A program made the translations under genes and the position numbers. The notes beneath the pieces were generated by a model, which was given only the letters and a program-made list of their open reading frames with translations, made no database searches and was not told the DNA's origin. From sequence record NC_007623.1: 64,000 nucleotides of DNA; one strand, given 5' to 3'. The first letter of the stretch is position 1. Each line of letters starts with the position of its first letter. This document shows positions 1 to 64,000 of this stretch, in pieces.

Positions 1-8
1 ATTGTTCC

Positions 9-1970
9 ATGCATTACTTCGGGATGATGTTCTTTACTGGGAACATCAACGGGGTGGACCGTGTAACCGGGGTGTACATCGATTGCAGTTACGATTTCAA
101 CCCTGAAACAGCGACCTTCGTAGTGGTTAAACAACCCCCCGTACAGACCGTTGACCTGAGCAAGATCATCAGCAAAAATTCAACGGCCTCTGTGCATTAT
201 GCAGGTATTAGTGACGTCTTCTTCAACATCTCTGATCACTCCAGTCACCTCCTGTTGGAGAATAAGGTGATTGTTGGGATGTCACGTCTAGGGTTGAGGG
301 TCTCTTTCCCGGGGTTGTTTAGCCGTTTGCAGTTCAACAAAAACCCGAATGTAACCGCCAGTGGGATGTTGCGGGATTACATGCACGCGGACAATGCGAA
401 CTTCTCGGGGATGGGGGTGTGGGAAACGCCCAGTTACCCTATTAAGAACGGAGGGCGAATCAGTGCAGTGGGGTATGAACTTGCCGGGGAGTATTTCTGG
501 GCAGACAGCGCTGTTGATCATAACCGGTCGTTCTTCTACCGGAAGGTCAGCGGTGAATACGCCGTCCGTCCTGGGATTACCAACAGCAACTACCCCACCT
601 TATTGGCTCGACCGATCAGCGCAGAGGTGTACGAGAACCGGTTAGACCGTAATACTTCCCTGATCAGTGTAACCGGGAGTGCGGCGTTCCTGACCGCTGA
701 AGGGATTGAAATGGGGAACAGTTGTTTCTCTGTAATGGGAATGAACCATTTCGACGACCTGGCCTCAGGGGTTGAATCCGATACCACATGCCCTCGGGAG
801 TTTACCTTTAAAGCCCCTAAAGGAAATGGGATCGTGTTATCCTGCCCCAGAACCTTCAGTCGGGTAATGGACACTGGGGATCAAACCTTTACCCTGAAGG
901 GTGAAAGCCATTGGGGTGTTAAGCGTAACGTCATGGATAAACTGATCCAGTTGATCCCCGCTACCCTCAGGGAGAAATGGGCGGTTGAGTTGATGGTGAT
1001 CAATCCCATCAGTGGTAAAGGGTTCAGTCGGATGAACTACGCGCTGGCGTTGGTTCATACCCGGGACATCGAAGGGGGTCGGTATGTGGTCAAGAGTAAA
1101 CTGTTGGCCTGTGCACCGGTGATTGGTAATCCAGTCTCGGGGGTCTACCCGATTGATGACCTTACGATTCTTGATCAAACCGCATTTATCACCACGGTGA
1201 ACAACAGTGGGGCTGGGGATGAGTGGAGTGACACAGAAGCGGATGTTGTGGCGTGTCCTCAGGTGTCGCTTTATGTGGATGAAGCGACGAATACCCTCTC
1301 CGGGCGTATTTCGTCGTTGTACAACGTCCGAGGCGAAGCCTTGGGGTTCAACAAAGCAGTCCTGACCTTCAGCCTTAATAAGACCACTCAGAAATTCTCC
1401 AGTGTTACACCCTTTAACAACGGGGAAGGGATGTCCGCGGCGTGGTGTGTGCAGAACCACGCCATTCCTAACGCCGGGTTAATTACCCAACAGCAAGGCT
1501 ACGTCTTTGAGGACACTGGCGGTGCAGGGTATGTAGGGAAGATCGGAACGAACACGTATTTGATTGGTTCCTGTTACCCGGAAGTGGGTTGGACGATTTT
1601 CTTCCAAGAAGAAGTCGAGATGATGATCAACGGTACCGTGTACAAAATGCCCGGTGGGTCTATCGACTTGAGGAATGTGTCCTCGAATCCTCGTAACAAA
1701 ACGTTCTACATCTATGCGACGGTTGAAGAGTCGGAAGGACGGTATATTGTCTCCGATGTTAAACTGCGGCGTTCCAGTGAGTTGCTGCATGTCGCAACCG
1801 CCGTGACGAACACCAACCAGATTGCCAGTATTACCCGGCAGAAAGTCTTTACCATCGGTGAGTTCCTATTAAGTTACACACGGACGGGAGGGATTATTCC
1901 GGTGAGTTCTGGTTTACCGCAGGATGAAGGTACGTTTAGCTTCTTGAAAGCCTCGGAACTTTTACCTTAA
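9..1970 (+). CDS. Tail fibre / baseplate-associated virion protein, probably 5'-truncated by the window edge
   Basis: 653-aa beta-rich ORF; frame is open upstream to the window start; C-terminus (YTRTGGIIP) resembles that of the next ORF (STRRGTAIP), as in phiKZ-like tail-fibre paralogue arrays. Confidence 0.6.
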   Translation: MHYFGMMFFTGNINGVDRVTGVYIDCSYDFNPETATFVVVKQPPVQTVDLSKIISKNSTASVHYAGISDVFFNISDHSSHLLLENKVIVGMSRLGLRVSFPGLFSRLQFNKNPNVTASGMLRDYMHADNANFSGMGVWETPSYPIKNGGRISAVGYELAGEYFWADSAVDHNRSFFYRKVSGEYAVRPGITNSNYPTLLARPISAEVYENRLDRNTSLISVTGSAAFLTAEGIEMGNSCFSVMGMNHFDDLASGVESDTTCPREFTFKAPKGNGIVLSCPRTFSRVMDTGDQTFTLKGESHWGVKRNVMDKLIQLIPATLREKWAVELMVINPISGKGFSRMNYALALVHTRDIEGGRYVVKSKLLACAPVIGNPVSGVYPIDDLTILDQTAFITTVNNSGAGDEWSDTEADVVACPQVSLYVDEATNTLSGRISSLYNVRGEALGFNKAVLTFSLNKTTQKFSSVTPFNNGEGMSAAWCVQNHAIPNAGLITQQQGYVFEDTGGAGYVGKIGTNTYLIGSCYPEVGWTIFFQEEVEMMINGTVYKMPGGSIDLRNVSSNPRNKTFYIYATVEESEGRYIVSDVKLRRSSELLHVATAVTNTNQIASITRQKVFTIGEFLLSYTRTGGIIPVSSGLPQDEGTFSFLKASELLP

Positions 1971-1975
1971 GGTAA

Positions 1976-1996
1976 AGGGGGAGTAAACCTCCCCCT
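1976..1996 (+). terminator. Intergenic hairpin
   Basis: AGGGGGAG-taaac-CTCCCCCT, 8-bp stem. Confidence 0.5.
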
Positions 1997-2019
1997 GATC
2001 TTTTAAATGGAGTAGCTTT

Positions 2020-4890
2020 ATGATTATCCTTGGCGGGGAACCCCCTTTCATCGAAAACCCTGAACCCAGGTTCGGTGGAGTGATCTCCAAGCTCAATGAG
2101 ATGACCTACAAACTGGAAGCGTGTGTTCACAGCTACAATGAGGGGACTAAAGAAAAGATCCGGTTGTTCAACGCAAACCTGAATGATTTCATTAACCAAG
2201 CCATTGTCCCCATTGACGCCCACATCAATTCCCGGGGGGCAGTCCACGGTGAAACCAAACGGACGATTGGGTTGGGCCTTAAGGACAACTACCGGACGGC
2301 TACCCTGGCGGAACAACAGTCGCTAACGCCTGTGTTGGCGTATGTGACCCCTCACGGTGCTCGCGCTGCGGTTGTAGCCAACAACGTCGGTTATAACGGC
2401 GCGGATTATCAACCCAATGACGTGTTTCAATTCTCGTCGTTCTACAACCCGGATGAATACCCGGTAGTTCCTCCAACGGTGGTTCAACCCATTCGTTATT
2501 TTGGGTACTCCTTGAATGTCGGGATGATGATCAACAACGACCGTCTGGTGTTGTCTCCGGTTACCGATCCGTCTCGTTACCAACGGTACACCGCCTTCTT
2601 GTCTGGTTCTCTGGCGAACGCAGGGGGAACACAGTTCTCGGAGATTCAGAACCTCAACGCGTATTACACCGGACGGAATTGGAATGCGGTAGGAGGGTTT
2701 ACCAGTTCGGGCAAAGTGGCCTTCTTTAAACCCCTGGCTGAGAAGAAGATCTACGAGTTCAAGAACACCCTCCCATTAACCCCCAGTAGTGCTAACTTCC
2801 TGCTGTATCAAGGGTATAGCACGGCGGTCTATAAAGGACTGGGGGTTAGTTGGGAACGAGTCGGTACGGTTCTGACCCTAAAGCACTATTTCTTCAACGT
2901 GAACTTCCTGGAAACCGATCCCACTTTGGTGGAGCAGGTGACTGCGTCGTACACCGCCCGGTTTACTCAGATCAATAAAACACCGTATACCGGACCGGCT
3001 AACGGGAGTCATTCGTACGACATTAATGACTTTGTGACCCTGAGTGCAGGTCAGACCCTGGAGATGAATGGAGGACTGCAACCCACCACAGCCCTCTTCT
3101 GGAACATTCAAGACCGGGAAATCTACCTCTTTGTCGTTATTCCGGTGAATGTGGTCCAAGGGGGTATTCGTCGGCCGTATAACCTCTCCTTCGTGGAATC
3201 CATTGTCCCGGGTACCTTGGAGAATGGAGGAACGGCAACCTTTACCCAACTGGGTAATTTGGTCAAGGACATTATTCAACCGAATATGCTACCCACTGCT
3301 GACGCTAAATGGTTGCGGTACGCGAACACCTGGGATTTCAATAATCCGACCTGGTATCCTGGGATCGTTCTGAAGTCAGGGGAAGTGGTTAAAGCGGTCG
3401 CCACGAAGAACGGTCTACGGGTTAAGCGATTTACCACACCCCATAAAGGCTTGAGGGAATGGGTGTTGGGAGAACGGGCTGAAGTGGGGATGAATGAAGT
3501 TCGTACAGAGTTTTATCCTCCGTCACGCCATAGTCCTTTTGGGCCGGTTCCTGATCGCTTATTCCCCATTGAACACACCGCTGGTACCACGCGGTATCTG
3601 GCTTATTCCGTTGACAGTGAAACTGGGTTGTATGAGTGGAGTGAGTTGACCTGGTCGAATACCTCCATTGTGGGTGTAACCACGGGGAATAAGTTCGGTA
3701 TTGTTCCAGCGGATGTTGGGATTATTAATAGGGAGTTGACCCGTATCCCTAGGGCCATGGCGTCGTTTGCTAGCCTGCTGGTGGATGGAGTCAGTATCAA
3801 CGCCCTGTGTTTCACACCGGATAACCAGTATACCGGGTATGCTTCAATCGCCATGGCGAATGGACGAGTCCAGTTGGGCGCTGAGGTCAAACTCTCCCCA
3901 ACCAGCTTGATTACCCTGCAAGCCGCCAGTGGGGGTATTCTGGCTCGTGCAGCCATTGCGAACCCTCAAGTCAACAACGCCCTCAGGGAAAGTGTGATCA
4001 ACGTCTTTGCTGTCGCAGATAACTTCGCGTTGGTGGTGATTACCGATGGGATGTGTTACGCAGAGGCTGCTGTGGTTCCGTATACGGTGAGTGGTGGGGT
4101 CTTTAGGCTGAACTTCCCCTCCGCTACGGGCTTCGTTACTAAACCGGTTACCCCAGCCGGTATGGTCGTACCGGGCACGTACCGCTATTCCCATTCCGGT
4201 GATAACCCGTGGATGACCTACGTGGATGTCCAAGTGATTGAAACCCAACGGTATGAATGGGCGGTTGTGGTCAGTCGACCCTTTGGGGACCTCTACGGGG
4301 ATATCAGTTTCAAAATCACGGATTACCCGTTTACACCCACCTACACCGTAGGACGGGTCAATCCAGCGAAACTGTATACGGCGTCATCACCCTTTGATAC
4401 GGTGAACGAAGTTCACCCGCCTGTCTTGATCCCTCGGAAGGGAATCTACCAGTACGACCCTGCTAACACCGGCTACTCCACGAATCTGTTGGAGGTCGGC
4501 GGAGCGGGGGTGGTGGATCCGTACGACGTAAATGAAAGCGGCTGGGTGAGTATTCCTGCTCGATCCAGGGTGGTTATAAGGGGACGTGCGTATATCCTGG
4601 ATAAGGAATACCCCATTAAGGTCAACCCTACCGGAACGACGTACTGTTATTTGGTACGCCAAGGGGATGCGTTGGTAGGGTTGGGGTCTCCCGTACGCCG
4701 AGAGGTCAATAACTCGGAAGTCCTCTTTGGGATTGCAACGAACGGGATTCTTACCATCGATCATTCGTACATCGTGATGGGTGGTCATGTGGTGAGTTCT
4801 ACCCGTCGGGGTACGGCTATTCCCACCTTTGTGGATGACGGGAACTTGGGGGTTAACACCTTCTTTACCCGACGTGACATCATTGATTAA
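2020..4890 (+). CDS. Tail fibre / virion structural protein
   Basis: 956 aa with GGAG RBS; N-terminal H..(RG)AVHGET..TIGLG..DNY motif typical of phiKZ-like tail fibres; beta-rich body. Confidence 0.65.
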   Translation: MIILGGEPPFIENPEPRFGGVISKLNEMTYKLEACVHSYNEGTKEKIRLFNANLNDFINQAIVPIDAHINSRGAVHGETKRTIGLGLKDNYRTATLAEQQSLTPVLAYVTPHGARAAVVANNVGYNGADYQPNDVFQFSSFYNPDEYPVVPPTVVQPIRYFGYSLNVGMMINNDRLVLSPVTDPSRYQRYTAFLSGSLANAGGTQFSEIQNLNAYYTGRNWNAVGGFTSSGKVAFFKPLAEKKIYEFKNTLPLTPSSANFLLYQGYSTAVYKGLGVSWERVGTVLTLKHYFFNVNFLETDPTLVEQVTASYTARFTQINKTPYTGPANGSHSYDINDFVTLSAGQTLEMNGGLQPTTALFWNIQDREIYLFVVIPVNVVQGGIRRPYNLSFVESIVPGTLENGGTATFTQLGNLVKDIIQPNMLPTADAKWLRYANTWDFNNPTWYPGIVLKSGEVVKAVATKNGLRVKRFTTPHKGLREWVLGERAEVGMNEVRTEFYPPSRHSPFGPVPDRLFPIEHTAGTTRYLAYSVDSETGLYEWSELTWSNTSIVGVTTGNKFGIVPADVGIINRELTRIPRAMASFASLLVDGVSINALCFTPDNQYTGYASIAMANGRVQLGAEVKLSPTSLITLQAASGGILARAAIANPQVNNALRESVINVFAVADNFALVVITDGMCYAEAAVVPYTVSGGVFRLNFPSATGFVTKPVTPAGMVVPGTYRYSHSGDNPWMTYVDVQVIETQRYEWAVVVSRPFGDLYGDISFKITDYPFTPTYTVGRVNPAKLYTASSPFDTVNEVHPPVLIPRKGIYQYDPANTGYSTNLLEVGGAGVVDPYDVNESGWVSIPARSRVVIRGRAYILDKEYPIKVNPTGTTYCYLVRQGDALVGLGSPVRREVNNSEVLFGIATNGILTIDHSYIVMGGHVVSSTRRGTAIPTFVDDGNLGVNTFFTRRDIID

Positions 4891-4903
4891 CCCTTAATGA
4901 ATC

Positions 4904-4933
4904 CCCCTACCTCCCCGTTAAGGGAGGTAGGGG
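4904..4933. terminator. Bidirectional hairpin between convergent genes
   Basis: CCCCTACCTCCC-cgttaa-GGGAGGTAGGGG, 12-bp perfect stem. Confidence 0.7.
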
Positions 4934-4945
4934 AGGTCCAGTGGA

Positions 4946-5953
4946 TTAAGCCACGGGTGGCGAGGTGGTTCCATTGCCCGGGTCTACACCTCCGTGAATA
5001 TGGAGGTTCAGAGACACTCTCACGGTTCTCACATCGGTTTGTCCAATAACAAGACCTGTACTCACACTGTTACCGGTACGGGTGGTATTCCCGTTTTGGG
5101 TATAATTACCCTCTTGAGTATAGTTCCCTTCTTGTTCGGTATTGCCCGTATGGGTAATGTTCCCTTCCCAGTTCGTCTGACCAATGGCGATGTTCGCCAA
5201 ATTGGCTTTCATGTTAATGGTGTCGGACTGAAGGTTAAAGGTCTTCGTTAAGACATTGATTTCCTTCTCCGCATGAAAGCTAATACTGTCTTTGGTGTAA
5301 AAGGCCATCTTCTCCTTATTGACAGCAATGGTGGACCCTTCCTTGTTGGTATAGGTGAACTGATGTTTGTAATCATCGAAACTGAAGATACTCCCATCAG
5401 TTCCTCGAATATCGATGCGGCCTTCTTTGGCATTGACTTGGATATCAAAGCCCGACCGTTCCCCATTGGACTGAGAGGTCCGTAGTCCCACTAACCCGTC
5501 GTGGGTACTGACCCTGGCTGTATAGAAGTTATCCGGGTTAAAGGCCACGTCCTGAGCCAATCCAGGGTTAGCCCCCCAGCCCCACAAAACCGTCTCTAAG
5601 CGGAAACGATCCGTATTGTCCCCAAAGATGTCCCAGTAATACTGGTTCTGACCTGTGATTTGAAACACCCACACCTTAGCCCCTTCCCGGACATCCGGTG
5701 AGGTAAGTCGGTTCCCATTCCCAATGGATCGCCAGACCGCTGGTACGGTGTTTGACACCAGGGTTTTACTGGTAATCATCTCCCCTTCTTTATTCTGGCT
5801 GGTTTCTTCCTTCTGTTCTGTTTTAGCCAGGGTTCTCCCATCGGCGGTAGGAGAATGCAATGGAAGGTGGATCATTGCTTCGTGGGTATTGGTGTCCTTC
5901 GTGGCGGCAACCGTCCCTACACCCAACCATTTAACCACGTTCACTAAACTCAT
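4946..5953 (-). CDS. Baseplate central spike (gpV/gp5-like)
   Basis: N-terminal OB-fold-like region (P..G..VWV..); C-terminal 6-residue beta-helix repeats EGNYTQ-EGNYTQ-NGNTTR; terminal HIHGGV (HxH metal-binding tip). Confidence 0.75.
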   Translation of the reverse strand: MSLVNVVKWLGVGTVAATKDTNTHEAMIHLPLHSPTADGRTLAKTEQKEETSQNKEGEMITSKTLVSNTVPAVWRSIGNGNRLTSPDVREGAKVWVFQITGQNQYYWDIFGDNTDRFRLETVLWGWGANPGLAQDVAFNPDNFYTARVSTHDGLVGLRTSQSNGERSGFDIQVNAKEGRIDIRGTDGSIFSFDDYKHQFTYTNKEGSTIAVNKEKMAFYTKDSISFHAEKEINVLTKTFNLQSDTINMKANLANIAIGQTNWEGNITHTGNTEQEGNYTQEGNYTQNGNTTRTGNSVSTGLVIGQTDVRTVRVSLNLHIHGGVDPGNGTTSPPVA

Positions 5954-6003
5954 ACTCGCGTCCTCATTATCTAGAGACTCACTTCACTTAAAGAATTCAT
6001 ACC

Positions 6004-8472
6004 ATGTTTATATTAACTAAATTGATCCTAGAGAATTACATTCCTCTGTTAAGCAGCGGAATCAAACGGGTAGAATTGGATCTGAATCATTTGGTTAACC
6101 TGTTGATCGCTCAGAACGGTGTCGGGAAAACCAGTATCCTCCGAGAAGCCAATCCCCTGGCTCCTGAAAATGCCAACTACCGCGGTATTGGACGTAAGTA
6201 CGTGGAGATTAAACGGGGATTGGACCATTTCGTTTTGGATTCTAAAACAGACTTAGGCAATGGTCACAGTTTCAAGTTTAACGGGAAAGAGTTAAACAAG
6301 AATGGAACCTTTACGGAACAGAAGGACTTGGTATGGATCCATTTCCGGTTAGACAGTACTATCAGCCGTATTCTGTCCGGGCTTAAACCCAACAGTCTGT
6401 TTTCAGCGATGCCAGTGGCTCAACGTAAAGACTTCTTTATGTTCATCTACCCGAATGACACGAGTTACGCCTTAGGGGTCTTTAACAAGCTTAAGACAGA
6501 ACGTCGTGAACTGGCGGCTGCAATTAAGAACCAAGTCATGCGGTATACGGAAGAGAGTGCTAAACTCAAGCAGATCACCGAATGTGGTCCGGAAGAGCTG
6601 GAACGTCGAGTTAAGACGATTGAGACTGAACTGAGGGAGTCCTTGTTGGTACGAGGGGGTTTGGAGCAGGTGAAAGTAGACCCTGAGCTCCAAAGTAAGA
6701 TTGATACCTTCAAACGTCTGGCTGAGCAGATGACATTGAACCGAGTCAGCGGGTTCTTTGAGACTGAGGCTGAACTCAGACAGGGAATCGAAACAGTTCA
6801 AGCTATCTTGAGTGTTCACGAAGGCCAAGCCACTGCCATTCAAATGGTTATCAGTGAGCACGTAGGGGTTTTGGAAGGAATGGAGGAGATCAAAGAAGAT
6901 CCCTTTGTCTTCCATCATCAAGCGGAACAACTCAAGGTGGAACTCACTGCTCTCCGGGAAGAATACAAACAACATGGGGTGCTATTGGGTAATTACCCTT
7001 TGTTCAACGATGACGCCTATGACTTTACCGGTTTGGAATTGGTGTACGAGGCCTTGGTGGCTCAATTGCGTCGGGTGGTGAATGCCAGTACTCCTGAGTT
7101 AACCGGAGGGCGGTATAAAGAGTATACCGTCAAACTGGAGCAAACCCGTAATCAACTGAGGGCCTCTAAGAATGAGCTGGACACTCTCACCCACCAGTTG
7201 AAACATTATGATGCCATGGAGCTGGTGACTTGTCCGGAATGTACCCATGAATTCAAGGTCGGGATTACCGCGAATGAACTGCGTGCAGCACGGGTTAAAG
7301 CGGAAGCCCTTAAGTTGAGTGTGACTAAACTGGAGCAGGATGTTGAAACCCTGGAAAGATTAGTCGAACAGGACAGTGAGTGGTACCACAGCATGTTAGC
7401 CCTACATCAGTTCTGCCGGATGAATGGTGATGTTAAGTGCCTTCCTGAACTGATTAAAGCATACGACATGGGTAAGTCGGATACCAACATCCTTTTAAAC
7501 GCCCTCAGGGCCTTCATGGGGCGTTTTAACTGTAAGAGACGTATCGATGCCCTACTGGAAGAAGAAAAGCTCTTAAACACGCGTATAGGGCTGTTACAGA
7601 AGGATTCGGTATTAGACATCGCTACCTACTTAAAGAGTCTGGAACACGACCTGGAAGTGGAGAACAGTCGTATTGGTTTCTACCGTCGGCGTGTTGAACA
7701 GCTTATAAGGAACCTAAAGACCATCCACACCTACACCCGAGACCTGGAGACCCTCCGCTGTCTTAAAGACGAGATCTTCAAAGGGTTGGAACAGCAAGGG
7801 TTGGTGGAACTGCGTAAACGGGTTGATGAACGGATTCATTTGCTAACGGATGAGAAGGATGAATACCTCGCCTCCATTATCAAAAGCCGTTCGTTGAGTG
7901 CGGTTGTCGCGTCTATTTCGGAAGACATTGATCGTTTAAAACGCCGTCTGAAGATTGTGGATGGGTTAATGAACGGTCTGTGTCCGAATAAGGGGTTGAT
8001 CGGTAAGCTGATGACGGATTTCATCAAGACCTATTGTGCCAATATGAATGCGGTGATTCAATCAGTGTGGAACACCACCCTGTTTGTTAAACCCTGCCAT
8101 AAGGACAACGGGGATTTGAACTGGAAGTTCCCGGTGGTTACCGGTGATGATGAGCCCACGCCAGATGTCAGTGATTGCAGTTTGGGTGAAGCAGGTATCA
8201 TTGACTTTGCGTTCCGTTATGTGGCCATTCGTTACCACGGTAACTTCCCTCTGATGCTGGATGAGGTGGGTACCACCTTCGATGAAATCAAACGCGGTCG
8301 TTTCTTCAATTTCATTCACGAGTTAACCACCCAGAAGGACGCTAAACAACTCTTCATGATTAGCCATTACATTACTCAATACGGAATGTTCACCAACCCG
8401 AATGTAATTGCGATGTGTTATGAAGGGTTGAGTTTACCGGGTGAAGTCAATCAACACAGTGTTATCAATTAA
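6004..8472 (+). CDS. sbcC: SbcC/Rad50-like SMC ATPase
   Basis: Walker A AQNGVGKTS, long coiled coils, central CPEC zinc hook, signature-like CSLGE, Walker B LMLDE. Confidence 0.9.
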   Translation: MFILTKLILENYIPLLSSGIKRVELDLNHLVNLLIAQNGVGKTSILREANPLAPENANYRGIGRKYVEIKRGLDHFVLDSKTDLGNGHSFKFNGKELNKNGTFTEQKDLVWIHFRLDSTISRILSGLKPNSLFSAMPVAQRKDFFMFIYPNDTSYALGVFNKLKTERRELAAAIKNQVMRYTEESAKLKQITECGPEELERRVKTIETELRESLLVRGGLEQVKVDPELQSKIDTFKRLAEQMTLNRVSGFFETEAELRQGIETVQAILSVHEGQATAIQMVISEHVGVLEGMEEIKEDPFVFHHQAEQLKVELTALREEYKQHGVLLGNYPLFNDDAYDFTGLELVYEALVAQLRRVVNASTPELTGGRYKEYTVKLEQTRNQLRASKNELDTLTHQLKHYDAMELVTCPECTHEFKVGITANELRAARVKAEALKLSVTKLEQDVETLERLVEQDSEWYHSMLALHQFCRMNGDVKCLPELIKAYDMGKSDTNILLNALRAFMGRFNCKRRIDALLEEEKLLNTRIGLLQKDSVLDIATYLKSLEHDLEVENSRIGFYRRRVEQLIRNLKTIHTYTRDLETLRCLKDEIFKGLEQQGLVELRKRVDERIHLLTDEKDEYLASIIKSRSLSAVVASISEDIDRLKRRLKIVDGLMNGLCPNKGLIGKLMTDFIKTYCANMNAVIQSVWNTTLFVKPCHKDNGDLNWKFPVVTGDDEPTPDVSDCSLGEAGIIDFAFRYVAIRYHGNFPLMLDEVGTTFDEIKRGRFFNFIHELTTQKDAKQLFMISHYITQYGMFTNPNVIAMCYEGLSLPGEVNQHSVIN

Positions 8473-8476
8473 TTTT

Positions 8477-8496
8477 AAACCTACATTATTCATTTG
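8477..8496 (+). promoter_or_regulatory. Putative early promoter
   Basis: AAACCTACATTAT-tcatt-TG; one of 10 intergenic copies; resembles the phiKZ early TATATTAC motif. Confidence 0.7.
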
Positions 8497-8511
8497 CAAG
8501 GAATACCTCTA

Positions 8512-8805
8512 ATGAACGTTCAACTCCCACGATCGGTTACCCTGGATGCCTATCTTCAACCGGACGGTACACTTATGCTGGGGCCGGGTCAGGCTAAAGT
8601 AACCATTAACTACCATTCGGATCCTCAAGAATCCATTAATGCGTGCATTGTCTTTGGAGGGGCAATGCAAGCGATTGTGACTTTTGATGAAACCGGTCAG
8701 ACCCCTGTGAGTTATACGCTGTTGAATCCAGGGGGTGATTACACCGTTGAGCAGTCGGTTCTTAACATCTTGTCCTATTTCGGAGTCAGTGCTCCGATGA
8801 ACTAG
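8512..8805 (+). CDS. Hypothetical protein (97 aa)
   Basis: AAGGA RBS before ATG 8512; first gene after the promoter motif. Confidence 0.65.
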   Translation: MNVQLPRSVTLDAYLQPDGTLMLGPGQAKVTINYHSDPQESINACIVFGGAMQAIVTFDETGQTPVSYTLLNPGGDYTVEQSVLNILSYFGVSAPMN

Positions 8806-8817
8806 GAGTCATGAGTC

Positions 8818-9258
8818 ATGAACAAAGCTGAAGTGATAGAACGGTACCGCGAACTGGTCGAAGACCTCACCCTCCCGCCGCATCAGGTGATCCTGTCGGC
8901 GGGTGCCGCCTTGGTGGTAATGGGCATCCGAGAGGAAACAAGTGACCTCGATGTGGATGTCCCTACCAGCGTGTTCAACTGGGCGAGTAATAAGTTCGGG
9001 GTTATCGAGAACGAAACCGTGAATAAACGGGTTCAATACACCCCCCTGGTCGATCTCCATGAATACGACGAGAACACGGGAGTGGTGTGTATTGAGGGGG
9101 TGTGGTTGTACAGCCCTACGGAGTTACTGAAACAGAAACACTGGCTCACGAAGCTGGCTGATCGAACGGACGTTAAGACCCAACAGGATCACCGTGATAT
9201 CCGCCAACTGGAAATTCTCACTCAGTCTCAACCATTCACTGCACGCGCATTGTTGTAA
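8818..9258 (+). CDS. Minimal nucleotidyltransferase, AbiEii/DUF6036-like
   Basis: ILSAGAAL..MGIREETSDLDVDV (G..R.T.DxD) plus C-terminal LLKQK..R..QD.RDI..L. Confidence 0.7.
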   Translation: MNKAEVIERYRELVEDLTLPPHQVILSAGAALVVMGIREETSDLDVDVPTSVFNWASNKFGVIENETVNKRVQYTPLVDLHEYDENTGVVCIEGVWLYSPTELLKQKHWLTKLADRTDVKTQQDHRDIRQLEILTQSQPFTARALL

Positions 9259-9272
9259 GGTTAGGTTACGGT

Positions 9273-9767
9273 ATGTTTTACAGTCAATTGGAAGTGGTAG
9301 AAGCCGTTCAACGGTTCTCTGAGGCTCATAACACCCCATTGGATAAGATCGCTATTGGCGGAGGTGGGGCTATCATGCTCATGGGGGGTCGTGAAACCAC
9401 CTATGATTTGAACATTTGGGTGGAGAGTCCGTTCTTTGAACGCATTGCTGAAACCCAGAACGCTCTCCTCAGTCCTATGAGAGACAATGTGTTCCACATT
9501 GAAACGGTTATTGATTCCATGGATCAAACCGATCACGTCACCACACGTCGCCATTACTGGGTGCGTAAACGTAACCTCTATTTCCCCACTGTTCCTGTTA
9601 AGCTGGATCAATGTCCTGAAGTCTACATCTTCGATGCGATGTCACTGTTGATTCAGAAACGAGGGAGCTACAGTCGCCCTGAACGAGGACTCCGTCGTAA
9701 ACAGGATTACAGCGACATCTGTTTCTTGAATGCGTTGCTAAAGGAAGAACACAAAGTCAGGGCTTAA
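9273..9767 (+). CDS. Second AbiEii/DUF6036-like nucleotidyltransferase paralogue (DxD changed to DxN)
   Basis: IAIGGGGAI.LMGGRETTYDLNIWV plus LLIQK..R..QDYSDI..L. Confidence 0.65.
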   Translation: MFYSQLEVVEAVQRFSEAHNTPLDKIAIGGGGAIMLMGGRETTYDLNIWVESPFFERIAETQNALLSPMRDNVFHIETVIDSMDQTDHVTTRRHYWVRKRNLYFPTVPVKLDQCPEVYIFDAMSLLIQKRGSYSRPERGLRRKQDYSDICFLNALLKEEHKVRA

Positions 9768-9777
9768 CCTTAGGACA

Positions 9778-9803
9778 GTACCAGGGGATCACTCCCCTGG
9801 TAC
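9778..9803 (+). terminator. Intergenic hairpin without U-tract
   Basis: GTACCAGGGGA-tcac-TCCCCTGGTAC. Confidence 0.5.
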
Positions 9804-9835
9804 GTCTTCCTCCTTATACGGTTTAGGAGATTACA

Positions 9836-11806
9836 ATGGGTAAACACTCACCTGTTGAACGGATTAAATACCTCCATGAACAACTGACGTATCACGCCCA
9901 TCTCTATTTCGTCGAGAACCGGAACGAGATCTCTGATGAAGCGTATGATGTGTTGGAGCAAGAACTCAATGAGTTGTACGACCGATACCCTGAAATAGCG
10001 GCTAAGTTCGATTTCTATAATCGTCCCGTTCCTATTCATGAACCCTCCGGGGAAACCATTCAACCCGTACGGTTCGAGGAACCCATGCTCAGCTTGAAGA
10101 AAGCCTTGAGTGTGGAGGAGGCGGATACATTCCTGTTAAAGTTCCCGGATGGTACAAACTTCTTTTACGAAGAGAAACTGGATGGGTTGGCCCTGGAGTT
10201 GGTGTATGAACAGGGACAACTGGTCAGTATGAGTACCCGGGGGTCTGGATTAGTCGGGGAAGATGTGACGCATTCCATAGTTCTCTTCGATGAAGCTACA
10301 CTTCCTCGTACCTTAAGGACACTCCCTGACCGCCATAAACCCCAGGGGGATCGATTGGTTATTCGGGGTGAAGGGTACATCAGTCTGGAACGCTTCGATT
10401 CTCTTAATGAAACAGGGGGTAAACGGTCCAATCCCCGTAATGCCGTGAGTGGGTGGGTGCGGTCCCTCCCTCAGAACCAACGGGAGGATATCCGAGGAAC
10501 GCTGTACTTCGCGGCGTATTACGCCAGTGATCGATTGGGGACGAAAGCCTATTCCGAATTGAGGCAGGTTCTCTTAGGCCTAGGGTTTGGTGTTCCTGAA
10601 TCCAGGGATTGGATTGCGGTCTCAGAGAACCGGAGGGGGAACATTCGTCCGGTGGATGGGATTGTGATTAAAGTCGACAAGTTCAAGGAACAAGACGCCA
10701 GTGGAAATGGGAGTAAATTCCCTCACTGGGCGATTGCTTACAAGTTCCCTGCGGAAGAAGCGTTGGCCCAGGTTGAGGGCTGTATCTGGAATACCTCTCG
10801 GTTTGGTCGGGTAGTACCGGTGGTCCAGTATACCCCTGTAACGATCCAAGGGGTTATCTGTCAGTCTGCGTCGTTAGATAACTACGGTTCGTTTATGGAC
10901 TTAGGGTTATCAATCGGGGATCGGATTGTTATTACCCGGAACAACGATGTGATCCCTCGGTTGAACCGGGTGGAGGAGTGTGGGGAAGGAGACCTCCTAG
11001 AAGCGCCTACAAGCTGCCCTAGCTGCGATTCTCTCCTAGAGGTAGTGGTGGGTAGGGACAGTTCCGAACTCGTCTGTAATAACGTCGCAGAGTGCCCTGC
11101 GCAGATCGTTATGCGGTGCGTAACGACGTTCGATAAGTTTGGACTGGATGTAGACGGTTTAGGACCCGTTAAGGTCAGTGAATTGGTTGAGAAAGGATGG
11201 GTTAAGCAACCAGCTGATATACTTACCCTTCCGGAAGGCATTAAGGATCAATGCCTCACCCCGACGACTCGAAGAGGTTTGGAGCGTGTCCTTCAGGAAC
11301 CCGTTCCTTTACATCGCTTCTTAAAGGCGTTGGGTATCCCGGATATTGGGATCACTTTGGCTAAACGCCTAGCCAACGCCATCCCTGAAGGGAAGATCGA
11401 AGAATCCCTTACCAATCCTAAGTTCCTACAAAGTGTACGAGGGGTTTCAGTGGGGATTGCTTACCGGGTCGTGAACGCGTTCGACTCCCCGGTCTTTAAG
11501 GACAACTTCCACGCCCTAAAAGGTTTGTTAACTCTCCAGTACACCGGAACGCAGGACGACTGCATTAAAGTCTGTATTACCGGCAACATTGGACCTTCCC
11601 GAGGAGAACTCTGTAACCTGTTCGCTAAGGAAGGGATTGAACTCAGTGATCGGCTTACCCAGGACTGTGCCTTCGTCATTGTGGGTGATCGTCCTGGTAA
11701 ATCGAAACTGTTAATTGCAACCGAATCGGGTATACCTATGCTAATTGCAAAGGATTATTCGAGCATTGGCTCCCTCATTCAGTTCATTAAAGGACACCGA
11801 GAATGA
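9836..11806 (+). CDS. ligA: NAD+-dependent DNA ligase
   Basis: N-terminal Ia domain (Y..ISDEAYD.L..EL), KLDG adenylation motif, STRGSG..GEDVT, IRGE, RN..G, VDGIVIK, Zn finger CPSC..C..C, HhH repeats, C-terminal BRCT. Confidence 0.95.
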   Translation: MGKHSPVERIKYLHEQLTYHAHLYFVENRNEISDEAYDVLEQELNELYDRYPEIAAKFDFYNRPVPIHEPSGETIQPVRFEEPMLSLKKALSVEEADTFLLKFPDGTNFFYEEKLDGLALELVYEQGQLVSMSTRGSGLVGEDVTHSIVLFDEATLPRTLRTLPDRHKPQGDRLVIRGEGYISLERFDSLNETGGKRSNPRNAVSGWVRSLPQNQREDIRGTLYFAAYYASDRLGTKAYSELRQVLLGLGFGVPESRDWIAVSENRRGNIRPVDGIVIKVDKFKEQDASGNGSKFPHWAIAYKFPAEEALAQVEGCIWNTSRFGRVVPVVQYTPVTIQGVICQSASLDNYGSFMDLGLSIGDRIVITRNNDVIPRLNRVEECGEGDLLEAPTSCPSCDSLLEVVVGRDSSELVCNNVAECPAQIVMRCVTTFDKFGLDVDGLGPVKVSELVEKGWVKQPADILTLPEGIKDQCLTPTTRRGLERVLQEPVPLHRFLKALGIPDIGITLAKRLANAIPEGKIEESLTNPKFLQSVRGVSVGIAYRVVNAFDSPVFKDNFHALKGLLTLQYTGTQDDCIKVCITGNIGPSRGELCNLFAKEGIELSDRLTQDCAFVIVGDRPGKSKLLIATESGIPMLIAKDYSSIGSLIQFIKGHRE

Positions 11807-13110
11807 CTGTTAAAACTGACACCAACGACCAACAACACACTACCACCGACCCGGTAGTAGCAATGAAACTCAAGAAGGCCGAGAAGGCTCTGAAACACTC
11901 CAAGGAACTGGGTAAGAAGATGAAACACGACAAGGAACAGTTGGATAAGAAATCCATTACCCAACCCACTGAGAATAAAGAGTACCGTTCCGCCCCTGAG
12001 CCTTCTAAGCCCAAGGTGGTGGTTGACGGTAAGGAACTGGTGGCTCTCGATACCAAGCCGTACGGCGAATGGATCCGTTCCAAAGAAGGACACGATATTT
12101 TTGGGAATACATTCTGGTCAGTAGGTGTAACCGCGGAAATCGCCCTCTTCTCTCATTTCAAGACAACTTTTTGCGGAGTTGAACTCGATCTCTTGGTCGA
12201 CTCCTATTCTGAAGTTACGCTGGAAACCCCTACTGACGTTCCTTTCCTTAACGTCAGTAAGCGTAAGGGGAGTGCTGTGGTAGTCAACTCGGTGGTTAAT
12301 CGTTGTGAGTTTGAAGGGGAGAATTGTCTTCTGAATGTCGAGATTAACGACTGTGTGGTTAACAAGAGCAAGGTCGTTCGTACACGATCGACCGAATTGC
12401 GACCAATCGACGAACTGATCGACTTCCCAAAAAGAGCGGATGTATTTAGACGAGGGGTCGATCAACGCGCCCGGTACAACGACTGCCGTTTCATCGAATC
12501 CGAGATTAAAGATTCTCCCATCAATGGCAAGGGCTTAGTGAAAGAGTCGTATGTGGATCGTACCCACATTACCGCTGGGAAGTTTGCCATCGTTAAATCG
12601 CATCTTACCACCACCACCCTCACCGCATCCATGCTGTCTCTCTCGAAAGCTTACCTTCATGGTTGTTACTTGAGCGTTTCTGAAACGCTGATCCTTCGCA
12701 ACTTCACCCTCCGGAATAAGACGCTTTACATGAGGTCACTCTACGCGCCTAATAAACTGGGTCTTACGGAGATCGAACTTCCGTTCCATCCTCAAAATCT
12801 TATTCTGCACCGCACCTCAAAAACACAGTATGTAATCTCCATCCGCTCGGGTGGTTCGTCCGGCCTTGAACTGGGGAGCGACGTAACTTGGGAAGAACTC
12901 AGTGAAAAACTGGGTGAACTCTTGATAAAAACCCCGATGGTCAATAACGAGATCTCTGAAGACGGACTCCTCTTCAAAAGCATCTTGAATTATGTCCTGA
13001 AGTCGGTGATTTCTCGGATGAAGATCATCAAGTTGATGGACGATGTGATGGCTGTTAACCGTAGTATCACATCAGATTTCGAGGATCCTGAGTCCGTCCC
13101 GTATTGTTAG
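11803..13110 (+). CDS. Hypothetical protein; Lys-rich N-terminus and probable beta-helix core
   Basis: 435-aa ORF overlapping ligA by 4 nt (ATGA); periodic S/N/C-x-I/V/L pattern. Confidence 0.65.
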   Translation: MTVKTDTNDQQHTTTDPVVAMKLKKAEKALKHSKELGKKMKHDKEQLDKKSITQPTENKEYRSAPEPSKPKVVVDGKELVALDTKPYGEWIRSKEGHDIFGNTFWSVGVTAEIALFSHFKTTFCGVELDLLVDSYSEVTLETPTDVPFLNVSKRKGSAVVVNSVVNRCEFEGENCLLNVEINDCVVNKSKVVRTRSTELRPIDELIDFPKRADVFRRGVDQRARYNDCRFIESEIKDSPINGKGLVKESYVDRTHITAGKFAIVKSHLTTTTLTASMLSLSKAYLHGCYLSVSETLILRNFTLRNKTLYMRSLYAPNKLGLTEIELPFHPQNLILHRTSKTQYVISIRSGGSSGLELGSDVTWEELSEKLGELLIKTPMVNNEISEDGLLFKSILNYVLKSVISRMKIIKLMDDVMAVNRSITSDFEDPESVPYC

Positions 13111-13119
13111 TACACAACA

Positions 13120-13151
13120 CCTTACTCCCCAGGTAATCCTGGGGAGTAAGG
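13120..13151 (+). terminator. Intergenic hairpin
   Basis: CCTTACTCCCCAGG-taat-CCTGGGGAGTAAGG, 14-bp perfect stem. Confidence 0.6.
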
Positions 13152-13190
13152 GTTTAATTGCCTACTTACCTGTAAAAGGGAGGTTAACGA

Positions 13191-13682
13191 ATGTCCAAAA
13201 CAAAGAGGAATGACCGATATGTCATTTATACCGATGGGAGCGCGTTAGGGAATCCAGGTCCGGGCGGTTACGGTGTTTACGCTAAATACAAAGGGGAAGA
13301 ATTCTCCCTGAGTAAAGGGTATTACAAAACCACTAACAACCGTCAAGAACTCATGAGTGTGATTGCAGCACTGGAAGAGTTTGGTCCTAATATCAAAGTG
13401 GACATCTTCACTGACTCCCAATACGTCATTAAGTGTGCTACTAAATGGATGAGAGGATGGATACGGAACAACTGGATGGGGTATAACTCTGGGCAACCGG
13501 TTAAGAACCGCGATCTGTTGGAAGTCCTCAATGAACTCTTGAAGAAGAATAAGGTAAAGTTCCATTGGGTTAAAGGTCACTCTGGGGATGAAGGGAATGA
13601 AAAGGCAGACCAATTAGCCAAGGATGCTGCCAATAATCCGGAAGCCCACGATATGGAATACATGAAAGTCTTAGGGTTCTAA
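13191..13682 (+). CDS. rnhA: Ribonuclease HI
   Basis: YTDGS..GNPGPGGYG, TTNNRQEL, TDSQY, WVKGHSG..GNEKADQLA; all catalytic acidic residues present. Confidence 0.95.
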   Translation: MSKTKRNDRYVIYTDGSALGNPGPGGYGVYAKYKGEEFSLSKGYYKTTNNRQELMSVIAALEEFGPNIKVDIFTDSQYVIKCATKWMRGWIRNNWMGYNSGQPVKNRDLLEVLNELLKKNKVKFHWVKGHSGDEGNEKADQLAKDAANNPEAHDMEYMKVLGF

Positions 13683-13707
13683 TCAATCAACCGTGGAGAT
13701 TAACACT

Positions 13708-14946
13708 ATGAAAAGCTTTATTGATGTATCAGTAGTAGAAGATGGGGGTAAACAGTTCCTCTTCGGTATTACTGCGAATCAAAAGACAGGACGACCCGAA
13801 GTCGTAGGATATACCGATCCTGATTATTTCAGAGAGGGTGCTGACCGTGTGTTTGAACAGCTTATCCGGGAAGAACAACGAAAGGAAGCGGATATTAAAC
13901 TCCAGTTAGCCTTTATTAAGGTGGTCAAGGAACATCCCGGTAAACAACTGCAACTCACGCTTTGCTACAGCGCAAATGGACCGTCAGCTGGAGAATTTTA
14001 TTGGGTGGAGGATCGGTGTTATACGGCTGACGGAGTGTCCTTCCTATCGAATGCTCCGGTGTGTATCTATCATAAGAACTGTCTGGATGGTACTGCGGCA
14101 GCTTGGGCGGTAAGACGTGCACTCCCCTTGGTTGAATTGGTGGCTATGAGCTATCATGATGATCCGTACGAACTCTTTGGCCCGGGGTTGGAGTATCTAC
14201 AAGGGAGAATGGTCTATTGTGTTGATTTCAGTTTTAAGAAAGCAGTTGTAGAAGCGATTGCTAATTTACCGGATACAGGCTTGTTGATCTTGGATCATCA
14301 CGAGAGTGCTCAACGGGAACTGGGTGAACTCGTCGTTGGTTATTCCGGGAAATCAACGCTGGGTGATCGGGTTGAGATTATCATCGATATGACACGTTCA
14401 GGCGCTAAGTTGACGTACGACTACTTCCACCCTCAACAACCGACGCCTCCGGGTATTCTGGCGGTACAAGATCGGGATCTGTGGAAATGGGGGTACGAAG
14501 GCAGTAAGGAATGGACCGCAGCTGCCTTTGGGTATCCCCTCACCGTTGAGAGTTTCGATAAACTGATTCATCGGGATTACCAAGACGTGGTAGAAGAAGG
14601 TCGTACCGTCCTTCGTAAGCAGGAATTGGATGTCGAGAAACTGCTCCCGAGTGCGCGGCCTTACACGTTGGAGGGGTACAACTGCTTGATTGTTAATGCC
14701 AGTTATTTCCACGCCAGTGATGTAGGGGATAAACTGAAGGGTCGAGACGGTATTGACTTTGTAGTCACTTACATGGATGGTAAGGATAGCCGGATCTTCT
14801 CTCTACGGGGTAAGGATAAAGTGAACCTAGCGGAAGTGGCTGAACGTTTTGGAGGAGGCGGCCACCCTAACGCAGCAGGGTTCACCTTGAGCTTCAACGA
14901 TCCTCGTTTCTCCCAGTCACACCTGTTACTATATTCCGGTACTTAA
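13708..14946 (+). CDS. DHH/DHHA1 phosphoesterase with N-terminal extension
   Basis: IYHKNCLDG, VDFS, LDHH, DRDLW, SLR, GGGHPNAAGF motifs; GGAG RBS favours ATG 13708. Confidence 0.85.
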   Translation: MKSFIDVSVVEDGGKQFLFGITANQKTGRPEVVGYTDPDYFREGADRVFEQLIREEQRKEADIKLQLAFIKVVKEHPGKQLQLTLCYSANGPSAGEFYWVEDRCYTADGVSFLSNAPVCIYHKNCLDGTAAAWAVRRALPLVELVAMSYHDDPYELFGPGLEYLQGRMVYCVDFSFKKAVVEAIANLPDTGLLILDHHESAQRELGELVVGYSGKSTLGDRVEIIIDMTRSGAKLTYDYFHPQQPTPPGILAVQDRDLWKWGYEGSKEWTAAAFGYPLTVESFDKLIHRDYQDVVEEGRTVLRKQELDVEKLLPSARPYTLEGYNCLIVNASYFHASDVGDKLKGRDGIDFVVTYMDGKDSRIFSLRGKDKVNLAEVAERFGGGGHPNAAGFTLSFNDPRFSQSHLLLYSGT

Positions 14947-15114
14947 ATGGACACTCACACACTGTTCTTAATCATTGACCTGGTAGGTAAATCCGTTTTT
15001 ATTGGTGACTTAGTGACTCGCGTGGACGACCATCGACTTATGAAGTCTATCCGATATTTGGAGAATCGGAAGGTGATTAAAACAGTTACGGTTACCCAAT
15101 GTTTACGTAACTAA
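14947..15114 (+). CDS. Small hypothetical protein (55 aa; below the ORF-track cutoff)
   Basis: ATG directly after the preceding TAA; MDTHTLFLIIDLVGKSVFIG... Confidence 0.45.
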   Translation: MDTHTLFLIIDLVGKSVFIGDLVTRVDDHRLMKSIRYLENRKVIKTVTVTQCLRN

Positions 15115-15134
15115 CAGGTATTCCATTTGATGGG

Positions 15135-15183
15135 GGGTGGTTAGTATACAGGCTAACCACCCTGTTCTCTCTATTTTTTTTTT
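15135..15183 (+). terminator. Intrinsic terminator
   Basis: GGGTGGTTAG-N8-CTAACCACCC followed by a T10 tract at 15174-15183. Confidence 0.6.
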
Positions 15184-15196
15184 CGGGATAAGTGGA

Positions 15197-15622
15197 ATGA
15201 ATAATTACGGGTATGTGGATGTGTCCTTGGTAGGACCTGAAGTAGAGGAAATCTTTGGCTTGCTCTTGGAGTGTGGTATTGCACCGGCTGCGGAGTATAA
15301 CCTGCATTGTACCCTGATGTACGATGAACAGGCAGAAGAACCGCTGGTGAAACTGAATCCTGATGCGAAATTCACCGCCTACGTGACAGGGATTGATGTA
15401 CTGGGAGATGGATTGGTGTTTAACCTTACCAGCAAAGACCTCGCTGATGAACACCGCAGGTTGAAAGACGGTGGATATACCCATTCCTTTGATGCCTTCT
15501 TACCGCACATGTCTGTCACCTATGACTTCGATGAATACGACATGTTGAAAGTGAAGCAAGCTTTCGCAACCTGGGGTGGTCGACAACTCACCTTCAGTAA
15601 AGAATCGTTCGGAACCAAATAA
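15197..15622 (+). CDS. 2H phosphoesterase, Acb1 (T4 gp57B)-like anti-CBASS nuclease candidate
   Basis: Two HxT/S motifs (LHCTLMY, PHMSVTY); LVFNLTS..L..EH..L...G.THSFD.F.PH.S.TY parallels Acb1. Confidence 0.75.
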   Translation: MNNYGYVDVSLVGPEVEEIFGLLLECGIAPAAEYNLHCTLMYDEQAEEPLVKLNPDAKFTAYVTGIDVLGDGLVFNLTSKDLADEHRRLKDGGYTHSFDAFLPHMSVTYDFDEYDMLKVKQAFATWGGRQLTFSKESFGTK

Positions 15623-15631
15623 GACCCGATA

Positions 15632-15661
15632 CTACCCCTACCCTTGACCGGGTAGGGGTAG
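15632..15661 (+). terminator. Intergenic hairpin
   Basis: CTACCCCTACCC-ttgacc-GGGTAGGGGTAG. Confidence 0.65.
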
Positions 15662-15698
15662 GTTTAAGGGAGTAAAAAATTAAGTTAAGGAATGAAAC

Positions 15699-15718
15699 AA
15701 ACCTACATTACCAGGGTG
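15699..15718 (+). promoter_or_regulatory. Putative early promoter
   Basis: AAACCTACATTAC-caggg-TG. Confidence 0.7.
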
Positions 15719-15784
15719 AATAGACAACGGGATTGTTTGCAGGTAAGTGACTTTCCCTTCTAAAGACAGAAAAGGGTTATAAAG

Positions 15785-16999
15785 ATGAGCGTGACTACTG
15801 ACTTCAATGCCGCCCTGGCGAATGTCTTGAGTGACATCGGTGAAAAGACAGACCGTGAGGAGATCCTGTCGATCATCTACCACCACCTCTTCGACGAGAC
15901 GCGTTTCAATAAATCAAAGCGTCCGTCTGCGCTGAAGAAGATCAACGAGGCGACTCGTTCCCGGTTTACGATGAACGACGTTCGTCACGCCGGTAAGAAA
16001 CCGGAGAAGTTGATCGTAACGGATAAACTGTCCGGTCATGTTGACATTCCCGTCCGTGTGATGGGTGAAGTGAATGAACAGGCCTCGCAGGCAGAGACTG
16101 TTCCGGCAACCCCCACTGAAACTGATGCAATGACCCACCTGGAGAACACCATGAAAGAAGAAAACCAACCGCTCGCCCAACAACTCCTGGAACGATCCCA
16201 AGGTGCCCGCGCCGCCTATGAAGAACAGGCGGGGGCTTCCAGCTGGTCCGACAGCAATGACAGCGACGAGGTCGTCGAGGTACTGGGGGTGACCTTCAAG
16301 GCCGATAACATCCTGTCCTACACCATCGACGCCTGGCTGATCAACGGCGGTCTCCCGACTCACCTGAAGACCGAACTGGAAGAGCTCGTCAAGAGTCAAG
16401 ACCACTCGTCCCCGGCGGGTGCGCTCCGTGCCTTCCTGGACGACCACCCCGAACTCAGCCAGGAGTTCATCAATCAGTACAGCAAGGCGGTAAAAGACAT
16501 CAACGCCACCGGCGTGGAAGCTGAAAAGGCGCGCCGTGATGCGGCTAAAGCCCAACGGCAAGCGCCGGGTACCTTCAAGGAACGTGTCGTCTACACCCTC
16601 CGGGGCGGTCGTGAAGAAGGCTTCGGTTCCGGCGCGGTGGCGGCTGCTGCGGCGATCATCGGCGGTGGTGTCGAAATGGCATCACGTGGGAATGTGAGCA
16701 TCGGTTCGGTTGTGGGTACGGGGCTGGGTGCGGCGGCCGGTTACTTCGCGGCTGAGAAAGCAGAAGGCCTCATGAAGAGCGAACCGGGTCGTTACATCGT
16801 GAGTGGTTCGATCGGTCTGATCCTGGGTGGGGCGGGTTCCAACCTCGGACGTACCACTCAAGGCCTTCTGGGCTTCGGTCCTCAGCAGCCCCAAGGCGAG
16901 CCCGTAGCGACGGTTTCCGTTCGGGAGCAGGTCACGGCACAACCGGAACCGGTTCCTCAATCCCAGGGCATTCTGGCCACGGTAGCTGCCCTGTTCTAA
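15785..16999 (+). CDS. Hypothetical protein with C-terminal glycine-zipper membrane segments
   Basis: 404 aa; GC3-rich codons; GxxxG-rich hydrophobic helices in the last ~130 aa. Confidence 0.7.
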   Translation: MSVTTDFNAALANVLSDIGEKTDREEILSIIYHHLFDETRFNKSKRPSALKKINEATRSRFTMNDVRHAGKKPEKLIVTDKLSGHVDIPVRVMGEVNEQASQAETVPATPTETDAMTHLENTMKEENQPLAQQLLERSQGARAAYEEQAGASSWSDSNDSDEVVEVLGVTFKADNILSYTIDAWLINGGLPTHLKTELEELVKSQDHSSPAGALRAFLDDHPELSQEFINQYSKAVKDINATGVEAEKARRDAAKAQRQAPGTFKERVVYTLRGGREEGFGSGAVAAAAAIIGGGVEMASRGNVSIGSVVGTGLGAAAGYFAAEKAEGLMKSEPGRYIVSGSIGLILGGAGSNLGRTTQGLLGFGPQQPQGEPVATVSVREQVTAQPEPVPQSQGILATVAALF

Positions 17000-17108
17000 G
17001 CAATACGGAATAACAGCGAACATGATTAAACTCAGTTAATCGACTGACGGTGCTCGACTACGAGGGGTTATTCCCTCGTAGTTGGGTATTCGTTCTCTAT
17101 TTTTTAAT

Positions 17109-17128
17109 ACACCTACATCATTCTTGTG
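17109..17128 (+). promoter_or_regulatory. Putative early promoter
   Basis: ACACCTACATCAT-tcttg-TG. Confidence 0.6.
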
Positions 17129-17163
17129 TAATGAGAGTGTTTATTTTTGTTAGAGGTAAGGTT

Positions 17164-17484
17164 GTGAACACATCCAACACACCACATAAACCCCTCCAGT
17201 TCAGCCATCAGTTCTTCTACACCATGGGGTATAAGGCTGGGTACTACGGAGCTCCACTCGAATTCAAGGATTACTCCTTGTCTTCGTGCCAATTCAATTG
17301 CCTCTACTTGGGGTATATCCACGGGTATTCTGAGAAGAGAAAGAAAGGGATTTGGAATTTCCTTAAGAATGTCTACCTTAAAGTGCGGTATAAAAGAACC
17401 CTTATTGGGGATTCCCAAGCCCAGTTTGAGAAGGACTATGGGCATATCCCCCAGATTCGTTATCACCTTAATCCATCTGAATAA
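17164..17484 (+). CDS. Hypothetical protein
   Basis: GAGGTAAGG RBS before in-frame GTG 17164. Confidence 0.5.
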   Translation: MNTSNTPHKPLQFSHQFFYTMGYKAGYYGAPLEFKDYSLSSCQFNCLYLGYIHGYSEKRKKGIWNFLKNVYLKVRYKRTLIGDSQAQFEKDYGHIPQIRYHLNPSE

Positions 17485-17499
17485 GCGAGGTTGATATTA

Positions 17500-18099
17500 A
17501 TGGACGCATATGTCAACGATCCAACGCTCCCTAACTTCGATCAAGAGATCCGAGCGCTCCAATACCTTAAAGACCATTTTACCCGTAATCCCAAGAAGAT
17601 GAAGAAGATGTGTCTGAGGATGTTGCCTGAACTCCCTGGGTTCATTAGGGACGCCTTTATTAACAACATTATTCTGGGGAAAGATCCTATTCACTGGCTG
17701 GAACACGCATTCGCTGAAATGGACCAGTATCCTGTCTTAATGAAACAGTTCATTGAGGAAGGGAACCATGGGATGATCTTTGATAAGGGAACCCTCTATG
17801 GTTTCAGCCTGAAGACCAACCCGAAGTGGTTGAGTAACCAAGATGGGGAATGGGACCCTGAGGAAGAGCAGGCGATTATCGATCAGGCGCTGAATGCATG
17901 GATGGTTAAGGAGCGTCGTCGAAGCTTCCGAGGGCGTATTGTGCTCTTCCAAGACTTTGGGTTCTCCGGGATTACGTTCCTGGTCGATCACGCTTTTACG
18001 GATGAATACTGGGAGGAATGTCAGAAACAATGGGAACTGGAGGATAAACGCCAGTTGGATCAAGAACTTAGGGCACTTCTTTCTAAGGCAGGTTGTTGA
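17500..18099 (+). CDS. Hypothetical protein
   Basis: GAGG RBS before ATG 17500; 199 aa. Confidence 0.65.
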   Translation: MDAYVNDPTLPNFDQEIRALQYLKDHFTRNPKKMKKMCLRMLPELPGFIRDAFINNIILGKDPIHWLEHAFAEMDQYPVLMKQFIEEGNHGMIFDKGTLYGFSLKTNPKWLSNQDGEWDPEEEQAIIDQALNAWMVKERRRSFRGRIVLFQDFGFSGITFLVDHAFTDEYWEECQKQWELEDKRQLDQELRALLSKAGC

Positions 18100-18213
18100 G
18101 CATCACAGTCTGCGGAACAACATCTTCTCGCAGGGCGAGGATTACCTCAAAGCCCGCAAATCCACCACTCAGGGTCTTGTTACCTTGAACATCAGCTGTA
18201 AGGAGCTTAAGTA

Positions 18214-18588
18214 ATGCAATACACCCAAGAGAGTTTGGCCGAGACTCCAATGGAACAACGTATCGAAGCGATGCTGTTCGGACTCCAAACCCTGACCTTC
18301 CAAATGAACACCTCGATCGTCGAGTTCTACATCGGCGAGGTCAAGCTGAAAGCGCAGCCGGGTGCTCTGGTCGCTGACATCGTCGTCGAGCGCGATGGTG
18401 AACCGCTGGTGCATTACCGCGCCCGTTCCGAAGGCACCACCATTTCGATACCGAAGTCCAGTGTCAGTGAGCAGAAACTCATCGAGTACCTCGAGAAGTT
18501 CTCGGTCATGGTGATCTACGCTATTCACCGTGCGTTTATCAAGGAACATTGCGATAACCGCACTACCCTCATCCCTCCCCAAGAGTAA
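18214..18588 (+). CDS. Hypothetical protein with host-like codon usage
   Basis: AAGGAG RBS; C/G-ending codons dominate. Confidence 0.7.
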   Translation: MQYTQESLAETPMEQRIEAMLFGLQTLTFQMNTSIVEFYIGEVKLKAQPGALVADIVVERDGEPLVHYRARSEGTTISIPKSSVSEQKLIEYLEKFSVMVIYAIHRAFIKEHCDNRTTLIPPQE

Positions 18589-18671
18589 TCTTACTTAGGG
18601 GTAGGCAACTACCCCTTCCCCGATCCTGGGTTATTCTCTGCTGGATCGGAATAATAAACGGTGAGGATGCC

Positions 18672-18836
18672 ATGAAACCTAAAGTCGAACACCCCAAGGT
18701 TCCCTATACCCCCTTCTTAACCTTTCCCGAATACCTTGTTGCTACCGATGTGAAGCTACAGGTTAAGGTGTTTAAGAAGGAATTGGAACGGATTAAGGAC
18801 GATCCCACTCACGAACTGAATACCTTGGTCCTGTAA
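18672..18836 (+). CDS. Small hypothetical protein (54 aa)
   Basis: GAGGA RBS; MKPKVEHPKVPYTPFLTFPEY... Confidence 0.5.
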   Translation: MKPKVEHPKVPYTPFLTFPEYLVATDVKLQVKVFKKELERIKDDPTHELNTLVL

Positions 18837-18845
18837 CCCGCTTAA

Positions 18846-18900
18846 CCACCCCCACTCTGTAAAAGGAGTTGGGGTGGCGGGTGTTTATTTCTTTTAGTTT
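18846..18900 (+). terminator. Intrinsic terminator
   Basis: CCACCCCCACTC / GAGTTGGGGTGG stem followed by a T-rich tract. Confidence 0.5.
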
Positions 18901-18917
18901 AAAACGTATTTATTCTC

Positions 18918-18937
18918 AAACCTACATTATTCATATG
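18918..18937 (+). promoter_or_regulatory. Putative early promoter
   Basis: AAACCTACATTAT-tcata-TG. Confidence 0.7.
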
Positions 18938-18982
18938 AATTGAGCAATATGATTATTGTTTAACCCAAAGGAGGAACACTTC

Positions 18983-19387
18983 ATGACAGACCGTTCGTTG
19001 AAAACTGACCGAGATGATGAATGCGGCGGGGGCCCGCTCACGCAGTTTGTCGACTACGTTACGAACAAAGACCATATACGGAATCACGAGAAATACTTGA
19101 TGGGTCGGTATGCTCGTGGGACTGAATCGGGACTGGAAGCGTGGATTAAATTCCAGTACGTCTTCGGGAGAGCGTTCGGTGAAGGGTACGTTGGGGATCT
19201 CAAGTTCAGGGTCTATTACGATTTCGATACAGGGTTCGAGTTGTTTTACGTTCCCTTTGCGTCCGGTCTCCGTCTGGAAAGACAGGGGGATGCACCTATG
19301 GTGTTCAGCCCAGATCCCAATCAACCGGGTAATGAGAAGGAGTTCATCAAATTCCTGGTTGAACATCAGGCTAATCGTCAGAAATAA
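18983..19387 (+). CDS. Hypothetical protein
   Basis: GGAGG RBS before ATG 18983. Confidence 0.65.
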   Translation: MTDRSLKTDRDDECGGGPLTQFVDYVTNKDHIRNHEKYLMGRYARGTESGLEAWIKFQYVFGRAFGEGYVGDLKFRVYYDFDTGFELFYVPFASGLRLERQGDAPMVFSPDPNQPGNEKEFIKFLVEHQANRQK

Positions 19388-19401
19388 GAACGGGTATTAC
19401 G

Positions 19402-19710
19402 ATGACCAAATCCCCTGGGAGTCCTGAGGAAGAAGTTCCTATGATTCTTCCTAACGGAGAGTTCAATCCTAAATGGAGAACGTGGTACGGTAACCAATAC
19501 GGCCTGAAACCTAAGGAGGTCAGTTATCATCAGGTGGAACGGGTTAAGAAGATGCCTGAACCAGATCTGGTGACGAGGTCAGGTAAACTGAATCCTGTTT
19601 GGATCACCTGGTACCGGGTTATCAACAAGGTCACTACACCCACCGCTCGCAATGCAGGTAAAGCGATTCTTGCTTTACGAGCTAAACAGACTAAGGAGGA
19701 AACGGCATGA
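19402..19710 (+). CDS. Hypothetical basic protein with an internal duplication (GEFNPKWRTWY / GKLNPVWITWY)
   Basis: Two G..NP.W..WY repeats in 102 aa. Confidence 0.65.
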   Translation: MTKSPGSPEEEVPMILPNGEFNPKWRTWYGNQYGLKPKEVSYHQVERVKKMPEPDLVTRSGKLNPVWITWYRVINKVTTPTARNAGKAILALRAKQTKEETA

Positions 19711-19916
19711 GCACACGACGTTTAATGAACCGTCCGCCCGTAAAGCCACTGGGTCTCCAGTTTGATCGGGAAGCGTTGTGGTTGGCTCGTATCAGCTTCA
19801 TGATGACGATGGAGATAGGGACATCTCAAGGGGCTGAATTCCTAGCTGCTGAACGTCGGTTTAGCAAGGATGCCATTGAACTCACTACTCGTTTCCTCTC
19901 GGGTAATAAGAACTGA
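19707..19916 (+). CDS. Hypothetical protein
   Basis: AGGAGG RBS; ATGA overlap with the upstream gene. Confidence 0.6.
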   Translation: MSTRRLMNRPPVKPLGLQFDREALWLARISFMMTMEIGTSQGAEFLAAERRFSKDAIELTTRFLSGNKN

Positions 19917-19986
19917 ATGTCAACTCTACGTGAAATAGCTGAATGGGTACGTGAGCAATCCTTAAAGACCCAGGAGAGTCAACAAA

Positions 19987-20160
19987 ATGTCCCTGTCGCA
20001 CCAATTCAAGAAATACCCGTTGGCAACGAGCTTCCGTCATACAGAAGTTCCGTGTTTCAATACGAAGATGTACGACTTGCCTCAAGTTAACGCTTCGTAT
20101 GGGAAATCCCAAGTCACACAGTTCTTGCTCAGACGGGCGCTGTTGAATAAAACGAAGTAA
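19987..20160 (+). CDS. Possible small hypothetical protein (57 aa)
   Basis: GGAG upstream of ATG 19987; fills the gap between genes; an alternative 57-aa frame starts at 19917. Confidence 0.3.
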   Translation: MSLSHQFKKYPLATSFRHTEVPCFNTKMYDLPQVNASYGKSQVTQFLLRRALLNKTK

Positions 20161-20196
20161 CGTTCTGGACTAAAGAGAATAAGGAGTTCTGCGTTC

Positions 20197-20643
20197 ATGA
20201 AACACTTTATCTTTGCAATTCTGCTGTTCCCCGTGGTAGCGTTCGGTGCGGTTAACCGTGAGAGCGCGCTCAACGGTCCTGAGACCTACACCTGTGAAGG
20301 GTACACTGACAACGTTGTTGATACCGTTGAGGGGAGTAATGAAATCATAACGGACAATCCCATCCAGTGGGAGAGGACCGTAGTGCTTCGAACGACTCGG
20401 GGATATGTAATCAAAGCGAATTCACTCTTCAAGGAAGATCAAATCCTGATGGTAGAACCTTTGATTACGAAGAAGGCGGACTATGCCGACAATGATTTCA
20501 TCATGTTGTTTAAGAAGTTCAACGATGTAGGAACCCCCTATTTCCTCCTCTTCGTTACTGATGATCCCACCGTCAGCAGTGAAGAGGAAGATGAGAACCC
20601 CATTGTCCGGGTCGTCACCATAGCACCCTGTCGTGTGAATTAA
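20197..20643 (+). CDS. Exported protein with Sec signal peptide
   Basis: MKHFIFAILLFPVVAFG/A; one Cys near each end of the mature chain. Confidence 0.7.
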   Translation: MKHFIFAILLFPVVAFGAVNRESALNGPETYTCEGYTDNVVDTVEGSNEIITDNPIQWERTVVLRTTRGYVIKANSLFKEDQILMVEPLITKKADYADNDFIMLFKKFNDVGTPYFLLFVTDDPTVSSEEEDENPIVRVVTIAPCRVN

Positions 20644-20654
20644 CTTCCGGTGCA

Positions 20655-20680
20655 GAACAGGAGGGACATCCCTCCTGTTC
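20655..20680 (+). terminator. Intergenic hairpin
   Basis: GAACAGGAGGG-acat-CCCTCCTGTTC. Confidence 0.5.
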
Positions 20681-20706
20681 ATCCACATTAAGATAGGACA
20701 CGCCCT

Positions 20707-21189
20707 ATGACAATTCGTTTAGACATTCTCCACCGGTTTCATCAGATTGAGGGGATACGGGAGACCATCATCGACTTCTCTACCCGACTGTTCGACTACG
20801 AGTTTGCCTTGTCGGGAATACCCGCCCACCTCAAAGACCAATACGAAGTCCCAAACTCGGCAAACGCTTATGATGAGCTCTTCGCGGATACGGATCTCTG
20901 TATTCTGGCCTTGGATGAGGATACGCCCATCGGGATGCTGCTGTCCGCCTACGAACGCCCCAATGCCATCGAAGTCTTGTTTGTAGAAGAGAAGTACCGG
21001 AATAAGCACGTCGGTAAGGTTCTGGTTGAACAATTCCACCGCATTAAGCTGGGTCATCCGATCTTTGTCACCGTAATGGCGTGGAATCCCTCCGCGCGTC
21101 GCTTCTACGAACGGAATGGTTTTATCTTTAAGGAAGATAGCCAACATGGAGAACAGGCCTTAAAGGGTGTACGTTCTCTCCTGGATTAA
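20707..21189 (+). CDS. GNAT-family acetyltransferase
   Basis: IEVLFVEEKYRNKHVGKVLV (acetyl-CoA motif A), WNPSARRFYERNGF (motif B). Confidence 0.85.
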   Translation: MTIRLDILHRFHQIEGIRETIIDFSTRLFDYEFALSGIPAHLKDQYEVPNSANAYDELFADTDLCILALDEDTPIGMLLSAYERPNAIEVLFVEEKYRNKHVGKVLVEQFHRIKLGHPIFVTVMAWNPSARRFYERNGFIFKEDSQHGEQALKGVRSLLD

Positions 21190-21235
21190 ACCCTTACTTC
21201 CTACTCACTTCCTAGCAACAATGTTGGAGTCTAAG

Positions 21236-21781
21236 ATGACTACGATTGTGTTCAGTAACCGCGTCCTCCCTCCTGTCTTCCGTTCGGTCCACGGGGTTTA
21301 TGAATCCACGGCGATTAAAACCAAGGACGGACGACTCAAGTTGATAACGGGTTTCAGTTTCGGGAAAATGGGTGAAATCATTCGCGTAGGGTACATCGAT
21401 CCCCAGAAACTAACTGATCCCCGGGAACTGAAAGCTTACCACGACCAGGTCTTGGAAGTCATTGAACTGTTCGAGAACTTACAGTTCTGGGTTAAACAAC
21501 AGATTCGAGAGTACGAAAGAGGTGGGTATAAGAGCGTACCTGAATACTGCTCCTTCGTACTCCAACAAGAATACCCCATCCTGATCCACGGTAAGATTAA
21601 GGGCGCGGCGTTGAAAGTCGAGTTATTTGGTAGAGACATCAATGAAATGGTTTTCTCGACCACGCTGAATAACCCTGATCTCGAACGTATCTTCCTCGAT
21701 AAGTTGGCGGTCATCGTTGACGGTTTCCGGAATCACCTTTCTGACGTGGATAATAACGTCACTCTGGATCAATTGTTTTAA
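21236..21781 (+). CDS. Hypothetical protein
   Basis: GGAG RBS before ATG 21236. Confidence 0.6.
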   Translation: MTTIVFSNRVLPPVFRSVHGVYESTAIKTKDGRLKLITGFSFGKMGEIIRVGYIDPQKLTDPRELKAYHDQVLEVIELFENLQFWVKQQIREYERGGYKSVPEYCSFVLQQEYPILIHGKIKGAALKVELFGRDINEMVFSTTLNNPDLERIFLDKLAVIVDGFRNHLSDVDNNVTLDQLF

Positions 21782-21791
21782 GGAGAACGGT

Positions 21792-22262
21792 ATGAAATGG
21801 ATTGTTTTGATCACCACGCTCCTGGTTTCTCTGGTTGTAAAGGCCAACGAAGATAGCTTTGTCTGTCACCAATACGGGTTTACCCAAGACCCTGAGCGTT
21901 TCCATTCCCTGTCCATGAGTCCCCAGGTTAATACGTTCGACCTCACCGCCGACCGAGTAATCTACCAAGGGCGTTTGTTTATCGGGGTGGAACCCCGAGA
22001 CTACGACTTTGATGACACGGTCGTAACCTACCTGAATGCGGAACGCAATGAGATTTTGTACTTCTACTTAGTGGGCGAGCAACCTGAAATAGGGATCAGT
22101 CGCTTGGTAGAAGACTCAGATACGTTTTTCAGCGATAAAGCGCTGTTTACGCACTGTTCATTCATCCCTAAAGGAGGAAGCGACGTTGACGATGCTTCCC
22201 AACATTCATCTCGTGTTAAAACCGGAGGAATTAGCGGACTTATCCCCGTACGACATTTTTAA
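21792..22262 (+). CDS. Exported protein with signal peptide
   Basis: AAGGAG RBS; MKWIVLITTLLVSLVVKA/N; two Cys. Confidence 0.65.
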   Translation: MKWIVLITTLLVSLVVKANEDSFVCHQYGFTQDPERFHSLSMSPQVNTFDLTADRVIYQGRLFIGVEPRDYDFDDTVVTYLNAERNEILYFYLVGEQPEIGISRLVEDSDTFFSDKALFTHCSFIPKGGSDVDDASQHSSRVKTGGISGLIPVRHF

Positions 22263-22413
22263 AGTAAAGGCAGTCAAAGACACGGGGATTGTTATCGCCC
22301 ACGGCGCCCTTTGCTTTTTCATTAAAGGTATCCTTCCGGGTATTAAGACAGGGGACACTTTGTTCTTGTACAAGGACATGCTAATTCCGAAAGAACAACC
22401 TCTTTACATTTAA
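22186..22413 (+). CDS. Small hypothetical protein
   Basis: AGGAGG RBS; overlaps the tail of the previous ORF. Confidence 0.5.
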   Translation: MTMLPNIHLVLKPEELADLSPYDIFKVKAVKDTGIVIAHGALCFFIKGILPGIKTGDTLFLYKDMLIPKEQPLYI

Positions 22414-22421
22414 GGTGACGT

Positions 22422-22754
22422 ATGACAGTCGAATTTATTCCCACACCTTTGATGATGCAACACATTACCTCAGGGTATAGTGAAATCAACCAACAGGGAC
22501 GTACGGCTCTAGAGATCCAAGAGAAATCGAGTGGTGTACTGGAGCTAATACTTTTCAGTATGCAGCGGGTGAGCGATGCCTCGCGGACCTACGGGTACAG
22601 GTCCAAAGACTACCGAGAGGTCTCGGTCCGAGAAGAACAGTACCAGGCAGGCCTGGAGCTGCTCTATAAAGACCTTCTCCAGGCATTCGAAGCGAGGGTC
22701 GAAAACACCACCTCCACGCTCAAGAGTTTCAAGGACGAAAATGGGCTATGGTAA
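22422..22754 (+). CDS. Hypothetical protein
   Basis: AAGGTG RBS; tightly packed operon. Confidence 0.6.
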   Translation: MTVEFIPTPLMMQHITSGYSEINQQGRTALEIQEKSSGVLELILFSMQRVSDASRTYGYRSKDYREVSVREEQYQAGLELLYKDLLQAFEARVENTTSTLKSFKDENGLW

Positions 22755-23026
22755 AGGTTGAGGTTAAACACGGACTCTCAGACTCCCAGCGAGCGGTGTT
22801 GAAAACCCAATTGCTGGATGTGGGGGTCCGTGTGGTAACTCTGACGAGGGGAGGTGACGAAACCCTAATAGGGTACGTGTATACTTTCAGTGGTAATAAC
22901 CCTATTGGGGTCCAGCTTCGTTTACAGGATCCGTCACTTTCCCTGACGCCACAACAGCTAGCCAGTTTTAAGTTTGCGATACGGAAGGGGCGGTTTGTTC
23001 TAGAGACACGCGGTAAGAAGAGGTGA
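22748..23026 (+). CDS. Hypothetical protein
   Basis: Overlapping start/stop with neighbours. Confidence 0.6.
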   Translation: MVKVEVKHGLSDSQRAVLKTQLLDVGVRVVTLTRGGDETLIGYVYTFSGNNPIGVQLRLQDPSLSLTPQQLASFKFAIRKGRFVLETRGKKR

Positions 23027-23029
23027 ATA

Positions 23030-23509
23030 GTGAATGTGTTCACACAGTGGATTAAACGGGTCTTCAAACGTCAACATGAGCCTCTCTTGAGTCAAGAGGA
23101 GACCAACGCCCTCATTAAGGATGTAACCACGGACTACCTCAAAACTGCGGTATCGATCGTGTTGAGAACTGTTCCCCATACCACGTTGGATGGTAAACCG
23201 AACCCTCGCTGGATTATGGGTGTCGCTCCAGGGTTCCCGGATTATGATGTCGAAGCACTGATCGGGGTTATTAACGGACTGCGTAAGGAAGAAGACGACG
23301 TCATCGATGACTATGTCTTCCACCGGAATGAGTCGGCTAATTACCGGAATCTGGATGAAGAACTTCAACCGTTTATTAAGCCCGCTGTACGGTTCAATGA
23401 GAATAACAAAATCGAAATCAAGTTACTGGGCGGTTGGAAACCTTTTAACCCCGCTGTGTCGGGTTCTGTACGGAGAAAAATGAATGAAGACAAACACTTC
23501 ACCGCCTGA
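23030..23509 (+). CDS. Hypothetical protein
   Basis: GAGG RBS; 159 aa. Confidence 0.6.
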   Translation: MNVFTQWIKRVFKRQHEPLLSQEETNALIKDVTTDYLKTAVSIVLRTVPHTTLDGKPNPRWIMGVAPGFPDYDVEALIGVINGLRKEEDDVIDDYVFHRNESANYRNLDEELQPFIKPAVRFNENNKIEIKLLGGWKPFNPAVSGSVRRKMNEDKHFTA

Positions 23510-24032
23510 GTACATCATCAGTGAGAACGGTGACTGGTTCCATTTCAGTGGGTATTGGGGGGTGTTCTCCCGGTGCTTGTGTCGGATGGGTGGGAAGTTC
23601 CATGAGGCTATCGATGTCTCGTTAACCCCGATTAATGTCTGGCAGTGGGAAAACCTGAAACAGGTTCGTATTCGTAAACACCGCACCGCTGAGACCAATC
23701 CCTTTGCCTTTGCCCATTCGTTCCCCAAAGTGCGTTATGACCACCTGGTAGAAAAAGTGGGGGAGACGGTTGCGCACCTGCTGGTTCACGAGGATCTCTT
23801 GGCTGAAATAGACATGTCGCTGTTTCGCCACATGGATCGTGTGTGGGGATGGGGTGGTGGTGTCCCCTTTATCCTGGTGTGTAAAGAGCGAGACCGTTAC
23901 CCTGAGCTCCTGGAACATTGGTTCACTGTATTGGATAACGAATCCGCGTACTTGAAAAGCATGGATGAGGACATGATGCAACGTTATCTCATCCATACTG
24001 AAAGCTGTCGGGCTAAAGCCCACTCTCACTAA
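23484..24032 (+). CDS. Hypothetical protein
   Basis: GGAG RBS; 182 aa. Confidence 0.6.
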   Translation: MKTNTSPPEYIISENGDWFHFSGYWGVFSRCLCRMGGKFHEAIDVSLTPINVWQWENLKQVRIRKHRTAETNPFAFAHSFPKVRYDHLVEKVGETVAHLLVHEDLLAEIDMSLFRHMDRVWGWGGGVPFILVCKERDRYPELLEHWFTVLDNESAYLKSMDEDMMQRYLIHTESCRAKAHSH

Positions 24033-24103
24033 TTCCGAACACCCGCTCCTATTCTTTACCTCGGAATGACAACTCAATCGTTAATGACCTATAAGGAACC
24101 TGA

Positions 24104-24364
24104 ATGACTACCATCAAAGTCCAACAAAAACTGGGTCTGGCTGCTTTTGCTATCCTGTCGGACCAACTGAAAGCAGAAGGTATTCACGTGATTAACCCGG
24201 TAGAGGGCGAGGTGGTTACCGCTGACGATGTGGTTGGTAAAGTCCTGGCTGCCTTCAACCTGGGCAACAAGATTGAAGTGAACGCGGACGTCCCCGCTAG
24301 CAATAAAGGGGTGAATTACCGGTTCGAACGGATTGGGGGAGCGTACTACCTGGTCCGGAAGTAG
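24104..24364 (+). CDS. Small hypothetical protein with host-like codons
   Basis: AAGGA RBS; 86 aa; followed by hairpin 24374-24402. Confidence 0.65.
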   Translation: MTTIKVQQKLGLAAFAILSDQLKAEGIHVINPVEGEVVTADDVVGKVLAAFNLGNKIEVNADVPASNKGVNYRFERIGGAYYLVRK

Positions 24365-24430
24365 CTAACGACTCGCCCTCCTGCCTTATTGGCAGGAGGG
24401 TGTATGTCCTTTATTTGTTATGAGGTGGTT

Positions 24431-25093
24431 ATGTCAAGACAATCGTTGTTGGAATATGGAAGAGGGTGGTTATGCGACCAGGGTGGTGAGGGTAAAGAGG
24501 AATGGACCGGGGGTGACGCGGTGTTCTACTCCATGAGTGTCAGTCCTTTAGCTTATCCCACCACCACCTTTTGGACGGGTCGTTTCAATATCCACATGGA
24601 GAACATCACTGTTCGGTTACATTCGCACGATAATGATCCTGAATTGGTGTTGTTCTTCAATAAGCTCAATCTACTGGAGCAGGGCGTACGGGAGTATTGC
24701 AAGGCGTTCAGAAAGGTCCTCAATAACCCGAAGAAACCCCTAAAGGAACCCGTCTATAAGCGACAGTGGCTCAACCCTGAGAACATTGAAGCGCCCTTTA
24801 CGGGGTATTATTTCTATTGCATCGATCAGGATAAGGCAGGCCGGTTCTGCGTTGGGGATTGCCACCGGACCATTGTGATGTGGATGGACATTCACCACAA
24901 TGACGGGAGGGTCTTTAACAAAGCGTTGTTAGAAGTTCAACTCAGCGCTCTCCAATGCCTGGTGACCTATTTGAAGGAGGCTCAGGTTAAGATCAAGAGT
25001 CTTCGTAAGCAATACAAGGTCTTAGGTTGGGATAAACCTCAGGAGCTCCAGAGTGACACGTCCTCTGAGGACGTTCTTCCCGATCCCCAGTAG
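24431..25093 (+). CDS. Hypothetical protein
   Basis: GAGGT RBS before ATG 24431. Confidence 0.6.
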   Translation: MSRQSLLEYGRGWLCDQGGEGKEEWTGGDAVFYSMSVSPLAYPTTTFWTGRFNIHMENITVRLHSHDNDPELVLFFNKLNLLEQGVREYCKAFRKVLNNPKKPLKEPVYKRQWLNPENIEAPFTGYYFYCIDQDKAGRFCVGDCHRTIVMWMDIHHNDGRVFNKALLEVQLSALQCLVTYLKEAQVKIKSLRKQYKVLGWDKPQELQSDTSSEDVLPDPQ

Positions 25094-25101
25094 AAATTAA
25101 T

Positions 25102-25125
25102 AAACCTATATTACTCAGGTGTAAT
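25102..25125 (+). promoter_or_regulatory. Putative early promoter of the chaperonin gene
   Basis: AAACCTATATTAC-tcagg-TG; ATTAC-N6-GTAAT inverted repeat spans the predicted start site. Confidence 0.7.
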
Positions 25126-25157
25126 GCAATTAGGTATGGTTTAACAGGAGTACGAAG

Positions 25158-26834
25158 ATGTCTCAAACGCTACTGGTACATGGTAAAGATGCCCAAGGAA
25201 TCATTAAACAGGTCTTGAGTGAGGTGTATGACGCCGTCACTTCGACCATGGGTCCGAATGGTCAGTTGGTGATGATCAAGAATGGGGTCTCCACCAAGAC
25301 CACCAAGGATGGGGTGACGGTAGCCCGTTCCATTCGCTTTGCAGATGAAGCCCATGAATTGGTGAACCGGGTAATTACCGAGCCGGCTACGAAGACCGAT
25401 GAGGAATGCGGGGATGGCACTACCACCACCATCATGCTGACCCATGCGCTCTATCACCTGTTCAAGGACTTCCCAGGTTTCCAACACCACCGGAACATTG
25501 AAGACTTGGTAGAGCGGGTTATCCAACGTTTGGAATCCATGGCGATTCGGGTGGAAGTGGATGACCCTCGGTTGTATCAAGTGGCCCTGACCTCGTCTAA
25601 CCAGGATGAAAAGCTCGCCCGACTGGTTAGTGAGCTCTATGCGAATAACAAAGGGAGTTATCCGGATATTGAACTCAAGGAAGGGGTCAACTTCGAAGAC
25701 CAGATCGAACAAACTACAGGGCGCACTATCCGTATGTTCTACGCGAATCCCTGGTTTGCGAAAGGCCACCAAGGGGGTGTGACAGAATTGACGGGGTTTA
25801 CGGCGTTCGTTATCGATCGTCGGATTGACAAGGAAGACACCCAGAAGTTGATTGATGGGGTGAATCACCTTGTGAAAACTCACAAACAACACCTGGCCCT
25901 TCCCATCCTGCTGATTGCACGAAGTTTCGAAGAAGCCGCTAACTCGACCCTGATGCAATTGAATGCGGCGCACCCAACCCTGGTAGAAGACGGACGTCCT
26001 TGGTTAATCCCGTTGAGTACGCCGGTAGGTGGTGCAATTGGGACCTCTGAACTGCAAGACATCGCGGTCATGCTGAACGCCCCTATGCTCAGTGACGTAG
26101 CGGACCTGACCAAGTTGGATACCCATTCGATCAATGGCCAACACGGCCAACTGGAACTGGGGGGCAATCGGTCTATCCTGAAGAGTACCACACCTAAGGA
26201 TGAAGACCGGATCGAACAACATGCTCGGGGTATTGAGGAACTGTTGGAGGGGTTTAGCCTCAGCGATAAGTTCTCTGTACGCGCCCGGTACAACGAACGG
26301 CGTATTCGGACCCTACGGGGTAAGTTGATCACCATTTCCGTAGGCGGCGAAACCTATTCTGAAGTCAAGGAACGGGTAGACCGGTACGAGGATGTGGTGA
26401 AAGCCATTCGTTCCGCCTTGGAGAACGGCATCCTTCCTGGCGGTGGCGTATCCCTGGTTAAGGCGGTCTTCGGTACGATCAAGGAAGGCCTCGAAGATAA
26501 AGACCAGAGCGCTGAGTTTGCTAAGCGGTATATCAACTCAGGCATTGCCAATGAGTTGATGCGACTGTCCACTATTCAGCATAAGCTGTTGTTCAAGGAC
26601 ACGGCGCTGTATAAGGAAAATGGGAGTTTCCATTTTAATGATGATTGGCTCAATACACCGACCGTCATGAATCTGGCAACTGGTGAGATTGGTACCCCGG
26701 AGGGATTGGGTATTTATGACACCGCGTATGCCTCTATCACTGCGCTGAAAGGCGGACTCCAAACCGCTAAGATCTTGGCCACTACGAAGACACTGATCCT
26801 AGGGGAGAAGTTGTCGGCGGTTAAGGTGCGGTAA
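25158..26834 (+). CDS. groEL: Phage-encoded GroEL-like chaperonin (EL gp146-like)
   Basis: TMGPNG, TKDGVTVA, GDGTTT, VGG.T..E.KE..DR.ED...A...A.E.GILPGGG; 558 aa; no GGM tail. Confidence 0.95.
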   Translation: MSQTLLVHGKDAQGIIKQVLSEVYDAVTSTMGPNGQLVMIKNGVSTKTTKDGVTVARSIRFADEAHELVNRVITEPATKTDEECGDGTTTTIMLTHALYHLFKDFPGFQHHRNIEDLVERVIQRLESMAIRVEVDDPRLYQVALTSSNQDEKLARLVSELYANNKGSYPDIELKEGVNFEDQIEQTTGRTIRMFYANPWFAKGHQGGVTELTGFTAFVIDRRIDKEDTQKLIDGVNHLVKTHKQHLALPILLIARSFEEAANSTLMQLNAAHPTLVEDGRPWLIPLSTPVGGAIGTSELQDIAVMLNAPMLSDVADLTKLDTHSINGQHGQLELGGNRSILKSTTPKDEDRIEQHARGIEELLEGFSLSDKFSVRARYNERRIRTLRGKLITISVGGETYSEVKERVDRYEDVVKAIRSALENGILPGGGVSLVKAVFGTIKEGLEDKDQSAEFAKRYINSGIANELMRLSTIQHKLLFKDTALYKENGSFHFNDDWLNTPTVMNLATGEIGTPEGLGIYDTAYASITALKGGLQTAKILATTKTLILGEKLSAVKVR

Positions 26835-26843
26835 GGGGTTTGT

Positions 26844-26886
26844 AAAGGAGTAGGGGGAAGACCCCTACTCCTTTATTTTTTTTTTA
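26844..26886 (+). terminator. Intrinsic terminator
   Basis: AAAGGAGTAGGGG-gaaga-CCCCTACTCCTTT followed by a long T tract. Confidence 0.8.
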
Positions 26887-26996
26887 AGGAAATCGATGGA
26901 TGACGAAGCATTTGAAGGAGGTAGACATCCTATGCAGTGAGTCTTGTAACTTCTTTTGACTTACTCCCATTGGACCACCTTTAAGAGGATAAAGCA

Positions 26997-27626
26997 ATGG
27001 CTTCAAACCTTCCAATCCAAACGATCTTCCTCGACAAATTCGTCGAGTTCAACAAAGACCGCTACAAAGACCAGGCGGAAATGCTCGCCCTCTTTGACGG
27101 CCTGACCCTCGCGGACATCACGATCTCCGACATCACCGCCGACGGCGCCAACCCCGAGCTGCAAAGCGCCACGGTCACCTCTGTGAGCCGCAACTTCAAA
27201 GGTGTCGAACAAAAATGGCTCCCGGCGAACATCAACACTCCGTTCGCCTTCGTGGTGGTGAACAAAGGCGCTCCCCTGACCGGCGAAGACCAACTGGCCG
27301 AGCAGACCACCCCGGGTGCCTACGTTTACCTGGTCGGTGAAGGCGAAGAAGCGGTTCAACGCGTGGGCCTGGTGCTGGCTTCCACCACCACCACTGAAAC
27401 CCAAGCCGCCGACGCCCTGGCGCTGTTCAAGGCCAACTTCGAATACGTCCTGGACGACGCCGATGTCGATACTGCCACCGCCAAGGTGCTCAAGGTAACC
27501 ACCAACCCGTTCACCCGCGGCGAGCTCGTGTACGAAATTGGTAAGGCTCCGATCATCGAGATTCCGGAAACTGACTACGGTCGTCTGGAATTCAAAGAAA
27601 TCGTTCAACCCGAACCCCAACCGTAA
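26997..27626 (+). CDS. Probable virion structural protein, paralogue of 39313-39894
   Basis: FLDKFVEFNKDRYKD vs FLERFIAFNKERYSD; strongly C-ending codons. Confidence 0.65.
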   Translation: MASNLPIQTIFLDKFVEFNKDRYKDQAEMLALFDGLTLADITISDITADGANPELQSATVTSVSRNFKGVEQKWLPANINTPFAFVVVNKGAPLTGEDQLAEQTTPGAYVYLVGEGEEAVQRVGLVLASTTTTETQAADALALFKANFEYVLDDADVDTATAKVLKVTTNPFTRGELVYEIGKAPIIEIPETDYGRLEFKEIVQPEPQP

Positions 27627-27633
27627 GCTAGAT

Positions 27634-27665
27634 AACTACCAAGTGGGCTAGCCCACTTGGTAGTT
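27634..27665. repeat. Perfect 32-bp palindrome with no loop
   Basis: AACTACCAAGTGGGCT|AGCCCACTTGGTAGTT. Confidence 0.9.
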
Positions 27666-27704
27666 TACCTCTCTTCGTACCTCATTTCAATTCCAGTGAA
27701 TTTC

Positions 27705-27724
27705 AAATCTACATCATCAGTGTG
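27705..27724 (+). promoter_or_regulatory. Putative early promoter
   Basis: AAATCTACATCAT-cagtg-TG. Confidence 0.55.
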
Positions 27725-27781
27725 AGCCAGGGGCAATAAAAGTTCACGGATGAATGAATTCTCTTGCAACTGGTGCTTTAA

Positions 27782-28363
27782 ATGTCATTAGGAATATTCA
27801 CCATGAGTATGAGTACTGCTAAAAGGGGTAACTTTTCTACGTCCCCCGGCAAGGAAGACGATGATCTTCCTCTGCACGAGATCCGGGATGCCTTTAATCC
27901 CGCGTTTGTGAAAACGTTTGACAAACTGGGCCTCGACCCACAATTGATCAAAGAGTTTATTTACGCGCTTGATCTGCTCGACAACATCGTTAAGACCCCC
28001 AACTTCGTATCGGGCAGAATTCTGAATAACCGAGATATCGAAGCGTACGGCGAAGAAGCGGTCTTCGCGTTCAACCGGAATAACAATATCCCGTACTACT
28101 ACGTGCGGTTGGGTATTACCGTGTCGGAAACGGTGTACAAATTGCAGGACGAGTTTCTGGAACGTGATTATCCCAAAACGATCCTGAGTATTCTCCGCCC
28201 CATGCGCACGCCCGGTATTGACGTGACCGTAGACGGCCATCCTTACAACGTAGGGATTACCTTCAAAACGCCTCATCCTTTGTTCGGTTTGGTGAATTAC
28301 CAAGATCTCCGGACTGGGATGAACACTTCAGTCCCCTTCCTACTCACTCGGGTGGGACTTTGA
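27782..28363 (+). CDS. Hypothetical protein (start may be 27803)
   Basis: 193-aa ORF after the promoter motif. Confidence 0.65.
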   Translation: MSLGIFTMSMSTAKRGNFSTSPGKEDDDLPLHEIRDAFNPAFVKTFDKLGLDPQLIKEFIYALDLLDNIVKTPNFVSGRILNNRDIEAYGEEAVFAFNRNNNIPYYYVRLGITVSETVYKLQDEFLERDYPKTILSILRPMRTPGIDVTVDGHPYNVGITFKTPHPLFGLVNYQDLRTGMNTSVPFLLTRVGL

Positions 28364-28463
28364 TCCTCTACCTGCTCCACTGGGCTTAACGCTCCGGTGG
28401 AGCGGGGTAGGGGTTATTACCGCTTTAAATTTTTCAATACACCAACCCAAAAAGGTAATAACC

Positions 28464-29348
28464 ATGCCGAAGAATGAGAACAATCCTGATAAACAAGGTC
28501 TTACGTCTATCTCTGATGAAGACTTGGATAAGGCACTCAACGAACTGGACAACGCAGGGGAAGACGTAACTCCGGTGTCCGAAGAGACCACTACGCGGCA
28601 TCCGGGTACGTCGGATATCCTCAACCGCTATTCACATCCCGCCCTTCAGCCGAAGAAGGGAACCCCTGAATACATCGAGTGGAAAGCCGCTCTCAAACAG
28701 AAGGAGGACCGATTAGTGGAATCCTTGAAGACTTCGGTGACCCAGGAACATGAAGAGAATGTCCTGAAAGGGAATACCCTGGGTACTAAACCGAAGACCA
28801 AGCAGGTAGAAGGCCTGTTGGAGATGGTGGTTCGTAAGAAGGCTGAACTCACCCAAGAAGACACCGTAGACGCCGCAGAACGCGCATTGGCAGCGCTGAA
28901 GCGGGTGCGGGAATATAACCGTAAGAAACGTATTCGACTGTGGTGTATTGTTGTCGGGCTCTTGGTGGTTGTGGGAAGTGGTCTCTATGGGGGGTGGATG
29001 TTCGTCCAGAAACAAATGCTCACCGGTCATTACACCGTGGTCGCGGAGTGCAAAGTCCCTTACGGGGATTTTGAAATTACCGGTAAGCGGTACTACCGCT
29101 ACGCGTATCAATCGATTCTGGGTTACCACCTCGTGGATGAGGGTACGGTCGAAGAAGTCACCGAAGTCAAACTCCCTGGGGATAAAATCATTATCCTGGG
29201 ATTCGATGCGAGTAAAGGGAACTGGTGGCGGATGAACTATGACCGGGGAGAATTCGGTACCGTTAAACTCAAACCTACAGATAAGTACTGGTTCGTCGGC
29301 GAGAAAGACCGTACCACCCTGGTACCTTATCACTCGTTCTGCCATTAA
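28464..29348 (+). CDS. Single-pass membrane protein
   Basis: Charged N-terminal domain, RKKR followed by TM segment IRLWCIVVGLLVVVGSGLYGGWMFV, beta-rich C-terminal domain. Confidence 0.7.
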   Translation: MPKNENNPDKQGLTSISDEDLDKALNELDNAGEDVTPVSEETTTRHPGTSDILNRYSHPALQPKKGTPEYIEWKAALKQKEDRLVESLKTSVTQEHEENVLKGNTLGTKPKTKQVEGLLEMVVRKKAELTQEDTVDAAERALAALKRVREYNRKKRIRLWCIVVGLLVVVGSGLYGGWMFVQKQMLTGHYTVVAECKVPYGDFEITGKRYYRYAYQSILGYHLVDEGTVEEVTEVKLPGDKIIILGFDASKGNWWRMNYDRGEFGTVKLKPTDKYWFVGEKDRTTLVPYHSFCH

Positions 29349-29377
29349 ACGGTAACCTTACCGAGGGAGTCAATCCC

Positions 29378-29956
29378 ATGCTGAATACTTCAGACCAACC
29401 TGTGGGTCTCTTGTCCAGTCGATTGTACATCGATCCCAACGATGGTTCTTTCTTTACCGGTCATTTGGAAAAGTCCCACAAGAAACGGTGTCACTTAGTA
29501 CGCCACAAGCTCCAATACGCGATCCGGTATTATTCATCCGTTAAACTGCCCGAGGGGTGGTTGGTGGGGATCAGTGACCGGGAGGCAAGCCGGTATTACT
29601 TCTTCCCTACCCAGGGAAAACGGAGGAGTATTCTGGTTCCTTTACCCAGTACAGCGTACCGAGAGATCTGGTTTAACCTGTTTAAAGGGATCTGGATGAC
29701 TGGTACCCGGGAGGCTATCTACCTGCACAGTGTGGCGTATCCCCATCTCATGGAGCTCTTGAACGAATCCTTAGTCCCCAGAGTGATTTCTGTTGAAGGT
29801 GAATGGAAAGGGGAAGGGTATATTGCGTCTCTGGAATGGAAGCCTGAAAAACCCGGTCGGTTGATCGTAACAACGACCTTGGATAATGCTAAAGACCACA
29901 GTGTTCCGATCCAATGGCATCCCATCGATGCGGTGGTTCGTCTCATCCGAAAGTAA
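29378..29956 (+). CDS. Hypothetical protein
   Basis: GGGAG RBS; 192 aa. Confidence 0.6.
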   Translation: MLNTSDQPVGLLSSRLYIDPNDGSFFTGHLEKSHKKRCHLVRHKLQYAIRYYSSVKLPEGWLVGISDREASRYYFFPTQGKRRSILVPLPSTAYREIWFNLFKGIWMTGTREAIYLHSVAYPHLMELLNESLVPRVISVEGEWKGEGYIASLEWKPEKPGRLIVTTTLDNAKDHSVPIQWHPIDAVVRLIRK

Positions 29957-29968
29957 GAGGATTACATC

Positions 29969-30832
29969 ATGAAAGAAGAAAACCAGAAGAAGACCAACAG
30001 TTTCCAAGGTGGCGATGTTCGGGTAGTGTCTTCTAAGACGCATCCCGGTAAATCGAAATTCCTCCCGGTAAACCTCATGGGACCGGATACGATCGAGAAC
30101 CCTGACCAACTGGTCCTCCAAGTTCATCACCGTCTGACCGAAGGCCAGAAAGCGTTCTACCACACCCTGGAAACCTACGGGCTGTGTAAGGCCTACAGTT
30201 CGTCACCCGATCCCCGTACGTTGGTGATCAACATCGCTACCGGTCTTCCCCACACCAAGGAAGAGAAAGACGCTCCTCGCCGCAGCATCGAGCTGGACGC
30301 CGGCATTATCCTCTATGCGGTTATCAGCGAACGGGAGGGTGGGGCCTTCAAAATCGTCATCGTGGGAACCGCTACCCATACGTCTTATTTGGTGATCCGT
30401 GAGGACGTTGCCTTCTCGTTTATCATCGATAAGGTGTCTTTGTCGGTTCAGGATGCGGTAGTCGCCCTGTACGCCAGCAACCTCAGCAAAGGTCGAGGGC
30501 TCTTCGAGAACACCGCTAAACACCTTCCGGACTTCTTCTACAAGCTGTTTAAAGCGGTCTTCCCGGAAATGGTTCGTCTGGAATTCACGATCACTCACAT
30601 TCATGAAGACAGTGTTCGCGTTGCGCTGTACTGGGATCCTAGGGGACCTAACAAGAATCTCATTGCCTGCAATGGGTTTGTCTTCCCGTTGGACATTTCC
30701 CAGTTCCCGGGTAAACAAATCTCCCGGGGGTATAACCTCCAGAAGAAAGAAACCCGTCATGTCGCTCACAAACAAAAGACATCTGACCTGTCAGTCAATA
30801 CCCAGCGTCTGTTGGAAAAGTTCTCGAAATAG
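29969..30832 (+). CDS. Hypothetical protein
   Basis: GAGG RBS; 287 aa. Confidence 0.65.
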   Translation: MKEENQKKTNSFQGGDVRVVSSKTHPGKSKFLPVNLMGPDTIENPDQLVLQVHHRLTEGQKAFYHTLETYGLCKAYSSSPDPRTLVINIATGLPHTKEEKDAPRRSIELDAGIILYAVISEREGGAFKIVIVGTATHTSYLVIREDVAFSFIIDKVSLSVQDAVVALYASNLSKGRGLFENTAKHLPDFFYKLFKAVFPEMVRLEFTITHIHEDSVRVALYWDPRGPNKNLIACNGFVFPLDISQFPGKQISRGYNLQKKETRHVAHKQKTSDLSVNTQRLLEKFSK

Positions 30833-30915
30833 TCTGTGAGTACGAGGTGGGGGGTAACACCCCTACCTCTACCTATGCTGTAACGCGCTGTAACACCCTT
30901 TAAAGAGTTTTTAAC

Positions 30916-31416
30916 ATGAAAGGTACCCTACCCCATTACCAGATCAGAATTATCGCTAGAAGTGCCTTTACAGACGATTTAAAGGAGAGACTCAAACCAC
31001 TGTATGAAAACCTCTTTCACCACGAACTCCATCTCGTCATTGGTACTAAAACAACCCGTAAGCTGTTTAAACCCTCCGCCCGTAAAAATCCCCACCCCTC
31101 CGTTATTGAGAAACGGTACGAAGACTTCTTCAAAGTAACCGACAAGATAGTACTCGTTACTCACTTGGGAGAAGCCGTGGGATATCTGGCGGTGGTTAAG
31201 AACAAGATCACCTCACTCTTTGTTGAAGAAGACTTCCGGAAGCTAGGCTTAGGGCGGATCATGGTGTCCAAGTTACAACGGGGTGGACATCCTGTGAACC
31301 GGTTCCTCTACGTTCAATGCTTTACCCAGAATACAGCTGGTATCAACTTCTACCGGAAAGTTGGGTTTAAGGAAATTGACAGAGGAGAGATCTACACGGT
31401 TTTGTTAATGGAATAA
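30916..31416 (+). CDS. GNAT-family acetyltransferase
   Basis: ITSLFVEEDFRKLGLGRIMV and NTAGINFYRKVGF motifs. Confidence 0.85.
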   Translation: MKGTLPHYQIRIIARSAFTDDLKERLKPLYENLFHHELHLVIGTKTTRKLFKPSARKNPHPSVIEKRYEDFFKVTDKIVLVTHLGEAVGYLAVVKNKITSLFVEEDFRKLGLGRIMVSKLQRGGHPVNRFLYVQCFTQNTAGINFYRKVGFKEIDRGEIYTVLLME

Positions 31417-31424
31417 ACACCGTA

Positions 31425-31454
31425 CTAGGAGTAGCCCATAAGGGCTACTCCTAG
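31425..31454. terminator. Bidirectional hairpin between convergent genes
   Basis: CTAGGAGTAGCCC-ataa-GGGCTACTCCTAG. Confidence 0.7.
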
Positions 31455-31474
31455 GGGTGTATTTTATTTTTGTT

Positions 31475-32401
31475 TCAAAAGAAGCGGTAGATATCACGGT
31501 AGCGTCCTGCTTGGTAGTAATCTCCTGATCCAATGGTGGAGGAATTAACACCCCCTACCAGGTAAATCCCACTGTCATCCGTGAGCATCTCAAAGGCATA
31601 CCGTTTAGTTACCGTGGTCATTTGCTTGTACCAACGGTCTTTCAGTATGTCGTAAATATGGAACACGATGTAACCGTTTTCAACACCACAGAGAATCAGG
31701 AACTGTTTCCACGAAGTCCCCCCAGTCCAACTACTGGCAATAGGTGCTTCTGTTACCGTTCTCCAGGTGTTGGTAACGGGATCGTATTCCCTGACCAATC
31801 TTGACGTACCCGCGGGGTCGTTCCATCCCCCGAATACATAGATCTTTCCATTGAACTGTCCGATGTAATGCCCATTGAGCGCCATCGGCATATCCGCTTT
31901 ACGGGTCCAGACGTTGGTGGTGGTGTCATACTGGTGGTTGAGGGCTGTGGGTTTATTGGTACTCCCCATGTAACCCCCCATGCAGAAGATCGTCTTATCA
32001 TCCAGGGTAATACACCGACCTTGTCCTCGGGCTCCATCCGGGAGGTTATTCAAGTTCGTTGAAGACCCTGTTGAAGGATTCAATTTCCACACGTGACTCA
32101 CATAGTTCCCATTATTACCGGTAATACCCCAGAAGGAACTGTTGCAGTAACACCCGCCACTCCAGGCCCATACGGAGATATTCCCGGTAGTGGCCCACGT
32201 ACGGGTGGTAAAGTCATAACGGGTATACGTCTGTTGTTGACCCCCACCGGCAAACTGACCTCCGAAGATATGAATCTTCCCTCCACCGATACCCGCACTG
32301 AAGTTAGCAATACCGTTGAAAGGAACTTGAGTCACCCATTCCATTCGTCCCAGAATGTAGGGGTTATCATCAGAAAGGGTAAATAGTTGACTCTCTAACA
32401 T
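31475..32401 (-). CDS. Kelch-repeat beta-propeller protein
   Basis: Repeated IHIFGG / IFCMGG / IYVFGG / IYLVGG followed by Y(D)..T..W. Confidence 0.85.
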   Translation of the reverse strand: MLESQLFTLSDDNPYILGRMEWVTQVPFNGIANFSAGIGGGKIHIFGGQFAGGGQQQTYTRYDFTTRTWATTGNISVWAWSGGCYCNSSFWGITGNNGNYVSHVWKLNPSTGSSTNLNNLPDGARGQGRCITLDDKTIFCMGGYMGSTNKPTALNHQYDTTTNVWTRKADMPMALNGHYIGQFNGKIYVFGGWNDPAGTSRLVREYDPVTNTWRTVTEAPIASSWTGGTSWKQFLILCGVENGYIVFHIYDILKDRWYKQMTTVTKRYAFEMLTDDSGIYLVGGVNSSTIGSGDYYQAGRYRDIYRFF

Positions 32402-32446
32402 GAAGCCGCTCCTAAAGAGAGGGAGTTAATCCCTCTCTTACTGATT

Positions 32447-33115
32447 TCAGTTCAACACAAACAAAGGACCCGGAACGGAAGGGAGTTCCTCTGCGACGGT
32501 GGCTGCTTCGGCTCTATCCATAAGGGACCATATCGTTTCCAGTCCTTCCTGGATACGAGAAGTCACTTCATTGGACAAGTCAATGGTTTCTTGAGCGGTC
32601 AGAGAAAGCGTTACACCTTCCTTGGTACGAATAGAAGCGGAGAAGGGTTTCTCCTCACGCAATGCTTCTTTCGCCTGGATACTCAAGGCCGTCAAATGGA
32701 TTCGGTGGGTGGATTCGATCAAGAGGGTGTGGGCCGTCTCCCCGAATCGCACTTCCATGCCTGTGTAGAACGCCGCTGCAATCACATTCTGGATTTCATT
32801 CTTACGAATGTCCTTAGCGGATCGGAGGCGTTCTGCGACTTCCTCAGGGGTAAAATCCCGAGTGGTCCACTGCTGGGTCCAATACCCATCAATCTGTTTA
32901 GGGGGAAGTTCAACCGGTACATCCCCGGCGGGTGGCTGGGTCAATTGAACGACAGCCATCAGGAAGGGTTCTCCTTCCAAGGCACTGGCTTGTAGCTTAC
33001 TGGGAATGGGCCAGTCAGGGAACTTCTTCCGAACATCCTCAATGTAAAGAGGATATTCCCCCGTACGCGTGTCAATCAAGGCGGTGCTTTCATACACCAC
33101 AGTTACCCTATCCAT
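32447..33115 (-). CDS. Tail-fibre assembly chaperone-like protein (DUF4376-like C-terminus)
   Basis: TGEYPLY..., GYWTQQW, then a helical ...IRTKEGVTLSLTAQE...AT..EEL pattern; RBS favours ATG 33115. Confidence 0.55.
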   Translation of the reverse strand: MDRVTVVYESTALIDTRTGEYPLYIEDVRKKFPDWPIPSKLQASALEGEPFLMAVVQLTQPPAGDVPVELPPKQIDGYWTQQWTTRDFTPEEVAERLRSAKDIRKNEIQNVIAAAFYTGMEVRFGETAHTLLIESTHRIHLTALSIQAKEALREEKPFSASIRTKEGVTLSLTAQETIDLSNEVTSRIQEGLETIWSLMDRAEAATVAEELPSVPGPLFVLN

Positions 33116-33129
33116 ACTCATTCTCCTCA

Positions 33130-34632
33130 TTACGTGATTTTAATCCGATACCCTTGGGAACCGCCAAAGAGGTAGAGGGCTTGGTTGTAGTTCACCCCCC
33201 ACGCACTCGTAGCAACACCCGAGCCCAAACTTCCCAATAGCACCCACTTGTTCAACCGAGGTTCAAAATACTGAATTGGTTGATCATTAACACTCCCCGC
33301 AATCGCGTAGAGTTCTCCATTGTTCCCCAGTACAAAGGCTGCACCAACTGGGATACCAGGAAGAGTCACCGTTGTCCAGGTGTTCGTAGCCGGGTTATAC
33401 TGGTACATCCCAGGGTTGTTCGCCCCCGCCACTACCCCACCAATAACACTCACCTTCCCTTGGTAAACCATTACCGTAAAGTCAGAACAATCTCCACTCT
33501 CAGCGAAGGCCTTAAGGACAGTGTGGGTATTGGCAACAGGATCGTACGCGATCAAGAAGCCTTTATTCGTGGTGGGTGTTCCTGACTGTACCCCGCAGAT
33601 GTACACCTTCCCATTGAGATAAACCGCTCCACCTGTCAGCGGAGTCAGGGGCATATTAGGTAAACGGGTAACGATGTTCGTAGTGGGATTATACCCGTAC
33701 GCATCATTCGCAGCGCCTCCTAGGAAGTAAAGAACATCCTTACCATCAGAAACCAGGATGGAGTTCTTCCGGGGGGGATTGGTAGGCCCTGTTGGACTCA
33801 GGGTTTCAAGTACCCGGGTTTCAAAGTTAACCCGACGGAACTCTTTGGTAGCGGTCTCTACCCCACCGTAGTAGTAAATATGGTTTCCATGGACACATCC
33901 CCGTCCGGTATTGAATAACAATGAACCCGGCCAGTTATCCATCGCCTCACTCTGACCTTCAATAAACGGGTACGTCCCCTTGGCATACAGAATAGGGCGC
34001 CATCCCTGGGTAGGGACTTCAGAATCACTGGCAGAGTACGTGACATTCCTAATGGTGTACCACCCCCGATACGCTTGAGTGGTACCGGGTTCATTACCCG
34101 TAATGTCTTTACCCCAGTTGGTATTCCCGTCAGTATTCCCACCACTGGCCGCTTGATTCATCCCCAGTTCTGCATCCGTGAACCGAGTGGGCCAGTTGAA
34201 TCCATTGGGATCCGATACATGGACGTTATACAACAACCGGTCCCATTCAGACGTTGCTGTATTGCCATCACTCCCCATGGTCAAGAGACCTACGGTGTAA
34301 ATAACCCCCCGGTACCGTAGCTCATAGCTCCCTGTCCGTAGACCGGCTTGGGTCAACAGAATACGCCGAACATTATTCCGGATCGGCATTTGAGGAATGT
34401 AACAGGTTTCATTGTGGTTCGAAAACTTCAACCACGGTTTGCCTTCATTGATCACTTTACCAAAGGCAATCCCAGTGAGTTTCGCTAAATCCTCGTAACC
34501 AAACAATTCCGTTGCAGGAGTAATCCCGTACCATCCTTGGGCAGGACTACCTGCTTTCAGTTTAGAAGGCCCCGGATAAGGATCGTCCGGAAAGGCATTC
34601 GCGGTCGATGTAAAGAGTAACGCTTCTATCAT
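33130..34632 (-). CDS. Virion protein: phiKZ-like WLKF/SEW domain fused to a Kelch propeller
   Basis: GP..L.AG....GWYG....ELF..., PWLKF, SEWDRLLY in the N-terminal half; IYYYGG, LYFLGG, VYICG, VSVIGG, LYLFGG Kelch blades. Confidence 0.75.
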   Translation of the reverse strand: MIEALLFTSTANAFPDDPYPGPSKLKAGSPAQGWYGITPATELFGYEDLAKLTGIAFGKVINEGKPWLKFSNHNETCYIPQMPIRNNVRRILLTQAGLRTGSYELRYRGVIYTVGLLTMGSDGNTATSEWDRLLYNVHVSDPNGFNWPTRFTDAELGMNQAASGGNTDGNTNWGKDITGNEPGTTQAYRGWYTIRNVTYSASDSEVPTQGWRPILYAKGTYPFIEGQSEAMDNWPGSLLFNTGRGCVHGNHIYYYGGVETATKEFRRVNFETRVLETLSPTGPTNPPRKNSILVSDGKDVLYFLGGAANDAYGYNPTTNIVTRLPNMPLTPLTGGAVYLNGKVYICGVQSGTPTTNKGFLIAYDPVANTHTVLKAFAESGDCSDFTVMVYQGKVSVIGGVVAGANNPGMYQYNPATNTWTTVTLPGIPVGAAFVLGNNGELYAIAGSVNDQPIQYFEPRLNKWVLLGSLGSGVATSAWGVNYNQALYLFGGSQGYRIKIT

Positions 34633-34696
34633 GATGACTTATACCCCAAAAAGAATACCAGGGAGACCCCGTAGAGCCCCCCTGGTAGTCATACTG

Positions 34697-37600
34697 TTAA
34701 GGAACAACAGCCCCCAACGCACCAATCCATTTGGTTCCATTCCAGGTAAAGACGTAGACCAGTTCAGATCCACTGACGGATGGGGGAGTTCCGTTATGCC
34801 ACACCAAGGGTGTTGCATCCTTACCAGCGAAGGTCACAACACCCGCTCCGCCGGTGACATTAACCGTCAGGACCATCCCACGTACCGGGGCTTTAGGTCC
34901 ATCAGCAATCACCATTTGCTTACCCCCCGCCGCGGTGTTATTGATCTGGATGTACTGATCCACCAACGGATTGATTTCCCCACTGGTCGTAAAGACCTTA
35001 ATCGGCAAATCATAGCGGTCAAAGGTGAGATCCAACTCCTTCCATTCAGGAATATCCGTACCGGCACGGAAGACCCGAACGTACTGTTTACCATCCTTGG
35101 CTTGGAGGTCTTCAATACCCTTCGGAAACTCAATAGCTTTCCATTCGGTACCGTCACCTTCTGCATTGACAGCCTGGGCGTAATACGACCCTGGAACCGC
35201 ATTCGGTACGGGACCAATAGGGAGGGGGACCCAACGGTTACCCAACCGGACAACCCGGCCTTCAGACTCCATGGGGGAATTGACATCACCCGCCACCAAA
35301 CGCCCCCACAGGACCCAACCCCGATCAACGGTCTTGTAGAACACATTGAAGGTCTCAGAGACTGCCCAGTCACCGACTCGACCACTGAAGGCATCCGAAG
35401 GTGCGTCTACACCCGGCGGCAACGTAAGCCACCGGCTGCCTTGCTCACCCTGAATACCGGGTTTCCCTTGAGGTCCGGGAGGACCGTCACCCCCGGTCTT
35501 ACCGGTTTGACCGCGCCATTCACCGGTTTCACGCCAGGCGTTAGTCGACGTACTCCAGATGGCTAGGGTGTTGGACTCCGCCAGGTAATACGCATCCCCC
35601 GCAACCCCCGCAGGAATAGCCGCTTGTAAAGCTGCCAGGTTCGCATAATCCCCTTTAATGGGTACCGTAGGACCTTCGGGGCCTTGTTCACCCCGTTCCC
35701 CGTTCTTACCCGGTTCACCCCGGAAATCAAACCCAGGACTCCACTCGCGCTCATCATTCACGAAATACGTTAAATGATTCTCCAGAACGAGGATAGCGTC
35801 ACCTTGCTTATAACCACCTGACGCAGGCAGTTCCGCCAAGGTGGGTACCACATCCACCATGTTCAACCCAGCACCGGGAGCGCCATCACTCCCTGGCATG
35901 GACACCGGACCCACGTTATCCCAACGAGTTCCGGTATTCACCCAGAGGTCTTTATTCAGGTCAACGTAGGCTTTACCTTGAGTTTCCTCGTTAATCGGAG
36001 GAGGATCGGCATCCGCAGGTGTCAGGACCTTAATGATGTCCAAGGACTTACCATTCAGGCCATCCTTACCGTCCTCACCATCCTTCCCTTTAAAGACACC
36101 CAGATTCGCCCATGCATTCGAAATGAATCCATAGATCGCGTTTTCATCACGAACAGCATAGACCCATTGATCTTCAGGATTCGCAGGAAGATCCGCTACT
36201 GTGTCAACCACACCCCGAAGAACAATGTTGGTACCGTCACGACCATGGAGGCTGGCTAGGAACTCCTCTTCACTGCCGGTGTTCCCTTTGGAAATCCAGA
36301 GTTCGTACGTGGACTGGCCATTGATACCATCTTCCCCTTTAAAGGGACCCAGGTCCAACCAGGTCGAACTCGCTGCACTCCATACGTACAACCGAAGGGT
36401 GTCTCGTGTCACATACCCATCTTGGTTAGCCGGAGGGTTGGGTAAGTTGTCCAGATCAACACGAGTCCCTACAGTCCCCAAGACATTCAGGTTCTCACCG
36501 GGTTCGCCTTTCATGGCCGCCCAGTAATCATCTTCCGTCTTACCTTGGTTCTCGGGTTTATTCAACCAGACCTGAACACTGTTCAGACCACCCGGTCCTG
36601 CATCACCCTTTTCCCCTTTAAACCCCCCCAGCTTCCGCCACGCGCTGTTCAGGTAGATGTACAGGGTATTCTCATCCTGAACCGAATAAACATCCTGTTC
36701 TACACCGGGGTTGGGGAGGTCATCTATGGTCGCTACGGTGTCTTTAACGATCAAATTACGACCGTCAACACCGTTTCTACCATCTTCTCCCTTGAATTGA
36801 CCCAGAATTACCCAGTTATTCTCAATCCACATACGGACTGTATTGTCCGCACGAACCGACCAGGCATCCTGTTCAACCGCGTTACTCGGGAGTTCACTGG
36901 CCAGGTCTACCGCCCCTTTCACCACGATACTCTTACCGTCGGTACCGTCCTTACCGTCCTTGCCCTTATACTGACCGACATCAACCCAATCCGTACGGTC
37001 TGCAATGTAGATCCACAGGTGGCCCGTATCCAACGTCACCCAGCCATGTTGATCAACCGGGTCTTTAGCATTCAGCGCATTACGGTCAGCCACCGTTCCC
37101 TGTACCTGAAGGTTAGCCCCGCGTTCACCCCGAATGGCTTCCTGCCACTCTGTAATGGTTTTGTTCTCGTTACCGGGAATCTTCTTCCAGGTTTCGAACG
37201 CATCATCTCCCTGAGCACCTTTATCTCCTCGTTGGGAAGCCAGGAATTCCTGAAGGGTCTTTTCTTCATTCCCAGGAATCTCTTTCCACAGCTCGAAGGT
37301 ACTCTTGCCGTCAGGACCTCGAATGTTCAAACTTTCCCAGACAAACTCACCCGCTGTTTTACCCGGAACCAGAACATGGATATCATTCCGCCACAGGTAG
37401 GCATCTCCGGGTTTATTCCCTTCAGGCAGTGGGAGATCGAGGTTGTCAGGCCAAACGCCCAACAGGTTAATCCCCCGTTCCCCTTGCAAGGAACCCGAAG
37501 ACGCCCATTCGTTACCGTTCCATACCCGTAGGGCAAAGTTAACGAAGTACGCGGTACCGATCGGAAGCTCTTGGGTATCAATAGCTTCCAGTTCAGCTTC

Positions 37601-37837
37601 CGAATTGAGTTTACCTTTAAGAACAACCCCTTGAGTTGAGAGGGATTCTAGACTCTCCTTCAACCACCGGGTACGCGCATCCAACACCCGAGCTTGGAAG
37701 TTAGCCGCACCCTCGCCGTTGTCTCCCCCGCGAACTCGTACGTCAGTCACCAAAGCCGGGAGGTGTTCTTCCCATCGAGACTCCTCGACAATCGCTGGTA
37801 GTTCACCCGGTGTTACTGTTTCATCGCCAATAGCCAT
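34697..37837 (-). CDS. Collagen-like tail fibre
   Basis: More than 12 Gly-X-Y segments interleaved with repeated globular modules; N-terminal AN.QARVLDARTR.LKE anchor. Confidence 0.8.
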   Translation of the reverse strand: MAIGDETVTPGELPAIVEESRWEEHLPALVTDVRVRGGDNGEGAANFQARVLDARTRWLKESLESLSTQGVVLKGKLNSEAELEAIDTQELPIGTAYFVNFALRVWNGNEWASSGSLQGERGINLLGVWPDNLDLPLPEGNKPGDAYLWRNDIHVLVPGKTAGEFVWESLNIRGPDGKSTFELWKEIPGNEEKTLQEFLASQRGDKGAQGDDAFETWKKIPGNENKTITEWQEAIRGERGANLQVQGTVADRNALNAKDPVDQHGWVTLDTGHLWIYIADRTDWVDVGQYKGKDGKDGTDGKSIVVKGAVDLASELPSNAVEQDAWSVRADNTVRMWIENNWVILGQFKGEDGRNGVDGRNLIVKDTVATIDDLPNPGVEQDVYSVQDENTLYIYLNSAWRKLGGFKGEKGDAGPGGLNSVQVWLNKPENQGKTEDDYWAAMKGEPGENLNVLGTVGTRVDLDNLPNPPANQDGYVTRDTLRLYVWSAASSTWLDLGPFKGEDGINGQSTYELWISKGNTGSEEEFLASLHGRDGTNIVLRGVVDTVADLPANPEDQWVYAVRDENAIYGFISNAWANLGVFKGKDGEDGKDGLNGKSLDIIKVLTPADADPPPINEETQGKAYVDLNKDLWVNTGTRWDNVGPVSMPGSDGAPGAGLNMVDVVPTLAELPASGGYKQGDAILVLENHLTYFVNDEREWSPGFDFRGEPGKNGERGEQGPEGPTVPIKGDYANLAALQAAIPAGVAGDAYYLAESNTLAIWSTSTNAWRETGEWRGQTGKTGGDGPPGPQGKPGIQGEQGSRWLTLPPGVDAPSDAFSGRVGDWAVSETFNVFYKTVDRGWVLWGRLVAGDVNSPMESEGRVVRLGNRWVPLPIGPVPNAVPGSYYAQAVNAEGDGTEWKAIEFPKGIEDLQAKDGKQYVRVFRAGTDIPEWKELDLTFDRYDLPIKVFTTSGEINPLVDQYIQINNTAAGGKQMVIADGPKAPVRGMVLTVNVTGGAGVVTFAGKDATPLVWHNGTPPSVSGSELVYVFTWNGTKWIGALGAVVP

Positions 37838-37854
37838 TTAAGAAATTCCTCTGA

Positions 37855-39297
37855 TTAAGGGGTAAAAACAAGATGGGTGTTCAATTGACCCACCCGCACG
37901 GTGGTCGTTTGAGCGACCCCTTTCTTCAACACAATCACGACCCGGAGTTTCAAGGTCTTAGGTGCGCTGGCCAATTCAAGGATTTGGGTATCGAAGATTC
38001 CCGAGAGATCCCCTTGACGCAGAGGGTAATTCAGTTCAGTGTTCTGACCCGAGCGCACAGTTTGGACTTGATCGTTCTGGTAGGTTACTTCCAGTTCCAA
38101 CCCTACTTGCAAGACTGCTTCCGCATCGGTTTGAATCGCCCAACGACCCTGAGCTACCAATTTCATCCCTACGGTCAGGTTTGTAATAGGGAGATCCTGT
38201 TCCATTCCCAGGGTCGGTTGATCACCGGTAGGCGTGCCCGTAAAGGACATTACCTGGTATTCACCCCCCGAAGGGTTGGTTTCCTTGGTAATAGCGACGG
38301 TCAAACCGATCAGTCGATTACCCCCAATACCGGTATTCGAGGCGATCTCAACCGTGGTAATGGTAGCACCTCCCGAATCCCCAGCACTACCATCATTACC
38401 GATCAACAAAGGGTTGGGGTTAATGCTCCCGAAGAAGTGGGCGGTCTCCGGCGGTGTCGTGCTGAACGGGATGTAACTGGTTGGCAAGGTAATGGTATTC
38501 TTGAACAGCTTGCTCACCGCAGTGGCGACATGGTTACCGATGATCTCGGCTCCTTTGGGGCTTGGGTGTACACCGTCCCCCAGCATGCCCGCCAGCGGCT
38601 TATTGACATTACCCGGCTCTACCATGTCATCCCAGGGGTTAACCACGATAACACCCCGTTTAGGCAGCTCAGAGAGCATCCACAGGTGCACTTGGTAATG
38701 AATAGCCAATTGTTCATCACTGAGCCCAATAGCGGCTTGTTCTACCGGGGTTTCAGCGATCACAATGACGGTTTTGCCATTGGCCAGCAATGTGGCGTAA
38801 ATCTCGGAGAGGTTATTGATCGTTTCATTGAACGTCTGGTTACGCAGACGGTCATTCCCCGAACCCAAATGGATAATGACATCGAACTTATCCAAGGAAG
38901 CCAGGAGTTGGGGAAGACGTTGGGCTTGTTGGGAGGTAGTATTCCCATCGACACCGGCGTTCATGGCATCCGGGAAGGCTACGGCTCCCTCGGTCTTCGC
39001 ACTGGTCCAGAAGGCCAGACCAACGTTACCTTTCACGCACTGGTAAGCCCGGCTATCACCGTATACCACGATATTGCGGTTAAACGGCAACCGGTCATTA
39101 CTTACCGCATTGACTTTGGTGGTCAGGGTATTCACTTCTTCTTTCAAATAACGGGTACGAGCGTCCAGCACACGTGCTTGCTTGTTCGCATTGCCGGTGC
39201 CTTCTTCGGTGGCTTCAACCTTGTCATCCGGCATCAGAGCCAGCAAAGGTTCAACCCATCCCGGTTGTTCATTAATCACTACGGGATTGTCAGCCAT
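37855..39297 (-). CDS. Tailspike-like protein with SGNH/GDSL hydrolase domain
   Basis: VYGDS (block I), NAGVDG (II), GSGND (III), DGVHP (V); same N-terminal anchor as the collagen fibre. Confidence 0.85.
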   Translation of the reverse strand: MADNPVVINEQPGWVEPLLALMPDDKVEATEEGTGNANKQARVLDARTRYLKEEVNTLTTKVNAVSNDRLPFNRNIVVYGDSRAYQCVKGNVGLAFWTSAKTEGAVAFPDAMNAGVDGNTTSQQAQRLPQLLASLDKFDVIIHLGSGNDRLRNQTFNETINNLSEIYATLLANGKTVIVIAETPVEQAAIGLSDEQLAIHYQVHLWMLSELPKRGVIVVNPWDDMVEPGNVNKPLAGMLGDGVHPSPKGAEIIGNHVATAVSKLFKNTITLPTSYIPFSTTPPETAHFFGSINPNPLLIGNDGSAGDSGGATITTVEIASNTGIGGNRLIGLTVAITKETNPSGGEYQVMSFTGTPTGDQPTLGMEQDLPITNLTVGMKLVAQGRWAIQTDAEAVLQVGLELEVTYQNDQVQTVRSGQNTELNYPLRQGDLSGIFDTQILELASAPKTLKLRVVIVLKKGVAQTTTVRVGQLNTHLVFTP

Positions 39298-39312
39298 GAG
39301 AATAAGTCCTGT

Positions 39313-39894
39313 TTAATACGTGAGGGTGCCGTCGTAACGGAATTGTCCGTTAAAACGAGGAATGGCGTCGTAATGGCTTTCTACGACAGCGAGAGTACCG
39401 GTAACGGTGTTGGAATCAATGATAGCCTGAGTGAACTCCCCGTCGAGGGTAATTTCATCATCCGTCAAGTCGTAGTAGCATTTGGCTTTGATCAGGGCTT
39501 TAATGTGTTCAGGGTTACGACTCCCTTTGAACACCAATACCGCACCTTCAATGATATCTTCGTCTCGTTTGACTTGGTAAATACCTTCCACCCCCTGGGT
39601 TTGTAAAACGTCCCAATCAACCGGATCAGGGGTTTCCAGCATGGAGACCTTATTCTTCACATAATCCGCTGGGAGGTACCGTTGGTTCTTACCGGTCAGT
39701 TTACCTTCGGAATCGATGTTGACCACCCGAGCAAATTCACCACCTTCTACCTCAACTTTCCTGAGGTCAGAGAGGGTAGTATTGTCCAGGGTGAGTTGTT
39801 CTAATACACTAACAATGTTCGGTTCATCGGAATAACGTTCTTTATTAAAAGCGATGAACCGTTCCAGAAACAGTAGATCGTTTGGAAAGGCCAT
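39313..39894 (-). CDS. Probable virion/tail protein, paralogue of 26997-27626
   Basis: Shared N-terminal motifs; ends FNGQFRYDGTLTY. Confidence 0.65.
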   Translation of the reverse strand: MAFPNDLLFLERFIAFNKERYSDEPNIVSVLEQLTLDNTTLSDLRKVEVEGGEFARVVNIDSEGKLTGKNQRYLPADYVKNKVSMLETPDPVDWDVLQTQGVEGIYQVKRDEDIIEGAVLVFKGSRNPEHIKALIKAKCYYDLTDDEITLDGEFTQAIIDSNTVTGTLAVVESHYDAIPRFNGQFRYDGTLTY

Positions 39895-40012
39895 GGGCGT
39901 GTCCACAGAAGTAGATAGAGGGTTCGGTCATTAGACCATAAAATTGGTAAATAAAATAGTACCCAAACCCATATTCTTCACTTACCTGGTTATTTAACTT
40001 GAGGTTCTTTTC

Positions 40013-40032
40013 AAACCTACATAATCAGGGTG
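40013..40032 (+). promoter_or_regulatory. Putative early promoter
   Basis: AAACCTACATAAT-caggg-TG in an AT-rich divergent intergenic region. Confidence 0.65.
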
Positions 40033-40074
40033 AAGCACAGACAGAGACCGTTTAACGGTCAAGGAGCCTTGTCA

Positions 40075-40251
40075 ATGAATACCCATCAGGCCAAACAGGG
40101 GTTAGCCCAGCGTGTTGAAACCCTGCGTCAAAAAGCTCGTCGTTATGCCCGTCAGGCGATGTGTTCCCTAGAACCGTCTTACCGGCAACATTACCGTCAA
40201 CTGAGCTACGAAGCCAGCCGTATGGCAGATCGCCTTCAACGTCAACTGTGA
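40075..40251 (+). CDS. Small basic helical early protein (58 aa)
   Basis: AAGGAG RBS before ATG 40075; Arg/Gln-rich. Confidence 0.6.
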   Translation: MNTHQAKQGLAQRVETLRQKARRYARQAMCSLEPSYRQHYRQLSYEASRMADRLQRQL

Positions 40252-40289
40252 TTGGTGTTTACCCCCCTTCCCCCACACACAGGTGTGAG

Positions 40290-40520
40290 ATGAGCAACGT
40301 TATCGATATGTTCAGCTGGCGGGACTCGAAGAATAAGCGTTCGAGTCAGTTCTCAGTGCTTCATCGTGAAATCGAAGCACTGTACGTCATTCAGAACCGC
40401 GCGCTTCAGGAGATCGCTTCAGCGGATACGGTCTTGGCGTATGAACAAGCTAAACTCTTCCTGATGGATGTCAGGATTGAAATCTACACCAAGACCATTG
40501 CGTTGAGTCAGTGTATCTAA
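40290..40520 (+). CDS. Small hypothetical early protein (76 aa)
   Basis: AGGTG RBS before ATG 40290. Confidence 0.6.
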   Translation: MSNVIDMFSWRDSKNKRSSQFSVLHREIEALYVIQNRALQEIASADTVLAYEQAKLFLMDVRIEIYTKTIALSQCI

Positions 40521-40539
40521 GGACATTTAACGTCCAGTG

Positions 40540-40565
40540 GTAATCAAGTCTATATTACTTGGGTG
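40540..40565 (+). promoter_or_regulatory. Early promoter embedded in a GTAAT-N9-ATTAC palindrome
   Basis: GTAATCAAGTCTATATTAC-ttggg-TG. Confidence 0.7.
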
Positions 40566-40606
40566 ATTAGGTACACAACATTCATTCCTTTTTAGAGGTT
40601 TACACC

Positions 40607-41086
40607 ATGGCTAAACAGTCGAACTTCACCATCGCTAACTACAACGCCGTCCTGGAAGCTGTTAAAGCCAACAACGGTTACGTGATCGACACCCACGGTG
40701 GTAGCCGTGGACCTTATCGTGCTGCTGGTATCGCCGCACTGGTGAAGGACGAAAGGGTTACCCCGGTGCTGCTGTGCCATGGTTCCTACTTCTGCCTGAA
40801 CTCGCTGCACAAGGAAGCCGATGGTTCGGTGACCCTCTCCAGCTGGTCGGTCGGTGTTACCATCTTCACCCACCAACACGGTGGGCTGGAAGAAGCGATC
40901 CAAGCCTACAACAAGGAGCAATCCGAGTGGGCGTTGTCGGGTGGTCAACTGATGCATGTACGCATCTTCGACTACACCGACGAAACCGCACCTGTGTTCG
41001 GCGAGCCAGTTGATCTGGCAGGCGAAGTCGTGGGTGCGCTGGCAGCACAAGAGCCGATCGCCAAGGTCGACATCCCTGCTCAATAA
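40607..41086 (+). CDS. Hypothetical early protein with host-like codons
   Basis: GAGG RBS; C-ending codon bias. Confidence 0.75.
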   Translation: MAKQSNFTIANYNAVLEAVKANNGYVIDTHGGSRGPYRAAGIAALVKDERVTPVLLCHGSYFCLNSLHKEADGSVTLSSWSVGVTIFTHQHGGLEEAIQAYNKEQSEWALSGGQLMHVRIFDYTDETAPVFGEPVDLAGEVVGALAAQEPIAKVDIPAQ

Positions 41087-41131
41087 CGAGCAGTTTTCTG
41101 TACGTAATCTGACTTCATTAGGAGCAATGCC

Positions 41132-41539
41132 ATGAGTAATGTAATGCACGTTAGCACCATCGCCGGTCGTACCGCCCTGACGGTGATCACACCCGACGAC
41201 CTGCCGGTTACCAACTGGATGGAAAATGTGCTTGCTGCACAGATCCAGAAAGTGGTTGACGAAGGTAAGGGTTGGCCCAACGACGCCGAGTTCAAGGTGG
41301 AGGTTACCTACCACACTTGGCCACAGGGTTGGGACCGGGAAGTGTACACGCACTTCTTTACCAACCGCGCCGAGCTGGACTCCTACATCAAGGACCAGCA
41401 CGAGTGGGCCCGTTGTGAGGACAACATGGTGAAGATCAAGATCTACAACTGGGACCTCGGTCCGAACTTCATGGAAACTCGTGAGTTCGGTGGTCCTGAG
41501 TTGTGGAACAGCCCTCTGAGCCGTCCTTACTTGACGTAA
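41132..41539 (+). CDS. Hypothetical early protein with host-like codons
   Basis: AGGAG RBS; Trp-rich. Confidence 0.75.
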   Translation: MSNVMHVSTIAGRTALTVITPDDLPVTNWMENVLAAQIQKVVDEGKGWPNDAEFKVEVTYHTWPQGWDREVYTHFFTNRAELDSYIKDQHEWARCEDNMVKIKIYNWDLGPNFMETREFGGPELWNSPLSRPYLT

Positions 41540-41547
41540 GGCTAGCG

Positions 41548-41592
41548 CTACCTCCCTGCCAGTGGCAGGGAGGTAGTACTCCTTTTATTTTT
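41548..41592 (+). terminator. Intrinsic terminator
   Basis: CTACCTCCCTGCCA-g-TGGCAGGGAGGTAG followed by a T tract. Confidence 0.75.
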
Positions 41593-41828
41593 TGCTTCAT
41601 TTCCATTTTTATAGTTCACTCAACACAACGAGCAAAGTAATGCCTGACACTAACAACGGTCCTGTGGAAATAAAGATGGAACGTGTGCAGTTCAAAAGAA
41701 TAAAAGTAAGGGGTCTTCGTAAATTCTGGTTACTCATCAAACGCTTACTGAGTAAGGACACCGATTATAAGAACACTTGACGAACGCATGGCTAAGTCAA
41801 TGGAACTAAGGGTAATTAACTTCTAGTT

Positions 41829-41854
41829 GTAATCAGGTCTATATTACCTTTGTG
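41829..41854 (+). promoter_or_regulatory. Early promoter embedded in a GTAAT-N9-ATTAC palindrome
   Basis: GTAATCAGGTCTATATTAC-ctttg-TG; 18/19 identical to 40540-40558. Confidence 0.7.
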
Positions 41855-41915
41855 TATATTAAGGCGTGGTTGCCTTCCTATTTTTAAGACCGAATAAACA
41901 CAAAGGATGTTATCT

Positions 41916-42263
41916 ATGAGTCAAGTCAAGAAAGCGATGAAAGGTGTTCTGAAAGGTAACAGTCGAACGGCCGATAAGTTTGTATTATGGATGCCAGTTG
42001 AGCTACGCGATAAGGTTAGCGAACGCGCAACGGCCAATGGGCGGAGTATGAATGCTGAATTTATCATGCTCATACAGGCTGCGATAGCCAGTGGGAACAC
42101 AGGTGGAACCCAAATAAGGACTATTCCATCGGTAGGTGACCCTGTTCGGGTTGAAGGGCTCCCAGGTGTGGTGACTGAATTGATACCGACACCGACTGGA
42201 TTAAAGATCCGGGCAAAAACCTGTGAGGGAGAGGATATTTATTCGTTATGGGAGATTGTTTGA
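41916..42263 (+). CDS. AmrZ/Arc-family ribbon-helix-helix DNA-binding protein
   Basis: SRTADKFVLWMP..LRDKV.ERA..NGRSMNAE vs P. aeruginosa AmrZ SRTADKFVVRLP..MREQI.EVA..HHRSMNSE. Confidence 0.85.
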   Translation: MSQVKKAMKGVLKGNSRTADKFVLWMPVELRDKVSERATANGRSMNAEFIMLIQAAIASGNTGGTQIRTIPSVGDPVRVEGLPGVVTELIPTPTGLKIRAKTCEGEDIYSLWEIV

Positions 42264-42264
42264 T

Positions 42265-42465
42265 ATGACTCGTTTCGAGAACTCGGATAAGGAAAAGAAA
42301 CCCAGTGTTCCTTTGCAGAACAAAATCGGGTTTGCGGGGATAGGGCCCGACGATGAGCCCATGTCGTGGACACTCACCCTCCCCGGTGAAAACTCGGTGG
42401 GTTACGCAGAACCCTTTCGACCTGAGAAAGAAGACCTGATCCCCCAACCGGTCTCTTTCGATTAA
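42265..42465 (+). CDS. Small hypothetical protein
   Basis: GGGAG RBS before ATG 42265. Confidence 0.5.
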   Translation: MTRFENSDKEKKPSVPLQNKIGFAGIGPDDEPMSWTLTLPGENSVGYAEPFRPEKEDLIPQPVSFD

Positions 42466-42476
42466 AAGCGTTGTAT

Positions 42477-42510
42477 ACCCCTACCCAGCCCTTTTCGGCT
42501 GGGTAGGGGT
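42477..42510. terminator. Bidirectional hairpin between convergent genes
   Basis: ACCCCTACCCAGCC-N6-GGCTGGGTAGGGGT. Confidence 0.7.
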
Positions 42511-42528
42511 TAATCTCTTTATTTTTGT

Positions 42529-43584
42529 TTACTTCACTTTGGTAACACACGACGATCTGACCAGTTCGGTGATGTCGATCATCGTAGCTGCCACCGTCAC
42601 GGTGATCTTATCCACCTCGACCACCCCACTCAGCAATCCTTTCAGCTCATCGAGTCGCTTATTGAGGGCTTCCTTATCGGTGTCGTTACTGTAGTGGTTA
42701 ATTTGACCTTCCACCTTGGCAATCTTGCTCTCCAGTGCTTGGCGGGTCTCAAAGATGCTCACCCAACTGTTGGACATTGCTTCTTCACAACGACCGATTT
42801 TGCGGACAAATTCCTTAGCGGAATTGAGGTCTTTGATCGTTGTCACTTTAGGCAGGCCGATAAGTCCATTCACGTATTGCTGGATACCAATAACCATGCC
42901 GTCCGCTACGCCAGAATCCTCACCTTCATCCGCCAGTTTCTGGTACTTCGCTTTACGCTCATTCAAACGACCCACCGCGGCTTCCAGTTTGGCGACCTGG
43001 CTGCGCATTAGACTGCTGTGAATGATTCTGGAATCAAAGACTTCCTTGATCACCTTTTTAACCTGTTCAGGTTGGTGTTCCACCGGGAGGGCTTTAATGT
43101 CGTCAAGTTTCTTAACTACGGTCTCCTTAGCACTTTGGTCCTCGATCTTGTTGGCGATCTGAGTGGCTTCTTGGAGAACAGGACCCACGTTGGTCGTTGT
43201 CACCTTAGGACTCGCTACGGCGTCTATCGCCTTTTCAGCGGCCTTAGCGGATTCATCTACCTTATCCAGTTTGTCTTTAACGTTCTTCTTGAAGAGACCC
43301 CCGAAGATCGACTTGAACAGGTTCTTGATGTATTCCCAGGCTTTCTTAATCCCTTCGCCAATCGACGACAGGAACCCCTCATTCCCCGCCACTTCATTAC
43401 GGGTCAGGTAACCCGCGGTATGGAGAACGGACTGAAGGTAACGCTGATTCGCAGTCAGGTCCATTCCTTCAGTTCCCATGACCGTATCCGAAAGACCATC
43501 GAGTACTTGCTCAATATGTTCCATTTCTGGAACACCGTCCATCAGTTCGTCTTCGTATTCAACCGTGTTGGCTTGCTGTTCCAT
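42529..43584 (-). CDS. Internal head (ejection) protein with cleavable propeptide
   Basis: Acidic N-terminus, G-x-E sites (MGTE, AGNE), then GFLSSIGEGIKKAWEYIKNLFKSIF, typical of phiKZ-like head paralogues. Confidence 0.7.
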   Translation of the reverse strand: MEQQANTVEYEDELMDGVPEMEHIEQVLDGLSDTVMGTEGMDLTANQRYLQSVLHTAGYLTRNEVAGNEGFLSSIGEGIKKAWEYIKNLFKSIFGGLFKKNVKDKLDKVDESAKAAEKAIDAVASPKVTTTNVGPVLQEATQIANKIEDQSAKETVVKKLDDIKALPVEHQPEQVKKVIKEVFDSRIIHSSLMRSQVAKLEAAVGRLNERKAKYQKLADEGEDSGVADGMVIGIQQYVNGLIGLPKVTTIKDLNSAKEFVRKIGRCEEAMSNSWVSIFETRQALESKIAKVEGQINHYSNDTDKEALNKRLDELKGLLSGVVEVDKITVTVAATMIDITELVRSSCVTKVK

Positions 43585-43601
43585 TATTTGCTCCTTAAGG
43601 G

Positions 43602-46424
43602 TTAAAAGAGTGAGAGAACACTCCGGGAGGTATACAAGGAATGGGTTTCAGGTTCATCCCCCATATCAAACATTTCTTGGCCGGTGATATTACCCAACAA
43701 CTCATGGCCCTGTTCTTTACTCATAAGAATGTCCACTTGTTCCTTAGACCATTCCATGATGTTAATACTGCGGGTCATAATGTTGAGTTTATCCCCGGTG
43801 TCCATATCCAAGAGTTTAAAGTAACAGGGAGCATCCTGACCGGTACGCCAGGTACGGGCTTGGACCTGTTTCACTTCATACTCTCGGAAAGGGGCATTCA
43901 ACAGAATGGTCAGGTTCGCCATAATCAAGGGATACCCTTCCTTCAGGGAATCAAAGATCGCAATCAACGCACGGAGAGTGGGGTCTTTCTCAAAGCGTTT
44001 GATATTGGTGTCTCGTTCGTTGCTGTTTTCACCGTATACTGTCACATTCGGATACCCGACCTTCGTGAGGTATTCCTCGCAGAGTTTAAGGGCATCCACG
44101 TAGGAGGTAAAGATCAGAGTCTTCTTCTCCACGTTATCGATGAGCTCAGGGAGTCCTGCGTGCGCAATGGTGTCTTTAATAGCGTTAATACGGGCTCGTC
44201 CTAAAACGTTCCCTAAGGCCTCTCCACGCAGTTTTAGACCCAAGTACTTAACCGCGGACTTAATGTTCCTGAAATCCTTCAGGGTGGTCCCTTTAAGGCC
44301 CTTCTCGATGTCTTCTTCCACCAGCTTACAGAACTGACTGTCTTGGTTATCCGTAAAACTGTTGTACCCCCGGGTTCTGAACCGGTGAACAATCTGTTTG
44401 TACTTCACCAGATTCTCAACCGCTTTAGCATTCCCCTGGATAGACAATTCATACGACGTCATAACATCGTTGTAGAATTCCAGGAAGCTCGGCATATGCT
44501 TCGTATAGAACGCAATCCGTTCTCCAATGTAAATCTGCATTTGGAGGCGAATAGCATCCAAGGTGTATTGATCCGAATTCGGGATCTTCACCTTAACCAG
44601 TTCCATAGGAGGAGGATCGCCCAATCCCACCAGTTCAGGAATGGTGAACTTCATACGTCCAATACGTCTACTCAGCAAATCCATTAACGAGGGACGGTTA
44701 CGTCCATAGGACGCCATAAAGAACTCCCGAGCCTTCTTATCGAAGTAGGGATCGATCATACAGGTCGTTGGGAAGATTTCACTCCCCTGAGCCTTTAGCG
44801 GCGTCCCTGACATCGGAAGGTGATGCCCGAACAGTTCCATGTCGCACCATTCGATCAACTTCCGTGTACGGGCTGCTTTAGGGTCATTGAAGTTCTGGGA
44901 TTCATCCAGAATCATCTTCAAAGCGCCTTTATGCTTCTTACTCAGCGCAATGAGGAAGTTCTCCAAGTATTTCCCCATACCACTGGTCATGTAATCGTAA
45001 TGGACGATGTAGAAGTCATACCCTTCTTCTAAGACCTTACCGCTGATACTGGTCCAGATACGGGGTGGAACCTTAAAGTGCTGGAGGGGTTGTTCTACCC
45101 AGACTTTATCCACAATGTTCATAGGGCAAAAGACAACCGTCGGAGCCGTATTGATCAATTGAGACCACGCCAAGGACGTAAAGGTATTGTGGGTCACGAT
45201 GTAGTCATCCACCACATACAGCTTCTCGTCATTATCCAAGGCAATGCAGCAAGTCTCTTGATTCTCCACTTTCTCCCAGTACGCCAGCTTCAGTTGCAGG
45301 TCTTCATACTGGGAGAAGTTATACATTCCTTGAATACGGGGATTGTCTCCAATTAACCCAGTCATCATCTTGCCGACGTCTCGGTGCTTAAAGTCAACCT
45401 TATACAAACCGTTAACCAACACTGGCTCCGTAGCTGTTCCTCCAATGGACCACATCAACCGACGGAAGTTCTCCATCCCAATCCGGTTCTCGTGATACGC
45501 GGATAAGACGGATTCACTGATTAAACACCCCACGTGTTCAATCACCGATGTGACTATATTAAAGCGATCCCGATACGGGAGCTCCAATACGTTGTCCCCT
45601 ATTACAACGTCGGTATTGACCAGCTCCCTTGCAGCGACTTCAGAAGACGTATCGCAATGGGGGTTGCATCCATTGATCTCACCCACTAAGGGGAAGTACA
45701 CATCCTCTTTACGGGCTTTATGGAGTACTTCCAACGTGGTTAAGATTTCATCGACCCCATTCACCGTGGTTTTCCACAAATGATACGGATGAGAGTCAGC
45801 CGTTCTACCGTCTTCGAAATAGAAGCGATAAACTTCCGTGATCCCCTGGGGGTAAATACTCTCCACACACGCGGTATCACCCCCGGGGGTCACTACGATA
45901 TCCTTGACCTTTAGGTCACCCAAGGCTTTCCACCCATTTGGGACTTTAACCCGGGTTGAGAGAGGCATGGCTTTTCCTGAACCCGGTTTAGCATCCAACA
46001 ACATCCCTTTCAAGTGATAACTGTTCACAATGATAGGGTATTGCTGAAGAAAGTCCAACTGCTGAGGAAAGGGAACTGTGTTGAACTGATTCAGTTTCTT
46101 AAGATCAAAAGGTTTACCTCCCGGATTAACCGTATCTTTAATCCAGGTCTCGGTTTCAATGAGTTCCTTCAATTCACTCAACGCTCGTCTGCGGGTACGG
46201 AGGTTCCGTATTTTGAGGAGTTCCCCCACAATGTGGTGCAATTCTACCAGGAAGAAGTTATGCACCTTAATGGTGTCCCAGGATTCGCGTCGAATCTGAT
46301 GTTTCGTTAAGAGAGAAGTGCTGTAGAACTTCTCAATGTCTTTGGCTAAATCGTAATAGGACACACCCGTAATGTGTACGTAGTCTCCCGTTTGTTTGAT
46401 CTTAACTGAAAACAGTCCTAACAT
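43602..46424 (-). CDS. SF2 (SNF2/DEAD-like) helicase containing an intein
   Basis: Walker A KPGSGK/T split by the intein; LDESQ (motif II), SGTP (III), LIFTSY, KEGYPL, QVQARTWRTGQ (VI). Confidence 0.9.
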   Translation of the reverse strand: MLGLFSVKIKQTGDYVHITGVSYYDLAKDIEKFYSTSLLTKHQIRRESWDTIKVHNFFLVELHHIVGELLKIRNLRTRRRALSELKELIETETWIKDTVNPGGKPFDLKKLNQFNTVPFPQQLDFLQQYPIIVNSYHLKGMLLDAKPGSGKAMPLSTRVKVPNGWKALGDLKVKDIVVTPGGDTACVESIYPQGITEVYRFYFEDGRTADSHPYHLWKTTVNGVDEILTTLEVLHKARKEDVYFPLVGEINGCNPHCDTSSEVAARELVNTDVVIGDNVLELPYRDRFNIVTSVIEHVGCLISESVLSAYHENRIGMENFRRLMWSIGGTATEPVLVNGLYKVDFKHRDVGKMMTGLIGDNPRIQGMYNFSQYEDLQLKLAYWEKVENQETCCIALDNDEKLYVVDDYIVTHNTFTSLAWSQLINTAPTVVFCPMNIVDKVWVEQPLQHFKVPPRIWTSISGKVLEEGYDFYIVHYDYMTSGMGKYLENFLIALSKKHKGALKMILDESQNFNDPKAARTRKLIEWCDMELFGHHLPMSGTPLKAQGSEIFPTTCMIDPYFDKKAREFFMASYGRNRPSLMDLLSRRIGRMKFTIPELVGLGDPPPMELVKVKIPNSDQYTLDAIRLQMQIYIGERIAFYTKHMPSFLEFYNDVMTSYELSIQGNAKAVENLVKYKQIVHRFRTRGYNSFTDNQDSQFCKLVEEDIEKGLKGTTLKDFRNIKSAVKYLGLKLRGEALGNVLGRARINAIKDTIAHAGLPELIDNVEKKTLIFTSYVDALKLCEEYLTKVGYPNVTVYGENSNERDTNIKRFEKDPTLRALIAIFDSLKEGYPLIMANLTILLNAPFREYEVKQVQARTWRTGQDAPCYFKLLDMDTGDKLNIMTRSINIMEWSKEQVDILMSKEQGHELLGNITGQEMFDMGDEPETHSLYTSRSVLSLF
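45186..45971 (-). mobile_element. Class-3 intein (262 aa, Ala-initiated) with degenerate endonuclease remnant
   Basis: GSGK/AMPLSTRV...HPYHLW...ETCCI...IVTHN/T; W-C-T triplet in blocks B, F and G. Confidence 0.9.
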
Positions 46425-46453
46425 TGAAGTCGTCCTTAAAGAAGGGGTTTAAA

Positions 46454-47620
46454 ATGCGTCAAGTAGAAGTAGGATCCGCGGTCTATAACAACCTGGCTCG
46501 TCTATACGACCACCTGTGGGGTGGAGAATTGGTTGAGGTAGGCCAACGGGTAGAAGGGGAAACGGAATATCGAGATGTGCTGACCCTCGGAGATGTCGAG
46601 ATCCATTACTTCTTTACCCTCAATAAAGAAGGTAAAGAAGAAGCCTACGTGCGGTATACCCGTGACAACGGTACCCTCACGTTCCGACTGAACGAGAAGT
46701 GGACCCAATACCTCTTCAATGACGAAATCTTCACCATTCCAGAAGAGATCGTAGAGGGTATGGGGAGGGTCTCTATAGAGTTCCCCAGTAGTTGGTTACA
46801 GGTCGCGGCTAAACACCCCGCTGATGATGTGCTTCAAGATGACCTGAAAACCACGGATAAACTGGTGATTAAGCTCTCCAATAAACTCCGTCATGCCGTG
46901 GATGTTATCACCAAGAAAAGCAACCATTTGGTTGAATGGGTGGGTAAACGTGACCACGACCTCTACCTCACGTTCAAAACCAAGAAAGACGACCTTTCTT
47001 ACTTTACGGTTCGGTTTGATAAAGTCTACCCCGAAGTCCCTAAAGAAGGGATTACCCTCGGGGAAGGGGAAACGTTGGAGATTGATAACCCCGATAACCG
47101 TCAGGAAGTTAAGGACCTTATTAAGACTATCGGTGAACTGGAACACCAAGTGAACCGACAGATTCAATATTACCGCAAGCATGCAGACCTGACTGACGCG
47201 GGTAAAGCACTCTTCGAGCAGGAAGTCCGTACCCTTCTATTTGCCGCCAGTCACTTCAGCAAACGCATTTATCCTTTCAACAGTGTGCATGGTAAGGAAT
47301 GGTTGGATAAGGCGGCTAACGAGATCCTGGAGCGCCTGTACGCCTATAAAGCCACCACAGACGTTCCCTTCGGGTTGGATGTGAACAGTTGGTTCGTGTG
47401 GAGTTATCCACTGGATGGAAGTGAGCCGGTTAAGGTCACGGATGAATCGGTTGACTTTATTGAGTGCGTACTTAATCGGTACACGGAGAGTTTTGTTGAT
47501 ATCCTGACGGGTTTCCTGATGGATTTGAACCACACGGAAGTCATCCGTCCGTATCACTACGTGGTGCCTGCTGACCTCAGTGACGGATACTCGATCGGCT
47601 CGATTCGTCGGGTAAAATAA
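46454..47620 (+). CDS. Hypothetical protein
   Basis: AAGGGG RBS before ATG 46454; divergent from the helicase. Confidence 0.7.
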   Translation: MRQVEVGSAVYNNLARLYDHLWGGELVEVGQRVEGETEYRDVLTLGDVEIHYFFTLNKEGKEEAYVRYTRDNGTLTFRLNEKWTQYLFNDEIFTIPEEIVEGMGRVSIEFPSSWLQVAAKHPADDVLQDDLKTTDKLVIKLSNKLRHAVDVITKKSNHLVEWVGKRDHDLYLTFKTKKDDLSYFTVRFDKVYPEVPKEGITLGEGETLEIDNPDNRQEVKDLIKTIGELEHQVNRQIQYYRKHADLTDAGKALFEQEVRTLLFAASHFSKRIYPFNSVHGKEWLDKAANEILERLYAYKATTDVPFGLDVNSWFVWSYPLDGSEPVKVTDESVDFIECVLNRYTESFVDILTGFLMDLNHTEVIRPYHYVVPADLSDGYSIGSIRRVK

Positions 47621-47632
47621 CGAAAACGACTA

Positions 47633-47666
47633 TACTCCAGGAGAGCCGTTGGGCTCTCCTGGAGTA
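47633..47666. terminator. Bidirectional hairpin between convergent genes
   Basis: TACTCCAGGAGAGCC-gttg-GGCTCTCCTGGAGTA. Confidence 0.7.
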
Positions 47667-47673
47667 GTCGGTA

Positions 47674-48306
47674 TTACGGTACACCCAATCGAGACTCTAG
47701 ATCCTTAATGTATTCATCCCTGGCCACTAAGGCCGCTTCCAGATCTCGAATACGAGACAAATCATTACTGTCATCCGTAATCGTGTTCTTGCGGGTGGTT
47801 TCAAACACATCATGCTCATTCTTCGAGACATACCCAATGACCGGTACAGTTCCCAAAGTGGATTTCCCTTCCACTCCGAAATGGGCTTTGATGTAGGTAT
47901 CGAAATGTTGCATCGCCAAGACAAGGTTATCCTTCATCTCAGGGGGTAACGCACCACAGTCGGTGACAATACACATGCGTTCGTACGAATACCCATCTAC
48001 CAACGGGAAACTCTTCAGGTAGGTAGTCAGCACATAGACCGGAGGACCACTCCGCGGTATTAACGACACCACCACGGCGTTTTCACTGATCGCCTTTTCC
48101 AGTACCGCAGGGTAATCTGCTTCGCTGAGTCCAATGGGTTTAAAGACCCGCTCGTAGATCTTAATCTTCAATCCCTGCATTTCAGGGATCGTTCGAGTGG
48201 CCTCTACGGTGTAGAACGTATTGGGATTCACCACGGTTGAGAAGGGTGCGATAGCTTCAAACCGTCCGGCTGCACCAATGGCTGGAATGATGTTTTGCTC
48301 AGCCAT
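47674..48306 (-). CDS. Conserved phiKZ-like virion protein
   Basis: 210 aa; ..IP.IG..G.F....PF.. N-terminus; adjacent to another structural gene. Confidence 0.55.
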   Translation of the reverse strand: MAEQNIIPAIGAAGRFEAIAPFSTVVNPNTFYTVEATRTIPEMQGLKIKIYERVFKPIGLSEADYPAVLEKAISENAVVVSLIPRSGPPVYVLTTYLKSFPLVDGYSYERMCIVTDCGALPPEMKDNLVLAMQHFDTYIKAHFGVEGKSTLGTVPVIGYVSKNEHDVFETTRKNTITDDSNDLSRIRDLEAALVARDEYIKDLESRLGVP

Positions 48307-48309
48307 TCA

Positions 48310-49656
48310 TTAATCCTCCTCTACAATCCCGTCTTGAATCATTTGCCACCGGGTGAACATCACGTATTTCACTTTACCAATACGCTTGGCCACACAGACC
48401 TTATCCAAGCGAGTCAGACGGCTGACCCCGGGAGGCAGCAAAGAGAACGGCGTAACCACTTCAGCGGCTGCTACCAGGTCCTCCATTCCACGGATAAACG
48501 CCATAGTAGCCTCACCCATGGATCCAAAATCAGGATCCAGGGAGGGGATCAATTGGTACTGGGGAACAATTGAACGAATCTTCTGCATCCCTTGACGGTT
48601 GTTCTTTTTAGCTACAAACCCAATCTGAACCGATTTATACAGCATGGGTAGGGTTTGGAAGGATTTTATGATGAAGTCTTCTGGTATTGTTGGGACCAAG
48701 TACTGCTTGGCAATATCGATTTCAGTCTCACGATCGACAATGGGGGAGAACGAGCTAGCACCGGTGGTGCGGTCTACAATCCCAATCATGTCGAAACGGG
48801 GGATGGCATAGAACTCCAGCGGGTTGAAGAGATCGGGGATCTTTTCTTCCCAATCTTCACGAGGATACTTCGAATCTTTCAAGATTTCATCTTGAATCTG
48901 TTCGTAGAGCTGATCTTCCGCCTCGGTACCATTACCCCAGGACAGGATAGACCAGTACCCCATGTTGAACTTGCCGGTGTTAATCAGGTCAAGTATCTGG
49001 AATTCTTCGACGTTGCGCTCTGTATAGGGCCAGCCTGCATTCCGAGTCGCTTCATGTTCACGTTGCGCGATGACCGTCGGGGTTTCCCGTGCGAACCGCT
49101 CAGCAATCTGCTGATAGTTCATGGTCATCAGGTTGTCCATCTCGTTTAACGGGATGGGGTGGATAATCGTAAACTGAACACGGGGATATTGGATCAGGAA
49201 GTACGCGTCAGCCATCCACAAGTAGAACGGCTGCTTATCACCACCCACGACATGATAGCCACGAACAAAGCTCGGTAGCCAGATCGTGTTATTGGTGACC
49301 ATTTCACCAACGTCTTCAATCACAACATTGGTGGTGAATTGGGCTTTGAGTAGCGCAAGGGTGTTAGGACGACTGTCAGTGATTTTCCCGCTTAGAGCTT
49401 GTTCATACAACCAGTTGGACACACCGATTTGAGCTTCAGCAATCGCTTGCGGCATAACAATCTCTGTTCCATCGGTTTCGGAATAGAAATTGACCAATAC
49501 GGTTGCACTGGGAATGTTCGCAGCCAGGGTAAACTTACCCGGGTCTTTGGCGTAACTGTTGGACTTGTTCGACAGCTCGCCAATAGGGGAGGTTGTGAGT
49601 AGACTGTTGTCGTGAAGCTTTGCTATACTTGCGAAAGAAAGGAACGTGGTACTCAT
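48310..49656 (-). CDS. Conserved phiKZ-like virion structural protein
   Basis: 448 aa; IGELS..S.SY.KD and W...IPDLF...EFY..P.. motifs recalled from phiKZ-like structural proteins. Confidence 0.6.
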   Translation of the reverse strand: MSTTFLSFASIAKLHDNSLLTTSPIGELSNKSNSYAKDPGKFTLAANIPSATVLVNFYSETDGTEIVMPQAIAEAQIGVSNWLYEQALSGKITDSRPNTLALLKAQFTTNVVIEDVGEMVTNNTIWLPSFVRGYHVVGGDKQPFYLWMADAYFLIQYPRVQFTIIHPIPLNEMDNLMTMNYQQIAERFARETPTVIAQREHEATRNAGWPYTERNVEEFQILDLINTGKFNMGYWSILSWGNGTEAEDQLYEQIQDEILKDSKYPREDWEEKIPDLFNPLEFYAIPRFDMIGIVDRTTGASSFSPIVDRETEIDIAKQYLVPTIPEDFIIKSFQTLPMLYKSVQIGFVAKKNNRQGMQKIRSIVPQYQLIPSLDPDFGSMGEATMAFIRGMEDLVAAAEVVTPFSLLPPGVSRLTRLDKVCVAKRIGKVKYVMFTRWQMIQDGIVEED

Positions 49657-49689
49657 GATTGGCTCACCGTTGATGTAAGGAATACGCCC

Positions 49690-50145
49690 ATGGTTTTAGG
49701 TATTGCAAAGGAGATGGCGGATAGATTCATAGAATTCGTTCTTAAATTCTTCAAAGGGGAGTCTGCTGAAGACCAACTGAGCAAAGCCCTTAAAGTTTCA
49801 GTACTTACTATTGCCCTGCTACTGTTTGGTTTGTTTGCATTGTTGAGTAACAACCTCAACCTGCGCATGGATCTGGCGGATGCTGAAATTGGTCTGGCTA
49901 AGATTAATATGCTCTTCGACCCTACTGTGGGGGAAGGGGGACCTTTAAAAGAGTTCGTTCGTATCAATGATGCGTTGAGTCGACAACTAGACAGTGTTAA
50001 GAATCAAAATATCATCTTGTCGAAACGAACCATTACTGCAACGGCTGAAAACAAGGTACTTAAGGAACACCTACTTAAGGTCCTTGAAGAGAACAAGATT
50101 CTACAAAATAATAACCAAATGCTGTTGAGAAAATGTACACAATAG
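49690..50145 (+). CDS. Membrane protein: one TM helix plus coiled coil
   Basis: TAAGGA RBS before ATG 49690; TM VSVLTIALLLFGLFALLS; heptad C-terminus ending KCTQ. Confidence 0.6.
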   Translation: MVLGIAKEMADRFIEFVLKFFKGESAEDQLSKALKVSVLTIALLLFGLFALLSNNLNLRMDLADAEIGLAKINMLFDPTVGEGGPLKEFVRINDALSRQLDSVKNQNIILSKRTITATAENKVLKEHLLKVLEENKILQNNNQMLLRKCTQ

Positions 50146-50211
50146 GGACCGGTTAAATTCCACAAGGATGTGTATCCCATGTACACGCACCTACTAGAAT
50201 GAGTTAACGTA

Positions 50212-51723
50212 ATGGAAGCCATCACACCGTCTGTCAACTGGGTTATGTACCTCCTGGTAGGACATAACAGCAAGTTAAAGAAAAACGGCTACTTCCTGGG
50301 TGGTCATGGGTATTCTTACGATATCCAACAAGAAGGTAAGCGTAAGCTAACCAAGGATGTCCCGACGTCGGCGGGGTATTATACCGGTAATCCTCAGAAG
50401 ACCAATACGGCTGTAACGATTCGGGATATTGTGTCGTTGACCGTAGTGAATGCGGAGAGTGAGCTGGAAGCCCTCTTGAAGGGATATTGGGAAGTCCTGA
50501 ATGCCCTTACCACCGATCCCATCCTGAAGAACCTGTGTGTCATTACCGAACACAAAGTCTTGGAAGCCTTGAGTAAGGTGGACAAGAAGAAAGTCGAAGA
50601 CGCTGAAGAGTTCAAACTCGGAAGACTGGTTTTAAGCGCAACGGAGCGAGCGGTGTTGTTAGACATCCTCACCTGCTTGGAAATAGCCAGTCAAACAGAC
50701 CGTCGGGTGGTCTTCGATTTCCCAGGTGTTGCAGAAGGGGGTCAAGGGAATAAGGAAGCTGCCAAACAAAGGGACCTTGCTGAAACGATCAGTCTGTTTG
50801 GGTTTAAGAAGGAAACCAACCTGGAAGTGGTTTCCCGTAAGGAGTATGAAAACCCAGAGGTGGAATTCAACAAGATCGTCAGTGCCTCTCGGTGGTATTT
50901 CAATACCTTGGATCCTGAAGCGTTCTATAAAGAACAACACGGGTATCGAGTGTACGGGTTTGGTAAAGTCGAACGGGATAAAACGTACTACGGTAAGCTC
51001 ACCCCGGATGTGACCTACTCCAAACTCTACACCAAACGACCCCTTCGTTTACTGGATAAGTTGTTTGACTTTACGGTACAACGGATTGCCAATCCCGAGG
51101 GGTATTTGTCAGCAGGGGATCTGAACCACATTGTTACCAAGGATGTGGCGCGGTTAGTGGATCATTTCCCAGGGGTTCCTAAGGAAAAGGAACTGATCTC
51201 CCCTTTCACCAAACAGAACACGAAACCGGTTCTGATTGAGCTTATATCCCCGGTCTTGATGTCGTATCGGATCAGGGATTTCTTAATTGGGATGGATATT
51301 CTGTTTGAAGGGTTTATGAACAAGGATACCGAGAACAGGTATGGGTATCTGACGTTCTACATTATCACGGATTTGATTTACCAGAAGGAAGTCAATGGAA
51401 AAGGGGTGGAGAAGCTTAAGCTGGATCCAGCCTTTACCCAGACTCGGGAAACGATCAGTTTAAAGGTCACTCATCCCAGCGCAATTAAACCGGTAACCAT
51501 CAAGCTGTCCATTGGGTACGACACTCCGGATCGGAACGCTTTTAATTCGATTACGGACCCTAAGGTTAAGGTCTGGTGTGTGACAGACACCCGGAACAAG
51601 GAAGGTTTGCGGTACGCGACGATTGTGGAGACGGATGAGTTTATCTATATCCATACGTCGGCGATTGCTAACCTTCGGGTGTTAACCTTGGCGGAGTTAG
51701 GACGAAGTACTGATAAAGCGTGA
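50212..51723 (+). CDS. Conserved phiKZ-like protein with degenerate RNase H-like N-terminal domain
   Basis: YFLGGHGYSY..., VNAESELEALLKG, LCVITEHK parallel RNase H secondary-structure elements. Confidence 0.45.
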   Translation: MEAITPSVNWVMYLLVGHNSKLKKNGYFLGGHGYSYDIQQEGKRKLTKDVPTSAGYYTGNPQKTNTAVTIRDIVSLTVVNAESELEALLKGYWEVLNALTTDPILKNLCVITEHKVLEALSKVDKKKVEDAEEFKLGRLVLSATERAVLLDILTCLEIASQTDRRVVFDFPGVAEGGQGNKEAAKQRDLAETISLFGFKKETNLEVVSRKEYENPEVEFNKIVSASRWYFNTLDPEAFYKEQHGYRVYGFGKVERDKTYYGKLTPDVTYSKLYTKRPLRLLDKLFDFTVQRIANPEGYLSAGDLNHIVTKDVARLVDHFPGVPKEKELISPFTKQNTKPVLIELISPVLMSYRIRDFLIGMDILFEGFMNKDTENRYGYLTFYIITDLIYQKEVNGKGVEKLKLDPAFTQTRETISLKVTHPSAIKPVTIKLSIGYDTPDRNAFNSITDPKVKVWCVTDTRNKEGLRYATIVETDEFIYIHTSAIANLRVLTLAELGRSTDKA

Positions 51724-51727
51724 ACAT

Positions 51728-51765
51728 TATACCTACTGGGAGGTGTGAACCTCCCAGTAGGTATA
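51728..51765. terminator. Bidirectional hairpin between convergent genes
   Basis: TATACCTACTGGGAGGT-gtga-ACCTCCCAGTAGGTATA, 17-bp perfect stem. Confidence 0.75.
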
Positions 51766-51774
51766 CGTATGTTA

Positions 51775-52617
51775 CTATTTTGCTTTGGTTACAATCGTCT
51801 CGGTCTGATCACGGAAGACGGCCGCCAGTTCGTTCAGGAGGGTCATCATCGCTCCGCAGATGTCCGTAAACTCCACAAAACGATTAACCACCAACTCCAC
51901 TTCGGTCAGAATCTTCTCATCCACGACGAGATCATTGGTTTTGATCTTCTCAACCAGGAGTTGTCCCAGTTCATAGACCCGAGACAATTCCCGACTGGCC
52001 ATTTCAACATCCCGAGCGCCCAGTAGCTTGGCCGACACGTTGTAGGTTTCCAGTACGTTGTACAGTTCTTCGAAATTGACGTAAACTTCACCCAGGGTAC
52101 ACGTCTTGCGGTGGGGGTTGGATGGGAGACCTTTAAGGAACTGTTCGGAACGGTCCAGTACCGTATCGAAGTTGGTAATGGTCCAACGGAAACGGGTTTC
52201 AGGACGACCGGTCTTAATCAGTTGTTTAAGCCAATCGTATAGTCGAATTGCTTCAGTTTTCATACTACTGACCAGATAGACCCCATCCGTGGCTACGAAT
52301 TGGGTATAAGCCATCATATTACCGAGGCCGGGTGTGTAGGTCTCCGGGACAATGACTGGCAACCCAGCGTTCTTAACAAAGAGAATCTCTTTCCGCTGGA
52401 TCGTTTTACGGAACTTTTCAACGTCCAGAGTGATAACCGACTTTTCGAAGGCGGCCAGACGGCGGTCTATAGAGGCACCGAACTCAGAGAAGAAAAGACC
52501 CACACTTTCCCCTACACTGAGTTTTTCAGCCCCCAGGACTGAGAGAAGCTGGGGATTCTTGATCCGTTCGATGAAGTCTTTCGATGTAAAGGAATGTTCC
52601 ATAACTGAAAATCTCAT
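51775..52617 (-). CDS. Probable head/virion protein
   Basis: Helical 280 aa; N-terminal LGAE candidate protease site. Confidence 0.5.
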   Translation of the reverse strand: MRFSVMEHSFTSKDFIERIKNPQLLSVLGAEKLSVGESVGLFFSEFGASIDRRLAAFEKSVITLDVEKFRKTIQRKEILFVKNAGLPVIVPETYTPGLGNMMAYTQFVATDGVYLVSSMKTEAIRLYDWLKQLIKTGRPETRFRWTITNFDTVLDRSEQFLKGLPSNPHRKTCTLGEVYVNFEELYNVLETYNVSAKLLGARDVEMASRELSRVYELGQLLVEKIKTNDLVVDEKILTEVELVVNRFVEFTDICGAMMTLLNELAAVFRDQTETIVTKAK

Positions 52618-52714
52618 GAGTATAGTTTGGGGAATGGGTTTTTACGCAGACCCATCTAAAGCAGGGCGTTGCCCTTTCAGCTAAAGTTCATAAAATACGA
52701 GGAATAAGAGGAAC

Positions 52715-54184
52715 ATGAGTACGCCTCTTCTGTTTACCCAAGAGTTGGAATCGTCGGATACGTTGATTGTAAATCTTCCGTTTTCCCCTATTTTCGATAT
52801 GTTAAACACCGAGATCTTGATGAGTGCATCAGGGGTGGCGTATAACAACGGGGGTCTTTGTCGTAACAATGCGATCGTCGGTGGGAACAACACCCAGAAG
52901 ACCGGGATGACCGTACTGGGTATGGCACGGGTCTTGATTCGGTTTAAAGGGTCTGTTGTCTTCTTCTTTGATATTGAGGCCACCTTCTCCGTAGACCGTC
53001 TGGCGGAAATGATAGACCGAGAGATCGGTATTCACGGGTACTTCAACGAACAGATACTCGGCAAGCGCTTCTTCTACTTCTCTCGGAATGATTTGGTAAA
53101 TCCCTGTGATGGCACCTTTGTTCATGATAAGTTCAAATGGTTGAAGGGGAAGATCGCTGAACAGATTAAGGCCAAAGCCGATATCTTCATGAAGACCCCG
53201 TTTACGGACAGCAAAGGCAACCCCGTTAAAATCATTACCCCTATTCTGTGCGTGGTCGACTCTATCTCTGAAATGCCCTTCCATCGGGTATCGGAACATT
53301 TCCAAGAAGGGGATGTTGATCAAGGCGGAGAGAAGAAGACGCGCGATCTGGTGATTGGGAACCTCCGTCGTATCGTCTATGAAGACGCCGATATCTTGGG
53401 TGGGGTATCGGGTTGTTACCAGATTTGGGTTGCTCAGGTTGTTGATAAGATCAACATGACTGGGCGTCCTGAGGAGAAGGAATCTATTTTCATCCGTCCG
53501 GGTAAGAAGCTGAAAGGTCCTAAGGCCATGATGCGTATTCCGCAGATCGGTCACGAGATCCTTAAAGGTTCAGTGCTTAAAGGCGGAAGTAATGGTCAAG
53601 AGTGGTTGTACCCGAATCCCTTTGGTAAAGATGTTATTGTGACTCCTGATGCCAAAGAAATGCCTGACTTGATGATTTATAATAATCAACCCTATCGGAA
53701 TAAGGCGGGGATGTCAGGTATTAACGCGTTCTTCATTGGTTCCCAGTCCATGGGAATTCAAGAAGGTCTGACCATGTACCATGTACTGAAGACAGCTAAG
53801 TACTTCGGCCTGGAAGGGAGTGACCGCAGTCATCACTGCATTCTGTACCCTGATCTGAAGGTGGGACGTACCACTGTATGGGAAAATACCATTGAAGACC
53901 GTAAATTCCTGCGAGCACTGACCATCATTTACCACTTGTGGTTCATGCAAACCTTCTGGCTGACACTTCCCCACAAATACCGTCTGACTCCTCAGGCATT
54001 GTACGACGGTATTATTGCTCAAGGACTGGACTGGAACGATATTCTGGAGAACACAGTAGACTACTGGTACACGAATCCAGATATTGACAAGTACACTGTT
54101 ACAACGTATGAACTCATTCGCATTGCACTGGGTGAACGTAAACCTTACTGGAAAGAGAAAGGTGCACCTAAGGCTATTATTTAA
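52715..54184 (+). CDS. uvsX: UvsX/RecA-like recombinase
   Basis: Atypical P-loop GGNNTQKT, FFDIE, Walker B VVDSIS. Confidence 0.75.
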   Translation: MSTPLLFTQELESSDTLIVNLPFSPIFDMLNTEILMSASGVAYNNGGLCRNNAIVGGNNTQKTGMTVLGMARVLIRFKGSVVFFFDIEATFSVDRLAEMIDREIGIHGYFNEQILGKRFFYFSRNDLVNPCDGTFVHDKFKWLKGKIAEQIKAKADIFMKTPFTDSKGNPVKIITPILCVVDSISEMPFHRVSEHFQEGDVDQGGEKKTRDLVIGNLRRIVYEDADILGGVSGCYQIWVAQVVDKINMTGRPEEKESIFIRPGKKLKGPKAMMRIPQIGHEILKGSVLKGGSNGQEWLYPNPFGKDVIVTPDAKEMPDLMIYNNQPYRNKAGMSGINAFFIGSQSMGIQEGLTMYHVLKTAKYFGLEGSDRSHHCILYPDLKVGRTTVWENTIEDRKFLRALTIIYHLWFMQTFWLTLPHKYRLTPQALYDGIIAQGLDWNDILENTVDYWYTNPDIDKYTVTTYELIRIALGERKPYWKEKGAPKAII

Positions 54185-54242
54185 ATAAAGGGTGGGAGGG
54201 TAGCCTGAGTCCTCCCACCCCGACTTTGTAAAGGACCCCCTC

Positions 54243-54617
54243 ATGGAAACAGCACCGTGCCCTACCACCATTCTCATTATGGCGGACAGTAACTTTATTA
54301 ATCTTTGCCTGGATCCGTTCGACTACATCAGGCGGTTGAAAGAACGGGTGTCTGCCGTGCGGGAGGATAACCCGTTGTTGTATACCGTCAGTGGTCGCTA
54401 TGGTGTGAGCGCGATTGACAGTGAAATCCCGGTGATTGAAGTGAATGACCGGAATAAGACCCTCTTCAGTCAAACCTTGGAGAACTGCTCCATGTTGTTT
54501 GACGAACTCCTGGCGATCAGTACGGTCGAAAGTGATCCCTTTATTAACTCCGCCAAAGAAGTGATTACATTGGCCAACAAGACGTTTACACATTACAAAT
54601 ACCCGAGGAAAGTGTAA
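54243..54617 (+). CDS. Hypothetical protein
   Basis: 124 aa; TAATG coupling to the next gene. Confidence 0.6.
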   Translation: METAPCPTTILIMADSNFINLCLDPFDYIRRLKERVSAVREDNPLLYTVSGRYGVSAIDSEIPVIEVNDRNKTLFSQTLENCSMLFDELLAISTVESDPFINSAKEVITLANKTFTHYKYPRKV

Positions 54618-55294
54618 TGGCTGGCAACCGGAAGGCATTTGAAGAACATGTGTATAAAGCCTTTGGTCCTCTGACCAAAGGGGGTGGCAATAAGAAGATT
54701 TATGAGAAACTCTTTGCCACCATGGACGATGACGCTTTTGAAGACTTCGTCCAGTGGTTGGAAAAAGGGAATCCGTTAGCGATTTGGGCCAGTAACTTTG
54801 TTCCTGAAGAGAAACTGAATTTCGATAACCTGATGAGACTCTGTAAACAGTTCGGTATTGAAGTTGAACACCAACTGGTTATTTACGACGAAGACACCGG
54901 GATCAAGTCACTGACCGCTTATAAGGCGATTGTAGGACGTGCTGAAGTCCGTAAACAACGTCAGATGTTGTCCAAGAAGTTCAGTGCGGCTAAGAACGAC
55001 TACGAAATCGATGACCTCACCGGTCAACCCATGGGGGACAGCCGGAGTGCGGGGATCAGCGGTCCTGAGGTTACCGTACTGCGTAACCTGGGTTTGAACA
55101 TCATGGCGAATGAACTGTACAACGTTAAAGGCGGCGACCAAGAGGCCTTTAAGGCGTACAAGAACGATTTGTTGACCACCGGTAAGACCACCACCAATGG
55201 GAGCCTGCGTAAAGGCTCAGGTACCAAGGTGTTGAGCACGGTCCACCACCTCATGCGTGGTCGTCATATCGACACTAACTTTAACCAGAAGTGA
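54617..55294 (+). CDS. Multisubunit RNA polymerase beta subunit, stand-alone C-terminal fragment (phiKZ gp149-like virion RNAP piece)
   Basis: QRQMLSKK..A..DY.IDDLTGQP.G..RS.GISGPE...L..LG....ANEL..VKGGD matches the RpoB C-terminal (H..DK..AR..TQQP..G...GEME..L..EL...KSDD) pattern. Confidence 0.8.
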   Translation: MAGNRKAFEEHVYKAFGPLTKGGGNKKIYEKLFATMDDDAFEDFVQWLEKGNPLAIWASNFVPEEKLNFDNLMRLCKQFGIEVEHQLVIYDEDTGIKSLTAYKAIVGRAEVRKQRQMLSKKFSAAKNDYEIDDLTGQPMGDSRSAGISGPEVTVLRNLGLNIMANELYNVKGGDQEAFKAYKNDLLTTGKTTTNGSLRKGSGTKVLSTVHHLMRGRHIDTNFNQK

Positions 55295-55303
55295 TCTCTC
55301 CCC

Positions 55304-55717
55304 ATGGATAAACTCATTCATTTGTCGAATACCATTCAAGAAGTATGGTTGGACCTGTCAACCGGAGAAGCTCCTCCTCCCATTCTTCAGAACTTCTCGT
55401 CGCTTATCAACCGTCCTTTGATCTGTTTTAATGAAGCCTATTCAGTCTTCATGAACCAAGTGGGAAGTAGTAGTGATCTCTTCGACAGTTGGGTCAGTAT
55501 TCAAATGATGGTTATCACCCGCTTGGGCGAGCATCAGGTGGCGTTCAGTCAGTTCAGTCAAATGTTCAAGGAAGTCTTTAAGACCATTGAAGGGGGTAAT
55601 GGACTGGATATTTCCGACGAGAATGAATATAAACGCTGGAGTTTCTTGATTGCTTTAGCGTTTAGGGTGTATACCACTCATTTCATTGTACCCCCACCTA
55701 AAGGACGTAAGGCATGA
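55304..55717 (+). CDS. Hypothetical protein
   Basis: 137 aa; ATGA overlap with the next gene. Confidence 0.6.
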   Translation: MDKLIHLSNTIQEVWLDLSTGEAPPPILQNFSSLINRPLICFNEAYSVFMNQVGSSSDLFDSWVSIQMMVITRLGEHQVAFSQFSQMFKEVFKTIEGGNGLDISDENEYKRWSFLIALAFRVYTTHFIVPPPKGRKA

Positions 55718-56496
55718 ATCGGGTATTAACCGCCTACGCGGATGTGGACAGTCTCTTCGATTATCGGAGGGGATTGATTCAGAAGTGGTTAACACGAGAC
55801 ATGGCTGTTAGTGATGAAAACAGCTTGAGTGATGAAGCCTTTGCAGCGTATCAAGAGAAACGCCGGCTTCAAGGGGACACCCTGTGGGAACTTCATATTG
55901 AGAAGAACTACAGGGAGAGAAGGATGGATACGTTTAACTATCCGTTCTTTGGGTTCACCCGACAGATATTCAGGGAACTCTATCAGAAACGGAGTTTACG
56001 GGATTGGGGGTACGGGTATTACCCCACAGGGTTCCTGTCTAATTTCGTCAAGGTGATTATCGAGCATGAACAACTGACCGATAAACCTATCGAGATCAAA
56101 GGGGTGACCCTCACGATCAACTGTTTCCCTTATGTCATGGATACAGCCCTTAAGGAGGAGTTGATCGAGCACGTTAAGACTCGGTTAGGCTACCGGGTAG
56201 AGGTGAAGACCGTTGATGACGACATTATCAATGCGACACCCTCCTACTATCGACAGTTCGATTATGTCTTCAAATACGACTTCCTGTTGAATGAAGACTA
56301 TAAGTCCTTCTTTGAGAACGTCGGTAAACCGCCTATTCCTGATACGGCGTTTTTGGTTCCAGATCTCCTGGTTCAAGAAACCGAGTATTTGGAAGGGAGT
56401 ATTTACGACCGTATCTTCGCCCAATCCATTGCGCTGGCTCCTGTATTGAAATTGATTCCGATCAACAAAGGTTTCTATGATTACTTGACGGAATAA
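55714..56496 (+). CDS. Conserved hypothetical protein with HAD-like N-terminal DxD
   Basis: AYADVDSLFD at the N-terminus. Confidence 0.55.
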   Translation: MNRVLTAYADVDSLFDYRRGLIQKWLTRDMAVSDENSLSDEAFAAYQEKRRLQGDTLWELHIEKNYRERRMDTFNYPFFGFTRQIFRELYQKRSLRDWGYGYYPTGFLSNFVKVIIEHEQLTDKPIEIKGVTLTINCFPYVMDTALKEELIEHVKTRLGYRVEVKTVDDDIINATPSYYRQFDYVFKYDFLLNEDYKSFFENVGKPPIPDTAFLVPDLLVQETEYLEGSIYDRIFAQSIALAPVLKLIPINKGFYDYLTE

Positions 56497-56505
56497 CCCC
56501 TTTAT

Positions 56506-56535
56506 TAACTGGGTGGGGATCTCCCCACCCAGTTA
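56506..56535. terminator. Bidirectional hairpin between convergent genes
   Basis: TAACTGGGTGGGGA-tc-TCCCCACCCAGTTA. Confidence 0.7.
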
Positions 56536-56546
56536 TGTTCGCTTGG

Positions 56547-57059
56547 TTAAATTTCCTCACCATCGATATCCACCAGCTGATTCCCCTGCACCAGCTCTTC
56601 TTCCGTAATGGGACTCAAGGTAGGATCCAGAGGCAGGGGTTTAGAGGGATCCAGTACGAACTGCGAGAACTCAAAGGTGGGGAGTTTAATCCCTCCACTT
56701 TGAATACGCTCCATAGCCTCCAGCATTTGGTTAAAGGCCAGTCGGTTGCCTTCATTCTCTTTCTTCTTAGCCCGCTCTTTACGGTCATCCCGTACGGTCT
56801 TCTCAATCTGCGCAATAATCTGGGTGACCCCTTCCAGCAGATGCGCGTTCTTCGGATTATCCAAATACGCAGACATAGCGTATTCCAGAATGAAAGCCCG
56901 GTTACGTTGTACTACCTTAACCAGTTCTTCCTGTTCGATATCCTCCAGATTACCAGTCATTGCCTTACGGAGTTCTTCCAGAACCGTTTGCATTTTATCC
57001 GTATCCAAAGGACTGGCTTTCTTCTTTTCCTTTTCGGGTGTGTCGTCAGGCGTTTCCAT
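56547..57059 (-). CDS. Conserved hypothetical helical protein
   Basis: 170 aa coiled-coil-like ORF. Confidence 0.65.
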   Translation of the reverse strand: METPDDTPEKEKKKASPLDTDKMQTVLEELRKAMTGNLEDIEQEELVKVVQRNRAFILEYAMSAYLDNPKNAHLLEGVTQIIAQIEKTVRDDRKERAKKKENEGNRLAFNQMLEAMERIQSGGIKLPTFEFSQFVLDPSKPLPLDPTLSPITEEELVQGNQLVDIDGEEI

Positions 57060-57067
57060 GATTTTTC

Positions 57068-57087
57068 AGACCTACATTATTCGTTTG
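57068..57087 (+). promoter_or_regulatory. Putative early promoter
   Basis: AGACCTACATTAT-tcgtt-TG. Confidence 0.65.
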
Positions 57088-57108
57088 AGTGGTTAGGAGT
57101 ATGTGTAA

Positions 57109-57687
57109 ATGGCACTAACTAAACGGGCTCTATTCAGGTGGTTAAGCTGGATACCTGGTATAGGTAACCTGTTTAACCGAAAACTGGATTCCCTCACGAT
57201 CGAGCGGCTGACTGAGATTAATCAACGGTTCTCTAAGGCTTCAGTACGGTTCGCAGCTCAGATCCAGGATCTATACGATTGCTTAAAGCCCCTAAATACG
57301 TCCTTTGACATCGATCCGAGGGTCTACCTACCCTTACCTATTGAACTGTCAACAAAGTCCTCTAAGGACGCTCACAGGCTGGTAGAGAGGGTACTGTCAG
57401 GTTACTCGTGGAACCCTGACGAACACTTCGTGAGTAACATGATCGAACACTACCCCAGTTTCCTAGACTGGTACAGTAACGGTTACAGTCTCGACGGGTA
57501 TTACCAGGGAATGGTGAAACTCATGGAACTGTATTGTGCCTTATTCCCCGTTATACCGAATGAGGACGATCCTGTTGAATGTCATCCTGTCGTAGAGAAC
57601 TTCTTAACCAGCCGGTGGTTTAGGCTGATGGTTATTGACCTGATCAAAATACTGACTCTGGTACTTATCCAACGTCGGGGAGGTTAA
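57109..57687 (+). CDS. Hypothetical protein
   Basis: AGGAG RBS; 192 aa. Confidence 0.65.
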   Translation: MALTKRALFRWLSWIPGIGNLFNRKLDSLTIERLTEINQRFSKASVRFAAQIQDLYDCLKPLNTSFDIDPRVYLPLPIELSTKSSKDAHRLVERVLSGYSWNPDEHFVSNMIEHYPSFLDWYSNGYSLDGYYQGMVKLMELYCALFPVIPNEDDPVECHPVVENFLTSRWFRLMVIDLIKILTLVLIQRRGG

Positions 57688-58122
57688 ATGGAAGAAAACA
57701 GAAAGAGACCCAAAGCCAGCCGGTTGGAGAGTATCTCCCACAAGTTTGTACGGGATGAAGAACTCAGAGATCCCCCCGCCCGGTTATTCCGGGCAATTCT
57801 GAACAAAGTGGTTCCTACCCCTCACAAGTGGAAGAACTACTTACGGGATTATCTGGAGTATGTGGTGACCACCCGAGATCCCCAACGGGCTAAGACCGAA
57901 CGCATTACCCGGCAAGGTAACATTAAGGCAACCTATTTCCAAAGCTATACGTTAACCTTCCAGAAACTCTTGGAAGGGTTGTCTATCCTACGGATGAAAT
58001 CTTGCAGAATCATCATCGAGGTTGTTGATGAACACGGTGAAATACTCACAGTGGAAGAAACTATTCGCATCGTAGAGAAGAAGCGTTTGGAGAAACCCAT
58101 TGTGGATGAACCGGAAGAGTGA
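57688..58122 (+). CDS. Conserved hypothetical basic protein
   Basis: GGAGG RBS; abuts the previous gene. Confidence 0.65.
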   Translation: MEENRKRPKASRLESISHKFVRDEELRDPPARLFRAILNKVVPTPHKWKNYLRDYLEYVVTTRDPQRAKTERITRQGNIKATYFQSYTLTFQKLLEGLSILRMKSCRIIIEVVDEHGEILTVEETIRIVEKKRLEKPIVDEPEE

Positions 58123-58127
58123 ATGCA

Positions 58128-58181
58128 GGAGTAGGTGCGCTAACGCACCTACTCCCCTTCCCCCTTTATTCTTTATTTTTT
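58128..58181 (+). terminator. Intrinsic terminator
   Basis: GGAGTAGGTGCG-ctaa-CGCACCTACTCC followed by a pyrimidine/T tract. Confidence 0.65.
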
Positions 58182-58192
58182 GGAGTGCCGCT

Positions 58193-59302
58193 ATGGGTAT
58201 CCTTGACGGGTTCAATCTGTCTTCGGGTATTAATGCCTTTAAGAAAGAAACCGAAACCGCAATGCGGGGGGTTAAAAGTGAAACCCTAACCCCTATTGAT
58301 GTCACCGCCAGTCGCCTTAAAGAAGGGGTGGCTCTTACTAACCCGAATGACACCACACTCAAGTCAACCATCACCGCGTACCGGAGTTCGGTTGTAGAAG
58401 CCCTAGACGGTGTTATTGGAGCCCTGTCAGGCGGTTTACTCAATACGAAGGACATTACCCGAGCCATTCGTATTGATAGCAATGGGGTCAGTTTCAGTGA
58501 TGATGACTTGATTACCGCGGCAGGGAGTCAAATGGGCGTTAACGTCTGGGGTAAGAACGGCGTTAAGCAACTCATCGCAGACACTCTCACCGCAGAATTC
58601 AATCGGCTCACTGGATTGAATGTGGGTCAAATTATCCAGGTCGGTTATGGTGACAAAGGTTCACCCTTCCGTATCAATGACAGTTGGAGAACTCAGCTCG
58701 GTAGTGCCACCCTCGATATGCTCAGGGATTATACCGGTATTGATGAGTTTGTAGACGTCAGTGTTCAATCGGCGTTTTACAACGCCATCCTGTACAACTC
58801 AGCGATGTACGGGATGAGTGACAGTTATAAAACCCAATGGGATAACTACCCGTATCTCTCTCTGAGACAAGATGCCTTTATTGAAGCCATTCAGTACATG
58901 ATTACGAATGGGGATGTTGAGAGTATCAGTAAGGTCTTTGAACTCATTAATACCGAAGGGAAGAATACCTTACTGAGTAAATACCCGGATTTCATTGAAA
59001 CCCTCTTTACGAAGTTCTCTTTCGACAGTCAAGTCCACAGTGAAGAGCACCCCGCCATTCGTACGAAACTCTTAAACGTTTTAGAAACGGTAGCGGGTAA
59101 AGAGTGGTATTACCGGGAGACCCAATTCGGTAAAGCGTACAACCTGGGGTTGGTATCGAACATCAGTGACGACATGGTAACCCTGTTAACGCCTGTTGAA
59201 GAGTTGATTCCCCTCTTAACCACTCGGGGGATCTTTCAGACTGAACGGGCAACGGATGTATTGAATCAATCCTTCCCGAATGCCCCTATTCGCATTAAAT
59301 AA
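58193..59302 (+). CDS. Probable virion structural protein
   Basis: GGAG RBS before ATG 58193; 369 aa; lies in a structural neighbourhood. Confidence 0.55.
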   Translation: MGILDGFNLSSGINAFKKETETAMRGVKSETLTPIDVTASRLKEGVALTNPNDTTLKSTITAYRSSVVEALDGVIGALSGGLLNTKDITRAIRIDSNGVSFSDDDLITAAGSQMGVNVWGKNGVKQLIADTLTAEFNRLTGLNVGQIIQVGYGDKGSPFRINDSWRTQLGSATLDMLRDYTGIDEFVDVSVQSAFYNAILYNSAMYGMSDSYKTQWDNYPYLSLRQDAFIEAIQYMITNGDVESISKVFELINTEGKNTLLSKYPDFIETLFTKFSFDSQVHSEEHPAIRTKLLNVLETVAGKEWYYRETQFGKAYNLGLVSNISDDMVTLLTPVEELIPLLTTRGIFQTERATDVLNQSFPNAPIRIK

Positions 59303-59313
59303 CCCTAACGAAG

Positions 59314-59345
59314 ACTCCCCTACCCCAATTAAGGGGTAGGGGAGT
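59314..59345. terminator. Bidirectional hairpin between convergent genes
   Basis: ACTCCCCTACCCC-aattaa-GGGGTAGGGGAGT. Confidence 0.7.
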
Positions 59346-59440
59346 TATTACTGAATAAGTTCTTTTTGTATTGATTAATAGAGGGTGTGATTTCCGCTTA
59401 GTAGACTCGGGGGCGTGAAACCCCCGAGTTTACTGGCTTT

Positions 59441-61633
59441 CTATCTTGCAAGAGGGCGTGTTGCCAAGCGAAGCAGATCTGCCGCTATCGAGTCATTTAT
59501 CTTAGCCGCGATGTTGTCAGAACGAATACTGGTCTTAATATCCGTGACCACACCCGTCAGTTGACGGTTCAAACGCGACCACCGCAGAATGGTATCCAGG
59601 TAGTCCATCCCTGTGATACGACTGGCAAAGTTGTTGAACGCACTGTCATCCGACAGAATACGACTGACCACCGCATTCGGATTAGTAAGATCCAGGATAC
59701 TAATGGACCGATCAATGGGAAGGGTGACCAGGGGTTCCAGATCGGTAATCTGTAAACTGGCCGTCATATTCAACGGTTTACGATCACGAGTCCACCCCGC
59801 ATCTCCTTCCCCCAGGGTCAGATCCAATTGAGTCACCAGACCGGTACGGATGATTCCACGAGACTTACAGAAAGCTTTCACGTAGAAGGGGGAGGTATGG
59901 GTTCCACCGCCTGAGGTATTACCGGCCACTAAGGGCAGTAGGAGGGAAATCAATACCCAGATCTTAACAATCTGCTCATACGGGTGTGCGTAGTTACACA
60001 CTGACTTAATGGTGTAGGTCTCCGTATGGAGATTGCAGGTGGATTCAGTCCAGTGGTCAGGGATCTTGACGTAACTGTTATTGGCAACAGCCAGGGGGAT
60101 ATTTCCAATAACAGACCCTGAAAGGGCTCCCATAGCCGCGTCTTTAACAATGTTAATCAGTCCATCGACAATGGCTAAGCCAGTTTGACCTTTAGCCACA
60201 TCGAAGGTGAAGTCATTGGTAGTGCGAACAATGGAATTGAACTTTTCCGCCATAGGCGATTGCCCAGTGCTATTAGAGAAGGAATCCCGAGTAGCTCCCC
60301 CGTTCCCCTCTACGCGGAAGGTGATCCCATCCATACCACCGGCTACAGCGGTTTTAACGAGGTCGTAAATATCTCCCATCCAGGTACGATCGTTAGGGTT
60401 GTCTTCGTAGTAGAACTGATCCCCATTGTTAATAGCGGGATTAGCGGTTACTGAGGGGGTAGCGGGAGAGGGGCGTTGAGGCCGTTCGTTGGGGTTTACA
60501 GGAGGAGCTGAAGTACCATAAGACTCACCCGTTCCCATAGGCTGCATGGTGGAGGTGGGTTGTCCGTCAGGTCCGGTTGGGGGTTGTTCCAGTTCAAGGT
60601 TGGCAATTCCATATTGCTTATTACGTGCAGGGTCGATGTCTTGATAAGCGCCTCGGTTGAGGTAGGCACTGTCTTCTTCAACGTAGTTGGGTTCGTTATC
60701 ACCCCGGTATTTACCGACTGTGCTCATTTCCTTTTCAATATACTCTTGAGAAGGTCTGCCAGCGGTTACTGAACGATCGAAGGTGACTTCTTGAAGGATT
60801 TGTTTGGCTCGTTCCAATTTCTGTTGGGGGGAGTTAATTGAAGTGTCGTTGTCCATAGAGGCCAGACGCTCCAACATTACCCGGTGTTTACGCACCCCTT
60901 TATTGACCAACCGCATGAGGTCAATAGTCCCATCCTGGTTGACGCAATCAGGAAAGAGGGTAGACAAACTGGAAACGACTTTACTGTTGTCGTAATCGGG
61001 TTTAAGACCGTACAGGGGATCGGTCTGTTGCTGGTTCATCTTAGGTAGGATGGGATCGATGTACCCCAGTTTCACCATGAAGTCATTCAGTACACCGGTA
61101 GCCACCATGGTGTACGCCCCAACCGCAGGCTTAACAGTCCAGAACTGATGCTTGGGGGAATCTGCTAAGAATGCCAGGAATTGGGTGCTGATACTCAACA
61201 GCTGCATAGGCCAAAAGGCAATAGAACCGATGGCTTGTCCCATGTAGAACGACAGACTGGGCGCCCGCCCTTTGTTCGCAATGATAGCCGCTGCGGGAGA
61301 GAACATGTTTGTAATGAATGACAACAGACCAGCGAACTGAGCCACGCCTGGGGTAATGGTTAAGAGGGTGGCGTTGTTGTCGTAGATCTCTTTATACATG
61401 GAGCCGAATCCCCCTTCTGGGGTGACCATTAACCGTCCGTAACGAGGATCGGTCGCAGGGCTCCATTGAGGCACAGGGTTCACAAAGCGGTTATCCCCTG
61501 TTGCACTACTGAAAACGTTGAAATATTTGTCCCAATCGAGGATGTCTAATACTTCACTCGGTGGGATACCGCGGGTTAACAGACGGAACGATTTCGTGAT
61601 AATGTCCCGGTCGCGTGTCGTCACCTGAGCCAT
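59441..61633 (-). CDS. Virion baseplate/tail structural protein
   Basis: TAGGA RBS before ATG 61633; TSPFYV..., GI.R.GLVT.LDL..G, tube/hub-like C-terminal pattern; follows the giant tail gene. Confidence 0.6.
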   Translation of the reverse strand: MAQVTTRDRDIITKSFRLLTRGIPPSEVLDILDWDKYFNVFSSATGDNRFVNPVPQWSPATDPRYGRLMVTPEGGFGSMYKEIYDNNATLLTITPGVAQFAGLLSFITNMFSPAAAIIANKGRAPSLSFYMGQAIGSIAFWPMQLLSISTQFLAFLADSPKHQFWTVKPAVGAYTMVATGVLNDFMVKLGYIDPILPKMNQQQTDPLYGLKPDYDNSKVVSSLSTLFPDCVNQDGTIDLMRLVNKGVRKHRVMLERLASMDNDTSINSPQQKLERAKQILQEVTFDRSVTAGRPSQEYIEKEMSTVGKYRGDNEPNYVEEDSAYLNRGAYQDIDPARNKQYGIANLELEQPPTGPDGQPTSTMQPMGTGESYGTSAPPVNPNERPQRPSPATPSVTANPAINNGDQFYYEDNPNDRTWMGDIYDLVKTAVAGGMDGITFRVEGNGGATRDSFSNSTGQSPMAEKFNSIVRTTNDFTFDVAKGQTGLAIVDGLINIVKDAAMGALSGSVIGNIPLAVANNSYVKIPDHWTESTCNLHTETYTIKSVCNYAHPYEQIVKIWVLISLLLPLVAGNTSGGGTHTSPFYVKAFCKSRGIIRTGLVTQLDLTLGEGDAGWTRDRKPLNMTASLQITDLEPLVTLPIDRSISILDLTNPNAVVSRILSDDSAFNNFASRITGMDYLDTILRWSRLNRQLTGVVTDIKTSIRSDNIAAKINDSIAADLLRLATRPLAR

Positions 61634-61701
61634 CGTGAATAAATTCCTAAGGTTAACTAAAAGAGGCGGGGAGTACATCAGTACTCCCCTATTAAGATGG
61701 A

Positions 61702-63999
61702 TCAATTCAAACGGACGGTTTTATCGGTTCCCTGATTCACCTGTTTGTCTTGCATCTCCGCCATCCGACCCAGTACCTTGTAGATCTCAGCCAGAATACT
61801 GTTCGTATCCGAACTGTTATCACCCAGTTTACCCAACGAGGCCTTAAGCTCAGCCACCAACGCAGAGTCATCACTACGGGTGGTCGTAAGTGCCTCGGTA
61901 CCCCGAGGGGACTGAGGAACAGGTTCAGACGGCGCAGGCGGAACCGGTTGAGGTGCAGAGGGAGGTGGAGAACCCTCATTAGACCTCGGAGTCGAGATCG
62001 GAACATCCGTAGCCGGGTTACCAAAGGTGGGAGTAGGCGTAGGTGGAACGTTCCGTTGCATCGGTCCTACCACACCACCGCCCAGTCCGGTGGTATCCTG
62101 TCCATTCACGGACTGCCCGCCTTGCACAGCGTTAAGGAACTTGTTCGCTGCTTCAGGGGACTTAAAGGCCGCGTGGATATGCCCGCCCGTACCGAGTGCC
62201 GTTCGACTGCGGTATTCATTGATGACTTGGAATTCCTGAGGGCTTAACCCTGCCCGACGAAGAATATCCGTTACAATGGCAACCGCTTGGTCACTTCCTT
62301 GTGCACCATTCACCAGGGTGAAGTCTAACGCCAGGCCTTTAGGATGAGCGCCTTTAGACCCCTTATTGACGTGGTAGGCGTCATTCAGTGCAGAGAAGTA
62401 CCGGAAACCCGGAACTGTCTGTTGAATGATTTTACCCAGTTCTTCCACAGCAGGGTGGTGTTCACCCCCCGCAATGGCTTCAGGGGATTTCAGGCGCAAT
62501 CCACTGCTACCCGGTGTATTGGTGTTAACGATCATCCCACCGTTATCACCTGACCCGTATTGTCCCCCTCCGCCTCCCATGGTTCCATTCAGGGACGGCA
62601 GACTACCACCCACAACGCCCGGAGCCGGTCTACTGACTTGAGGACGCTGGGGTTCGCTGGGGGCTTCTTGACCGTACAGGTCGGACCCGGTTTGGCTCCC
62701 TAACCCACTCCCAGCCGTTTTATCAGCTGTGGTCAGTTCACCACTTTGTAGTTTCTTCAGGTAATTCAGATAGAGCGCATAGCGCTGAGGCATTTCAGGT
62801 AACGGATTACCTCCATTCAACCCTGTTGCCGCTCTACCGAAGTCACCGGTTTGGCTAATACTTCTCAAGAGCTTAGAGTTCCTGAAGAAGTTCACCGCAA
62901 TGGCTGCCATGACGTTCGGATCGTTACTGGCCAGCTCTGGTCTGTTCTCCAGATCAATACCCAGCTCTTGGCCAACCCTCCGGTAATTAGCGCGACCCGT
63001 CAGCTGAATAAACCCACGCCCTCGGTAACGGTACCCATCACCGGCTTCCCTGTTCCCTAAGGAAGCACCTTTACCCCCACCGTACACGGTATTGGCGATG
63101 GCCACTTCACCGGCTTGTACGAGCGCTCTCGCTTGTTCCATGCTCTTCACTTCCCTGAAGAGTTGAACCAAGCGTTCCGGACTGCTGTACTTCATGTTCT
63201 CAGTGGTCCGGGAATAGCCTGAAGACTCGTAGTTGGTAAGGGCGAGCATTTCAGCGATTTCACGAGGGTCCGTAAAGCCTTGTTTCAGCATCTCACGGAT
63301 GATCAACTGCTCCGCCAACGGCTTAGGAACACTCACCCCTCGATCCGTTCCTTGGTTCGTACGTACACCGGTCATATCCAAATGACTGGTGTCCGAATCA
63401 CCCGTAATAGGCGTGAAACCAAAGGCATTCTCAGGGGTTCTGAACCGACCGTCGCTGCTGTACGTATTCCCAGCGTCTCCGCCAAAGGTACCGTACATCC
63501 CTCCTAGAGCAGAATCTCTCCGAGACCGGAATTGTTCCGGGGTAGAAACATTCGCTTGTTGGTCGGTGAACCCACCCCCTACCCGGTGAGGACTGATCTT
63601 CTCAGCCCAGGTTTGGGCGTTGGTCTTACCCGCTTCCAATTCAGGGTCTTTGAGTTTAGCTTCTACCGACGCTTCCCCCAAGAGGTTCAACATCCTGTCA
63701 ACTTTATCCGACCGTCCGGGAGAGGTTTCCCAGGCGAAGGGTGCTGCTCTCACATTCCACACCGAGATGGTAAAGCCAAAGACGCCATTGACTTGGGTTT
63801 GAGTCAGTTCCTTGGCGATCTCATACCGTGCGGTAGCGGAAAGGGTTCTCCAAACCACACCCGGTAGCCCCCGACGGTATTTCCTCATCAGGGTCATGTA
63901 GTTGGTCAGCACCGGCAGGAACCGATCCCTGAACCACTTGCACCAGGCATCCGCGTACCGATCATCCACCCGGAAGGCGTCCTTGAACCGAGCGAAGAG
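61702..63999 (-). CDS. 3' part of a giant tail-associated (tape-measure-like) protein with GH19 glycosidase and M15-like peptidase domains; truncated by the window end
   Basis: LA..NYESSG...TENMKYS, DGYRYRGRGFIQLTGRANY (GH19); NDAYH..KGAHPKGLALDF...GHIH (SxHxxGxAxD-like); frame open to 63999. Confidence 0.85.
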   Translation of the reverse strand, partial: LFARFKDAFRVDDRYADAWCKWFRDRFLPVLTNYMTLMRKYRRGLPGVVWRTLSATARYEIAKELTQTQVNGVFGFTISVWNVRAAPFAWETSPGRSDKVDRMLNLLGEASVEAKLKDPELEAGKTNAQTWAEKISPHRVGGGFTDQQANVSTPEQFRSRRDSALGGMYGTFGGDAGNTYSSDGRFRTPENAFGFTPITGDSDTSHLDMTGVRTNQGTDRGVSVPKPLAEQLIIREMLKQGFTDPREIAEMLALTNYESSGYSRTTENMKYSSPERLVQLFREVKSMEQARALVQAGEVAIANTVYGGGKGASLGNREAGDGYRYRGRGFIQLTGRANYRRVGQELGIDLENRPELASNDPNVMAAIAVNFFRNSKLLRSISQTGDFGRAATGLNGGNPLPEMPQRYALYLNYLKKLQSGELTTADKTAGSGLGSQTGSDLYGQEAPSEPQRPQVSRPAPGVVGGSLPSLNGTMGGGGGQYGSGDNGGMIVNTNTPGSSGLRLKSPEAIAGGEHHPAVEELGKIIQQTVPGFRYFSALNDAYHVNKGSKGAHPKGLALDFTLVNGAQGSDQAVAIVTDILRRAGLSPQEFQVINEYRSRTALGTGGHIHAAFKSPEAANKFLNAVQGGQSVNGQDTTGLGGGVVGPMQRNVPPTPTPTFGNPATDVPISTPRSNEGSPPPSAPQPVPPAPSEPVPQSPRGTEALTTTRSDDSALVAELKASLGKLGDNSSDTNSILAEIYKVLGRMAEMQDKQVNQGTDKTVRLN

Positions 64000-64000
64000 T

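What the first reader, a model, noticed from the sequence alone, without database searches (positions are those of the whole stretch)
8477..9767. Early operon with a tandem pair of AbiEii/MenT-like nucleotidyltransferases, one catalytically degenerate
Seen: after an early promoter come a 97-aa ORF and two paralogues sharing G[A/G]A...MG.RE.T.DL[D/N] and LL.QK......R....QD..DI..L. Established: these are hallmarks of the AbiEii/DUF6036 type-IV toxin fold, whose members (AbiEii, MenT) add nucleotides to tRNA 3' ends. The first keeps DxD (DLD); the second has DLN. No winged-helix AbiEi-type antitoxin is adjacent. Inference: a lytic jumbo phage may use an enzyme plus pseudo-enzyme (or small-ORF-regulated) module to edit host tRNA ends for takeover, to repair tRNAs cut by anticodon or CCA nucleases, or as a decoy against host type-IV TA/Abi defence. 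I know of no described system with this layout.
Basis: partly seen in the sequence, partly recalled or inferred. Interest (0 to 1): 0.72.

Follow-up and report, generated by a model that had tools for sequence, protein, structure and literature searches.

The report
Phage EL enzyme plus dead-paralogue nucleotidyltransferase pair
Jumbo phage EL carries two adjacent genes related to bacterial MenT/AbiEii toxin enzymes, one that looks active and one that has lost its metal-binding residues; the pairing recurs in related phages, but what it acts on is unknown.

Summary
The window is Pseudomonas phage EL, and the three ORFs are gp119 (97 aa), gp120 (146 aa) and gp121 (164 aa). They lie between an SbcC-like gene and the NAD-dependent DNA ligase gene.

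- **Fold and class.** gp120 and gp121 are true paralogues (same PHROG; AlphaFold models at pLDDT 88 and 95). Their closest solved structures are MenT3/TglT, MenT1, TM1012, ANT(2'')-Ia and LnuA.
- **Motifs.** gp120 keeps all four published AbiEii/MenT motifs. gp121 has lost the metal-binding acids but keeps the C-terminal Lys/Arg/Asp motifs.
- **Database membership.** Neither protein reaches any Pfam, NCBIfam or PADLOC model. Only some relatives weakly hit DUF6036 (16 of 144) and PADLOC AbiEii models (22 of 144).
- **Distribution.** The family has 482 cluster representatives, and every source contig I examined was a large phage contig.
- **New result on gp121.** gp121 belongs to a monophyletic clade of 16 sequences that all carry the same substitutions. 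It always sits directly after a gp120-like gene (10 of 12 EL-like lineages).
- **New result on gp120.** Its orthologues have lost the catalytic acids in about 5 of those 12 lineages.
- **gp119.** It occurs independently of the pair, so it is not a dedicated antitoxin.

The substrate, the tRNA-editing idea and the "early" timing remain untested. I rate this a new variant of a known kind, of moderate interest.

The parts
8477..8493 (+). Promoter-like 17-nt motif upstream of gp119. It overlaps the 'putative phage promoter' annotated in the EL record.
   Evidence: Five matches in the window at up to 3 mismatches, all on the + strand, against 0.12 expected by chance. Identical to the motif at a second annotated EL promoter. 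Its temporal class is not known.
8512..8805 (+). gp119, a 97-aa protein of unknown function (phrog_16812).
   Evidence: ORF and annotation. PHROG hit at 2.6e-7, no Pfam or PDB match. pN/pS 0-0.06 within Elvirus. Homologues sit after SbcC in all EL-like loci with enough upstream sequence, and also in RisingSun and N1M2, where no NTase family member is found.
8818..9258 (+). gp120, a 146-aa minimal nucleotidyltransferase of the MenT/AbiEii/DUF6036 class with a complete catalytic motif set.
   Evidence: AF2 pLDDT 87.9. Foldseek PDB hits include 5uvd, TM1012, MenT1, ANT(2'')-Ia, LnuA and MenT3. Key residues G29, R38, T41, D43, D45, D47, D79, K107, R116, D124 and D127 are conserved in the family. 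pN/pS 0.09-0.30.
9273..9767 (+). gp121, a 164-aa paralogue of gp120 that lacks the metal-binding acids (Asp-Asn-Trp in place of Asp-Asp-Asp). It belongs to a conserved pseudo-NTase clade.
   Evidence: AF2 pLDDT 94.9. Best Foldseek PDB hit is MenT3/TglT at E = 5.6e-5. The 16-member clade is monophyletic in an NJ tree, and all members have the same substitutions while keeping the Lys/Arg/Asp motifs. pN/pS 0.10-0.27.
9778..9803 (+). Perfect 11-bp stem with a 4-nt loop, 11 nt after the gp121 stop codon. Candidate transcript end or processing site before the ligase gene.
   Evidence: MFE of 9765-9825 is -26.2 kcal/mol, z = -3.7, and 0 of 200 shuffles fold as well. It was not called by the simple terminator scan because the U-tract is weak.

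Best explanation
gp120 and gp121 form an enzyme plus pseudo-enzyme pair from a nucleotidyltransferase family found so far on jumbo-phage contigs. The family is a remote, miniaturised relative of the AbiEii/MenT (DUF1814) and DUF6036 toxin-type enzymes.

Shown here:
- Both proteins have the Pol-beta-type NTase fold.
- gp120 keeps the glycine loop, the Arg-x4-Asp-x-Asp metal site with a Thr two residues before the first Asp, the Lys...Arg motif and the Asp-x-x-Asp motif.
- gp121 keeps everything except the second and third acidic residues, and the acidic and His residues of the next strand. These are replaced by Asn, Trp, Trp and Arg.
- That exact state is fixed in all 16 members of its clade.
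- The gp121-like gene always lies immediately downstream of a gp120-like gene.
- All three genes of the unit are under purifying selection.

Inferred:
- The three genes are co-transcribed from the 8477 motif to the 9778-9803 hairpin.
- gp120 binds Mg-NTP and transfers a nucleotide to a hydroxyl acceptor. By analogy with MenT1/3/4, the only members of the class with a known substrate, this is most likely an RNA 3' end.
- gp121 cannot catalyse metal-dependent transfer. It acts as a nucleotide- or substrate-binding partner or regulator of gp120, probably within a hetero-oligomer.
- gp119 is a neighbour by synteny, not a dedicated antitoxin.

My rough confidence by step: fold and class 0.9; gp121 catalytically inactive 0.8; physical or functional partnership 0.35; RNA or tRNA 3' end as the target 0.3.
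For: - **Paralogy:**
- **Fold:** gp120 model (pLDDT 88) matches 5uvd, TM1012, MenT1, ANT(2'')-Ia, LnuA and MenT3 at E = 1e-3 to 1e-2, TM 0.5-0.58. gp121 model (pLDDT 95) matches MenT3/TglT best, at E = 5.6e-5.
- **Motif definitions:** taken from Dy 2014 (PMC3985639) and Xu 2023 (PMC10435456).
- **Column counts in 144 family members:** G29 137, R38 140, T41 122, D43 133, D45 129, D47 91, K107 127, R116 99, D124 141, D127 116.
- **Remote sequence links through relatives:** DUF6036 in 16 of 144 (best 3.8e-7); PADLOC AbiEii models in 22 and 21 of 144 (best about 1e-5).
- **gp121-like clade:** fixed state and monophyly.
- **Tandem order:** seen in 10 of 12 EL-like lineages, with conserved SbcC - small ORF - NTase - NTase - ligase synteny.
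- **Selection:** pN/pS 0-0.3.
- **Transcription unit:** promoter motif and hairpin; intergenic gaps of 12 and 14 nt.
Against: - No curated model (Pfam, NCBIfam, PADLOC) or PDB sequence search reaches gp120 or gp121 themselves.
- Structural scores are modest. Small-molecule NTases and poly(A) polymerases score similarly to MenT1 for gp120, so the fold does not fix the acceptor.
- gp120-like orthologues have lost the DxD acids in 5 of 20 clustered sequences. About 5 of 12 EL-like lineages have no copy with an intact metal site, and two of those have a single degenerate copy. Catalysis is therefore dispensable in part of the clade.
- No heteromer was modelled or observed.
- Some relatives are fused to GNAT and NUDIX domains. 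That fits metabolite or protein targets as well as RNA ends.
Confidence: 0.5

Rival explanations
1. Both proteins work mainly without catalysis, as binders or decoys. They could be a toxin-shaped pseudo-NTase that sequesters a nucleotide, an RNA end, or a host partner of AbiE/MenAT-type systems. On this view gp120's intact site is a retained ancestral feature that is not essential.
For: The gp121-like state (no metal site, but Lys/Arg/Asp motifs kept) is fixed in 16 of 16 clade members. gp120-like genes persist as full-length ORFs after losing D43/D45/D47 in L009, L013, L016, L017 and L018, and two of those lineages keep only that degenerate copy. The glycine loop, R38, K107, R116 and D124 are mostly retained in the degenerate copies.
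Against: 15 of 20 gp120-like sequences and about 90% of the whole family keep both Asp of the DxD, which indicates selection for catalysis in most lineages. No binding partner is known. Host AbiE or MenAT presence was not examined.
Confidence: 0.17
2. gp120 is a small-molecule or metabolite nucleotidyltransferase similar to ANT(2'')-Ia or LnuA. It would modify an antibiotic-like or signalling compound rather than RNA.
For: ANT(2'')-Ia and LnuA are among the top structural matches for both models, at scores close to MenT1. Relatives in phiKZ-like contigs are fused to GNAT acetyltransferase and NUDIX domains, an arrangement typical of small-molecule modifiers. Single family members weakly hit Aminoglyc_resit and Lnu(AN2) models.
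Against: Sequence links to the resistance families are single hits near noise, against 16-22 members hitting DUF6036 and AbiEii models. I did not check whether ANT/Lnu enzymes carry the Thr-x-Asp-x-Asp plus Lys...Arg plus Asp-x-x-Asp set described for AbiEii/MenT. gp121's best matches are MenT3 entries.
Confidence: 0.13
3. The pair is an accessory of the phage DNA replication and repair block, adding nucleotides to DNA ends or assisting the ligase or the SbcC-type nuclease.
For: Recurrent synteny. The pair lies between SbcC and the NAD ligase in all EL-like lineages. A single copy lies directly after the ligase in RSF1 and SURPRISE13, directly after SbcC in L028, and near DnaB in RP12 and FLC1-1B. 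RNase H and a DHH/DHHA1 protein follow in EL.
Against: Synteny in these phages is largely inherited gene order, and the slot between SbcC and the ligase holds different genes in RisingSun and N1M2. No DNA-binding domain is present. DNA polymerases lambda and beta appear only as low-ranking matches over part of the chain (TM 0.31-0.38).
Confidence: 0.12
4. gp120 is a protein-AMPylating minimal NTase similar to the MntA antitoxin. It would neutralise a host or phage HEPN-type RNase.
For: The size (146 aa) is close to that of minimal NTases. One family member weakly hits the MntA_antitoxin model (E = 0.023).
Against: There is no recurrent hit to MNT/NTP_transf_2-type models. No HEPN partner lies nearby. 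No MntA entry appears among the first 50 PDB matches listed for either model.
Confidence: 0.05

Closest known systems
MenT1 / MenT3 (TglT) / MenT4 nucleotidyltransferase toxins of M. tuberculosis, and AbiEii of S. agalactiae (DUF1814, PF08843)
   Same: Same Pol-beta NTase fold, and best or near-best solved matches. Same motif order: Gly loop; Arg then Asp-x-Asp, with Ser/Thr two residues before the first Asp; Lys...Arg; Asp-x-x-Asp. gp120 (146 aa) is nearer in size to MenT1 (about 190 aa) than to MenT3 or AbiEii.
   Different: No hit to PF08843 or to PADLOC AbiEii models by gp120 or gp121 themselves. The proteins are shorter. They are carried by a lytic jumbo phage rather than a cellular toxin-antitoxin locus. 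No AbiEi or MenA partner is adjacent. They occur as an active-looking plus fixed inactive paralogue pair. The motif spacings differ slightly (Arg-x4-Asp, Lys-x8-Arg).
DUF6036 (PF19502), 'Nucleotidyltransferase of unknown function'
   Same: It is the only Pfam family hit recurrently by relatives (16 of 144, best 3.8e-7), and its profile length is similar (164 positions).
   Different: gp120 and gp121 do not reach it even at E = 10. DUF6036 has no characterised member, and no paper in the searched library mentions it.
Small stand-alone NTases ANT(2'')-Ia, LnuA and TM1012
   Same: Similar size and fold, with comparable Foldseek scores.
   Different: These are small-molecule resistance enzymes or uncharacterised proteins. 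Sequence-model links are at noise level.
Enzyme plus dead-paralogue pairs (trypanosomatid AdoMetDC/prozyme; NF45-NF90 pseudo-NTase heterodimer; the two NTase-like domains of Mimivirus poly(A) polymerase, the last from my own recollection)
   Same: The concept is the same: a catalytic subunit accompanied by a conserved, catalytically dead homologue (papers listed). Mimivirus poly(A) synthase is among the structural hits.
   Different: There is no evidence yet that gp120 and gp121 associate, and no homology beyond the general NTase fold.
RlaP (RNA-ligase-associated Pol-beta NTase), described as the most prevalent RNA-repair NTase of jumbo phages (PMC7824862)
   Same: A jumbo-phage Pol-beta NTase proposed to restore RNA ends.
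   Different: No RlaP model appeared for gp120 or gp121 at E up to 10, nor among the 25 (of 27) recurrent families listed for their relatives. No RNA ligase is adjacent. EL gp126, annotated 'RNA ligase', is Acb1-like instead.

Membership tests
Pol-beta superfamily nucleotidyltransferase fold | Alpha/beta NTase core fold | tested here: met
   AF2 models with pLDDT 88 and 95. Nearly all of the best-scoring Foldseek PDB matches are NTases.
Pol-beta superfamily nucleotidyltransferase fold | hG[G/S]x9-13DhD metal-binding signature | tested here: met
   gp120 has G29-A30, then 12 residues, then D43-L-D45. Not met by gp121, which has D-L-N.
AbiEii / DUF1814 / MenT toxins | Match to the family's profile (Pfam PF08843; PADLOC AbiEii models) | tested here: not met
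   No hit for gp120 or gp121 at E up to 10. PF08843 is not among the 25 (of 27) families listed for the 144 relatives. PADLOC AbiEii models are hit weakly by 22 and 21 of 144 relatives, best about 1e-5.
AbiEii / DUF1814 / MenT toxins | Motif II with an Arg before the DhD, and Ser/Thr two residues before the first Asp (the MenT phospho-acceptor) | tested here: met
   gp120 has R38, T41, D43 and D45. Family counts are 140, 122, 133 and 129 of 144. gp121 keeps the Arg, Thr and first Asp only.
AbiEii / DUF1814 / MenT toxins | Motif III (Lys in a hydrophobic context, followed by Arg) and motif IV (acidic DxxD) | tested here: met
   K107, R116, D124 and D127 are present in both gp120 and gp121. Family counts are 127, 99, 141 and 116 of 144. 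The positive residue before motif IV is Gln in gp120. The correspondence rests on motif order, not on a residue-level superposition.
AbiEii / DUF1814 / MenT toxins | Adjacent cognate antitoxin (AbiEi/MenA3-type wHTH protein or small MenA1) | tested here: not met
   gp119 has no Pfam, PADLOC or PDB match and is distributed independently of the NTases. The flanking genes are SbcC-like and NAD ligase. Likeness of gp119 to MenA1 could not be tested.
AbiEii / DUF1814 / MenT toxins | Growth toxicity and nucleotide addition to tRNA 3' ends | not testable with these tools
   No functional data. No paper found on EL gp119-121.
DUF6036 (PF19502) | Match to the Pfam profile above the gathering score | tested here: inconclusive
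   gp120 and gp121 give no hit. 16 of 144 relatives hit, best E = 3.8e-7. One fusion protein scores 18.4 bits, below the 23.6 cut-off.
RlaP RNA-repair NTase | Match to the RlaP family profile and association with an RNA ligase | tested here: not met
   No such Pfam hit at E up to 10, and none among the 25 (of 27) families listed for relatives. No RNA ligase is adjacent.
Aminoglycoside / lincosamide nucleotidyltransferases (ANT(2'')-Ia, Lnu) | Match to family profiles (PF10706, NCBIfam Lnu models) | tested here: not met
   Only 1 of 144 relatives hits each, at E = 0.065 and 0.0045. The likeness is at fold level only.

The most novel reading that the evidence does not exclude
Jumbo phages of the EL lineage carry a toxin-derived NTase together with a co-evolved pseudo-NTase. 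The two would work as one antitoxin-less machine on RNA 3' ends (for example tRNA acceptor ends), either to take over translation or to blunt tRNA-targeting or AbiE/MenAT-type host defences. The pseudo-enzyme would be the indispensable specificity or decoy subunit. This would be a layout and a use of the AbiEii/MenT fold not described so far.
Probability: 0.18. Interest if true: 0.8.

Novelty: new variant of a known kind. Interest (0 to 1): 0.55.

Why it matters
AbiEii/MenT enzymes are known as bacterial toxins and abortive-infection effectors. Finding a large family of miniaturised relatives (482 clusters at 50% identity) on jumbo-phage contigs, without antitoxins, suggests phages have recruited this chemistry for their own use.

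The conserved active-looking plus fixed-inactive pair gives a well-defined entry point for studying pseudo-enzymes in phage biology. The pattern in which the "active" copy decays while the "dead" copy stays fixed says which subunit selection cares about most.

It also assigns a fold-level annotation to three EL genes and to phrog_12854, all previously "hypothetical".

Tried and rejected
- **Single-sequence library searches.** Pfam, NCBIfam and PADLOC gave nothing for gp120 or gp121.
- **PDB sequence searches.** Single proteins and the profiles of A1 and A2 gave only noise.
- **Word-indexed homologue search.** It found few relatives of gp121 and added little when repeated with the A2 profile. 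The exhaustive representative search was what opened up the family.
- **Literature.** No paper mentions DUF6036, and nothing was found on EL gp119-121.
- **Cellular genomes.** The first attempt failed because A2 has no conserved stretch to search with. The second, with A6, found no confirmed relative. This rests on a single peptide pattern, so it is weak negative evidence.
- **gp119 structure.** I did not resend it elsewhere, so gp119's fold and any likeness to MenA1 remain untested.
- **Residue-level superposition.** The motif correspondence therefore rests on order, spacing and the papers' definitions.
- **Rejected: gp119 as a dedicated antitoxin**.
- **Rejected: RlaP membership**.
- **Rejected: gp121 as a randomly decaying copy**.
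- **No tRNA genes** are present in the window.
Full report
**Identity and anatomy.** Window 8400-9850 is 100% identical to Pseudomonas phage EL (NC_007623) 132400-133850, and nine other Elvirus-like records match at 97-98%. The finding covers a 'putative phage promoter' annotated in the record, then gp119 (8512-8805, 97 aa), gp120 (8818-9258, 146 aa) and gp121 (9273-9767, 164 aa). The genes are separated by 12 and 14 nt. Upstream lies gp118, an 822-aa SMC/SbcC-like protein. Downstream lies gp122, the NAD-dependent DNA ligase, followed by an unknown gene, RNase H and a DHH/DHHA1 protein.

**Transcription signals.** The finding's first base, 8477, starts a 17-nt motif. It occurs 5 times in the window at up to 3 mismatches, always on the + strand, against 0.12 expected by chance. 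It is shared exactly with a second annotated EL promoter. Eleven nucleotides after the gp121 stop codon there is a perfect 11-bp hairpin at 9778-9803. The surrounding 61 nt fold at -26.2 kcal/mol, z = -3.7. The three genes therefore look like one transcription unit. Nothing available here shows that it is early.

**Paralogy.** gp120 and gp121 align directly only over their N-terminal 52 residues (31% identity, E = 2e-7). Both match phrog_12854 over their full lengths, at 8e-48 and 5e-47. The gp120 model matches the BFVD model of gp121 with TM 0.76. The quoted motif is real. gp120 has Gly29, Gly36, Arg38, Thr41, Asp43, Asp45 and Asp47. gp121 has the same Gly, Arg, Thr and first Asp, but Asn and Trp at the next two acidic positions.

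**Fold.** An AlphaFold2 model of gp120 (pLDDT 87.9) finds the following in the PDB, at E = 1e-3 to 1e-2 and TM 0.5-0.58:
- a fungal NTase-like protein (5uvd);
- Mimivirus, Megavirus and vaccinia poly(A) polymerases;
- TM1012, MenT1, ANT(2'')-Ia, LnuA, MenT3 and JHP933.

A model of gp121 built on a 75-sequence alignment (pLDDT 94.9) finds MenT3/TglT entries first (E = 5.6e-5). They are followed by 5uvd, ANT(2'')-Ia, MenT1 and TM1012. The NTase fold is therefore established. The toxin-type NTases are among the closest solved structures, though not uniquely so for gp120.

**Sequence-level class.** No curated profile (Pfam, NCBIfam, PADLOC) and no PDB sequence reaches gp120 or gp121 themselves. 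An exhaustive profile search found 482 cluster representatives at E <= 1e-3, 210 of them at E <= 1e-10. I scanned 144 of them individually:
- The only recurrent Pfam family is DUF6036 (16 members, best 3.8e-7).
- The only recurrent defence-system models are two PADLOC AbiEii models (22 and 21 members, best about 1e-5).
- NCBIfam gives no recurrent hit.

**Motifs.** Dy et al. 2014 define four motifs for AbiEii/DUF1814: hG[G/S]; an Arg-containing DhD; a Lys...Arg motif; and an acidic DxxD motif. Xu et al. 2023 give the MenT1 catalytic residues as T39, D41, D43, K137 and D152. The gp120 family shows the same series in the same order. Counts out of 144 columns are G29 137, R38 140, T41 122, D43 133, D45 129, K107 127, R116 99, D124 141 and D127 116. 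I could not make a residue-level superposition, so this correspondence rests on order and spacing. My conclusion is that this is a separate family that is a remote relative of AbiEii/MenT/DUF6036, not a member of any curated family.

**Distribution.**
- In cultured phages the family appears in EL-like phages, Ralstonia RP12, RP31, FLC and RSF1, Erwinia PhiEaH1, Burkholderia SURPRISE13, and Pseudomonas D6 and RVTF4.
- Structural matches are found in 201phi2-1, Noxifer and Phabio.
- Eleven IMG/VR loci lie on contigs of 62-311 kb.
- A pattern scan of 185,579 prokaryotic genomes found no confirmed relative. This is weak negative evidence, since it used one peptide pattern.
- Some relatives are fused to GNAT, or to GNAT plus NUDIX. 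One such fusion lies on a phiKZ-like contig.

**The tandem pair in relatives.** Sixteen sequences form a gp121-like group that is monophyletic in a neighbour-joining tree. All 16 carry Asp, Asn and Trp at the three formerly acidic positions, together with the Lys, Arg, Arg, Asp and Asp of the C-terminal motifs. In every locus examined, the gp121-like gene lies immediately after a gp120-like gene. On long contigs the order SbcC - gp119-like - NTase - NTase - NAD ligase is kept.

State of the two copies in the 12 EL-like lineages:

| Lineages | First copy (gp120-like) | Second copy (gp121-like) |
|---|---|---|
| 6, including EL | intact acidic triad | Asp-Asn-Trp |
| 1 (L035) | intact acidic triad | further degenerate |
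| 1 (L009) | first Asp lost | Asp-Asn-Trp |
| 2 (L013, L016) | thoroughly degenerate | Asp-Asn-Trp |
| 2 (L017, L018) | single copy, degenerate | none |

L016 also carries an extra truncated copy between the two. Among 20 gp120-like cluster sequences, 15 keep the DxD. Within Elvirus, pN/pS is 0-0.06 for gp119, 0.09-0.30 for gp120 and 0.10-0.27 for gp121. So gp121 is not decaying. It is a fixed, selected pseudo-NTase, whereas catalysis by the first copy is dispensable in part of the clade. Outside the EL-like clade the family is usually single-copy. PhiEaH1 has an independent second, shorter copy.

**gp119.** It matches only phrog_16812. Homologues follow SbcC in all EL-like loci with enough upstream sequence. 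They also occur in Erwinia RisingSun and Klebsiella N1M2, where no NTase family member is found. Conversely, at least 15 loci have the NTase without a gp119 homologue nearby. It is therefore a syntenic neighbour, not a dedicated antitoxin or regulator.

**Interpretation.** The best-supported reading is an enzyme plus pseudo-enzyme pair of the MenT/AbiEii class, co-transcribed.
- gp120 most likely binds Mg-NTP and transfers a nucleotide to a hydroxyl acceptor.
- An RNA 3' end is the most likely acceptor, only because that is the sole substrate established for this class.
- gp121 cannot do metal-dependent transfer. It keeps the nucleotide- or substrate-binding motifs, which fits a partner, regulator or binder.

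The rivals are:
1. mainly non-catalytic binder or decoy roles, favoured by the repeated loss of the acids;
2. a small-molecule NTase, favoured by the ANT/Lnu structural matches and the GNAT/NUDIX fusions;
3. a DNA-repair accessory, favoured by recurrent synteny with SbcC, the ligase and DnaB;
4. an MntA-like protein AMPylase, which has little support.

The RlaP family described for jumbo phages (PMC7824862) does not match.

**Verdict.** The functional proposals remain untested, and one of them, the small-ORF regulator, is unlikely. The layout is an antitoxin-less toxin-type NTase, paired with a fixed dead paralogue, seen here on jumbo-phage contigs. I found no description of it in the searched literature. 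I rate it a new variant of a known kind, of moderate interest.

Noticed in passing
window 15197-15622 (+), EL gp126: The gene annotated 'RNA ligase' matches Pfam PF23474, 'Anti-CBASS protein Acb1' (E = 3.5e-11, 43.5 bits against a cut-off of 27). It matches the 2'-5' RNA ligase family only weakly. It is probably an Acb1-like 2H phosphodiesterase, an anti-defence gene.
   Followed up: partly
window 17109-17125, 18918-18934, 25102-25118, 57068-57084 (+): Further copies of the 17-nt promoter-like motif found at 8477, all on the + strand. The copy at 18918 coincides with a second annotated EL promoter, upstream of gp132.
   Followed up: partly
L038 5001-5849; L036 51-1331: Some relatives of gp120 are fused to a GNAT acetyltransferase (P0079, P0146), and one to GNAT plus NUDIX (P0145). 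P0079 lies on a phiKZ-like phage contig next to a phiKZ internal-head-protein gene.
   Followed up: partly
L016 4307-6265; L017 and L018 around 5001-5447: The slot between SbcC and the ligase is variable in EL-like phages. One lineage has an extra truncated NTase copy and an unrelated 126-aa ORF. Two lineages keep a single NTase copy with degenerate catalytic residues.
   Followed up: yes
L004 3950-4777 (Erwinia phage PhiEaH1 gp184, gp183): A separate tandem pair: a 156-aa family member followed by a 117-aa weak family match (E about 1e-5) that lacks the C-terminal motifs. It sits downstream of SbcC and two unrelated small ORFs.
   Followed up: partly
Pseudomonas phage vB_PQ1 (PQ516283.1), region matching window 8400-9850: In this 184-kb record the region aligns in several pieces. 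The gp119 match covers only 71%, and gp121 matches in three pieces over three annotated ORFs. The genes may be interrupted or the assembly may be disturbed.
   Followed up: no
PV472050.1 (Pseudomonas phage MIZ-Pa99), record header: The taxonomy line says Pantevenvirales; Straboviridae, although the phage is 98% identical to EL (Elvirus) across this region. This looks like a mislabelled record.
   Followed up: no
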